Part shown: positions 1 through 64,000 of the stretch, one piece after another
Layout of the letters: the number at the start of each line of letters is the position of its first letter
Numbering within the stretch: the stretch's first letter is position 1
Assembly (NCBI RefSeq): GCF_044704955.1
Contig: NC_091992.1
Location: 101,990,001-102,054,000 of the forward strand
Source: Pristiophorus japonicus
Taxonomy: Eukaryota
Direction: 5' to 3'
DNA length: 64,000 bases
Position numbers and translations under genes: made by a program
The notes under the pieces: generated by a model
Databases searched by the model: none
Seen by the model: only the letters and a program-made list of their open reading frames with translations
What the model was told of the DNA's origin: nothing

Positions 1-1560
1 TACCTATCACTAGAGATAAAGTACTAGGCAAACTAATGGGACTAAAGGTGCATCCTACGGTCTTAAAAGAAGTGTCTGCAGAGATAATGGATTCATTAGT
101 TGTAATCTACCAAAATTCCCTGAACTCTGGAGAGGTCCCAGAGGACTGGAAAACCACAAATGTAACGCTGCTATTTAAGAAAGGAGGGAGATAGAAAGCA
201 GGAAACTATAGACCAGTTAGCCTAACATCTGTCATTGGGAAAATGCTGGAGTCCATTATTAAGAAAGTAGTAGCAGGACATTTAGAAAATCATAATGCAG
301 TTAAGCAGCGTCAACATGGTTTTATGAAAGGAAAATCATGTTTGACAAATTTGCTGGAGTTCTTTGAGGATGTAATAAGTAGGGTGGATAAAGGGGAACT
401 AGTAGATGTTGCATATTTGGATTTCTAGAAGGCATTCAATAAGGTGCCACATAAAAGGTGCACCAGATAAGAGCTCATGGGGTTGGGGGTAATATATTAG
501 CGTGATAAAGGATTGGCTAAGTAACAGAAAACAGAGAGTCGGGATAAATGGGTCATTTTCAGGTTGGCAAACTGTAACTAATGGGTGCCACAGAGATCAG
601 TGCTGGGGCCTCAACTATTTACAATTTATATAAATGACTTGGATGAAGGGACCGAGTGTAATGTAGCCAAATTTGCTGATGATACAAAGATAGGTGGGAA
701 AGCAAATTGTGAGGAAGATGCAAATAATCTGCAAAGGGATATAGATAGGCTCAGTGAGTGGGCAAACATTTGGCAGATGGACTAATATGTGGCAAAAATA
801 AAAACGCAAATATTATTTAAATGGGGAGTGATTACAAAATGCAGCAGTACAGAGGGATCTGGGGGTTCTTGTACATGAAATGCAAAAAGTTAGCATGCAG
901 GTACAGCAAGTAATCAGAAAGGGAAATGGAATGTTGGCCTTTATTGCAAGGGGGATGGAGTTTAAAATAAGGAAGTCCTGTTCCAACTGTACAGGGCATT
1001 GGTAAGACCATAGCTGGAGTACTGCATACATTTTTAGTCTCCTTATTTAAGGAAGGATATATTTGCATTGGAGGCAGTTCAGAGAAGGTTCACGCGGTTG
1101 ATTCCTGAGATGAAGGGGTTGACATATGGTTGAGCAGGTTGGGCCTATACTCATTGGAGTTTAGAAGAATGAGAGGTGATCTTATTGAAATGTGTAAGAT
1201 TCTGAGGGGGCTTGACAGGGTAGATACAGAGAGGATGTTTCCCCTCATGGAGGAATATCGAACTAGGGGGCATAGTTTCAGAATAAGAGTCGCCCATTTA
1301 AAACAGAAATGCGGAGGAATTTCTTCTCTCAGAGGGTCGTGAATCTTTGGAGTTCTCTACCCCAGAGAGCTGTGGGGGCTGGGTCTTTGAATATATTTAA
1401 GGTGATGATAGACAGATTTTTGAATGATAAGGGTTATGGGGCGTGGACGGGGAAGTGGAGCGGAGTCCATGATCAGATCAGCCATGATCTTATTGAATGG
1501 CGAAGCAGGCTCGAGGGGCCAAATGGCCTACTACTGATCCTATTTCTTATGTTCTTGTGT
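1..1560 (+). mobile_element. CR1-clade LINE, 3' part of ORF2 (RT and C-terminus) plus 3' tail; degenerate, runs off the window start
   Basis: ORFs 243-428 (QHGFMKGKSCLTNLLEFFE), 585-785 ([14 protein letters not shown]...KFADDTK) and 1130-1737 (LYSLEFRRMRGDLIE, RRNFFSQRVVNLWSSLP), broken by stops and frameshifts; ends in a TTCTTATG-type tail at ~1545-1560. Confidence 0.95.
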
Positions 1561-2620
1561 CCCATTTTCAAGTGTGACAGTCATGATTGTTTCAAGAGCT
1601 GTGCAGGAAATGGGAAGGAAATTGCGAAGGGCCCTGACAGTGACCTCTTGCCCCCCGAATTGCCGCCTCCTTTCCGGCGCCAATTCAGTGATTCCTGCTG
1701 GGTTCAGGTGGAAATAAGAGCCTGGATGTGGAAATGAGGCCCGGGAGTTAAAATCCCTCCGGGCCTCAACATGTGAGCTTGTTGCCCATCCAGGCCTCTC
1801 GTACTGACCAATCCTATCCTGCTTTAAAATTGGTGCCCTAGTGTTCCCTACAATCTACAATGTACGTTTTACTACCCAAATATATACTCAAATGATAGAA
1901 TTATCCAGGGATGCTAACAGAGCACCCTTGCCCCATATAATGGTCACAGAAATACAATTCAGTACTGCTACATGTATTATCCTCTTTACAGAAGACAGGT
2001 AGAAAAGCTATTGAGACGAGGCACAACTTGAAGTCTTCAACTGGTTTATTTTAGATCAATTATATTGAACGAATAGTGCAGAGTTTTTACAGTGAGGACA
2101 GCCAGTTTCTTATGCTCCTCAGTTATAGAAAATAATAAAGATGCAACATAAATTAAATTTAAGCGCCTTTTAAAGCTGCGCTATTAAAGATAGTTGGTTC
2201 AGAACCATTTTAAAATGCAGACTCACTAGAACACTGCTACCTCTATGGCTGGAGGAATAGAGAGAGCACCAAGGACATTTTTTGTCCTCTGCCTTAAGTC
2301 GGTGAGATAAGGGGGGGTTTGGCCTATTGAGTTGTCAGTCAAGATTTCTACCCTTAGATGAGGCAATTTAGTGTCTGCGTCAGCTGTGCTCCTCATTATG
2401 CGATGACGTGGAGTGACACCTAGAATCTCAGATGATGTAAAGGAGCCATCTTTCTCCAGTGACATGAAATGTTGGAAATTACACACAGTGATCCCCTCTT
2501 TCCACAACTCTATTCCCCTTTAATGAAAGAAATATTTACACAAAGGGAAAGTTTTGTTTGATGATTGCATTCAGAGCTTTCTGACTGTACTGACTATATG
2601 TTCAATTGTGTATTTTACAG

Positions 2621-2959
2621 AATTCCGCATTTCCCAGTCTCCTCTCAATAAACAAGTGAAAACTGGAGAATCAGTTTCAATAAACTGTGAATTTTCATCT
2701 GAAAATGTGGCCCTTTTAGGCACCTATTTTAGAAGGAACCTGTCAAATCCCATTGATCTAGTCTATATCAACAAAAATGATAATATGATACACGAGTCAT
2801 ACACCAGTCGTCTTGCGTATGAAGGAGATGCGAAAAAATTCACCATAACCTTCAAAAATCTTTGGGAAAATGACACAGATATTTACTTCTGTGTCTTTGG
2901 AATCAGACATGGTCAAATAATAGACAAATACGGACAAGGAACAATGCTTTTAGTCACAG
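2621..2959 (+). CDS. CD7: IgV-domain exon of a CD7-like T/NK-cell receptor
   Basis: Acceptor ttttacAG (2619-2620), donor G|GTATGT (2960), phase 1/1. Translation EFRISQSPLNKQVKTGESVSINC...GTYFRRNLSNPIDLVY...DTDIYFC...YGQGTMLLVT has V-set B/F-strand Cys, DxxxYxC and a J-like GxGT motif. The C strand lacks the canonical Trp, as in mammalian CD7 (GIYLRQ, recalled). Confidence 0.85.
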
Positions 2960-3031
2960 GTATGTTTAATGTTTCATATATTCAGCTGACCTAATTTACT
3001 GAATTAAAACTTCTACGTACTTAAAAACAAT

Positions 3032-3801
3032 GTCCCAGAATTTGCAGTCTGATGATGGCGAACTGGCAGCGATCGCCGTCAATCTGCCATTGAAACTGAC
3101 CGCAACTTCGGGATTCGGCGCAGGCGCTTGCGGAAGTCCCAAAGTTGCGGTCAGTCATTGACCGCTCCGAAACAGGCTGCACCATGCAAATCCCGCCCCC
3201 CCAACACCTCCCGACAGAGCCGGCAATCTGTGCAATCAGCCAAATCAAGGTAACTGACAAAAACCTTGGCACTTCCGCGTTAGTACTCTGGTAAATTCCC
3301 CTCTAATTGTTAGACCCAAAGGGATTAGGTGAAACTGGAGTTTTGAGAGTGTTATTACTGCTGAACAAATGTTAAGGGCCTGGAAAAGGAAAGTTTTTGC
3401 AGTGTGTTTTTTTTTCTTTTTAATAAAAATTAAAAATTTAAGAAACTTTTCAAAACAATGTTTTGCATTTTATTTAAATTTTGTCCATCTTTATTTCAGG
3501 TGAGCCTTTTTCCCATGTGACAGCCCTAATCTTTGTTTTGCTCTAACGTTTTTAAAAAGTTAGAATTTTAAGAGCTCACTCACTTCCTTGTTCGCTGTCT
3601 CTGTAAATAATGCATTTTGATCGGATGCTTAGACAGCCTGTTGACGTGACAGCAGGGAATCCCCATTAAGTTCTGGTGATTTCAATTGAAGGTTGAAAAA
3701 CACAAAATTCTCGACCCAGGGATTGCAAGGTCCTTGTGTGGAGCGTACTTGAGGGCCAGAGGCGAACGCCTTTATTTCATCGCTGACCACAAATTCCAGC
3801 C
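3032..3801. mobile_element. Non-autonomous DNA transposon (MITE, probably Harbinger-type) in an intron of the CD7-like gene
   Basis: Imperfect TIRs CCCAGAATTTGCAGTCTGATGATG / CATCGCTGACCACAAATTCCAGCC; termini resemble those at 40972-42107. Confidence 0.55.
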
Positions 3802-4740
3802 AATATATACATAGAGAAAAATGGATATGTGACGGCACATGTCATTTTGTTGGTTTTCATTTATTTTGTACGTACAATAATCCAAAACGAAAAGAAATTT
3901 CATCCATTCTGATCATTTGTCCCTGAACAATTCCATCAGTTTGTATAATCAGCATTTTTTAAACTTTTCTTCCTGAAAAATAGCTACAATTGTGTTAGTC
4001 AGTTGTATCTTGAGGAGTTAACCTTTTGTATATTGAATCTCATCTTTAAATTAAAAAAAACTTCCTTCCAGGTCATGGTAAAAATCCCCAAATGCAGCAG
4101 GGATCTTATTGCCATTGGACGACACTTTGGTTGGAGATGTCACTGTTGTGAAAATAGACATGCCAGAGTGGAAAGACAAAAGGATATTGTCCTGGCATTA
4201 ATCGTCCCTCTAATTGTTTTCATGTGCAGTCCCCTTAAATTTGCTGTATCTCATGCGCGGTATCTCTTCCAGCGGCAGGAGCGTTTGAGCGGCCTGCACA
4301 AGACCTCGTGATTGATGCGCAGCCACATACCTTAGGGGAAACATTGCCTGGCATTATCCTTTCCCTCTCTTATTCAGGCAGAGTCCCACTGATATTATGC
4401 GAGATTGAGTAAATTGAACATTACGAGTTGGGGAAACTGGGTGATGCAGTGACTTTAAAAATTGTCCTTTTTATTCTGGGAGCTGGTGCTAATCTAACCC
4501 AGCAGAGGGTACTGTTCTTTCTTTGGGGTTATTTCATACTGTTGTGAGCTATTATAGGAGTGCTCGATGCTAACAATTATACTGGCCGTTAAGTGGAGAA
4601 AATGTTCTGTTTCTTATGAATGGAATTTCTCACCACCTCGAATCTATAATTCACTTTGATCTGAAAAAAACATTATAACACAGTAATGTATTAATGATTC
4701 AGGCAGAAGGCGGCTATTGGTCTACCTTGGGTTTCAACCA

Positions 4741-5165
4741 TGGCTCAGTGGGTAGCACGCTCACCTCTGAGTCAGCAGGTTGTGGGTTCAAGCCCCACTC
4801 CAGAAAGACTTGAACACATAATCCAGACTGACACTTGGGTACTGCACTGTCGGGAGGTATCGTCTTTTGGATGAGACGTTAAACCACATATTCCATCTGC
4901 CCTCGCAGCTGGACTTAAAAGATCCCGTGGCACTATTTGAAGAAGAGCAACGGAGTTATCCCCAGTGGCCTCTCTCAATTAACATCAGTAAAAGAAACCC
5001 ACTGATTATCTGATCAGGTGTATGTGGAGCCTTGCTGTGCGCAAATTGGCTGCCGCATTTCCCTACATTACAACGGTCACTATAGTTCAAAAGTACTTCA
5101 TTGGCTGTAAAATGCTTTGGGACATCCTGAAGGCATGAAAGGCGCTATATAAATGTAAGTTCTTA
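4741..5165 (+). mobile_element. tRNA-derived SINE with Deu-like central domain (SacSINE1/DeuSINE-like)
   Basis: A box TGGCTCAGTGG (4741), B box GGTTCAAGCC (~4785), central AAAGATCCCGTGGCACTATTTGAAGAAGAGCA, L2-type tail GGCGCTATATAAATGTAAG. Confidence 0.75.
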
Positions 5166-5289
5166 CCTGTGGCATTTATTAATCCTACACTTCCAAGTGT
5201 CCCATCAGTTTCCTTTCTGTGATTCTGGAACAAATAACTCTGTTTTTTCTTTCTTATTAGAAATTCATTCTGTTTTAAATCAGCCATGA

Positions 5290-6420
5290 GTTTCTATTCC
5301 ATCACTCCTGCTGATAATCTGTTCCAGAATTCAATCACTTTCTTATTGGAAAAAAATGCCTCAATTTCCTATTTTGTTTTGGCATCTTTAACGTTAAATT
5401 GTGCCCCTCAGTCCTTGAATTGTGTGCCTGATGGAAGATCTTCCTGGATCTACATTTTACATGAAAATCTTGAAGGCTTGTATCAATTCATCCCTCATCT
5501 GCTCTCCCTATAGCTATGCAACTTAATATTTGATTTTCTTTCTTCACAGGTTCACAGAAGTAATTTTATCAATTTACCCGACAAAATCTCAACATCTCTG
5601 TCCTGCTCTGTTACTTTGAGCACATTATCATTAAGAATCTTATTTCTTCTATCTCATCTCTCAGCTTTACATTTATTCATGTTGAACACCATCTGGCACC
5701 TTGCTACCCATTGACCTAACCCACTCAGACTTCTTTGAATTAATGCATGTTGGCCAGCATTATTGGCACAACCCCCGAATTTGGTGTCATCTGCAAACTT
5801 GGATATCTTGTAAAATATTGCTCTGAATCATTTATAACAATTATAAGCACAGCAATCCCAACACCAACCTCTATGGGACTCCACTGAGACCGGTTTACAC
5901 TTTGTCACCTCCCCACACTTTGCTCTTTACTTCTATACCAAGGATAAATTCACCCTAATATGTTGCTAAGTATCCCAAGGGCGCACATCATGTGACTCAG
6001 TCGGTTCTGTGCAACAATGTTGAATGACTTCCTGACATCCGGGTAGATTAACATTTACTGCCTCAACCCTTATCCATTAGATAAAACCTCCTCAACCAAT
6101 TCCAGAAAATTGGTCAGCCATGATCTGCCCCTTTTAAACCCTGCTGACCCACTTTGATAAGATTGTCCTTCTAGATGATCCCTTATGCTATTCCTCATCA
6201 ACATCTCAAACACTTTCCCCACAATAAGGGCAAGGTCTAAAGATCTGTCATTTTCAGGTGTTATCCCTTTCCCCTTTTTCAAAAGAATAAGGTCACATTT
6301 TCTACTTTCTGATGCATTGGGACATTGCTCAATTCCAATCAACTTCGAAAAATATTAGTAAGAGGATTGGGAATGTTGAAGTGAAATGACCACTCTTGGA
6401 TCTGCGAGGTCCAAACAATT
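5290..6420 (-). mobile_element. Old, highly degenerate CR1-like RT fragment
   Basis: Minus-strand remnants GFKRGRSWLTNFLE (ORF 6070-6342) and SKFADDTKFGG (~5775-5805). Confidence 0.75.
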
Positions 6421-7473
6421 AAAGATTTTATTTGAGCATATGCAAGGGGAACAGGTCTCAGTTGCCTGAAATACCTGTCTTAACTATACAGAGGTTGCAG
6501 CATATTTATAGTGCACAAGTTACTGTAACTTGTTTTTTGCGACAGTCATAAATCAGTACACACACTATTCCAACACTTATATCACATGATGAGTTTCACA
6601 ACCCAGTTAATCAATTGTGTTATTCAGGCCCCGCAGATGTTCCCTGTTATCTCAACTTACCAGCCTTGGGCCTCCCATTCCCATTGAAACTCCTGAGTGG
6701 CCTTCATTCTCCCTATCTCCTTGTTCTGAACATAACAATGAATAATATGTTTTTCCAAAAATGAGCTAGTTGTCTCTAAAGATACTCCTTGTCAAGTATC
6801 CCATCATGTCTATGCGAGGAAGCTTTACCATTGTTGCCTAGTCCTATCTACAGCGTTTATTTCAAAGATATGCACTTGACTAACAATTCAAGCATTGCTA
6901 TTATAATGTTAGCTCCACTTGTCCCACTTCAGCCATCTCCAGAAGCATCCTTGGATGGAACTTGTCAGAGCCTTGCTGGGTTCAGCTTTCTAAACCCATC
7001 TACACGATCTTCGCTTGTAAAGTTTTTTCAGTCTGCTTCCTCCCTTATACCCCTCTTTAAACTCAGGCTTATCGTCCTTCACATATAATTACAAAATACT
7101 GATTTGGTTATTAAGCAAAACATGTTTGCAGTTTTTACTGTGCAAATTCTATAAATTGCATCAAATATCCAGCCTTTCAACATTACATGGCTTTGATCTG
7201 TGAAAAATCACCATTTGAGCCATTGACAGCATATCTTGTTTGAAGACTTCTTAGTTGATGAGCTCATAAGTTTACACAGAACCTTAAATGCAGAACCTGA
7301 TGTGGTATACATTTGTGTTATAATCAGTAACACAATATATTCTGTCTTATGTACGTCATTCTTATCTTCTGTAATGGTTTCAAGAACATTGTATAAAGAG
7401 AATATCATTTAATGACAGTATGAATAATGTGCACTTCTTTCGTCAAAATAATAATTATTTTGCATCCTCCCAG

Positions 7474-7598
7474 ATTCCAACACGGAGCGCTGTGCAGAAC
7501 AATGCAAACAAATATCATATAAGGATCCAATTGTAATTGGTGTGATTGTTGCTGCAATAGTTGCCCTGCTTTGTGTACTGATTCTGTTATATTGGCGC
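7474..7598 (+). CDS. CD7: Stalk and transmembrane exon of the CD7-like gene
   Basis: Acceptor cctcccAG (7472-7473), donor GTAAGT (7599). Phase 1 join with the V exon gives DSNTERCAEQCKQISYKDPIVIGVIVAAIVALLCVLILLYWR: two stalk Cys and a ~22-aa hydrophobic helix; ends in phase 0. Confidence 0.88.
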
Positions 7599-7759
7599 GT
7601 AAGTTCCTAATTTTATTATAACAAATATTGATTCAAATATACTGTTTAGATATTAAATAATACAAAAGTGAAAAAAGTGAAATCAAATTCAAATAGTTCT
7701 AGTGAACAATTATCCAGATTGTTAAAATGGTTTAAGTAAAATGTTACTCTGAAGAACAA

Positions 7760-7822
7760 GCGGTGCAGGCTCGAAGGGCCGAATGGCCTATTCCTGCACC
7801 TATTTTCTATGTTTTCTATGTA
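7760..7822 (+). mobile_element. Short CR1 3' tail
   Basis: GGCTCGAAGGGCCGAATGGCCTATTCCTGCACCTATTTTCTATGTTTTCTATG matches the CR1 end at 25378-25430 (reverse strand). Confidence 0.75.
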
Positions 7823-8710
7823 CGTAATTTACTGTCCATTTGAAAATGGATACCTGTAAATCATACGCGATCTGTTTTTTCCTTGCCTGGGATAGAACCT
7901 GAGACATGGGTCACCAAAATCTATGATGCTCCCCTAACCTTGCTCCTCCATGGAAAAGGGAGGAGATTCATGATTTTAAAAAAAATCAAAAGCAGCTGCC
8001 ATCCTTTTCAAGATCTGATAATTCCTCTGAAGTATGAGGTTAATATCAAATAAACTTTGTTTTACCAGTCTTGGACAAGAAACTCAACACATAAGTCAAA
8101 GCTTGTCGAATTAACTGTATTAGGGCCCTGAAAATTGCTAAGGGTGCAAACCTGGCAGTTCCTCCATTCCTCCATATGTGCTGCTCAACTTCAGGATCAT
8201 ACATACTGCTGAACTCTACTGTTGATGTAGCCGAAGTCTGCAGATCCGGGATCATCCCATGAGGAATGGACATTTGGAAGCACATCTGTAGCAACCTCCC
8301 CTACCCTCGGAAGCTTGATAGACCTTCAGGGTGGAGAGGGGATGTAGGGGGATGGTGGTAGATACTGAGAACTGGGACTGGGTCCACCGCCCCCCCACCC
8401 CCACCCCAAAACAATGCTCGCTCTGCCCCCTGCAGCTCCCTGTGTCATTTATTTTCCATATAGTTGTGTAATTAAGTCGTGCTCAAACCTTTCAGTCTGG
8501 GGGACACCCTCCAAATATGACCATATTTCTGGGGACTCCCTGTTCTAACTTCAGAAAGGCGGTGGGAGGCACCTGATAGAAGACAGTGCAGAGAATGTCT
8601 TTTACTAGAGAAACAGAAATAATATGCTAACAAGTACAGTAAAATATAGAAAGCTGATGCCAAATGAACCGATATCCCCAGGGTCCAGGGATATCTGTTT
8701 AAAAATCTAA

Positions 8711-9400
8711 GGGGGAAAAATTGGGTAACACTCGCGAGACGCAAAACTTTGTGCCAGGCACAGAAGGCTCGCCTCTCATGAAAAATTGGGGTTAGCGCTC
8801 CCGAAAGGAAATGGAGCACAAAATACACAGCTTCACTTCCTTTCTGGGGAGGTAGTGGGGCAGACGCCTCAGGAGCGGGGCTCAGAATTGCCTCGTAGTA
8901 GGGGCTCTTGCATTAATTAAGGGGAAGAGCACAAGCTGCATACCCTGCAGCAACAAAAGGGTCCTACCTGGACCACGGGGGAGTGGGGGTGCCGTGCCAA
9001 TAGCCAATCATTCAAGCAGAGTGCCGGGCTGACTGATCGTGGCATGGACCCCGCGTTCAAAGCGCCAACAGAGTGCACGGCAAAATCAGAGGTATTTTTT
9101 TAAAAGCATCACATCAACCTTTTAACTTGCACCCCACGAGCGGTCGGCCACCCGATACGTACCCCCTGAAGCTGTCGCTGTCATCGTCTGGCGCTGTTTC
9201 AGGTGGCGTTATCCAATTTAGGGTCCAGAGCGCTAACAGCGTGCAGCGCATAGTGATGACGTTATCATCGCTGGCGCAGCGGAGGAGGGTGCTAGGGGTT
9301 ACCGCTGCCGCTAAATTCCCGCCGAAATTCACAGGTGTCACGCTCGGGTGAAAAGTCGTTTGTGCCCCGTTAGCATCATCAGGGGTGCTAATGGGAGGCC
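8711..9400. mobile_element. GC-rich non-autonomous DNA transposon (MITE-like) in the last intron
   Basis: Begins GGGGGAAAAATTGGG; shares GTTAGCGC...GAAAGGAAATGGAGCAC with the element starting at ~63823, and has similar termini to 42762-42978. Confidence 0.5.
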
Positions 9401-9451
9401 TAAGTAATAATTCAGAGGAATGTGATTTTAAAAAAATATTTTAATTTTTAG

Positions 9452-9553
9452 GTGAATAAACTCTGCCAACGTGACCAGCCACAGCATGTGAGGGCTCCGA
9501 ACTCAGTGTATGAAGATATGAACCTGGTTAGAACACAAAGCATGGCACGATAG
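9452..9553 (+). CDS. CD7: Terminal cytoplasmic exon of the CD7-like gene, with YEDM motif
   Basis: Acceptor tttttAG (9450-9451), phase 0: VNKLCQRDQPQHVRAPNSVYEDMNLVRTQSMAR, stop TAG 9551-9553. YEDM is the YxxM PI3K-p85 docking motif known from CD7. Confidence 0.88.
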   Translation: MNKLCQRDQPQHVRAPNSVYEDMNLVRTQSMAR

Positions 9554-9755
9554 CTCTCAGATGAATTGTGTTAATTTGACTGGATGTCACATTAACCTGG
9601 AGCCTTGTGCTTTTGATTCACTTTTGCTTGTAAGGGTGAAATGTATCCATGGAAATGTAAGATTCCTAACTTTTTACAAATTTATAGTGCCTTCATAATT
9701 CTTTTTGCAATATGAGTTTGTTAAAGTAAAAACATAATTTGTTTTATATTTATAG

Positions 9756-9761
9756 AATAAA
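9756..9761 (+). terminator. Candidate polyadenylation signal of the CD7-like gene
   Basis: First AATAAA noticed downstream of the stop (~200 nt), in an AT-rich putative 3' UTR. Confidence 0.4.
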
Positions 9762-10399
9762 TACAGTGCCTGCTTTGTAGAAGCTGGTACTTGTATATGT
9801 ATTACATGTATATTATGGAGGAACAGTACACCATTTGTGTGGGGGACAAATGTCATTTGTACAGCTTTTTTATCTCATTATAAAAATCTCCTTTCTCTCT
9901 CTTCCCTGCTCTCACTGCCTTTAAGTATCCATGCACTGTTCTACAGGCAAGAGATAAAGCCCACATGCCCCTGATGCCACACTTGCAGTATGAGTGTGAT
10001 ACAGGAGGACATTCTTGCCTGTGAGGAGCATCTGATCTTTAATCAGTGCCTCCCGTTAATAGTACAATCAACCTTATGACGAACAATGGATGTAAATCTA
10101 TACGCAAATGTATATACACCACTCTACCAGTAATATATATGAGTCATATACCTGAAATACTTACCTGAGATGCTAGACAACATGTTCTGTTCCCAGATAG
10201 CTTCTTTGTTAGTGTGCAGAGAAACCTAACTCAGTTTATAGTACAAACATCTAAAGGGTTTTTCTGAGACTTTCAAGAGCCATTCTGTGCCAGAGCTAGC
10301 AACTTTAAATAAAAAATTCCAGGTTTTCGTCCTTTCAACCTGATGGTGGTAGCTTATATAAGGATATGGTTTCATGGGCTCTAGCAACTCTTGTCTTAC

Positions 10400-10740
10400 T
10401 TCATCTCACTGAGCTTTCATGTATGACCCTCGGCAGTGTCAGCAGGCTGTTTGCCTATGTGGGGTTGGGAAGATTTATTCTGTCCATGGCACAAGGAGGA
10501 AATCTTCCAGTGTGGAGGCACTGCAGCTGGGAACGGTCTTGTCCTGATCCGACAGCCACACCTGCATGCGTTCCACCATTGGGAGCAGGATTGACAGATA
10601 TGTTTTTTTCCTCCTTCTTTACCCAAGGTCAACTGCAGGGTCAGCATTACTATCCGTGCTGAGACCAGCTATTTCAGCACACATTGATCAAACTTGGCAC
10701 CTTTTGGGCTTTGTGTGTTACACCCACACAGTGGAATTGT
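10400..10740 (-). mobile_element. Ancient SINE remnant, LF-SINE-like
   Basis: Reverse strand reads TGTGCTGAAATAGCTGGTCTCAGC...GGAGGAAAAAA...CCTGCTCC, resembling my recollection of the LF-SINE core; boundaries approximate. Confidence 0.35.
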
Positions 10741-12436
10741 TCATTTTATCTGGTTACTCCTGCACCTTTTTTTGTGATGTTTGCAAAAAAAAAAGTGTCT
10801 GTATTACATCTCTCAGCTGCATGTTTGTGGCTATTCTGCTGTTTGTGGTTACTTCACCATGCTAAACCACAACGCACCCTCCAAATTAACATTCATGTTT
10901 CTGGCAATTAGATGCTGGTCCAAATTCTATTAGCAGGCTTGCCGAAACCTTTTCAGTCATTAGATTAAATCTGCCTGCCGCGTTTTCCAAAATTAATTTG
11001 TCAAAATCTGCATTGCAGTTATCAGATTCATGTGCGTTTAAAATCTAGGGTGCCAGGACTTTGAGATCCAATTAATAAAATAAGTTCATAAAAAGTTCTC
11101 ATTTAAAAATGAAAATGGTTGCGCAACTTTAAACCTTGAAAATTATTTCAAACATAGAACTAGTAGAAGGTGTTATTGCAATTATGACTTTATGGCTAAT
11201 AATTCTCATCTTCAATTTCTCTCTCTCTCTTATTACTGCTGTTATTGCTCCTTTTGAACTTTTCCTTTTGTTCCTCTTGATCTCCAGATTTGCTGCCGTT
11301 ACACCCTTCCTCCTCACTGAATTTCCTTCACCTTCTCTCATATTGAAACAAGACTCATAAGAACATCTGCTCTCATTCTTTTCCCACAATATCAGAGTTG
11401 TGGAATTTCTTAACTCCCTTCATCTTTCCTTCCTCCTGCAATCTAATGGCTTTTTAAACCTATCCTTATCTTGATTCTCAGGATCTTTACAACCTTGTTG
11501 GTTCCTTGCACACGTGTCCTTGGGCATTTACCAGGTTTCTCAATTTAACTGTAGCAAGGCATACAACCTGAGTCCACGAGTGCCTTTTAGCAGTTTGTTT
11601 TGTTTTACAAGCCTGTTCGAAAGATCTTTTGTTCGTTAAAAACTGATGCTGAGTCCAATTGAGTTGTGAAACACTGTCATGAATATCTTGATGGAAAAAA
11701 AGCCACCTGCTGTTATGAATCAAAGAAGCTTACAGCAGTACTATTGAAAAACAAGTTCAGGAAATGTGGACATCAGTGGTGATATCTCAGGGTGACGTTA
11801 AAACTAACCACTAAATGTCAGCTCTATCACAAGGCATCAATAGGGTGTTTAAAAAAAAATTGAATTGTAGCTTCTTATGATCTAGTATACAATGTCTTGA
11901 ATATGCTTTACTGGCAGTAGCAATACATTTATGCGAACATTTTTATGTACTTTACATACTCATATGCAGTATGCTTAATGGTTTAATATTACTTTTGTTA
12001 TAAATTCTATTCATTATAATCTGTTCGGTTTAGAAGAAATATTCATATTAAAATATTATCAAAATAGTCATTTTTTATTAAATATTCCACATTTAAAGCA
12101 CCTTCTCCACTACCAATTCCACATACCATTCCTCAACAAACATGGTGAATACAATCTCTTCTGGATCCGTGCCAGTATAGGATCAATCACCAGAATGAGG
12201 GCGAGTGTGGTCTGGTTTGCCTCCTTCGCCTCTGATTCTCCTTCCATGCTATCTGAAAGTGCCTTTAATTCACTCAGTGCCTCTCCTAGATAATTCAGCT
12301 AAGACCCAGCGCCCACCTTTTGAATGGCAAGGGCAAACTTGCATCCTAATGGTCCTCCTTCAGCAGACTGGTACAGCAGTGGTAGTTGTATCACCTGCGC
12401 TTTCTCCATCCACCATCTGTTCTTTAGGTCCCGGGT

Positions 12437-12931
12437 TTTTTGTTGGATCTCAGCCTTGAGCCATATGTAACGTTGCTTTGTAGCTCCCGAGTTGGAGTGT
12501 TGCTTGAGGCTCAGAAATGCTCTGTGCTTACGATCTATTAGCTCTCCTGATCGTTTTCATCAAACCAGTCCTGCTGTTTTCTGGTTGAGTAACCAAGTGT
12601 CTCTTCACAGGCATTGGTTATGGAAGCTTGGATGGCAGACCAAGCTCTGTGGGCATTGAGCATCTCAGGGTCATCAAGGCATGCCAAAATGGCTGTGAGG
12701 CACTGGCTATATAGGGCTCTCTTAGCTGGGTCTTTAAGTGCCCTGGTATTAACTTTTTTGCAGCACTGCTTCTGCTGTTCTCTCTGCTTTGGGGCTATGT
12801 TAATATTGATGATGGATCAGATTAGGTGGTGGTCCATCCAGCAGTCGTCAGCTCCTGTCATGGCGCGGGTGATGCGCACATCCTTGCGATCCCTGGCTCG
12901 GACAATGACATAGTCCAGCAGGTGCCAGTGT
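12437..12931 (-). mobile_element. RTE-clade LINE internal fragment
   Basis: Reverse translation HWHLLDYVIVRARDRKDVRITRAMTGADDCWMDHHLI...CEETLGYSTRKQQDWFDEND, typical of the end of the RTE endonuclease and the following linker. Confidence 0.8.
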
Positions 12932-13914
12932 TGCACTGTGTTACTAATGATGCGTTTACAGTGCACACAGCGAACTGAGAGCAAATCAATCCAGAATTTG
13001 CTGTGGGTTTGGAAACTGTTTACATTGCTGTAACCTACAATTCAAATGGAAAACTCCTCGCCGGTTTTACATGCAAGTTCCCAATGTGATTGTGGTTGAA
13101 CATTGTTGCTTACACACCTATCTCTGCAATGCTAATGTTTTGGTGTGTAAGTGCACCCCACATCATCATCATCTTTCTCATGTATTGAATTTTATGCACA
13201 ATGGAAAATTGTCTGAGAATAGATGGATTTCATTCATTGCGATAGATAAATAATGGCGCTCATCAAAAGTCTAGCCACAATCATGGGAAATCTTTGTTAA
13301 TAGATAGATAACAACCACCTATGTGTGTGGATACAGAATCTTGTTCTTGTTTGCCATACTGAAAGACTAATAAAAATTTTATATTCAGTGTTTTGTGGCC
13401 ATCCATTCCTACTTAGATGTTCAAGCATTAATGCTGAAATGTAGATCACGATCGCTTAACTCGGAACCTGTTGTGGTTTCCTTTTACTGTCATAGGTTAT
13501 TAACGTGACCTTTCCAGCTGGCATCAGTGTGGTTTTCAACAATCACATCGTTCTAAACCTAAAGCTTTGTGCTACTTGTCAAGTGCATTTGCAACAATAT
13601 CTTTCACTTCTATAGTCCCTTTAACATAATAAAACTCCTTGAGTGCTTCATAAAGGTAAAAAATAACCCGGTCAATGATTTGAGAAAGGTTAGGGTTGGT
13701 GACTGAGGGCGAGAACAAAGAGAGGCTTTTCCAATGGGGTAATGTGATTCTCTGCAGAAATGTGACATAATATCTCCATTTTTTACATTAAATTAATGTG
13801 TCCGATGGGACAGGAGACTATGGAGGTTGGCAAGGAAGGGGATAATTGGCAGGTCGAGTTTTAGATGAATTGGAGTTTGTAGTTGGCAAACCTCAGGAGG
13901 TCCGAAATGTGGAT

Positions 13915-14332
13915 CTTTTTTTTTTATTCATTCATTCACGGGATGCGGACGTCACCGGCAAGGCCAGCATTTATTGTCCATCCATAATTGCCCTCAAGAA
14001 GGTGGCGGTGAGCCACCTTTTTGAATACAACTGAGTGGCTTACTAGGCCATTTCTGATTCAACTACATTGTTGTGGGTCTGGAGTCACATATAGGGCAGA
14101 CTGGGTAAAGATGGCAGGTTTCCTTCCCTAAGGACATTAGTGAACCAGATGGGTTTTTACAACAATCTGGTAGTTTCATGGTCACCATTACTGATACCAG
14201 CTTTTTTAAATTCCAGATTTATTTAATTGAATTTAAATTCCCCAGCTGCAATGGTGGGATTTGAACCCATGTCTCTGAATCAATAGTCCAGGTTTACTAG
14301 CCCAATAACATAACCATTATGCCACCATACCC
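13915..14332 (-). mobile_element. tRNA-derived SINE (second family)
   Basis: Reverse-strand head with B box GGGTTCAAATCCC, core AAAACCCATCTGGTTCACTAATGTCCTTAGGGAAGGAAA and GAATGAATAAAAAAAA tail; same family as 61729-62272. Confidence 0.8.
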
Positions 14333-15861
14333 ATACTTGGAGAGAAGCAAAGTGTGGATATTGGATTTTTGCAGTGGCAGGAGTGAGGTAGCGGCGGTGG
14401 TGATGTTGCAGAGATAGAAAGAAGCAGTGCTAGTGATGCATAGGAAATGGGGTTTGAAGCTCAAGATTGAGTCAAAAAGCCACTGATGTTACATATCACC
14501 TGTTTCAGACTGTGAGTAGCTGAGAAGGGAATCAAAAATGTAACTGTTGAACTTTAAATTATTCTGTGATGCTTTCAAGAAGGTGAATCATTCCTTCCAT
14601 CCCCAATGAACCAACAGTTCTGCAATCACCAGCGTCCTTTCTGCACCCCCCGTCCCTCCCCAACCCGAGACAATAAGATCTCTCTCCTCCCATTGATGGC
14701 CTGGACCAGGGCCGCAAAGCTGCATCCGAGAACCTGGGTGCTCTCTCTCTTGCTCTTCCAGCTCATTTTATCCCTTTGAGAATATTTCACTGCTGTCTGC
14801 AGCCAAAGTGCACCTCTCCTTAAAGAGGTACTGGCTGACCTTGAGTGGTGTCAGTAAAGCCTGATTTCCCGCCATCCCCAAACAGGCACGCAGCCAATAA
14901 GTCATGAGGGTAGTGCTAGCTGCATGCCTGCCTCATGATAATGAGCAGGCAGCACCAATATCACGTGATCCCTGTGGAGCGCGCACCACGCCCACTGCAC
15001 ACTTGTTTACAGGCACAATTGATTTTCTAGGCCATATTCCTTGTATAAACAAATGTTCAAAGCTGTTTTTCTGCAATATAGGGCTGGATTTCTTGTTGGA
15101 TTGCGCCTCTGGTAGTGCCCCGGAGGTGCGATAAACGGTGTTGAAATGCTTGCCATCCAATTTCTACCGCACAGCCAGGAAATTTGGTGCCGGTTTTGTG
15201 GCGGTGCAAAGGACTACCGCCTCGGTCCATAGTTTCATTCAGATCATGACGTCAGTCATCGTGCAATGTCCCGCTAGTGCCCTGGTCGCTAAATTCGGTG
15301 CTAATGACGCATTTAACATCCGTCCCAAGTCACGCCTGAAAAACCAGGCAGTCCCACGATCGAGTACAACCTATTTGCAGTGTATTTAAAGTGAGGGAGG
15401 AGGATCCTGAATCGTGAACCTCAGACTTTAAAGCGGCAGATTTATCTGCCATTACAGGTTCCTTACAACTTCAGTGAAATAATTTAACGGGGACATTAAT
15501 AGTTTGCCAGCGCCTCCTACTCCATGCTCTTGTTAGGCAGTGTCAAAATAGAAGGGCTGTTGGCCATGTCGAGCCACGGATGAGGAGAGGCTGAAGATGT
15601 ATGGACAGGAGGCCTTAACCCCTACGGGTTTGCAGGTAGCAATGCTCATACCTTCAGCTCTCTGAGGAACAGTGTGTGAGAAGGCTGTGCTTTTGAAAGA
15701 AAGTGCTGACAGAGATATGCCATCTCCTACAAGCAGACCTGCAGTCTCACATCGGCACCAGGAATGTGTTGCCCATCACAGTGAATGTCACTGTGGCTTG
15801 GCTTTCTATGCATCTGGCTCCTTTCAGGCTGCATCAGGGGACATATGCAGCATCTCTCAAT

Positions 15862-16118
15862 TATCATCATCATCATCATAGGGGGTCCCTTGAACGAGGA
15901 TGACTTGCTTCCACAAGAGTTCACAGATGTTTCAATGAAGGACCCGATATTCCAGTCCTGAACTCCAATTGAGGGGGTGGAAGATGGCTGTGCGTGGATT
16001 TTTTTAATGTGTGGTGACCGTTGCACATCAGCCACCACACGGGCTTGACAGAGCTAGGCCTTTATCCAGTGGTAAGGGTTGAACCAGGATTACTGGAGAC
16101 CTGCTCTGCTGCACTGAC
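15862..16118 (-). mobile_element. RTE-type 3' end fragment inserted in the Harbinger transposase
   Basis: (CAT)n tail at ~15864-15878 followed by GAGGATGACTTGCTTCCAC, the same end motif as the adjacent RTE at 16120. Confidence 0.65.
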
Positions 16119-16119
16119 C

Positions 16120-16516
16120 TCATTATCATAGGCAGTCCCTCGGAATTGAGGAAGACTTGCTTCCACTCCTGAAGTGAGTTCTTTGGTGGCTGAACAGTCC
16201 AATATGAGAGCCACAGATTCTGTCACAGGTGGGACAGGTAGTTATTGAGGGAAGGGATGGGTGTGACTGATTTGCCGCACGCTCTTTCCGCTGTCTGCGC
16301 TTGATTTCTGCTTGCTCTCGGCGTTGACACTCGAGGTGCTCAGCGCCCTGTCGGATGCACTTCCTCCACTTAGGGCGGTCTTGGGCCAGGGACTCCCAGA
16401 TGTCAGTGGGGATGTTGCACTTTATCAGGGAGGCTTTGAGGGTGTCTTTGTAGCGTTTCCGCTGCCCACCTTTGGCTCATTTGCCATGAAGGAGCTCCGA
16501 GTAGAGCACTTGCTTT
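16120..16516 (-). mobile_element. RTE-clade LINE 3' fragment (ORF C-terminus with C2H2 finger)
   Basis: Reverse translation KQVLYSEL..GGQRKRYKDTLKASL..WESLAQDRPKWR..CPTCDRICGSHIGLFSHQRTH, followed by a short ATG-type tail. Confidence 0.85.
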
Positions 16517-19500
16517 TGCAATATGCTAATACCTGCACATCGCTGCATTTGGCAAGTCACAACGGCTCTCTATGCCCGCAGAATGGACTTCATAACATTC
16601 CCAATGAGCAAGGTGAGACAGAGTGAGCGGGCATGTTGGTTTGGCAGGATTGCGGGCTCCCCGCACGTTGCCGCTTCATAATAGATTGGTTCTCTTGAAT
16701 GGAGTAAGCTGAGGGATGCAGCTAATGTGCCACGATAATGGCATATCCCCATTATAGTCTACAATCGTACACAAGATGCCAATGCAAAACGGTCAAAGTA
16801 ACATTTTTACTAACACAATCAAACACCCCCCATCCCCGCAAGGAATGAAACAAAACAATGCGCCGTTGAAACGTACTCACGCACAATGAAGTGCAACAAT
16901 GTAACTAACTATATACAAGCATTATTTACAATTGTGAGTACTTGTTCCCATGGTGGTCAAATTCCTTAATCAGACTTGGCCTGGCATTTCCCCCCCACCC
17001 CCTCACCTTTACCCCCCTCCCATGCCTACTGCTCCTCCTCAATGTGGCCTCAGTGCCTACAGCAAGGCTGCTTGAGGGCTGCAGTGTGTGTGGAGCAGAC
17101 AGTACAGATAGCCTACAAGGACCCCCCTGGACCAGTTCTGGGCCTGAAAAGCCCGGCTGCTTACTCCTCTGCCTCAGCACCAGCGGCAGCAATCTGCGAT
17201 GGCTCGGGTGAAGGTGCAAAGGCGGAGTAGCAGTGGTGGGAGCCAGAATGCTGTGATCTTGAGGAAGGACAGCACCTTCCATTTCCAGGGGACCACTGCC
17301 ACTCACACGGGGCGGAGTATTAGCATCCGGAGCACAACTTGCTGGCCTGCTTCGGAACCATTACTTCCCCGTCGGACAGTGGGGAAGACAGAGAGGATGG
17401 CAGCTGTCAGCGATTGCATGGCGTCACACTAACACTGACTCACAGCAGACTGAGCCTGAAACGCAGCAGTCTGCGAGTTCATGCCAGCAATCACTGACAG
17501 CATCACATCACGTAGTTCTTGCGTGGCTTGGGCCTGTGAAGCGATTGCTGCTGCCACGTCAACCATGGCACGCGCCATCCCTTCTGAGACTCCACTATCA
17601 CTGGTTGAGCCCATCTTCCTCTGTGATGGGCAAGAATGAGCTTGTTGGACACCTGAGAGAAACGGGCAATTCTTGAGGTGGCCTTCGCCACACTCACAGC
17701 AAGTGCGTTGATGCTCTGCGGGACCCTATCCAATGCACCCATGAGGTTGCCATGCATTTGCGTGGTCTCCCTGGACATAGCCACCAAGTCCAGGTCCACG
17801 TCTGCCTGTCTCTCAGTGGGATTCGTGGGCCTACACCTGGTGGCGAGCTGACCTCCGAGTTTCTCCTCCCACTGGGCGTTGCTGTAGACCACTGGGGCCA
17901 GGAGCCATAGAGTCATCAAACCCCTCAATAACAGCGTCTCCCCCAATTTTGTGTCCTCACTCGGTGTGACTAATGGGGTCATGGCTCAGGGGCAGGCTGC
18001 TGCACTTCTGGCTGAACATCTGTAAGTACAAAGCAACAGACGTGTGGTTAGCAGCAAGGGAGGGGCAGGGAGATAAGAGGAAGGTGGCATTGCACATCTA
18101 TATGTAAAGTGGCTCGGCCACGATATCAGGGGTCAAGAAACTCACATCAATCGCAAAGGCTATTCAAATACTATCACTACCCATAGGGGGCTCCATCTTG
18201 CCGCCAGCCACAGTGACCATGAGAGCCAACACTCGCTGCTCCAGCTCAGTGAGGTCCTGTAGATCAGGCTCTCCATCTCCGGTTTGCTCTGCTCCCGATG
18301 ATTATGCGCCAATTTGGCCTTCAATAAGAGCAAGAAGAAGGTGTGAGTGAGTGTGCAGCTCATCGTGTGGCACATGTGCCTTCCATAGTAGATTTGCTGC
18401 TACTGTCTGGAAGTGTAAAGATGTGCATTATAATCTGCGTGGCTGTGGACTGAGCAGGTGGGAAGGCTAGGAGGAGGTGAGAGCCAGCTAGGATTGCGAC
18501 TCAGGGTAACGTTTGGCCAACGCTTATCAAGAGTCAAAGGGTAGTGCGAGGCAGGGTGAAAATGAATAGGGTACAAGAGGATCCGCGCAGCCTGAATACA
18601 TAGAGCATGGCTGGTCAACTAAGCCTTCACCAACCCACACCAAGGCCTGGAACACATAGAGAAAGAGCAGCTCCATCAAAGACATTACATTGTGTGAGAC
18701 AGTCATCTTGCAGCCATGGCGTGGGTATATAAATGTTAAGGGACTCACCCTACTACCCAATGTCGCAAAGGTCGTTAAACTTCTTGCGACATTGGGTAGT
18801 AGTTCTAGGCACCATGTCTGTCATTGACATCTCCTGCTTATTCGCCCTCCAATACTCCAGAAGACCCTGGGCAGGGACCTCCCTCCTCCAGCGAGATGCA
18901 AGGCAAGCCACCTCCTCTCAATGGCCTGTATTAGTGCCTCAGCAGCCATGGCAGCGAAGTGGCATGCTCTCTGGTGTGCTTCCTGCTACATCATTTCTCC
19001 TGCTCTGTTCAGAGTGAACAGGTGGATCTGCATATGTACAAACTTATATCGCTGCACCTTAGACTTTTGGCTGCCTTCGGGAAATATAGAGCACCTCTGT
19101 GCATGCACAAGGAATGGAGGTTTTTTTGCGTGGTAGTTTTCAGTTGGGGCAGCCAAGCACAGGTGTGTAATGCCTGAATTAGCACCCCCAATCAGTTTCA
19201 CTGAGTTTCGGGCAAATTTTCCGGACGGAGGTGCAAACTTTTTTCGGGCGCTATACTTACTGCCCCACCATGATTAACACCGCAAAATGAACAGAACGGA
19301 AAATCCAGCCCTTAATCTCTTAATTTCTCACAAAATATTATTTTGACAAGGAATAGAAGATAATTTTCTGATCAGTCAATTAAAAAAATAAAAGGAAGTC
19401 ATTCAAACCATCCCCCACCCCGCACTCACCTCAATGTTTGAATCAAAAAAGAGCATCAATCTCAATATATTATTATTCATTATTGCTGTTGAAACTATCA

Positions 19501-19672
19501 TTTGCTATTTTAATTTCCACAAAATTTGTGCCTATTCTTTATAGAAGTGGAATTGAACAGCGAAGCCTTTCATCATTCAACGGGAATCTGATTTGCTGAC
19601 GAATATAAAGAATGACTATTGCTTTGCGAAAAAGTACATGAAGTGGGTCAAGTGTAGCTAGGCTAACATTAT

Positions 19673-20923
19673 GGGCCCAAGTTTCCACATGATAAAAAAC
19701 GGGCGCCCCTCCGAGCTGGGCGCCCGTTTTTCGCGCCTAAAACGGCGCCGGAAAAAAATCGCGCGATTCTGGAGCGCTTTGCAGCTCCTTTTCTGTTTGG
19801 GGCGGAGCCTACACTTGCGCCGATTTTGTAAGTGGGAGGGGGCGGGTACTATTTAAATTAGTTTTTTTCGTGCCGGCAATCCTGCGCGTGCGCGTTGAAG
19901 CATTCGCGCACGCGCAGTGTGAAGGAAACATTGGCACTCGGCCATTTTTGTAGTTCTTTGTAGCTGTTTAATTTTTGAAAATTTTTTAATAAAAGCACAT
20001 TGCCATCAGCACATCAGCACTGAGGCTTCTTGCAGCCTTGTCACTGTCTCCTTCCCCCCTCCCCCGCGGGAAGAACGGGCGCCTCCTCCCCCCCCCCCCG
20101 CGGGAAAGAACGGACGCCTCCCCCCTCCCTCCCCCCCCCCGCGGGAAGAACGGGCGCCTCCTCCTCCCCCCGCGGGAAGAACGGGCGCCTCCTCCCCCCC
20201 CCCCGCGGGAAGAACGGGCGCCTCCCCCCTCCCTCCCCCCCCCCCCGCGGGAAGAACGGGCGCCTCCCCCCTCCCTCCCCCCACCCACCGCGGGAAGAAC
20301 GGGCGCCTCCTCCCCCACCCGCGGGAAAGAACGGGTGCCTCCTCTCCCCGTGGGAAAGAACGGGCGCCTCCCCCTCCCTCCCCCCCCCCCCGCGGGAAGA
20401 ACGGGTGCCTCAGGCTGACTGCAGCATTCTCCGTGCCTGAAGCACTTTCACACAGGTAGGAAGATGGTTTATTTAATCTTTTCTTTGCTTATAAATGTTT
20501 ATTCAGGTTGGATTTATTTGTATAATATTTGTAGAAGTATAAATAAGGATTTATTGTAGAATTTAATGACTTCCCTTCCTCCCCCTCCCACCCCCCCCCC
20601 CCCAACCTCGTTCTGGACGCCTAATTTGTAACCTGCGCCTGATTTTTTAATGTGTAGAACAGGTTTTTTCAGTTCTACAAAAATCTTCACTTGCTCCATT
20701 CTAAGTTAGTTTGGAGTACGTTTTCACTGTGGAAACTTTGAAATCAGATGTCAATGGCCGGACACGCCCCCTTTTGAAGAAAACATTCTGTTCCAAAGTA
20801 GAACTGTTCTAACTGACTAGAACTGCAGAAAAAAAAATGTGGAGAATTGCGATTTCTAAGATAGTCCGTTCTCCACCAGTTGCTCCTAAAAGTCAGGCGC
20901 AAATCATGTGGAAACTTGGGCCC
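19673..20923. mobile_element. Intact MITE (Harbinger/Tourist-type) with 21-bp TIRs and TAT target-site duplication
   Basis: GGGCCCAAGTTTCCACATGAT (19673-19693) and its exact reverse complement (20903-20923); TAT on both sides (19670-19672, 20924-20926). Confidence 0.92.
20050..20410. repeat. GC-rich minisatellite inside the MITE
   Basis: About 10 copies of C(n)GCGGGA(A)AGAACGGGCGCCTCC with variable poly-C linkers. Confidence 0.9.
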
Positions 20924-22225
20924 TATAATAGCAATGCTTGAATTGTTAGTAAAGTGTATCTTTGAAATAAACGCTGTAGATGGTAATGGTTCTTCAGCTA
21001 GGGATGCTGGGATACTTGACCACAGGTATCTTTAGAGACAGTTAGCTTATTTGGAAGCTTGGGAAAATAAAGTATTGTTTAGAAGCTTGGAAAAAATTAC
21101 TCATTGTTATGTTCAGAACAAGAAGATAAGGAAAATGAAGGTCAGACAGGGTTGCCATGGGAACGGGAGGGTTAATAGGAGAAGATAACAGGAGACACCT
21201 GCTGGATTTGCTGGACTGCATTGTGAAGCTCATGTAATAAGTGTTGAAACAGTGTGTACTGATTTATGACTGTCGCAAAACAACCCAAATTACAGTAACT
21301 TGTGTATTATAAAGGTATGCTGCAAGCGCTGTATTGTTGAGTGTGGTATCTCAGGCAACTGAGGATCACTCTCTTGCATTTGCTCGAATAAACTTTTACT
21401 TGCTGAACTTAGTAGACTTGAGAGTGGTCATTTTTGCCACAACATACAAATCGTGATATTTATATATAAATATACACAGAGAGCAAAAGTAATCAACTGC
21501 AGTACATGGATTGGTATTGAACATGTGGTTAATATTTTGTGATGCTATTTTATCCTGCAAGAAAAGAGATGAGGTAGGTGGGACTTTCCCTTCACACCAG
21601 AAGAGCACCTTTTTACCAATTACACCCTTGCAGAAGCTGCTATAGTTTGTGCCTAACCCAACTGGGCAAATTTATACTAAAATTCAAATTCAAGGAATTT
21701 AACTCTCAGGGCTAGACTGGTATTGGCTAGAAATGATTGCAGTACCTTTTTCATGCATTAACAAATATTTAAACATTTAAGACTTAGGCAATATCACCAG
21801 AACAAGGCAATTTTGCCATATATGCATAGCATGGAATTGTCCTCATAAAGCACCCTTCGCTCATGCATGTTTTCCAGAATTTTGATGACACAAATAATTA
21901 AATAAACTCTGCTCTAGCAATATCTTTTGATTGCTTGATGTCTTCCTGTGGTATACATAACATCAGTTTATGATGCACAATTCTTTCTGTTGAGCTCAGT
22001 TTGAGAATGAAATGAAGAAGTATGCTCTAGTCATGTGTTATATATGATTTTCGCCTTTGACATTAGGCTGTCAATCAAGCTTAGTTAAAGCATATCAAAG
22101 TAACAATAATATTCTGACAAGCAAAAATAGCATAGATCTGTCAATATTTCTCTGCAATTACATTGTCTGATCAAATGACTGTAGACTCAGCTACCCCCTC
22201 ACAAATGCTTACAATCTTTTTCAAG

Positions 22226-23330
22226 ATGTGGCAAGTCTGTGATCTCTTTACTCCCACAATAATATGTGCATTGGCCCTTTAAGTTAATAAAATTTCAGGT
22301 AAGAAACTTTATTGTAGCAATTGTGCACAGGTCTATCTAACTGCATCCTAATACCTCAACTTCACAAACCTTATTTTAAATAATACTTGATCAAATGAAT
22401 CTTTGTGGACTCTCATAAATGGACTACATCTGGTCCGTTGTTTTAAATTTAGGAAAAGATTATCCATTTTGATCTGAGTTGTGAGCACTTCTTTTTAAAA
22501 TGCATATAATAAGCCTACCAATAAGATTTCTGCTTCTGTTATAGTGATCTTTAACAAGAATCTGCAATTTTGGTGCATTGTCAAACCACAAATTATTTAA
22601 TGAAGTTTATTTCCTTTATCAAACTAGCTGTGTTGACAAACATTTCCATCAAGTATTGACAGTTCCTGCATAAAGGTCTACAACTATTTTGAGTTGAACG
22701 TTTAAATCAAGTACCCCTTTTTTAAAGGGCACTAGAAGCCATAAATCCAAATTAACTTGGGAACTTTATTAAATTAAATCAAAATCATATTCCCGTTGGT
22801 GATGATGCACTCCAGTCCCTCCACTACAAGCCTCTGGAAATTTAAAAGGACATTTTGATTGCTTGTATTTGTTATGATAAAGAACAACCACGGTGCAGAC
22901 GTGTGATTATTCACAGTTTTATCTGATAATTATACCAAACATGAGAAAGAAATCAACATCACAGACCACAACAAAGCTGGGCAGTTACGCAGTACACGTC
23001 AGAGTTCCTGCAATGTAAGAACCAAGCTCGGTGCAACTCAGAGAAATAAGAGTGTTTCACAGATAAATGGTGGAGTTCTTCAACAACCCAACTGAGTTAC
23101 AGTAGTTTTGGCTTTTAGTGTCAGTTAAACCATAGCTATAACACCAACCTTGACGGACTTCACTCAGACTGAGTGTGCAGACTCAAAGCACTCAAAGACC
23201 TTTTCAGTGCATCTGTCTGGCCCAGAGTTCAAAAACAGGATACGTTCACGACTTATATCCTTGGGTCATATCTATACCATGAACAAATAAAATCACCATG
23301 AGATACCAAGTGAATAAATTGTTTTATCTG
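22226..23330 (+). pseudogene. Possible decayed Ig-superfamily gene (leader-like exon 22226-22298 plus ectodomain-like exon from 22917)
   Basis: MWQVCDLFTPTIICALAL*VNKIS then G|GTAAG (phase 1). Acceptor ttcacAG (22915-22916) continues in phase as VLSDNYTKHEKEINIT...GVLQQPN*VTVVLAFSVS*T...EFKNRIRSRL, with in-frame stops. Confidence 0.35.
22712..22840 (-). mobile_element. Short Tx1-clade 3' fragment
   Basis: GTGATGATGCACTCCAGTCCCTCC and the adjacent A-rich segment match the Tx1 ORF end and UTR at 35420-35545. Confidence 0.65.
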
Positions 23331-23387
23331 TTCGACAATATTTAAATCCATGATAAATAAACGGTGCTAAATCCCTGGTGATTTAGA

Positions 23388-23680
23388 CCATAGAAACAAA
23401 GGAACAGGAGTAGGCCATTCAGCCCCTTGAGCCTGTTCCTTCATTCAATTAGATCATGGCTGATCTGTATCTTAACTTCATCCACCTGCCTTGGTTCTAT
23501 GACCCTTAATAGCCTTGCCCAACTAAAATCTATCAATCTTAATTTTGAAATTTACAATTGACCCAGCCTCAACAGCTTTTTGGGGGAGAGTGTTCCAGAT
23601 TTCCAATAACCTTTGTGTGAATAAATGCTTTCTGACATCACCCCTGAATGGCCTAGCTCTAATTATAAGGTTATGCTCCT
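23388..23680 (-). mobile_element. CR1 3' fragment
   Basis: CATAGAA...GGAGTAGGCCATTCAGCCCCTTGAGCC tail, same as the other CR1 ends. Confidence 0.8.
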
Positions 23681-23689
23681 CTAATTCTG

Positions 23690-23953
23690 CTCACTTGAGC
23701 AGCCCTGCCTTCTGTTGCCTAATCCCCAAGCTCTGGAACTCCCGTCGGAAACCTCTCTGCCTCTCTACCTCTCTTTCCTCCTTCAATATGCTCCTTAAAA
23801 CCTACCTCTTTTGACCAAGCTTTTGGTTACCTGCGCTAATGTCTACTTATGCAGCTCTGTGTCAAATTTTTTATTTCATAATACTCCTGTGAACGTCTTG
23901 GAACGTTTCATTACATTAACGGTGCCCTTTAGATATAAGTTGTTGTTGTTGTT
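23690..23953 (+). mobile_element. L2-type LINE/SINE 3' tail
   Basis: AAGCTCTGGAACTCCC...CTTAAAACCTACCTCTTTTGACCAAGCTTTTGG ending in (TTG)n. Confidence 0.6.
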
Positions 23954-24496
23954 CTGAGCTCCCCCAACAGAAGAAATAGGGCTAGACTTTCCATTAGGTG
24001 GCGAAGGCCCCAAAAAATGGGCCAGGTTCCAGCGATGTGGGACATCTCGGCCTTGCTGATCGCCGGCACAGGCGCTTTTTTTTCCGCGATTTTCCATTCA
24101 GCCTTACCTCGATGATGTCAAAGGGGCGATATGATTTTTTGGTGATCTCATGATCGCCCATCAAAAATGGAAGTCAAAGAAAAAAAAAGCTTCCCAAGCA
24201 ATGCTATTCTGCACATGTGTGTGATGTTTTTCTTTGTGGTTGAGTTTCTTTGCTGCGTTTTGAGAGGTCAGGGGTCATCACACATGCTCAGAAGCACAGG
24301 GAGGGTCAGAGAGAGAGAGAGAGAGAGGAAGGAATAGAGGAAGAGCTGTTTGTGGTTGGTGGAAGTGATTGTTGAATTTGGATTAAAAAATAACTGTTCT
24401 TATCGACTTATAATTATTTATTTTTGCACAATATGGGAAAATAATACAATATAATATATTGTATAATATTTTGAAATATAATAGATATAACAAAGA

Positions 24497-27400
24497 ATGG
24501 AGGGAGATAGTGAGAGGAAAGGGGCTAAACCCTAAAAGGGCGAGGTGACCAACGAGGCCTTCGTTAACATAGTAAGTGGCAGGTGGGATAACTTGATACG
24601 GGGTGGGCATGGGAAACTTCCACCCCGTGCATATCGGAAAATATGGGCCGAGATTGCCGATGTCGTAACCGCGGCCTCGAATGAAGTACGTACACCTGAC
24701 CAGTGCAGGTAAAGGTGGAACAGCTTGTTGGCAGAGTAAGTTGCATTTTATATTTTAAATTTTACATATGTAATATTTAAATGTGCATGCAAATTTCAAT
24801 TGGAATCTTGAATGTCATTTCGTTATAGTATTAATTAATTAAATTATTAATTAATTTATGCATCCTAACACTTAGTTGAATTTTATATTATGAAATATTG
24901 TTCATATGCAATGCAATGCAAATTTCTAATCAAACATTTAAATCTGTCAATCTTAAATGTTTATTACAAAGTCCATTAGCTTATGCCATGCAATGTTATC
25001 TTATCATTTCCAGAAGGAGATATCTATCAATCATGCCGAGCAGAGGAGGACGGGCAGCGGCTCTGCTCAGGTGCACATTTTATCGGAATACGAGGAGCTT
25101 GTGGTCGCCATAGTGGGACCTGACAGCTCTTCGGTCATGACCTGTGGTGTGACCGAACCCACCCTTGAGTCTCATGAGTAATGGGAACTGTGCAATGTGT
25201 CAAACATTATTAAAGAAATCTTAAAAATATCTTAGTTATGCATGTAATGTCCTGCAATTATAATGCAATATGATATATACTTTTGATATACTCTTGATTT
25301 ACGAATGAGGTTATGGCAGCCCTGGTGAACCCTTGTGCATATGGGGTATTGAAAAGTATTCTTATATTATGGGTTATTAGAAACATAGAAAATAGGTGCA
25401 GGAGTCGGCCATTCAGCCCTTCTAGCCTGCACCACCATTCAATGAGGTCATGGCTGAACATGCAACTTCAGTACCCCATTCCTGCTTTCTCACCATACCC
25501 CTTGATCCCCCGAGTAGTAAGGACTTCATCTAACTCCCTTTTGAATATATTTAGTGAATTGGCCTCAACTACTTTCTGTGGTAGAGAATTCCACAGGTTC
25601 ACCACTCTCTGGGTGAAGAAGTTTCTCCTCATCTCGATCCTAAATGGCTTACCCCTTATCCTTAGACTGTGACCCCTGGTTCTGGACTTCCCCAACATTG
25701 GGAACATTCTTCCTGCATCTAACCTGTCTAAACCCGTCAGAATTTTAAACGTTTCTATGAGGTCCCCTCTCATTCTTCTGAACTCCAGTGAATACAAGCC
25801 CAGTTGATCCAGTCTTTCTCGATAGGTCAGTCCCACGATCCAGGGAATCAGTCTGGTGAATCTTCGCTGCACTCCCTCAATAGCAAGAATGTCCTTCCTC
25901 AAGTTAGGAGACCAAAACTGTACACAATACTCCAGGTGTGGCCTCACCAAGGCCCTGTACAACTGTAGCAACACCTCCCTGCCCCTGTACTCAAATCCCC
26001 TCGCTGTGAAGACCAACATGCCATTTGCTTTCTTAACCGCCTGCTGTACCTGCATGCCAACCTTCAATGACTGATGTACCATGACACCCAGGTCTCGTTA
26101 CACCTCCCCTTTTCCTAATCTGTCACAATTCAGATAATAGTCTGTCTCTCTGTTTTTACCACCAAAGTGGATAACCTCACATTTATCCACATTATACTTC
26201 ATCTGCCATGCATTTGCCCACTCACCTAACCTATCCAAGTCACTCTGCAGCCTCATAGCATCCTCCTCGCAGCTCACACTGCCACCCAACTTAGTGTCAT
26301 CCGCAAATTTGGAGATACTACATTTAATCCCCTCGTCTAAATCATTAATGTACAATGTAAACAGCTGGGGCCCCAGCATAGAACCTTGCAGTACCCCACT
26401 AGTCACTGCCTGCCATTCTGAAAAGTACCCATTTACTCCTACTCTTTGCTTCCTGTCTGCCAACCAGTTCTCAATCCATGTCAGCACACTACCCCCAATC
26501 CCATGTGCTTTAACTTTGCACATTAATCTCTTGTGTGGGACCTTGTCGAAAGCCTTCTGAAAGTCCAAATATACCACATCAACTGCTTCTCCCTTGTCCA
26601 CTCCACTGGAAACATCCTCAAAAAATTCCAGAAGGTTTATCAAGCATGATTTCCCTTTCACAAATCCATGCTGACTTGGACCTATCATGTCACCATTTTC
26701 AAAATGCACTGCTATGACATCCTTAATAATTGATTCCACCATTTTACCCACTACTGAGGTCAGGCTGACCGGTCTATAATTCCATGTTTTCTCTCTCCCT
26801 CCTTTTTTAAAAAGTGGGGTTACATTGGCTATCCTCCACTCGATAGGAACTGATCCAGAGTCAATGGAATGTTGGAAAATGACTGTCAATGCATCCGCTA
26901 TTTCCAAGGCCACCTCCTTAAGTACTCTGGGATGCAGTCCATCAGGCCCTGGGGATTTATCGGCCTTCAATCCCATCAATTTCCCCAACACAATTTCCCG
27001 ACTAATAAAGATTTCCCTCAGTTCCTCCTCCTTACTAGACCCTCTGACCCCTTTTATATCCGGAAGGTTGTTTGTGTCCTCCTTAGTGAATACCGATATT
27101 GAAAAATTGATATGTATTGATATGTATGTTTACTAATAATGAGCACCCGTTATTATCCTAATAAGTTGTTTAGAAATGTCTTTTTAAGGTCAAGTGTCGT
27201 TAGAATCAGTGGACTCATCCATTCCTCCTGCACCGTCAAATACCTCGCAGGAGGAAGAGGAGGAACAGCTGCCGACTGTGGAGCAAGAGCATGAGGAGGA
27301 GGAGGAGGAAGAGGATGATATTCTTTTTGTGGGAGGGGGACCAACCTGCGGCCATCTCTATTGAGATGGATGAGACACCGGAACCAAGCGGTGTGCAGGT

Positions 27401-27940
27401 GGTGATGCCAAGGCGCAAAATATTGCAAACGCCGACCCTACAGAGGTCGGGTCAGCGAGGTGAGCAATCGCCTACCTTGGAAGGCCAGACGGAGAGCTTG
27501 ATATCCCTGTGCAGGGAGACGGTTGTGACCGGTCGCGACCTTATCCAGGGTTTCGCGGGTTTCTCCACAAACTGGAGCCAATTTCCAGCAACCGAGAGCA
27601 AGTTCAGCACGAACTTCTCCAACTGGTCTTCCATGCAAACACAGACAGCATGGGAGACGTTGGAGGCCATTCGTGAGCAAACCACCGCAATCAATGCCCT
27701 TCGGCATGAGTTGATGGCTGCACATGGCGCGGCACCCCAAGGTATCGTGTCAGCTCGCAGCAAGACCCCAAACATGCAAGCGAGTACGGAGGACACAGTT
27801 CCTCCTGACTCGGAAATGGAGCCTCGGGCTTCAACTTCCACTCCTTCACCTCCACCATGACAGGAAGTCTTGCCATCCCGCTCTGCACAACGTGTTCGTG
27901 TCAGTCTGCGTGGACCAAAACGGGCAGCTGGGGTAAGAAC
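24497..27940 (+). pseudogene. Harbinger Myb/SANT-like DNA-binding protein gene, spliced and disrupted
   Basis: Exon 24497-24735 (MEGDSE...IWAEIADVVTAASNEVRTPDQCR*RWN, donor GTAAGT), exon ~25014-25177 (KEISINHAEQRRTGSG...), and a last exon ~27190-27940 (ORF 27291-27860). Confidence 0.75.
25378..27095 (-). mobile_element. 5'-truncated CR1 LINE, relatively young
   Basis: ORFs 26098-26991 (RT: PGPDG, NYRPVSLTS, YLDFQKAFD, KFADDTK) and 25468-26082; tail at 25378. Confidence 0.96.
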
Positions 27941-28409
27941 ATGGGGTGGGACAGGACCTGGAGGGAAACGAGGCTGCTGGTAGGGAGGGGGAGGGTGTTT
28001 TTCATTGTTGAATTGTTTTTTGTTGCTTTAAAATTGTTAAAGTTTTGTTTAAGGGTGATTGGGATTTGAGGGAAGGGTGGGTTGGGCAGGGGAGCCCCGG
28101 TGGAGGTAGGGTGTTGGTAAATGGTTTTTAAAAAATTAATTCATTAGTTGTCTTTGCTAATAAAAAAAATATTTAATTCAACAAATTTTGTGCCTTCTCT
28201 CTTAGTTACATTAGTTAACAAATTTACAGTTGTTCATCCTTATTTGTTTATTCCTTTATTATAGCAGTACTTTACATAAACTTTACTTAAAATAAGCATT
28301 AATGCTGATGATAGGCCAGTGCAGACAAGACAACAATGAAACCCCACGCAAATGAAACTTTTGATTAACCCTAACTGTAAATGAACATTTGAATATCCAC
28401 AATGATAGT

Positions 28410-29624
28410 TCATGCAAAGCGTTCATTAATGAGCTGCTGATGCAACAGCTTAGCAGCCGTGTAACTGCCCTTGGCTACTGGTCTTCGGAAGGAGGCTGGT
28501 GGTACCAAGGCTAGATCGCCATGCTGATTAAGCTCCCCTATGTCCTCGCCTGTGCCCTCTTCAGCCTCTTCCTCCTTTCATCCTCACCAGCTGGCTCTTC
28601 TGTCTCCCCTCCATCTGGAGGTGGACCTGCAGCCCGATCTGGCATCACTTGTCCTCTCCTTATAGCTAGGTTATGCAGCATGCAACACACCACAATAAAC
28701 TCTGTGACCTGGTCAGGGTGGCACTGTAGGCTGCCTCCAGAATGATCCAGGCATCTGAAGTGCTGCCTGGATCATTCCAACGATGTCTTTTCAACAATGT
28801 TGCGTGTCGCTATGTGACTTTCATTATAACGTTTCTATGCTTCAGTGACCGAATTACACAGAGGGGTCATAAGCCAACTGGCAAGGCCATATCCTTTATC
28901 CCCTAGCATCCAACCATGACCTTCTGGCTGATTGACAAACAGGTCAGGGATAGCACTTTCACGTAGGATGTGCGCATCATGGATGCTGCCAGGAAATGTA
29001 GCATTTACTGTCAGGATTATTTGATTGTGGTCGACAACAAGCTGCACATTTAAGGAGTGGAACCCCTTTCTGTTACGAAACACCTCCGTGTTCTTTAAGG
29101 ATGCTTTCAGGGCAGTGTGCGTGCAGTCTATTGCTCCCTGTACCTTGGGGAAGTGTGATATCCTGTAGAAACCCAAAGCCCTCTCGGTCTTTGCCTCGCT
29201 GTTCATTGGGAAGCTTATGAACTCCATCCAGCTGTTGAATGCAGCAGTGTGTAGCGTGCTGAGAGATATGGCAGATGTCGCCAGCTGAAGCCTGAAAAGA
29301 TCTCGATGCGTAGAAGGCTAGGGCAGCAGTAACCTTCACCTCAACGGACAGTGCGGTTCTGATGGTGCTGGAAGGCTGCAAATCACCCTTGACGAGTTGG
29401 CATATCTCATCGATGACCTCCTTCCAGAATCGCAGCCTCCTAAGACAAGTGTTTTCAGACAAGTTTAGGTAAGATTGCTTTTCCAAGTATCTTCGTTGAC
29501 TGTGCGGTCGCCTCCTCTGTCTTCGTCTCCGTCTACGCATTACTCTGCCACCTCTTCGATTGATCCTTTCAGTAACCAGTGTGTGAGCAGTTGCAATCAA
29601 TGGCAGGGAAAGCATAGGCCCCAT
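28410..29624 (-). pseudogene. Harbinger DDE transposase (HARBI1-like), frameshifted
   Basis: ORFs 29073-29624 and 28835-29227: LAFYAS.SFQ, GAIDCTH, NRKGFHSLNVQLV, PGSIHDAHIL, LGDKGY; degenerate C-terminus continues to ~28410. Confidence 0.9.
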
Positions 29625-30193
29625 ATCACTATCAATAATTACTTACACTAATTGAAAATAATCTCTCTAATATCTACTCTCTAATCACTGTACTCTCTAT
29701 GCTGTATACCACTCAGTTTAATAGGCCTCAACAATATCAGTAAATAATTTCACTATATAAAAGCTATTTCCAAAATAACTCTATAATACCTACTTTATAT
29801 ACCCTGATCTAATATCCTGAGTAGAATCATCTTTAAATGAACGCTCTTCCTCCGATCTTCAAAATGGCGTCCGTGGTGCCCATTTCCTTCTGTTAAGCCC
29901 AGTAAAAGCATCTATTTCTCAGCGATTTTTTGGACCTTGCATCAGCCCAGCGAAGTGCATGATAGGTGCCGAAACTTGGGATGGGCCTTGTGTGGGCGAT
30001 AATTTCGGCAATCATTTCGGCGATGTGAGTGGAAACTTGGGCACCTGTTTTTCCGGTGATGTTTTGGGCATAGTTTCCACTTTTTCATCAAAATGGGTGA
30101 TAGAGGTTCATTTTGGGCGATAGATGGGCCTTAGATGGGCGATGTGAAATGGAAAGTCTAGCCCTAGTTTCTCTCTATCTACCCTATCAAATC

Positions 30194-30830
30194 TGTGTGT
30201 CCTTGGGTGCTCTAATAATGACTCCACGAGGCAATGTGTTGTACTTGAGCTGTAGTGACCTTCGTCCTTTATTTGTTAACTCCAGAGTGAGGGTCACACC
30301 TGGTGGCCTGCCTTTTATATTAGGCCAGGCACACCTGTATAGGTAACCTACAAGTCTTCCACTGCTGTGCCCGCTGGTGGCACACCTTGTGATAGTACCA
30401 ACAGTAGCCATGTGGGATACATGACATCACTCTCCCCTAAACCTTTAGTGCAAATCGTCTCTGCATTGACTGTGCTCTGGGCTTAGCTCTATCTGGGCTC
30501 TGACTGGTTGATCCTTGGCAGGTCGTTTCAATCTTGGTTGGTGCAGTAGAGAGCTGGTGGTTGGTGTTTGTGTGTGTCCCTGACCATTCCATTCTCCCCC
30601 CACCCCCCCAACCCCCTCCCCACATATAGATTATGCCGGAGGCTCATTGCATTCATATACATTCAAGTTCAGAAAAACAAGTTTGCATTACATTTGTGAT
30701 TCCGTTGTGAGGCAAGTACGTTAGACTGGTGAGATACATTATCGAAGCGGTGACCGGTGCGTTAAGGACAAACTAGTTCCAGAACTGCTGGATGGTGTCC
30801 CTGCAGTCTGTTGACAGCGCGGTGCCCAGT
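30194..30830 (-). mobile_element. Truncated LTR element relic (3' LTR, PPT and ~400 bp of internal sequence)
   Basis: 30194-30426 matches LTR 49840-50072; TCACTCTCCCC (PPT on the minus strand) and the following sequence parallel 50073-50500. Confidence 0.85.
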
Positions 30831-31229
30831 GCACACACTTCTAAATAATTAATTGCCTGTGGCTTTGGGACACCCTGAGAATGTGGAAGATGCTATATAA
30901 ATGCAAGTTATTTCTTTTCTCTTGTTATAAGTTTCAGTCCCAACTTTAAGAAGGTGAAGATCTGTGGGCTATTTTTATCACTGGACTGAAAGTCATGGAC
31001 AGTGTGACCACAGTCTCCCTATACATACAGCTGATGGCCGAGGCTTACATTCATAAAATCAACCTGTTAGGTCCAAAATGCTTCCACTGAAATTAAGAAT
31101 AAGAACAAGAGGTGCTGTAAATACACAGCTGATCAGATAGCATTTGAAAGAAGATGGGAAGATGGCAGGTTACTAGTTCAGTTGGTATTGTTCATCAGAA
31201 ATGAATTGTTCCTGATATGCTGGAGGCCT

Positions 31230-31998
31230 GGAAACATAGCTGGGCAGATGGGCAAATGGAATTTAATCCAGAGAAGTGGGAGGTAATGCATTTGGGGAGG
31301 GCTAACAAGGAAAAGGAATACCCATTAAATGGTAGGACACTGAGAAGTGTAGAGGAAAACAGTTACCTGGGAGTGCATGTCCACAGACCCCTGAAAGTAG
31401 CAGGCCAGATAGATAAGGTGGTTAAGAAGGCATACTGAATGCTTGCCTTTATTAGCCAAGGCCTAGAATACAAGAGATGGGGGGGTTATGCTTGAACTGT
31501 ATAAAACACTGATTAGGTCATCACATTACAGGAAGGACGTGATTGCACTGGGGAGGATTCAGAGGAGATTTACGAGGATGTTGCCGGGAGTGGAAAATCT
31601 TAGCTATGAGGACAGATTGGATAGGCTGGGTGTATAAAATTATGAGGGGCTTAGATATAGTGGATAGAAAGAGCCTATTTCCCTTAGCAAAAGAGTCAAC
31701 AACCAGGGGGCATAAATTTAAAGTAATTGGTAGAAGGTTTCGAGGGGATTTGAGGGGAAATTTCTTCACGCAGAGGGTGGTGGGGGTCTGGAACTCACTG
31801 CCTGAAAGGGTGATAGAGGCAGAAACCCTCACCACATTTAAAAAGTATTTGGATATGCACTTGAACTGCTGTAATCTTCAGGGTTATGGACCCAGAGCTG
31901 GAAAGTTGGATTAGGCTGGATAGCCTCTTGTTGGCCGGCACGGACACGATGGGCCGAAATGGCCTTCTTCCGTGTTGTAAATTTCTATGATTCTATGA
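31230..31998 (+). mobile_element. CR1 3' fragment with internal deletions
   Basis: WQMEFNPEK-like, RGHKFK and NFFTQRVVGVWNSLP motifs; TTCTATGA tail. Confidence 0.9.
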
Positions 31999-32966
31999 TG
32001 AGATGAAATAAATGGGGCTTCATTTAATGTATAGTGGCATAGTGTAAGGGTTCTCATCCCTGCAGTTCAGCTTCCACAACCCCCCTCCCCCCCGGCTTCT
32101 TTTCAAGCGGAGCCCCTGTGTTCGGGTGAGGGACCGATTCTGTCGGCCGACGCTCCATCCCTCGAGCCCAGTTTGGAGACATTCAGTGGTGGTGTGGCAC
32201 TTTTAAAAAAATCCAATCTTTACTAAAGAATTGCATGAAATTTCCATTTTCTGCATTTTCAATTGGAAATATTTAGCTTGTTGATGCATATTTATGTGTT
32301 CTTTACTCCCTCCAAAACTTGGCCTAAAAACAATGATGTCTTTCTGCGCCGATTTTTTGATGTGCGCTGTTTTTTCTTAAGTGCCCAGAAGGTTTTTTGG
32401 GAGTAGTCACATACGCTGTCCTAGGAGAAATGTAAGTTGGACAAACTTGCACAATTGTGAAAAACTGGTGCAGACATCTCTGACGCAAAAAAAACCTAAC
32501 CTAAAACAATCGTAACTAACTGAGTTAAGCTGGTGCAAAATCTTTGGGGAAACTTAGATTTTAAAATTTACGCCAAAAAAAGCGGCACGGAAAATTGAGC
32601 CCATAGGACTTAACATATTTTGCACATTTTACTTAGGAGATTAAATGGGATGCATTGAGTTCATGACATTGTATTTGGGGAAAAAACCGAAAAACTGGCA
32701 TTTGTATTACCTCTTATTGTGTCTCAGAATAACCTTAAAGGGTTTCACATACAATAAGTTATATTGAAATGTAGAGATGTTATGTGAGTGATAGCATTTG
32801 AAAAGTGATGTAAAATGAAATCAAAAAAAATTAAATGTCAAATTTAAAGTAAAATTAAAGAGTGAGGTGTTTGGAAGGGTAGCAGCAGAAGCACAGTAAG
32901 GAGGATATTGTTGAATGCACAAGTTTATCACCAGGAAATACGAACTGATGGCTCATCAGAAGCTAT

Positions 32967-33723
32967 GGGCTAGAAATTGCTGTCGGAGGTGTATTGCTGG
33001 GATAGACCTCCAACCCGCAAAACACTTATTAAATTAGCTCCTGGCGGACAGGCTGGGAAAAGTTGCGGTCTCAAGCCTCAAGGCAGATAGCAGCATAATG
33101 GCCCACGGATCCCAGGGGCGCTGGTGGTGCGAAAGCATACCTGAGATCACGTGGGACCGGTCCTCCAATCAGTAAGCAGGATTCCATTTTCTTCACTTAT
33201 GAAGGGAATCCCCGAGTGAGATGCAATGGAATCCCAAAATCTAATAATTCTACAATTTACAAAATGTAATTTTATTCATAATTACCTTCATTCCACCAAC
33301 CTCACGACAAATTTCATTTTTTGATAATGTTATAAATCATTAAAACTGTAATCCAGGCCAATGTTTGCATACGCTCACTTTGTGCAGTATAATTTCAGAT
33401 CTGAAAATATTTAATTAATGGCTTAGATAACACCTTATACTAATGCAAACAGGCCCACTGCCTGCTTGCATCAACCGTAAGACTTCTGTGTGCAATCGCA
33501 GGCCAGTTGGTGGGCAAATAGCACAACTCTGAGCCAGCGACTGCCTTGTCGTAGCCCCCCACGGATGACATGTCAACGCATATGTTGACAGCCGCAAGTT
33601 CCAGATTTCATGCCTGTGCAAACGCAACTGGGAATCAAGAATTTGAAATTCTGATGGATTTCAAAGGGAATACAATGGCATACTCTGAGAGTACGCTGTC
33701 ATACACATCGCAATTTCAGGGCC
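32967..33723. mobile_element. MITE (Harbinger-type termini); related partial copy at ~38450-38830
   Basis: Imperfect TIRs GGGCTAGAAATTGC / GCAATTTCAGGGCC; internal TTCATTCCACCAA...GATAAT segment recurs at ~38750-38815. Confidence 0.55.
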
Positions 33724-34709
33724 AATATAGTTGAAATGCAAGGTATTAAGTAGTAAGGAAATAACTTACAACCAAAATTGCAACCCTGAGTTTAATGATG
33801 TCTTAAAAGCTTAGGCCTGCTCACTGCCTCTGCCTATTCAGCATAACAATGTGAATTTTGAAAGCTGGGCCCCAGTGAAGAATCACAGAGGACACCACAA
33901 TATACAGCCAAATATGAGCCTCATATCATCATTAAAAGAGTTTTGAGTCATGCTGAAAAATATACAAGATCTGGATCTTAATTCCCAAATGTTTTTTTTT
34001 GACACTATCAAGACAAACAAAGGCACTTTTCCAAGTGCACATTTTAGAAGTACTCTACGTGATGTTTTACAGATCTAATCATTGCACCCACAAAGTGGCA
34101 AAGTGGTCATCTAGTGTGGCGCTGGTTTTATGTCTTAAATGACGTGAGATTTCTCACGCTCTGCAGAAGCAGTTCACAAACTCAAACATATCTAGTTCAT
34201 CTCGCACAAACCCTTGTATCAGCTGGGGCTGCACCAGAACTATTGCAGTGGAGGCTGAAATTCCACCTTTCATGCAGAGAATTAGATAAAGCTGTTTCTT
34301 TAGCCCATTGCCCAAAGCTTACACAAGCACACCATTTTAAATAGTGCATTTTGTGCAAACAGCAGTTTTCTTTGCAGGCTCTGGCCATAATGATGTTAAA
34401 CTAGTTGTTAACTAATGAGGCACTTAATGGCCATAAATATCCAAAACTGAAATAATTGAGGTAGATTGTGATTTCGGGCGATAGTGAGGTAGTGCATCAA
34501 CAGACCCTTTTACATCGTTCTCAATTTTTATTTCCTTTGACTTCATTGTCAACTCGCTATCGCACAAAGTGATGATCTCCTCATTGTGTGCAACTTTTGT
34601 GTTTAATTTTTTTTTTAAATTTATTCATTGCCAATCTTTCCAATTCTTTGTCAAATCACAAACACCAGAGGTCACCTTGCACACATCAAGGATCACTCTG
34701 CGCCAATGC

Positions 34710-34730
34710 TCTTAGCCAAAAGGCCTAGAA
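34710..34730 (-). pseudogene. U2 snRNA 5'-end fragment placed after the U2 3' end
   Basis: Minus strand TTCTAGGCCTTTTGGCTAAGA versus U2 TTCTCGGCCTTTTGGCTAAGA; 16 nt exact. Confidence 0.75.
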
Positions 34731-34734
34731 CCAC

Positions 34735-34942
34735 TGCACCGTTCCTGGAAGTACTGCAATACCAGGTTCGTGCCATGGAAGTGGATGGATCAGGGCCCCC
34801 CCCACACACTTCCGTGGAGGTGGATGGGTCAGGCCCCCCGAGGTGGAGGTGGAGGTGGAGGTGGAGGTGGAGGTGGAGGTGGAGGTGGAGGTGGAGGTGG
34901 AGGTGGAGGTGGAGAGTCAAGCCACCTCCTATTTCCAAAAAG
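34735..34942 (-). pseudogene. U2 snRNA 3'-half-derived segment, interrupted by local repeats
   Basis: Minus strand ACCTGGTATTGCAGTACTTCCAGGAACGGTGCA differs by one base from the recalled U2 3' end (ACCTGGTATTGCAGTACCTCCAGGAACGGTGCA). The upstream TTTTTGGAAATAGGAG resembles the U2 Sm-site/SL3 region. Confidence 0.85.
34840..34914. repeat. (GGAGGT)n microsatellite, about 12 units
   Basis: Perfect hexamer array read directly. Confidence 0.95.
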
Positions 34943-34944
34943 CA

Positions 34945-35015
34945 TAGGAGAACCACCTTCCTGATCCAGGGAGAACCACTTTGGGGTCATGGTTACTCCC
35001 CTGTCAGGTCAGTTA
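34945..35015 (-). pseudogene. U1 snRNA 5'-derived fragment with partial duplication
   Basis: Minus strand TAACTGACCTGACAGGGGAGTAACCATGACCCCAAAGTGGTTCTCCCTGG then ATCAGGAAGGTGGTTCTCC, versus U1 ATACTTACCTGGCAGGGGAGATACCATGATCACGAAGGTGGTTTTCCCAGG. Confidence 0.7.
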
Positions 35016-36329
35016 CGCATGATCTTAGTGTTTAATGGCTCAGGTGAAAGTTTAAGAATCTCACTATACACTGGCAAGTTGCTGTATGTGTGCAACCCTA
35101 TATCGGCAGCTCTACTCTGCATAAATAAAATGGTCGCATTTATTTCCAACACCAGATCTCTGATTGGTCACCTTGAAGGCAACACCTGATTTCTGATTGG
35201 TCCCTTTGGAGAACAAGACACGCCCAGCCGTTTATCTGAAACTCTTTTGAGTTTATCTGTGAAAACATAAAACATTAAACGGTGCCACCCGACCTGGGTG
35301 ACACTCCAGACATTTACTAGGCCCATTTTTTTTTTTTTTTCCCCTTTTTTGTGTTTTTTTTTTTGTGTTTTTTTCTTTTTTTTTTGTTTTTTTTTGGGCA
35401 CTAAAATCACAATTTTTCCCCAGTGCCCCCTATAAAAGGGAAGGGGACACTAAAAGCACCGGCAATTAAAACAAATTAACTTTAAAACGTAAAATCAAAT
35501 TAAAATTTGGTTGCCGGGCGTGATGATGCACTCCAGTCCCTCCGGTGCCCACCTCTCGCGGAAGGCCGCGAGCGTACCGGTGGACACCGCGTGCTCCATC
35601 TCCAAGGACACCCTGGACCGGATGTAAGAGCGGAAGAGAGGCAGGCAGTCAGGTTGAACGACCCCCTCGACCGCCCGCTGCCTGGACCGGCTGATGGCAC
35701 CCTTGGCCGTGCCCAGGAGCAGTCCTACGAGGAGGCCTTCGGACCTACCTGCTCCCCTCCGCACAGGGTGCCCAAAGATCAGGAGAGTGGGACTGAAGTG
35801 CAGCCAGAATTTCAGGAGCAGCCCCTTCAAATAGTGGAACAGGGGCTGCAACCTTGTGCATTCAATAAAAACATGGAACACGGACTCCTCCAGACCGCAG
35901 AAATTGCAGGCGGCCTGGGAGTCCGTGAACCGGCTTAAAAATTTATTGCACGGCACTGCTCCGTGCACCACCCTCCAGGCCAAGTCCCCGATGAATAGTG
36001 GGAGGACCCCTGCGTAGAGTGCCCTCCATCGGGGACCCCCGCCTCCTCCGGAAGGCAAGATGGTACGCCATGGCGTGTCCGGACGGCCGGCGAGGATGGC
36101 AAAGTTGAGGGTGTGCAGGAGCAGCCCGTACAGGAAACCCCTCCGCGCGGAACTGAAAGGTCCGTTTATCTGAATGTGTAATTAGATCCTGCCTGCCGAA
36201 GTAATCAATTCGTTTGCAAAGTGTAATTCGAGCCATTCTGACTGCCTTGCTCCAGACAACAGAGCTCACATAGAACAGACAGGGCTCACCCTCGCCGGTT
36301 AAGATCTTCTCCCATCCCCCAAACAAGTC

Positions 36330-38000
36330 CCTAAACTTCCTCACACCCCCGAGTTTCTGAACTTTTCCCTCCCCAACAAGTTCCTGAGCTCCTCCGCCCT
36401 CCCAAGTTCCTGACCTTCTCTCCCTGCCAAAGTTCCTGACCTGCCCCGCTCCAACGTTCCTGACCTTCTTCCCTACCCAAGTTCCTTCCCCTCCCTAGGT
36501 TTATGACCTTCTCCCCCCTATACCTTCTTCCCACGTCCCCATCCATAGATGGGGCATTGTATGTGGGTCACAGATAGTTTACAGGTGTTTATTAGGTATG
36601 AAGTGAATAGTGACACATCTGGATTTTGTCCAGTCCATTTGCCACACAAGCAATGAACTTTCCAAGCAATCAATCAGGGTCTAGGGGGAGAACATGGTGC
36701 GGGTGTGAGGGGGTGGGGTTGGAAGAACATGACACGTCTTACAATCTGGATCACATTCTCGCTCTCACCGTCCCCCCCCCCCTTTAGACCTGGATCAAGT
36801 TCTTCCCCCATCCCCACTGTTCTCTCCGTGCTTTTTATCCCCCACTGAGTTCCTGACCTTCTCTCCCCAAGTTCCTGACCTCCTCTCCTCTTCCCCCCGA
36901 TTCTCTCTTGCCCTCCTCCATCTCTATTCCCCTCCTCTCTCTCGTGTTTGCTCTCTCCCTCTCACTCTCTCTCCATTCCTCTCTCCTCCTCCGAACCCCT
37001 TTCTCCCTCCTGCCTCTCTCCCCCTCCTCTCTCTCCCTCTACATCTCCTCTCTCTCCCCTCTCTCTCCCTCTCCTCCTCTCTCTCCCCCCTCTGATCCTG
37101 TCTCTTGCTCCCCCTCCTCTCTCTCCCCCCTCTCACTCCCCCCCATCTTTCTCTCTCTCTCTCTCCCCCTCCGATCGACTCTCTCCTCTCCTCTCCCTTA
37201 CTCTCCCGCACCGATCTCCTCTCTCTCCCCTCATTCTCTCTCCTCCTCCGTTCATCTCTCTCTCCCTGCTCATCTCTCTCTCTCTCTTTCACCTCCAATC
37301 TCCTCTCTCTTCTCCTCCTCCACTCTCTCTCCCGTCTCTTTCCATCTCCAATCCTCTATCTCGTGCCCCTCCGATCTCCCCTCTCTTTCCCTCTCTCTCT
37401 CCCCCCAATCTCCTTTCTCTCTCCCCCTTCCGATCCCCTCTCTCTCTCTCTCTCCCCCTTCCGATCCCCTCTTTCTCTCTTCCCCCTCCGATCGCCTCTC
37501 TCTCCCCCTCTGACCACCTCCCTTTACCCCCTCCGATCTACTCTCTTTCCCACTTTGATCTCCTCTCTCCCCCTCTGATTCCCTCTCTCCCCCTCCGATC
37601 CCCGTTCACCCCCCTCCAATCCCCTCTTTCTCCTTCCTCTGATCTGCTCTCTCTCCCCCTCTGATCTCCTCTCTTCCTCCCCCCACAGATCTCACCTCTC
37701 CCCCCCTTCGATCTCCTCTTTCTCTCCCTCCGATCCCCTCTCTCTCCCCCCTCCGATCCTCTCTCTCTGACCTTCTCGCTCTTCCCCTTCCGATCCCCTC
37801 TCTCCCCTTTCTCTCCCTCTCCAATCTCCCTCCCTCTCCGATCCCCTCTATCTCCCCCCTCTGATCTCCTCTCTCTCCTTCTCCGATCCTCTCTATCTTC
37901 CCCCATGATCTCCTATCTCTCATTTCCAATCCTCCCCTTCCCCGTCAGTTCTCCTCTCTCTCTGTCTCCCCCCTCCAATTGCCCATCTCTTTCCCTTTAC
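36330..38000. repeat. Pyrimidine-rich tandem and low-complexity tracts
   Basis: ~26-bp AAGTTCCTGACCTTCTCCC-like repeats (36340-36540, 36845-36895) and ~1.1 kb of CT-rich degenerate repeat punctuated by CCGATC (36900-38000). ORFs here are compositional artefacts. Confidence 0.9.
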
Positions 38001-38899
38001 GATCCTCTCCTCCCACCAACCGATCCCGTGGCCCACGACGCAGGCCGCACCTGTGGAGTTACTGCGCATGCGCGGTCTCAGTAAACAATGCACATGCACA
38101 GCCCGCAAAAATGTTTGTGTAGAAAATCACATGGGAATAAAATAGCCTGCTGTGCTGACATGATTATGTGCAGGAGCATTCTTTGCTGTCCTTTGAGAGT
38201 GTTTATTACCAGTTCTCAGATACACACATTCACCAATTCCTGGAAAACTGTTGAGGAGGAAATTGTCAATTCATTCAACCGTATAAACATGGCAGAGGTG
38301 CAAAATATTACATGAGAGCTCTGCAGTGAATTTACTCTACAAATAAAGTGACATCACTGTAGTGAGTATGTCACTGTACTTTAACAAAGCACGTTGTACA
38401 AAAGGAATAGTTTAGTTACTTGAACCTATTCTTGTAACTTCATGGAACAAAAACTGCGGTACACAGGATACACCGCCGAGCTGCAAAAAGAATACGCACC
38501 TACCTGCTGGCGGCCCTCCTGAGAAAACTTATGGTCTGGCAGTGCATAATGGAGAGCATCGTAATAGCCCATGGATCCCAGAGACGCAGGCAGTGCGGGA
38601 GCGTACATGGGATCACATGAGCTTGGTCTTCCAATCAGAAAACAGAATTGGATTTCACATCATTTAAGAAGGGAATCCCGTAATCAGATTTAGTGAAATC
38701 CCGTAATCAAATTTAATTACAATTTACAGGATTGGAATTGAATTCCTAATTAGCTTCATTCCACCAATTTCACAAAAAATTAATTTTGCTGATAATTTTA
38801 TAGACATCATTAAAATTAATATTTGCAGAAACAAGAAAAACTAATTTGGTACAGTTAAACTGTATGATTTCTGAGATGAAATGTTTAAAACATGCCTGA

Positions 38900-40612
38900 T
38901 GTATCCCCTCATGCTGATGCAAGCAGGCCCCGCAACTCTTCCGATGCCCTGTGTCACTTGAACAGTTTCCAGTTTGCTGACCTTTTCACCATGGATGTCC
39001 AGTTCCTCTACACCTCCATTACCGCCACCAGCGGCCAACGGCCCACTCAGACCCCATCCACACCACCCTCCTCCGCCTGGCTGAACTTGTTCTTACATTG
39101 AACAACTTCTCCTTTGACGCCACTCATTTCCTCAAAATTAAAGAAGTCCACATGGGAACCCTTATGGGTCCTGATTATGCCTCCATTTTCATGGGATACT
39201 TGGAAGATTCTTTGTTCCAGTCTGACACAGATCCACTCCCTCACCTCTTTTTTCAGTGAATTGATGACTGTATCAGTGCTGCTTCCCGCTCTTGCCCCAA
39301 ACTGAAAAGTTTCATTCACTTTGCTTCCAATTTCCACCCCTCCCTCACATGGTTCATCTCCAACTCTTCTGTTCCTGTTCTCGACTTCTCTATCTCGATT
39401 TCTGCGGATAGGCTGTCGACCAAAATCTGTTATAAGCCTCCTGACTCCAACAGCTACCTTGATTATACTTCCTCCCACCCCGCGTTCAGTAAGGACTCTA
39501 TTCATTTCTCCCAGCTTCTCCATCTGTGTCACATCTGTTCTGATGATGCCACCTTCCACACCAGTGCTTCCCATATGTTTTCTTTTTGCCTCAACCGAGG
39601 AATCTATTCCATCGTAGTTGACAGGACCCTCAATCCTGTCTGTCCCATTTCCTGCATTTCTGCCCTCACCCCTTTCCCTCCCTTTCAAAACCTCGATAGG
39701 GTTCCCCTTGTCCTCACCCTCTACCCCACAAGCATTCACATTCAATGGATCATCATCTGCTATTTCTTCCCCTTTCAGCATTCCAAAGGGAACATTCCCT
39801 CCACGACACCCTGGTCCACACTTCCAGCACCCTCAACACCTGCTCCCCTTCCCGTGCAAGCACAAGAGATGCAATACCTGCCCTTTCACCTCTTCCCTTC
39901 CCACCATCCAGAGCCCTAAACGCTCCTTCCTGGTGAAACAGTGATTTACTTGAATTACTTTCACTACTGTATTCTCTGCACATGATGCCGTTTCCTCTCT
40001 AAATTGGGGAGACCAAACATAGATTGGGTGATCACTTTGCTGAACATCTCTGTTCAGTCTGTACGTGTAACCCTGAGCTTCCGGTCACTTGCCTTTTAAT
40101 TCTGCATCACTGTCTGACTCTGATCTTTCTGTCCTCGACCTCTTAGATTGTTCCAATGAAGCTCAACGGAAGCTTAGGTACTTTACTACCTACCAATACT
40201 TTACTTTACTTAGCTACTTTACAACCTACTCAACACACAGTTCCACAATTTCAGATCATTACCACTGCTCCTTTTTGTTGGACAGTGGGTACTGGTAATG
40301 ATTCTGCTGTTGCCATTTATACCTCCTCTAGACCTATCTTTTGTTTCTTTACTTGTCCCATCACCATCCCCTTTTGCCTAGCACCATCATCCCCATTGTC
40401 ATTTAATCTCTCCTGCCTTCCACCGTATCACAGACCGTCGCTTTTGTTCTTTCCTCCCCATCCCTCTTCCCCTGCCTCTCTACTTGCTTAAAAACTGGTA
40501 CATCTCTAACCTTTTCCAGTTCTGATGAAAGGTCATTGAACTGAAATGTTAATTCTGTTTCTCTCTGCCCAAATGCTGTCCGACCTGCTGTTCCAGCATT
40601 TTTTGTTTTTAT
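38900..40612 (+). mobile_element. Penelope-like element (RT plus GIY-YIG remnants), degenerate
   Basis: FTMDVQ.LYTSI (~38985), YKPPDSNSYLDYTSSHP, C..KRCNTCPF and IGETKHRLGDHFAEHL (~40003) motifs; 3' TCTGATGAAAGGTC...GAAATGTT end. Confidence 0.85.
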
Positions 40613-40971
40613 TCTTTGAAAGCATTGTCACCTTCCAGTGCTTTGGCCGTCACTCCTGCAACTCCCTGTTTGAATCAATACACCACTCCCACAGCATCAA
40701 AATGGCCCTAACCACAATCACAAATAGCATTCACTGTGACTGTGGTATCTTATTCTTTCTTCATGACCTGCCGCCTTTGACATAATCAACCATATCACAA
40801 TCCTCCAGCGCTTCCCCTCTGCTGTCCAGCTCTGTGTGACTGCCCTGACTTCTTTCAACTCAGTTCCTAATTCTGACTCCACAGTGGTGCAGAGAGAGAC
40901 TCCCTGGATTATAAAAAAGCATCAAACATTAATTTTTCTTTTCAAGCAACAATACGTGTAGAAAGAACATT

Positions 40972-42107
40972 GGCCCGGATTTTGCAGTCAGCGTCAAAGT
41001 GACAGTGCTCCCGGCTGACCTCGAAGAAAGCGATCTTTGGGGCATGGATTTCACCTCTCTCAACATTAATTTGATTCTGCTGCCAAGTCTCCGGGATCTC
41101 CCGTGTCCAGCAACGGTGATGTTATCAAGCTGGCTAAGCAGCCATTCACATTGATGAATTCTCACAGATAGCAAACCAATAAGTAAGATGCACAGATTAT
41201 AATTCAATTTTTATCAATTTTACAGAGAGCGAACTAAGGATTGGGATACAAGAACATAAGAAATAAGAGCAGGAGTAGGCCATACGGCCCCTCGAGCCTG
41301 CTCCGCCATTTAATACGATCACGGCTGATGCGATCATGGACTCAGGTCCACTTCCCTGCCCACTCCCCATAACCCCTTATTCCCTTATCGGTTAAGAAAC
41401 TGTCTATCTCTGTCTTAAATTTATTCAATGTAATGGCTTCCACAGTTCTCTGAGGCGGCGAATTCCACAGATTTACAACCCCCTGAGAGAAGAAATTCCT
41501 CCTCATCTCAGTTTTAAATGGGTGGCCCCTTATTCTAAGATTATGCCCCCTAGTTCTAGTCTCCCCTATCAGTGGAAACATCCTCTCTGCATCCACCTTG
41601 TCATGTTTTGATAAGATCACCTCTCATTCTTCTGAATTCCAATGAGTGGAGGCACAACCTCCTCAACCTCAACCTTAAATGCATGGGATTAAGGTAAAAG
41701 CATATCTATCATAAACTAACTTAAAAAAACATTCTAATATTAAAAATCACATAATTCTTATCATAATGGAAACATTTGACATTCCACAAATCTAAAATTA
41801 GTCAGTGGCAGAAAGGTTGTTCACAGTACCTATGACTCAGTATTCCATTAAAAACCCAGTTACACCTCATTGAACTAGGCTTAACTTTTTCGGGGGGGTT
41901 TGAACAGCAATATTATAATGTAAAAGCTGAAGTTCTCATCAATTCAGTGTTTTCAATTGATTGCTGGCTGTGGGGAGCAGGGAATGATTGACAGCAACTT
42001 CTGGGTTTCCGTGTATAACTGCACATGTGCAGACAGCAGAGGTTTCTCAGTTGTAATGACGACGAACACTGACAGTTTTGCTGATCTTACAACTGCAAAT
42101 TCCAGGC
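40972..42107. mobile_element. MITE with a nested CR1 fragment
   Basis: Imperfect TIRs GGCCCGGATTTTGCAGT / ACTGCAAATTCCAGGC. Confidence 0.55.
41250..41670 (-). mobile_element. CR1 3' fragment
   Basis: ORF 41342-41620 (RTRGHNLRI..RRNFFSQGVVNLWNS) and AAGAACATAAG tail. Confidence 0.9.
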
Positions 42108-42761
42108 AGTAACGTTTGTTTTCAGCAGGACAGTTACAGTTTGATTTTTATATTGATAGATTTCAGTCCAGCTAATAACATGGCTGCATTGGGCTTGTGC
42201 GCCATCTGGTGTTTCACAGCAAAGGAACAGTTAGACTTTCTTCAATGTGAGAAAAGAGCTCACCTGCTGGAACGAAAACGAAAGCTCAAATTCAATTCAC
42301 AAAATTCTGTAATTTAAATGTGTTTCGAGAGAGGTTTTATATATATATAGCACCTCATCATATTCTTCTGGATGTTTCACAGTGCATCACAACCAATCAA
42401 TTACTTTTGTTACTTTGTAGCCATTTATGTACAGTGAGATGAATGACTTGATTTCAGTGGAAATAGTTGACAGAGGAATGTTATCCAGGGCACCACGAGA
42501 TCTCCCAGCCCTTTTTTGAACAGTTCCATAAAATCCTTTACATCCACCAGGATGGCCAAGGTCGCAGTTTTACATCTCTTGTTTAGGGAAAAGTTACATA
42601 AACAAGAATTTATAGTGAATCTGTGACAAGGACGCGTATTTATAAGCTTCACATTAAGAAGTGATTGACCTTTAACTTCTATATTAAGTTGTTATCATGT
42701 CTTAAAGGAGCAGGGCACCAATGAATAATTATATTTGAATCAGCAAAATATAAGATATAAA

Positions 42762-42978
42762 GGGGGAGAAATTCGGGAGTGCCCCATTTGGGGCGTTAAC
42801 TTTTGAAAGCTGGAAAAATTAGCGTCGGGCGCTAATAATTCTCAGCTTTCTCTAAATTGGCTGGTCACGCCTCCCGCCCTCCCCCCCCCCCCAACCGGCG
42901 GGCAAAAACACATTTGCACCCAGTTAGCAACCCCCCGGAGGCACTAATGGGAGGTGCACAGCAGACCAATTTCGCCCC
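42762..42978. mobile_element. Small MITE
   Basis: Imperfect TIRs GGGGGAGAAATT / AATTTCGCCCC. Confidence 0.5.
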
Positions 42979-43452
42979 TGATAATTTTTTTATATTAGAA
43001 GTGGAACTTTAAAATCAGCACAAGCAGCTATGGGTAGCGATCATTCTGCACCTAGAGCACATCAAACAGTTGAGAAATTGCCCTTAACGTTCTCACTTCC
43101 ATCTTAGCTGTATCATACAGGTATTAATATTGGCATCCTTCCTAAATTTAAAGGAGGCTTAATGATAAAGAAACATTCATTAAGGGAGACAATAAATTGT
43201 AAATTGTATTATGAATAAATATTTCCTTAAGTGAGAGAGACATACTCAATCAGAAAGCTGTCAATGAATATTAATTAATTTATTTTTAAGAGCATTCATT
43301 AAAGAGGTAGTTATTTTCATTTTTGAGGCAGTAAGTTTTCCTCTTTAGTTTGGTTAGAAGATTTTTAACTGAATTTTATTGTTGTAACTGAGACTAATTA
43401 AAAACATTCCTATGGTTGTGATAGAAGCAGAAATCTGTCACTCACATTTATA

Positions 43453-44095
43453 GCGGCCGCAATTGATGGCCTTCCCGCCCACTGCTGCCGACATCCCTCT
43501 GGTCGAACCACCCACTGCCACTTTCGTCGTGGCCTGGAGCGGGCTGGAGGGGAGAGCCGTCGGGAAGCGCCCACCGACGTCAGCGGATGGCCGATGCGCG
43601 TAAGTACACTCCCGCCCGCCGAGATGCCAGAATCATGCGGGCGGGAGTCGGCTGGAGTCGGCGGCAGAACGGCGGTAGACCGCTGAGTGTAGGCAGATCT
43701 GTCCTCAACGGTAAGTGTGCAGATGCTGTAACAAAGTTTAGTGAAGTTTATTTAAGTTATTTCTTTACAGGTACTTACCTGGATGGGGTCCCCTGAAGGT
43801 CGTCAGATTTTTTGTTTGTTTTTGATGCTTTTTATTTTTAGTTCTTCGACCCTCCGTGGGCCCGACTCCCTCCTTGGCGGCACTTGGGTGCCAAGCACCT
43901 TTGCCATCGAGAATGAGAGCTCCCACCCGCTGCTGCCCAGATTGGCGGTGTATGTCACAGATTTGCCGCTCGCCAACCTTCGAGGGACCTGGGTGATGAA
44001 AATACCGCCCAAAGAACCGTCAGGGAACTCGGCGGCCATCGGTGGTCCTTTGGGTGGCCATTGGGCGGGCGGAGGCCTTCACCAAATTCAGGCCC
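43453..44095. mobile_element. GC-rich MITE
   Basis: Imperfect inverted ends GGCCGCAATTGATGGCCTTCCCGCCC / GGGCGGAGGCCTTCACCAAATTCAGGCCC in AT-rich flanks. Confidence 0.5.
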
Positions 44096-44491
44096 TTAGT
44101 CTATAAAAATGTATGCATGTTTGTGACCTATTGAATGCATACAACACTTGCAGATACTTGTCTGACATTCTCAGAACTGATTGATCTGATATACAAATCG
44201 CATGTTAAAAGCAATAAATGCACCAGAATATCAGGAAGTCTGCTATGCTGGCTGCATGGTACATTGGTGAGCAACATGATTGCTTGCCAAATGGGGAAAA
44301 TACTACTTTGAGATGATGGGCTGAAATACTGTTAATAGTTGAAAGACAGATTTGACTTTGCTGCATTCTGTAAAAATGTAACTAGATTGGAGTTTAAAAA
44401 TTGAAGATGAGGGCACAAATGCTCATATTTGTAAGACCATCTAAGCTGTGTCCCAGGAGGATTTGAGTTTAAAATGGTCTGACAGGTAGTA

Positions 44492-44798
44492 CAGGTTGAA
44501 GCTCCATTATCCTCAAGACCTGGCCTGTTCTGGATAAGGGATTTTTCCGGACGAGAGGTGGTCACATTAAATTGAATGGTACAGGTACTGAGCAAGGGGA
44601 TATCGGGGCTGGGAGTGTGACAGAGAGATCATGACTGGGGGTGTGGGGGCGGTGGATCGCGGGATCAGGCCAGCGATTGCGGGAGTCGGCAGTGAGGAAG
44701 GACTTCAATGTGTTCATGTCGGAGTTCTGCGCATGTGCCACCCGGTGGCCGGGAATGGTTCCGGATAAGGGAGGTCTGGACAAGGGAGGTTCAGCCTG
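44492..44798. mobile_element. Tc1/mariner-pogo (Tigger-like) MITE
   Basis: TIRs CAGGTTGAAGCTCCATTATCC / GGACAAGGGAGGTTCAGCCTG, each flanked by TA. Confidence 0.75.
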
Positions 44799-45419
44799 TA
44801 CAGTGAAACCTTATGATAGATTTCTGGTGTTCAATCATTTTCCTTCAGGTCACTGTCTCTTGCACTAATATTTTTGTTGCTTTACATGCCGTGAGTCACC
44901 AGTAACACTGAAGATCATTTAATAGAAGTGAATCTGCAATTTTCTATTTTTTTCCAATTAGTCTCAGCATGTGGGTAAGACAGCCTTTCCCTCATTCCCT
45001 GTCAGCTGAGGTAGCTGAAGAGTGAACCATATAGTGTGGGACTGGAATCACACATTGGCTAAACCAGATCAGGGTAATGCTTCCAAACAGTTGTATTTTC
45101 GCAACAATCCAACACCTTTGATTATCTTATATGTGATGGTAACCCAGTAATTTAGCAGATTTATTGAATTCATTTTCAAAACCTTTGGGTTGCTAGTGCA
45201 TCACCATAACCACTAGACTGCCATACCCTAATGAATCCACCTCTGACCTTCCCCTGCTCTTCATCTCCTGGTTATGTCCAGCTTCCAAACTGCTTCAGGC
45301 CTCGTTGCCTGTTTCATGTCTGCCTCAAGCTCCCATCCTGCTCATCCCTCCATCACCTCTGTTGCTCCGTCTTCCGCTGCTGAAGTAAGTGACCAAGTGT
45401 CTCAGTATTAGGATTCTAA

Positions 45420-46478
45420 GATATGAGAAAAGTTATGAGTGAACAGATGTTTTTCTGACTAGAAAGAAGTAAATAGTGGGGTCCCCCTGGGGTCTGTATT
45501 ATGACCATTGCTTTTCTTGTTATACATAAATGATCTGGACTTGGGTATAGGAAGTACAATTTTGAAGTTTGCGGATGATACAAAACTTGGCAGCATAGTA
45601 AATAGTGAGAATGATAGTAACAGACTTCAGGAGGACATAGACAGACAGGTGAAATGGGAAAACACATGGCAAATGCAATTTAATGTGGTAAGTGTGAAGC
45701 GAGAAACAACATGGAGAGACAGTATAATCTAAATGATACTATTTTGGGGGGCGGGTACAATAACAGAGGGACCCGGGGGTGCAGCTTCGTAAATCCTAGA
45801 AGGTGGCAGAGCAAGTTGATAAGGTGATTAAGAAAGCATATGGGATACTTGGCATTGTAAATAGTGGCATTGAATCCAAAAACAAGGAAGTCATGCTAAA
45901 TCTTTACAAATCTCTGGTTAGATCCCAGCTGGAGTATTGTGTACAATTCTGGGCGCCACACATTAGGAAGGATGTCAAGGCCTTGGAGAGGGTACAGAGG
46001 AGGTTTACCAGAATGTTACCAGGAATGAGGAAGTTCAATTATGTGGGGAGATTGGGGAAGCTGAGATTACTCTCCTTAGAGCAGAGAAAGTTAAGGGGAG
46101 ACCAAATAGAGTTTTTCAAGATTATGAGGGGTTTTGAGAGAGCAAGTAGGGAGAAACTGTTAGCTCTGCAAGTAGGTCGGTAACCAGAGGTTATAGAATT
46201 AAAATAATCGGCAAAAGAACGAGAGGGAAAAGAGGAGACATTTCTTCATAAAGAGGGTTGTTAAGATCTGGAACGCACTATCTGAAAGGGGGTGGAATCA
46301 GATACCATAGGACTTTTTAAAAGGAAATTAGACATGTACTTGAAGAGGACAACTTTGCTTATGGGGAAAGTGCTGGGGTGTTGGACTAAATTGGACAGCT
46401 CTTTCAAAGAGCTGGCACAGGGATGATGGGCCAAAGAGCCGCCTTCTATGCTGTAACATTCTATTCTATTCTGTGATT
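45420..46478 (+). mobile_element. CR1 3' fragment
   Basis: YINDLD..KFADDTKLG and LEYCVQFWAP..LERVQRRFTR motifs; (TTCTA)n tail at ~46459-46472. Confidence 0.9.
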
Positions 46479-49400
46479 AATAATGTTAAGCTTCATCTCT
46501 TTGGAAAAGAGGAGAATTTGAGATGGCATCACCAAAGATTATGAAGGAGATCCAGGCACATTGTTCACAATGGCGAACTCCACCTAAAGTGCATTCGAGT
46601 TGTGGAATAAGTTACCATTGAAGCAAATGATAGCAAAGCAAATCCTAAACACGAGTTCAAGAGGTAACAAGATGTGTTCTTGGAAAGAAAAGGTAAGAAT
46701 TGCATGAATCAAAAAGGCACAGGTCTGTTCTTAAAAATTATTGTATTTTTGTACATAATCCAAACTGAGTCATTCAAAATCTCATCACTGTACTTTGAGG
46801 TGGCTTCAGTAACATAAACAGTTGGCAGAGGGCAGCAGCTGGATGAAAAACCAATTATTCTAAGCTAATGCAGTAATGCGGATCGTCAATAGAGGATGAC
46901 AGATTTTGAAGTGCCCAGACATCACAAGACAATACAGATAAGGAAAATGATTACATTCGTTAACCCAGAATAAACAATCTACGTTCCTGCCAGCATATCA
47001 TTGGATTGACCACTAAATGAGTCCAAGGTTTTCACTTCCACGACCCTAACCTGGATATTATTCCAAGTGTTGGTCATTCTTTACTATAAGATGTTCTTCC
47101 TGACATCTGTATTTGTAATGTCTGTAGCTCCACACTGTGGACGCCTGTGTTACTGCAGCTAGTGCTGTTTAATAAAGAGCAGGTCACCTGACCAGCAGGT
47201 CAGAAGTTTCCGGAACCTGCAGCCATCTTACAGGTTGTGTGTTGTGTGCTCTCTGAAGATATCACATTTGGCAACGAGAATGGGATGTAATCGGATAATG
47301 CAAAGCTGAAAGTTTTGTTGGTGAAGGATTCAGCCAGCCGACAGAGAGATTTTGAGAGCTTCTCAGTTTTTGGAAACAGCTACAAATCCGAGGTAAATTA
47401 CTTGCACTCTTGGTTAAAATGCTAGAGTCAAAATGGCTGCCCCTATGGGAGTTACAGGGCATTTGGGGGCATTTCAACATGACCGTGAAAGTTTCAGAGC
47501 GTATGTGGATCAGCTTGAAATGCTCTTCACTGCAAATAGTATCAAAATCCCCGGTAATGAAGACAATAACCGGGCGGTGTTGGAACGAAAAAGAACTATA
47601 TTCTTAACTGAGGCCGGGCCCGAGTTGTACGAAAGGTTGATAAATTTGCTTGTGCCTGACAAGCCAAAGGACACAATGCTGAAACAGATTCTAACTAAGT
47701 TAGAATAACATTACAGCCCCGTTCCGTTAGAAATTGCTGAAAGTTATCGTTTCGGAATACAAAATCAGAAGGCCGAAGAAAATATCAGTGAGCACATTGT
47801 AGCATTATAAAAGCTATCTATTCTGTAATTTCTGAGACTTTCAGAACCGAGCGTTGCGAGACCGCTTTGTTTGTGGGATGCAAAATGCTGTGATTAGAAG
47901 AAAGTTATTGACGGCGCCGAACTTGACTTTTGATTTAGCTTGTCAGACAGCTAGGTCGATGAGCATGGCCGACCAATATTCCCAAGAATTTCATACTAAT
48001 TTCAATCATCAGACAATCGAGGTGAATCGCCTGCAGTTTCAAAGTAAAAGGCAGTGGGGCCCCAAAGTCTCAGAAACTAGAAATGGGAACAGAGCATTGA
48101 CGTCTTGCTATCGGTGTCTGGGACAACACATTGCTCAAAGTTGTCCATATGTGAAGGCAGAGTGTTTCTTTTGCAGGAAAACTGGGCATCTTGCGAAGGC
48201 ATGCCAACTGAAGGGTAAACCAGCTTTCAAAGATATGAGTAGAAATCCACAGAGACTACATAGCATGGAAGAACAACAACAGGACAAGGAGATGTTAGAG
48301 TTAAACGTCATCAGGAGCACGAGGTTAATGGACGGCGATTCGAAAAGTATCATAAATCCACATAGATGTTGCAGGATTCAAGATACCCATGGAAATTGAC
48401 AACTGGTCCATCTGTAAGTGTAGTACCGGAGTTGCTATACCTCGACAAATTGCGGGATTTCCCATTGGAGAAAGCGAAGATACAGCCGTGAGGCTACTCG
48501 GGAGAGAACATTCCGGTGGTAGGTCGTATCACTGTACCGGTGAAATACAAGGATCAAGTTCAGAGCTTGCCTCTAATAGTAGTGGCAGGAGACAAGCCTG
48601 CCTTACTAGGAAGAAATTGGTTGGGATCACTGAAACTAGATTGGAGTTAGATTTATCGTGTTGAAACAAGATTGGCGTCAAAGAATGATGTCATCAAGAA
48701 TTATCCAAAGGTGTTCTGCGAAATGGGCAGTCCAATCGAAGGCAGATGTCAGGGTACAGAAGGATGCTAGATCGGTTTATGCACTCAAGGAGAAAGTTGA
48801 GCATGAACTCAAAAGACTAGAGACTTAGAACATTATTTCTAAGATAGATCGATGTAATTGGGCTACACCCATTGTTGTTGTACTTAAGTCCGATGGTAAG
48901 GTAAAATTGTGTGGTGATTATAAAGTAACCGTAAAGCAGGTTCTAGAGGGTAATGTTCCCAATACATTGCCAAATATAGAAGATTTGTTCACAACAATGA
49001 CAGGGTGTCAGATTTTCTCATAGTTGGATCTTTCGAATGCCTACTTACAGCTTGAACAAGATGAGGAGTCCAAGTCATGCTTGACTATAAATAGCCATCT
49101 AGGCCTATATCAATTTAATAGGCTACCATTTGGAGTGTCTTCCACCCCTGCCATATTCCAAAGGGTAATGAGCCAGATTCTGCAAGGTATTGAAGGGGTA
49201 GGATGTTATTTAGCTGACATACTAATTTCAGCACCAAATAGGTAAATTCATAATAATATATTGAATGAAGTCCTCAAACGGCTAGAGAAGCATAGAGTAC
49301 AAGTGTCTGCTCGCAAGTGTGGGTTATTTCAAAACTGAGTGGAGTACTTAGGGTACAGAGTCGACAAAGGTGGATTACATGCAACCAAGGAAAAACTGGA

Positions 49401-49839
49401 TGCAATCAGAAATGCACCCACTCCCAGGAATGTCACTAACTTCGATCATTTTGAGTCTTTTGAACAATTATGAGAAGTTCCTATCAAATTTGGCTACAGT
49501 ATTACATCCACTGAATGACCTATTGAAAAAACAGGTCCATTGGAAGTGGTCAAAAGAATGTGATACAGTATTCAAGGAGTGTAAAAGCAACTTGGTAGAC
49601 AGCACCATTTTAGTTCACTATGACGTATCTCAGGAGATCAAGCTAGCATGTGATGCCTCCCCGAATGGAGTTGGGGCAGTAATCGCTCATGTATTACGTA
49701 ATGGGTTCAGGAGAGACCAATTGCTTTTGCTTCATGCACTCTCAGTGCCAGTGAGCGTAATTATGCGCAAGTCGAAAGGGAAGCTTTGGCATTAATTTTT
49801 GGGGTCAAGAAGTTCCACAAATACTTGTATGGTCCTAAG

Positions 49840-52800
49840 TGTTATGTCTTTAGATGCTCTGATAATGACTCCACGGGGCAATGTGTTGTACTTGAACTGT
49901 AGTGACCTTAGCCTTTTATTGATAACTCCAGAGTGAGAATCACACCTGGTGGGCTGCCTTTTATACTAGGCCAGGCACACCTGTACAGGTAACCTGCAAA
50001 TCTCCCACTACGGTGCCCACTGGTGGCACACCTTTTAATAGTACAAGCAGTAACCATGTTGGATACATGACATCACTCTCCCCCAAACCTTTAGTGCAAA
50101 TCGCCTCTGCATTAACTGTCCTTTGGGCTTAGCGCTATCTGGTTGACCCTTGGCGGGTTGTTTTTATCTTGGATGAGTGGTTGGTGGTTCGTTGGCAATA
50201 GAGTGCTAGTTGTTTCTGTTTGTGTGTCCATGACAACTCCATTCTCTCCCCCCACTCTGCCCCCCCTCCCCCTGTATAGATTATGCTGGAGGCTCATTTC
50301 ATTCATATATATTCAAGTCTAGAAAAAAAAAATTGCATTAACATCATGACATTTGTGGTTCAGTTGTGAGGCAAGTACATCTGACTGGTGAGATGCATTC
50401 TTGATACGTACTAGGAATCGGTACAGGGGTCAGCACTGATGAGTAGGGACAAGCTAGTTCCAGAACTGCTGGATGGTGTCCAGGTAGTCTGGTGGCGGTG
50501 CGGTGCCCAGAGCAGGCAGTGGGAACCTGGTTGGCTCAAGTTGCCTGCTCTTGGGGCTTTTGCTGTTGCTCCTAGCGTCGGGCAGGTTTATAGATGCCTG
50601 TGACCTCCCTGTCCTTTCCTTGCGCCCTGGGTCGCTGCTGCTCCCTGAGGAGCAGTCGTCTAGCAGTGCGCAGGGAATTGTGGACTCGTTTGCCTGGTCG
50701 TTGTTTGGTTTGGGATCCTGGCTGGTCCCGGTCCCATTTGGGAGAACTGTTGTGGGTGACCCTTCGTTCCCGGGCGTGGCCTTGGTGGTGATAGGGTCTG
50801 GGGGCTGCTTCTTAGCACAGTTTGCTCTTTCAGGCTTGTGGCGGTTGGTGCCATCGGGTGCCTGAGAGGTGGAGCCGATCAGGGGCAGGATATCGATACC
50901 AGTGCCGTTGCCCTCCTGAGATCACTTGCTCTGCAGCTTGTATGTATTGGCTGCTTGTGGCCACACTCCATGGTGCATAACTCTGGTCCCAAGGGCACAG
51001 GCTACTACATTGGGTAGCTCGCTGGACCTATGTGTTCCCGATGGTGCCTGCCCGCTGTATTGACTGAATGCAGTTGAAATCCTACATCGCACAACGTTTC
51101 ATTACGCATTGTAAATAAACTGTAGTTCTGATCGCGCTCGCACGCCTTTTCTTTGCTTATTGCATGTACACAACGCTGATCATCAATTACACATCTTACA
51201 TCTAACTCAATGTTGCTATTACATTGAGACTTTTCTTTGCTTATTGCATGTACACAACTCTGATCATCAATTGCACATTTTACATCTAACTCACAGTTGC
51301 TCTTACATTGATTGAAAATGTGGAACTGTCCCTTTAAGTGTGGTGGGTTGCAGGCCTCCTTTAAGAGAGCCTTGCCATCTTTACCCCAATCCTCTTCTCC
51401 GTTTGGTGCCACATGTTGCTCCATCAGCGCTGCACCTCGTGGTCTGGCCGCCGCGATCTTTTCTTCAGCGCATCACCTCGTGGCTTGGGCGCCATCTTTC
51501 CTCCATCCACGATGTCGACTGCAGTGATTCTCTTCTCCCCGGGTTCTGCCACCGAAGCTGGAAAGTTGCCTTTGGATCAGATTTTCTTTCTCCGGAGTCC
51601 TGCCACTGGAGCCTAGAAGGTGCGTTCGAGTCGTCTCAGCTGGATCATCTACACGTAGTCGTGCTGAGCGGTCTGTGCTGGCCTGCTCTCTGGTGCTGTG
51701 CTGGCCTGCTCTCTGGTGCCGGGTCCACCCTCAGGTGAGGGCTTGTTTTGCCTCTGAGCGCAGAGGACGTCGATAGCTGGAGGGATGAAGTCTTCCCAAC
51801 TCCAATGGATTTTCTCCATCCACCTTCTTCCGAATAGCATTGGTCCATCACCTGCAACAATCCACAGAGGTAACTTGTGCACTGCGCCATCATGGAGTAC
51901 CTTTACATCTGCACTACCAACGACTGGGATAAGTTCATCAGTATAGGTGCGCAGCTTTGCCTGAACTGGGACCAACTTGGGTCGTTCAGCTTGATTGTCC
52001 CATAGCCTCTCAAAGCTTCTTAATTCATTACTGACTACCTCGCCCCCGTGACCACTTCCATGAAGACTGGAATGACATTTATCTGGACTTCCATCCTCAA
52101 CGGGGAACACTCGGTGGTGCAGGTAAACATGCTATATACCTCATCATGATGCTGAGCTGCCTCTCTGCCTATCGTTTCATAATCTGCGCTGAATTCATGG
52201 CCATTTGCAGACTCTCCATCAACACAGTGAATCATATGTCTTTTACACAATTGCTGGAGATGGCCCTTTGTGCTGCAGCCTTTACACACATAGTCTTTAA
52301 AGCGAGCCCTGTGATTCCCTCAGCTACTCGATTAGCCCCCCTCGGCAGACTCTGAGTTAAGGGATTCAGGGGCCTGTTCTCTCTTCCCTGAGAAGGTTCA
52401 CATTCTACAGTCCAGCCTCTAAAAGGCGCCACTTTGTACAGAGTACTTGCCGGGTTTGAGTCCTGAGGATGAGTCATCTGCCTAGAGCCACAAGTCGAGG
52501 CCATGAATGCCTGGCCCTCAGAGATGGCCTTCTCTTTGTGACTGTGGTAACTGCCGACAGTAGCTTATGAAAAAGGCCCTCATGGCCGCTTCCAATGACA
52601 AAGATGCCCTGCTGCGCTTCAGTAAGGTGGTTATCGAAATCACACAGTGCCGCCAGCCTCCTGAGGTTTGCAGCATATTTTGCGATTTCCTGGCCTTCGG
52701 GCCGTCGCTGGGTGTAAAATCGGTATCTGACTGTGAGGATGCTCTCTTTGGGCTTGAGTTGTTCTTGGATCAGCATTACAAGCTCCTTGTATGTCTTCGC

Positions 52801-53263
52801 TGGTGCCAGCAGGTCCCTGACAAGGCCATGGACAGTGGGCCCACAACTGGTTAGCAGGATAGCTCTGCGCTTATCAGTCAGTGTGACCAGATTGTCGCCT
52901 GCCAGGTCATTTGCTGTGAAGAAATGGTTGAGCCTCTCCACAAAGGCGTCCCAATCATCACCATCAGCGAACTATTGCAACGTACCAAGAGTAGCCATTT
53001 TCACGTGACGGTCCCTAATCTTGTCACCAATTGTTATGTCTTTAGATGCTCTGATAATGACTCCATGAGGCTATGTGTTGTACTTGAACTGTAGTAACCT
53101 TAGTCCTTTATTGTTAACTCTAGAGTGAGGATCACACATGGTGGCCTGCCTTTATACTAGGCCAGGCACACCTGTACAGGTAACCTGCAAGCCTCCCACT
53201 GCAATGCCCTCTGGTGGCACACCGTGTAATAGTACAAGCAGTAACCATGTAGGATACATGACA
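49840..53263 (-). mobile_element. Nested non-autonomous Gypsy-type LTR element (gag and protease only)
   Basis: LTRs 49840-50072 and 53032-53263; TSD CTAAG/GTAAG splits the host RNase H (YG[R]|KFTL). PBS TGGTGACAAG, PPT GGGGGAGAGTGA. gag from ~52998 and protease ~51800-52110; no RT or integrase motifs seen. Confidence 0.92.
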
Positions 53264-53563
53264 GTAAGTTTACTCTCATTACGGACCATAAGCCCCTGAC
53301 AACAATCCTCCATCCAAAGTCCCCAGTTCCAACATTAGCTACAGCCCGAATGCAGAGATGGGCTTTGATTTTGTCAGCATATATATATATAATATTGAAT
53401 ACAGATGATCAGCTCATCACAGTAATGCTGAGGCTATGTCTAGATTGCCTTCCCCATCGCAAGTTACACCCGATAGGGAAGAGGTGTTCAATTTTTCATA
53501 CACTGATGAACTGCCAGTCACAGCTGAAGAGATGGGTAGAGCAACCAAACGTGACCCTGTTAT

Positions 53564-56500
53564 AAGAACATAAGAACAAAAGAATTAGGAACAGGAGTAG
53601 GCCATCTAGCCCCTCGAGCCTGCTCCGTCATTCAACAAGATCATGATTGATCTGGCTGTGGACTCAGCTCCACTTACCCGCCCGCTCCCCGTAACCCTTA
53701 ATTCCATTATTGGTTAAAAATCTATCTATCTGTACATTCAATGAGCTAGCCTCAACTGCTTCCTTGGGCAGAGAATTCCACAGATTAACAACCCTCTGGG
53801 AGAAGAAATTCCTTCTCAACTCAGTTTTAAATTGGCTCCCCCGTATTTTGAGGCTGTGCCCCCTAGTTCTAGTCTCCCCGACCAGTGGAAACAACCTCTC
53901 TGCCTCTATCTTGTCTATCCCTTTCATTATTTTAAATGTTTCTATAAGATCACCCCTCATCCTTCTGAACTCCAACGAGTAAAGACCCAGTCTACTCAAT
54001 CTATCATCATAAGGTAACGCCCTCATCGCCGGAATCAGCCTAGTGAATCGTCTCTGTAACCCCTCCAAAGCTAGTATATCCTTCCTTAAGTAAGGTGATC
54101 AAAACTGCACGCAGTACTCCAGGTGCGACCTCACCAATACCCTATACAGTTGCAGCAGGACCTCCCTACTTTTGTACTCCATCCCTCTCGCAATGAAGGC
54201 CAACATTCCATTCGCCTTCCTGATTACCTGCTGCACCTGCAAACTAATTTTTTGGGATTCATTGAATGGAGAGAAATTACAACATGCTGTGGTGCAGAGG
54301 GACCTGGGGGTCCATGAAACTCTTTTTTTTTACCAAAAAGAGTTTCATGCACAAGGACCCCCAGGTCCCTCTGCACCACAGCATGTTGTAATTTCTCTCC
54401 ATTCAAATAATATTCCATTTTACTGTTTTTTTTTCCAATGTGGATGACCTCACTTTTTCCGACATTGTATTCCATCTGACAAACCTTAGCCCATTCGCTT
54501 AAGCTATCTAAATCTCATTGCAGGCTCTCTGTATCCTCTACACAACCCGCTTTCCCACTAATCTTTGTGTCATCTGCAAATTTTGTTACACTACACTCTG
54601 TCCCCTCTTCCAAGTCATCTGTGTATATTGTAAACAGTTGTGGTCCCAGCACCGATCCCTGTGGCACACCACGAACCACCGATTTCCAACCCAAAAAGGA
54701 CCCATTTATCCTGACTCTCTGCTTTCTGTTAGCCAGCCAATTCTCGATCCATGCTAATACATTTCCTCTGACTCCGCGTACCTTTATCTTCTGCAGTAAC
54801 CTTTTGTGTGGCACCTTATCGAATGCCTTTTGGAAATCTAAATACTCCACATCCATCAGCACACCTCTATCCACCATGCTCATTACATCCTCAAAGAATT
54901 TCAGTAAATTAGTTAAACATGATTTCCCCTTCATGAATCCATGTTGCGTCTGCTTGATTGCATTATTCCTATCTAGATGTCCCGCTATTTCTTCCTTAAT
55001 GATAGCTTCAAGCATTTTCCCCACTACAGATGTTAAACTAACCAGTCTATAGTTACCTGCCTTTTGTCTGCCCCCTTTTTTAAACAGAGGCGTTACATTA
55101 GCTGCTTTCCAATCTGCTGGTACCTCCCCAGAGTCCAGAGAATTTTGGTAGATTATAACGAACGCATCTGCTATAACTTCCGCCATCTCTTTTAATACCC
55201 TGGGATGCATTTCATCAAGACCAGGGGACTTGTCTACCTTGAGTCCCATTAGCCTGTCCAGCACTACCCCCCTAGTGATAGTGATTGTCTCAAGGTCCTC
55301 CCTTCCCACATTCCTGTGACCAGCAATTTTTGGCATGGTTTTTGTGTCTTCCACTGTGAAGACCGAAGCAAAATAATTGTTTAAGGTCTCAGCCATTTCC
55401 ACATTTCCCATTATTAAATCCCCCTTCTCACCTTCTAAGGGACCAACATTTACTTTAGTCACTCTTTTCCGTTTTATATATCGGTAAAAGGTTTTACTAT
55501 CTGTTTTTATGTTTTGCGCAAGTTTACTTTCGTAATCTATCTTTCCTTTCTTTATTGCTTTTTTAGTCATTCTTTGCTGCTATTTAAAATTGTCCCAATC
55601 TTCTAGTTTCCCACTAACCTTGGCCATCTTATACGCATTGGTTTTTAATTTGATACTCTCCTTTATTTCCTTGGTTATCCACGGCTGGTTATCCCTTCTC
55701 TTACCGCCCTTCTTTTTCACTGGAATATATTTTTGTTGAGCACTATGAAAGAGCTCCTTAAAAGTCCTCCACTGTTCCTCAATTGTGCCACCGTTTAGTC
55801 TGTGTTCCCAGTCTACTTTAGCCAACTCTGCCCTCATCCCACTGTAGTCCCCTTTGTTTAAGCATAGTACACTCGTTTGAGACACTACTTCCTCACCCTC
55901 AATCTGTATTACAAATTCAACCATACTGTGATCACTCATTCCGAAAGGATCTTTTACCAGGAGATAATTTATTATTCTTGTCTCATTACACAGGACCAGA
56001 TCTAAGATAGCTTGCTCCCTTGTAGGTTCTGTAACATGCTGTTCTAAGAAACAATCCCGTATGCATTCTATGAATTCCTCCTCAAGGCTACCCCGTGCGA
56101 TTTGATTTGACCAATCGATATGTAGGTTAAAATCTCCCATGATTACTGCCGTTCCTTTTTCACATACCTCCATTATTCCCTTGATTATTGCCCGCCCCAC
56201 CGTGAAGTTATTATTTGGGGGCCTATAAACTACGCCCACCAGTGACTTTTTCCCCTTACTATCTTAATCTCCACCCACAATGATTCAACATTTTGTTCAT
56301 TAGAGCCAATATCATCTCTCACAACTGCCCTGATATCATCCTTTATTAACAGAGCTACCCCATCTCCTTTCCCTTCTTGTCTATCTTTCTGAATTGTCAG
56401 ATACCCCTGTATGTTTAATTCCCAGTCTTGGCCACCCTGCAACCATGTTTCTGTTATGGCCACCAAATCATACCCATTTGTGATGATTTGTGCCGTCAAC

Positions 56501-58173
56501 TCATTTACTTTATTTCGAATGCTGTGTGCATTTAGGTAGAGTGTTTTAATACTAGTTTTTAAACCATGATTTTTAGTTTTGACCCCTCCTGCAGCCCCTT
56601 TATATTCATACATATTGTCCCTTCCTATCACCTTGTGGCTTTCACTTAGCCCAGTGCTACTCTGCTTTATTGCCTCCTGCCTTTTGCATTCTTTTTTGAG
56701 GTCCTGTTCATCTGAGCTCTCACCCACTCTAACTAGCTCAGAGCCCTCTCCTGGGTTCCAAATACTCCTCGCATTGAGGCACTGAGCTTTCATGCTTGCC
56801 TTTTTATTACACTTTGACCCTTTAGAATTTTGCTGTACAGTGGCCCTTTTTGTTTTTTGCCTTGGGTTTCTCTGCCCTCCACTTTTACTCATCACCTTTC
56901 TGTCTTTTGCTTCTGTCTCCATTTTGTTTCCCTCTGTCTCCCTGCATTGGTTCCCATCCCCCTGCCATATTAGTTTAACTCCTCCCCAACAGCACTAGCA
57001 AACACTCCCCCTAGGGCATTGGTTCCGGTCCTGCCCAGGTGCAGACCGTCCGGTTTGTACTGGTCCCACCTCCCCCAGAACCGGTTCCAATGCCCCAGGA
57101 ATTTGAATCCCTCCCTGCTGCACCACTGCTCAAGCCACGTATTCATCTGAGCTATCCTGCGATTCCTACTCTGACTAGCACGTGGCACTGGTAGCAATCC
57201 CGAGATTACTACTTTTGAGGTCCTACTTTTTAATTTAGCTCCTAGCTCCTTAAATTCTTCTCGTAGGACCTCATCCCTTTTTTTTACCTATATCGTTGGT
57301 ACCAATGTGCACCACGACAACTGGCTGTTCACCCTCCCTTTTCAGAATGTCCTGCACCCGCTCCGAGACATCCTTGACCCTTGCACCAGGGAGGCAACAT
57401 ACCATCCTGGAGTCTCGGTTGCGGCCGCAGAAATGCCTATCTATTCCCCTTACAATTGAATCCCCTATCACTATCACTCTGCCACTCTTTTTCCTGCCCT
57501 CCTGTGCAACAGTGCCAGCCACGATGCCATGAACTTGACTGCTGCTGCCCTCCCCTGATGATTCATCCCCGTCAACAGTACTCAAAGCGGTGTATCTGTT
57601 TTGCAGACGGGTGACCACAGGGAACCCCTGCACTACCTTCCTTGCACTGCTCTTCCTGCTGGCGTTCCATTCCCTATCTGGCTGTGGACCCTTCACCTGC
57701 GGTAAGACCAACTCACTAAACGTCCTACTCACGTCATTCTCAGCATCGTGGATGCTCCAGAGTGAATCCACCCTCAGCTCCAATCCCGCAACGCGGACCG
57801 TCAGGAGCCGGATGTGGACACACTTCCCGCACATGTAGTCGTCAGGGACACCGGAAGTGTCCCTGAGTTCCCACATGGTACAGGAGGAGCATATTACGTG
57901 ACCGAGCTCTCCTGCATGACTTAACCCTTAGATACACTTAAATTGGCAACAACAATGCTAAAGCTTACTCACTGATATAGAAGAGAAAAAAGAAAAACTA
58001 CTCACCAATCATCAGCCAAACACTTACCCCCTTGGCTGTGACGTCACCTTTCTATTCCTTTCTACTTCTTTTTTTCCTTCTCCCTGTAGCTGCACAAGCC
58101 ACGCCTCTCCACGCACCTCCCGACCTTTTATAGGCCTCACCAACAGACTCATGCTGCTCCCGGCTCAGCGACC
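53564..58173 (-). mobile_element. Full-length CR1 LINE nested in the Gypsy pol
   Basis: ORF1 (~57917-56970) with zinc finger and SGNH esterase (IGDSIVR, CLPGA, HIGTND, DGLHL). ORF2 (56922-53664) with AP endonuclease (YLNAHSI, ITETWL, MGDFN, SDH) and RT, frameshifted. Splits the host TKRDPV|MSKVY, with TAT at both junctions. Confidence 0.97.
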
Positions 58174-60164
58174 TATGTCAAAGGTGTATGATTATATTGC
58201 AAATGAATGGTCAAACCAGGTAACAGACAAAGATATTCATCCATTTTTTATTCGTAGGAATGAATTATCAGTTGATAAAGGTTGTATCATGTGCGGTGCA
58301 AGAGTGGTTATACCAAATAAATTCAGATCCAAATTATCAGGAGACCTCCACGACCAGCACCTGGGAATGTCCTTGACCAAGAGTTTTGCACGCAGTTACT
58401 TATGGTGGCCACATTTTGATAAAGATATAGAGTACATCGTAAGTCAGTATACGACATGTCAATTGGTAAGCAAGCAACCACCATCAGTACCATTACAACC
58501 ATGGAAATGGCCTCCCAGGATGTGGCAAAGGCTACATATTGATTTTGCGGAGTTAGAAGGCCAACAATTGTTCATTGTGATTGATAGCCATTCGAAGTGG
58601 GTCGAGGTGTTTCCAATGTGGAAATAACAACAAGTAAAACATTAGACATTTTGCGAAGATTATTTTCTTCATTTGGCCTCCCAGAAGAAATTGTTTTGGA
58701 TAATGGACCACAATTTCATTCAGAGGAATTTGTACAGTTCACGAGCAAAAATGGTGTGAAACATACCAAGGTTCCACCGTACCACCTGCTTTGAATGGTG
58801 CAGCAGAGCGCACTGTACTAATTGTAAAATGTGCCCTCAAACAAATGTTGGATCCAAATCCAAAGAAACGACAATTGTCATTGGACCACAAACTGGCTAA
58901 TTTTCTAATAACGTATCATAATACTCCTCACACAACTACTGGTAGAACACGAGCCGAGTTGTTTCTCAAACGACAGCCACAAATCAGACTCTCATTGTTA
59001 AAACCAAACTTGGCACAGTCCGTAGAAGAGATACAATTAAGACAGAAAGAGAATCATGATAGAGGTAGAGTAAAAGACAGAAGTGTGAAATTAAATCAGA
59101 AGGTGAGAGTGAAGAACCATCACCATAAATGGGTAAAGTGGTTACCAGTAAGAGTGGTGAAGATATGTGATCCTCGCACATATTTGGTCAAGGTGTTTGA
59201 TAATGGACAGGTTAGGTTTGTTCACATTGATCATATTTTACCCACAGATATGGAAGTAGTTAAGAGTGGGAGTAATTCAATTATTTCTGACTCACTAGAT
59301 AGTTTTGATACACCAGTAGCATATCCTACAAACAAATCCAAGAGAAAGTCAGAATTTAAGTCTGAGTCCGAGTCAGGAAAACAAACAGTCTGAAGTTAAA
59401 GAGAATTCAAATGGAAATCAAGGGCATCCCTTGAAAGAAAACTCCCCTCAGGGTCAGCCTCGAATAAGTTTAAAGGTTTGGAAGGTTCTGTTCAGAGTGA
59501 AGGTATCCTCTTTGAAACAGAAAATAAGTGGTTAAGCTTGATTTGTAAATATAGCAAAATAAGTCCATATCCTTTGTTATGTATAACCATGCAAGTTGTG
59601 TATGATGATTGTTTTTATACTAACTTCTTCATTAAGGAGGGAGAAGTGTAATGTCTGTAGCTCCACACTGTGGATGCCTGTGTTACTGCAGCTAGTGCTG
59701 TTTAATAAAGAGCAGGTCACCTGACCAGCAGGTCAGAGGTTTCCAGAACCTGCAGGTTGTGTGTTGTGTGCTCTCTGAAGATATCACAGTATTAATTAGG
59801 GTTACCAACTCTGATTTGACATATTCCTGGAGATTTGATCATGTGACACTTGCCCACTGTTTGCAAATGTTACTGCATTTAGCTTAGCTAAGTGCAATGA
59901 GAAACATCAAATATCACTGATTCAACAAAAAACATTGTTGATGTAAGTAAATTCAAACTTTTCGTACAATTTCATCACTTTATACAATGCACAGCAGGTT
60001 CTAAAATTAATAAAACCAAAACCAAACTGAATTCAAATAACTCCCACATCTCACTGCTGAAGCTCAGCTTCAGGGCGGTGAGGCTCAGTCCTCAGAGAGG
60101 AGCACCAAAGCTGCCTGACTCCTGAATTATACAAAAGCACACATCACAGGCCCACATAAACTCT

Positions 60165-60460
60165 CCCCCACTTCACTTTGTGTTTCTCCCTCTCCCTCCC
60201 CAGTTTGTGTTTCTCTATCTCTCCCCCTCTCTCCCCCTCCCCCCAGTTTCTCTCCCTCTCCCTCCCCAGTTTGTGTTTCTCTATCTCTCCCTCCCCCTCC
60301 CCCCTAGTTTCTCTCTCTCTCCCTCCCCCACTTTGTGTTTCTCTCCTTCCCCCAGTTTGTTTTCCTCCCTCCCTTCCTTTTACCAGATTGAGTTTATCTC
60401 TCCATCCCTCCCTCCCTCTTCCAGTTTATCCTTTTCTCTCCCTCTCTCTAGTTACTCTCT
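60165..60460. repeat. CT-rich degenerate tandem repeat
   Basis: Recurring CCCCAGTTTGTGTTTCTCT units. Confidence 0.85.
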
Positions 60461-61728
60461 CAGGACTCATTGAGCTTCCAGACGATTTTCATTGTCCCCG
60501 ATGCTGTCATGAAGCCGTGTTTCTAAACAGAGACGAGACCATTTGGGGCACGACACGGTTTGGTTGCAAGCCACGATAGGCGAGGTACATCACACATGTG
60601 GACCGTCCATACAAGAACTTTTTCCCGAGTGGCCTCCTGCAGCACCCGGGAGACCAATCGCCCAGACCCCTGCCCAAAGCTGGATGGTTGGGAATCCTCG
60701 TGCTAAACATATGTTTCACCCATCCCCATATTGCTTTAACCTGGAATATTTTTAATACATATAGGCTGGAGTGTGCAGAAAACCAGCAACTCACTGAGGG
60801 TTCCGATATTGCTGTGAATGCTATTGCTCCAGCTTTATGTTTCGAGCATTATCTCACCTAAACCTGCCTTCTTTTTATAAACAAAATACACCCTGGTCTT
60901 TGTTATTCTGCTGATGCAAGTGGAATTCAAAAGAATTTTTTTTGTTCTGTTTCAGGTCATTTATTTCAGCCAGGAGTGCATACACTGGTCACTTTATTTA
61001 GCCGCAAATGGGCATATTTCATAAACTATCCTGTGCATTAATCTGGCCATGTTGGTGAAATAGTGCAACAAAATATTTACATTTGTTAAAAAAAAACACC
61101 CAGCTAAATGCAGTAGCAGAATGATAATTGTAATCATTAATATTGTCATAAGTTGGTATTTTCTGAAATGTTTGATTTCAGGATAGTGCACTTGTACATA
61201 GAGCATCTGCTGAAAACTCAAGGTTCACAAAGATATCTGCAATATTGGGTAGTCAGCAGGTTTTCAAAGAACTCAAAGTGTATTTTTACTCCCAATGGCA
61301 AAATGGTTCCGATTATATAACCTTAAAGATAAATTAACCATAACTCAAGTAATTTGTTCTTAGATCCCAATTTAACATTTAAAACACTGGATGAGAATGA
61401 ACACACAAGATAAAATGCTCCAAGCAGATTGAAGATAGGTTCCAGTAATTACAACAACTGGCCATCTCCTCCTTTCCCCAAACGGCAATGGTTTTCTTCG
61501 ATCTGCCAACAAATTCAATACGATCTTGGTTTGAATCCCAGACTCTCTATTTACAATTGCAGTCTTAATCTTGAATAACTTTCAAATTTCTAATCTTCAC
61601 TCTCAGTGTCCGTTTAAAGTGTCAAACAGATACATTGGCACTTTAACTGGGACCTTTTATCATAACTGGCCAGTTCCTGCCTAAAACATTAACCCATTTT
61701 CACTTTCAGATTCTGACCAACCTATGAA

Positions 61729-62272
61729 TGGTAGCATAGTGGTTATGTTATTGTACTCGTAATCCAGAGGCCTGGACTAATAATCTAGGGATGTGAATTC
61801 ATAATCCCATCATGCAGCTGAGGAATTTAATTCAGTTAATTAAATAAATCTGGAATTTAAAGAAAAGCTAGTATCTGCAATGGTGACCACATAACTACTG
61901 GATTGTCATAAAAACCCATCTGGTTCACTAATGCCCTTTAGAGAAGGAAATCTGCCGTCCTTACCTGGTCTGGCCTAAATGTGATTCCAGACCCACAGCA
62001 ATGTGGTTAACTCTTAACTGCCCTCTGAAATGGCCTAGCAAGCCATTCAATTGTACCAAACCACTACAACATAGTCATTGTGGGAGTCCCTTCACCACAC
62101 GGACTGCAGTGGTTCAAGAAGGAGGTTCTTCCCTCCAGACTTACAGTAAAAGTGTAGTTGAAGTCATCCCTGGTAACGTTTGACCAGCCATTATACCTTC
62201 TCAAGGGCAATTAGGGACGGGCAATAAAAAGGCCTTGTCAGCAACATCCACATCCCATGAATGAATAAAAAA
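61729..62272 (+). mobile_element. tRNA-derived SINE (same family as 13915-14332)
   Basis: TGGTAGCATAGTGG head, AAAACCCATCTGGTTCACTAATG core, CCCATGAATGAATAAAAAA tail. Confidence 0.85.
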
Positions 62273-63822
62273 CAGTTTCTCTTTTTACTTCTGACTTCGA
62301 AATACTCAATTTAAAAAAATGAAATAAACGTCCTACAATTCAACAGATAGAAAATATTTAATTGCAATCCCAATGAAATTTTGTGATATAATTTCTTGGG
62401 AATTGTGCTCCACAATGACATCTGACTATGAGTTAGAACGTTTTAATCTAATTCATGTATTCAAAGTTCTGCTGCAAGAATGTCGTCTTTGACTCCCATC
62501 ATGTTTCCATCTCTCTTTCTGCTTTCCTGCAGTTCAGTTTTACAATTGAGGTGTTTGTTCTATTCCCCTGGGCACATTAAATCTTCTCTTCCATTTGAAT
62601 GTTGTTTGTGCTTTTCCCATTTTGTTTCCTATGAATGGTTATGAGAAACCGCCACACAAGCTTCCTCCTCAGTATAACGACTGTTCACCATGCTTCGCTT
62701 TTCTATCTTTGACTTGAATCATTTCTTCACTGATAAACACTAAAGCTGCTGCCTGCAGCTTGTGTTCCAGATGGTATAATGGCTGGTCAAACGTTACCAT
62801 GGACTACTTCAACTACACTTTTACTGTAAGTTTGTTGCATTGAAATGAAATAACTGGCAGTGATTTGCCCTCAAAATTGAGAATAATAGATATCAGTGAC
62901 TAAAAGCAGTAATCTCATCAATTCAGAAGACAACAATTATAACAGTGAAATTGAAGTGGGTTATAGCTCTCATACAGCCAACACACTGTGTAATATGCTA
63001 TTGAGCCATGTGGATCAAGAAGGTGTAACACTGAATCCGTCTTTTGTGCTGTGTTAACTGACAGCGGGGTAGTAGTGGTAGCACTATAATTAGCTTCAAC
63101 TTCCTCACCAAGCTCCAAATAATTATCAGCTGAGCCCTGGTGGAACGTGTTTATACGTGAATATCAGGTGACAAGTTCAACGATCAAATAGTCTTCCAAC
63201 GCTCACTGTACAAAAAAAAGCCCACTTGGGGTACAGTCCAGAAGGCTATTGGTACATGTGGAAGAATCACTGCTTGTGGGAGAGGAGGGGCAAGGGGAGA
63301 AAGTTGAAAAAACATATTTTTTTAAATTGTCTTGCGAATCTTGAGATGTGATTCTCTTCTTGCCACTAATTCCACCCACCCATTATTTACTATATTTTAC
63401 AAAATTATTCCGTTTTGCGTGGAACCGTCGTGCATGTTGACAGCTACTTGGGGTCATTATGTCAAACCGATCAATTATAGAGTCAGCTGACCAGGTGAAT
63501 AGTGGCGAGAAATCTACCCGGAGCCCATGAAGATCATTGTAACATCAACGCTCAAGATAGTGACTTTCAGAATCCTATTGGGAACTAACACATGCAGTGT
63601 ACATTTTCATAAAAATACTTATAAGTATTCTACAGCTTTTCCAATAGTGAGTTGGAGGATGTTGTTTTATAATGTGGGCTTCCTAACCAATGACAGCATC
63701 CATCCTACTCCAGTCACCACCGCCCACCGACACCCACTCACTCACACACACACAAGAGAGTTTCTCACCATTTCTCTTTTCCTTCATCTTACGCAACAGG
63801 TTCTGCCTCTACCCTTACAACA

Positions 63823-64000
63823 GGGGAAAGAAATTTGATATCGACCCGTTTGGGGCGTTAACTTTTGGAATTGTGAGATTTTAGCGCAAGGCGATAATGA
63901 TTGTGAACGTCTAATAAATTGAGTGTTAGCGCCCTAAGAAGGAAGTGGAGCACTAAATCAAGTGCTAATGACCTCAGCGGGGCATTACAGGGGCACTACC
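63823..64000. mobile_element. Start of a MITE related to 8711-9400; runs off the window end
   Basis: GGGGAAAGAAATT start; shared GTTAGCGCCC..GAAGGAAGTGGAGCAC motif. Confidence 0.5.

Follow-up and report, generated by a model that had tools for sequence, protein, structure and literature searches.

The window analysed here is a 64,000-nucleotide stretch of the Pristiophorus japonicus genome (contig NC_091992.1, positions 101,990,001 to 102,054,000 of the forward strand). On its minus strand, downstream of the remnant of a Tx1 ORF2, lies a polyadenylated mosaic of U1 and U2 snRNA pieces, and the question raised by this locus is what the mosaic is and how it came to be there. A sequence-only reading had offered two options: a Tx1 family whose 3' UTR holds pieces of its snRNA targets, or an snRNA-derived SINE mobilised by a Tx1 element. 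The pieces were identified by aligning the locus with the U1 and U2 genes of the same genome, and the features are collected in Table 1.

Table 1. Features of the SINE copy in the window and of the neighbouring LINE piece, in window positions. Fractions are identical positions; shuffle counts are the shuffled sequences that aligned as well.
Feature	Position	Strand	Remarks
Neighbouring LINE TSD, 13 bp	36174-36162 and 35240-35228		
Neighbouring 5'-truncated LINE piece (ORF2 C-terminus)	35241..36161	-	Outside the SINE
5' copy of 9-bp SINE TSD	35028..35036	-	
U2-derived head remnant (U2 nt 21-35)	35014..35028	-	Copy 5'-truncated by about 20 nt
U1 nt 3-57-derived segment	34960..35013	-	Own U1, 45/55; shuffles 0/300; stem I kept, splice-site-pairing end changed
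U1 nt 35-47 partial duplication	34947..34959	-	Own U1, 13/13; on its own reached by 17/300 shuffles
U-run from U2 Sm site	34935..34942	-	Without leading A
U2 3'-half-derived body	34734..34944	-	Stem-loop III duplicated, stem-loop IV and its loop kept; U2 97-156 (first stem-loop III copy) at 34944-34889, 41/61, shuffles 5/300, weaker alone; U2 124-186 at 34798-34734, 53/65, shuffles 0/300
CCACCT microsatellite expansion, 72 nt	34841..34912	-	This copy only; missing at the 29 other loci aligned
Second U2 5' piece (U2 nt 6-29, stem-loop I)	34707..34730	-	22/24; shuffles 0/300
Family tail, about 88 nt	34617..34706	-	Homologous to sister family B tail, not to Keno 3' UTR
AATAAA	34625-34620	-	Inside family tail
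Poly(A) tail	34608..34616	-	
3' copy of 9-bp SINE TSD	34599..34607	-	

The U1 and U2 pieces were found at roughly the positions first read, the main ones (U1 3-57, U2 124-186 and U2 6-29) scoring better than all 300 shuffles, and the partial duplication noticed in the U1 piece was also confirmed. U1 is not the first piece, as had been thought; the U2 head remnant in front of it and the 9-bp target site duplication (TSD) had been missed. There is indeed a second U2 5' piece downstream, but the permuted order of the U2 parts is only apparent, because the copy is 5'-truncated and carries this second piece, and the element itself starts with U2. Rfam gave no match at gathering score over the whole window; on 34550-35550 its sole hit was a U2 7-26 fragment (17.8 bits, E=0.49), whereas the main pieces were significant in the alignments to the genome's own genes. 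All 11 of the 11 stem I pairs are retained in the U1-derived segment. The missing A before the U-run makes an Sm-binding role, which had been suggested, doubtful for the subfamily of this copy, A1.

The neighbouring LINE piece gave a zf-RVT match (E=1e-5) under the cut-off. It is flanked by its own TSD, and 191 bp of target DNA separates its insertion from that of the SINE. The shared strand and short spacing in the window speak for the first option, in which the upstream Tx1 family carries the cassette as its 3' UTR, but the two independent TSD pairs refute it, and its probability is vanishingly small. Only 2 of 92 sampled SINE copies have any similar Tx1 piece upstream, 491-700 bp away and diverged (77-83% identity). 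A DNA search of the 5.9-Gb genome, with 40 of 2,261 candidates scored, returned matches from query base 303 onward, bases 1-302 matching the window itself alone. Constant linkage to a Tx1 ORF2 likewise did not hold up: among 100 listed ends of the neighbouring Tx1 family (26,890 exact motif matches in the genome), none lay within 2 kb of 27 SINE positions in the same 28 Mb. The adjacency of SINE and Tx1 in the window fits chance. Copies of this LINE family listed on contig C1 include tandem runs with a spacing of about 7.2 kb. Elsewhere in the window, an unnamed repeat at 36176-36800 recurs near three SINE copies (L097, L238 and L243; 72-80% identity), a GA-rich low-complexity stretch of about 1.2 kb occupies 36800-38000 on the minus strand, and further LINE remnants at 26101-27129 and 54518-56994 hold RT frames (PF00078) and one endonuclease frame.

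Exact-motif counts, which are lower bounds on copy number, gave 5,457 genome-wide matches to the tail and 2,300 to the U2/U1 head junction, with none for the controls. With at least 5,457 exact tail matches a single-copy scramble is ruled out, and what had been taken for some 85 nt of unique sequence is a tail common to the whole family. The consensus (348 nt, built from 37 aligned pieces) runs in the order U2 1-35, U1 3-57, U1 35-47, U2 97-141, U2 109-186, U2 7-29, tail and poly(A), its U2 1-35 head being identical to U2 at 33 of 35 positions (0/300 shuffles as good). The window copy matches it at 319 of 328 aligned positions, and window 35028-34922 equals consensus 21-127 throughout (107/107). 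From the 5,457 tail matches the first 92 were taken as a sample, all on contig C1 between 0 and 115 Mb; their identity to the consensus had a median of 97.4%, TSDs of 7-23 nt were called in 61 copies, and 25 stood in tandem with another copy. The window copy has both AATAAA and poly(A), as had been read, but AATAAA is present in just 20 of the 92. That the cassette belongs to a family is practically certain. This poly(A) retroposon family is young and dispersed, shows TSDs and 5'-truncated copies, and is divided into subfamilies. Reverse transcriptases are known to switch template to snRNAs (see PMC4494074), and such switching probably built the element. A mere sum of independent template-switched chimeric snRNA retropseudogenes, with no self-propagating family, is nevertheless extremely improbable and is refuted by the shared junctions: thousands of copies have the same junctions, deletions and diagnostic bases, and the copies form nested subfamilies.

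The family of the window copy, family A, has a sister family B (359 exact junction matches) with near full-length U2 (154/179) and a second U2 5' piece, and the tails of the two are homologous (0/500 shuffles as good). The 5' snRNA part has been swapped recurrently, B having near full-length U2 and A having U1 in place of U2 36-96; B would be the older layout, from which A arose through this replacement. Copies of B (L073, L080, L289-L308) show a short internal deletion in U2, the homologous tail and poly(A), and at 6 of 20 B loci a family A copy was seen just upstream; further U2-like variants were seen at L170, L172 and L303. Within family A, A1 is the largest subfamily, and A2 (465 head matches) has a remodelled U1 part. 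At six loci (L172, L176, L201, L204, L269 and L312) the family A body has a U2 head that extends further, to nt 44-57, and that replaces or precedes the U1 part, a sign of repeated head swaps. In tandem pairs (L092, L096 and L100) the TSD of the upstream copy takes in the first bases of the head of the downstream copy, so the earlier copy's 5' TSD is where the later copy went in. By eye, the order truncated-then-full seemed commoner than the reverse.

Exact junctions of poly(A) with U2 nt 39 numbered 94, against none for the control. Among the first 20, family A ends accounted for 19 and a family B end for one; 3 were in true U2 genes and 17 in B-type copies. Six of the 17 B-type junctions (L180-L185) come from one duplicated region, and the U2 site is duplicated upstream in 6 of the 17, which is the mark of separate site-specific insertions. 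According to section 6 of PMC4640811, the 3' flank of Utopia and Keno begins at the same U2 nucleotide, 39, and in P. japonicus a LINE with an APE endonuclease is present at that site. This intact 5.7-kb LINE sits in a U2 array with a 760-bp unit. Its ORF1 frame of 581 codons has zinc knuckles and ZCCHC3-type domains, its ORF2 frame of 1147 codons has APE (PF03372), RT (PF00078) and zf-RVT (PF13966) domains, all above cut-off, and it carries its own U2 1-44-like head, just behind which stands what we take to be an octamer-like motif. It is 35% identical to the neighbouring Tx1 over 63 aa. The LINE is also dispersed, with 236 motif matches across chromosomes, and none of 30 sampled dispersed loci was in a U2 gene. 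Because it is not strictly U2-specific it is called Keno-type here and is not placed as a member of Keno. Intact loci are L192 (G000:C1003), L189 and L190 (both G000:C19). At L192, U2 1-53 and an unrelated insert of 35 bp stand in front of the LINE, and at L273 the 3' flank of a Keno copy is the U2-like head of another, entered at the position equivalent to nt 39.

The targets seen for the SINE are U2 and sites within several other repeats, and several of these are shared with the Keno-type LINE. Out of 22 Keno-type loci with a callable non-SINE flank, 4 had an exact off-target site in common with the SINE, meaning the same base in another repeat, whereas four shifted controls gave 0/22 each; 7 of 30 Keno-type loci were in tandem with SINE copies (A or B). 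Among the SINE copies themselves, site sharing was seen in 16 of 99 cases (controls 0, 1 and 0). The SINE tail and the Keno-type 3' UTR showed no homology (221 of 300 shuffles as good), so the assignment of a partner rests on target sharing. The Keno-type LINE is thus very likely what drives the SINE. A division of labour, in which the Keno-type LINE makes the on-target copies and the thousands of dispersed ones, that of the window among them, are moved by some other LINE of the poly(A) type, for instance the neighbouring Tx1, could draw on the far greater number of neighbour-family motif matches (26,890 against 236) and on the fact that a poly(A) RNA without a shared tail is usable by any relaxed LINE. 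It is improbable, in that dispersed Keno-type copies themselves share exact sites and tandem arrays with the SINE and none of the 100 listed ends of the neighbouring family comes within 2 kb of it. Of the two original options, the snRNA-derived SINE moved by a Tx1 is the one supported, with the Keno-type Tx1 as its likely driver and not the neighbouring family.

The U2 arrays hold candidate source genes of the SINE. A census of 51 units in 8 array stretches counted 33 intact U2 genes, 13 SINE units and 5 Keno-type LINE units; the stretches were picked for holding junctions, and 13/51 overstates occupancy. Each SINE unit consists of U2 upstream DNA (100% identical to that of intact units), A2 from +1, an A-tract and U2 39-191. 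The same +1 fusion of A2 occurs at L188 behind a second U2 flank type, so that both cluster types show it. The clusters were observed to be of two kinds, one with the 760-bp tandem unit and GTT/GAT microsatellites and one of copies spaced 14-43 kb apart, which are followed by Keno, B and U2 debris; they lie at G000:C1003, C19:69.6-69.7 Mb, C1832, C1868, C4309 and C9:111-113.8 Mb. The U2 flanks are assumed to function as promoters, given that each of the 48 U2 matches scored, which lie on the few contigs holding these clusters, was full-length and that the six flanks inspected were of these two types. No octamer was found within 330 bp of either flank type, even with one mismatch; three U1 genes had an octamer match at about -205.

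A motif of the array-type allele had 29 matches, 18 in arrays and 11 dispersed. Ten of the 11 dispersed copies were examined: seven had no differences from an array copy, two had one and one had eleven, and in all ten both U2 upstream DNA and U2 39 onward after the poly(A) were absent. That array and dispersed copies are identical is not enough to tell which gave rise to which. The array copies could be sinks, the SINE being transcribed elsewhere (by read-through from host genes or other repeats, from an unrecognised internal promoter or from an unassembled locus) and the active allele being dropped into U2 genes by the Keno-type LINE and amplified there by array turnover. Such an origin would suit A1, the largest subfamily, in which none of 12 candidates was promoter-linked (searched with the two U2 flank types found and the exact head); the single A1 copy preceding a true U2 3' part had no U2 upstream DNA within about 7 kb. 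It would also suit the A2-headed copies, of which 7 of 30 sampled were within 3 nt of an array copy and the other 23 differed at 9 or more positions, forming sub-lineages for which no array source was found. Transcription from flanking sequence has, moreover, been proposed for crocodilian SINEU-2 (PMC4494074). We nevertheless consider sinks rather unlikely. A derived two-base variant was matched 16 times in arrays and twice among dispersed copies, each of the two having a slight 5' truncation. Full-length copies stop at the U2 +1, and 35 distinct +1-starting copies outside the arrays had no common 5' extension, unlike SINEU-2, for which extensions are reported (PMC4494074). No match to Pol III A or B boxes was found in A1 or A2 with simple patterns. 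The sequence evidence makes the U2 promoter the likely source of A2 transcription, and for A1 it is favoured by a narrow balance.

One A1 copy and one A2 copy were predicted to fold much more stably than shuffled sequences (z = -5.1 and z = -6.4, respectively). The first stem-loop III copy forms a 13-bp hairpin of -27.9 kcal/mol, compared with -14.8 in U2; 11 of the 13 U2 pairs are kept and 2 broken, and since there is no double-sided change among them the predicted change amounts to stabilisation, which falls short of proof of covariation. The motifs for pairing with the branch point and the splice site are lost in both A1 and A2, loop IV is retained in both, and each has three internal T-runs. 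Full-length A1-type copies have no canonical Sm site, whereas the array allele, an A2, has one upstream of intact U2 stem-loops III-IV, and its RNA may be capped and packaged like an snRNP. The 5' ends of the 92 sampled copies were bimodal, 46 falling at consensus 1-27 and 35 at 108-129, with 4 at 59-97, 5 at 154-171 (most of these at the equivalent hairpin base of the second copy) and 2 beyond 250. Truncated ends were thus concentrated, 35 of 46 in 22 of about 290 positions (p = 4e-30), in a hot spot that has the U-run on one side and the G-rich hairpin on the other. Its cause may be a trimmed RNA species, a block of the RT by bound protein or a shorter source. An Sm ring was considered and set aside, as the hot spot is also found with A1-type tails and full-length A1 lacks a canonical Sm site.

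These observations suggest a life cycle, drawn from sequence comparison, in which the SINE is probably mobilised in trans by the Keno-type LINE, and a copy that inserts into a U2 gene would turn into a source under the control of the external U2 promoter. snRNA-gene transcription and target-primed reverse transcription, as generally known, are the basis of the mechanism. The external promoter would fire at +1 and make SINE RNA, which Keno ORF2p would pick up in trans by its A-tract, without a shared tail, and prime there, so that a poly(A) signal would not be needed. Most insertions would be off target and remain silent dead ends, as in the window. When, rarely, a copy entered a U2 gene and its U2-identical head joined it there in register, a new source gene would result, which array turnover would then amplify or remove; the A1 source would now be lost, unassembled or behind a flank type outside the query. 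Taken as a whole, the best explanation of the window copy, and a reasonably probable one, is that it landed off target and is a dead end, the copy of an snRNA-derived SINE that has no promoter of its own and lives as a parasite of a Keno-type Tx1 targeting U2.

The element resembles SINEU of crocodilians as described in PMC4494074. Like SINEU-1, -2 and -3 it has a U1/U2-derived head, a length under 500 nt, poly(A) and TSDs; likenesses also extend to recurrent addition of snRNA pieces, a U1 piece that is partly duplicated within itself, a TSD enclosed between tandem copies, oligo-T runs inside the element, the absence of a LINE-shared tail and a Keno-related Tx1 as mover, judged here by shared targets. 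The targets observed for it are U2 nt 38|39 and, in a relaxed manner, sites elsewhere, that of SINEU being Mariner-N4_AMi, and +1 copies at real U2 genes are present here, none being reported for SINEU in that paper. The element is classed as SINEU-like and not as one of the named crocodilian families, SINEU being compared by description and not by sequence. In contrast to Keno it is a non-coding passenger, and its partner LINE has many dispersed copies and its own U2-like head.

The R2 and R2/R1 SIDEs of Drosophila rDNA (PMC3414825) are also non-autonomous, site-specific passengers of a multicopy RNA gene; they rely on host-gene transcription and a resident LINE, which is a precedent for promoter borrowing. 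SIDEs are derived from LINE ends and excise themselves by ribozyme, whereas no LINE-derived part was found in the SINE, which would also start at the gene's own +1 and has thousands of off-target sites. By analogy it would function like an R2 SIDE passenger, yet it is no member of that group, its tail showing no homology to the 3' UTR of the partner LINE. Alu likewise has a small-RNA-derived body moved by L1 via an A-tract without tail homology, with few sources and many dead copies; it has an internal Pol III promoter, whereas none was found in the SINE.

SINEU transcription is called an open question in PMC4494074, as the U1/U2 promoters lie outside the copied RNA, and a 2017 review (PMC5381603), in the passages covered, mentions SINEU for crocodilians only. 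A literature search over titles and the starts of abstracts, with subscription journals mostly outside its coverage, found no report of SINEU beyond crocodilians, of a SINE partner for Keno or of a U2-promoter SINE. The findings put candidate SINEU-type source genes in hand, as defined alleles that are fused to U2 genes at +1 and have exact counterparts among the dispersed copies, so that the stated question becomes testable. With them the range of snRNA-headed SINEs would reach past crocodilians, a Keno-type LINE would gain a SINE partner, and two parasites would be seen to share one site in a U2 array that the host cannot do without. It is slightly the better bet that a promoter-less SINE here renews its sources by homing into U2 genes in register with +1, the U2-identical head serving as the 5' joint and Keno site specificity as the address, and this may be a general answer for SINEU. 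If true, array turnover would explain both the successive bursts of subfamilies and the older subfamilies left without a source.
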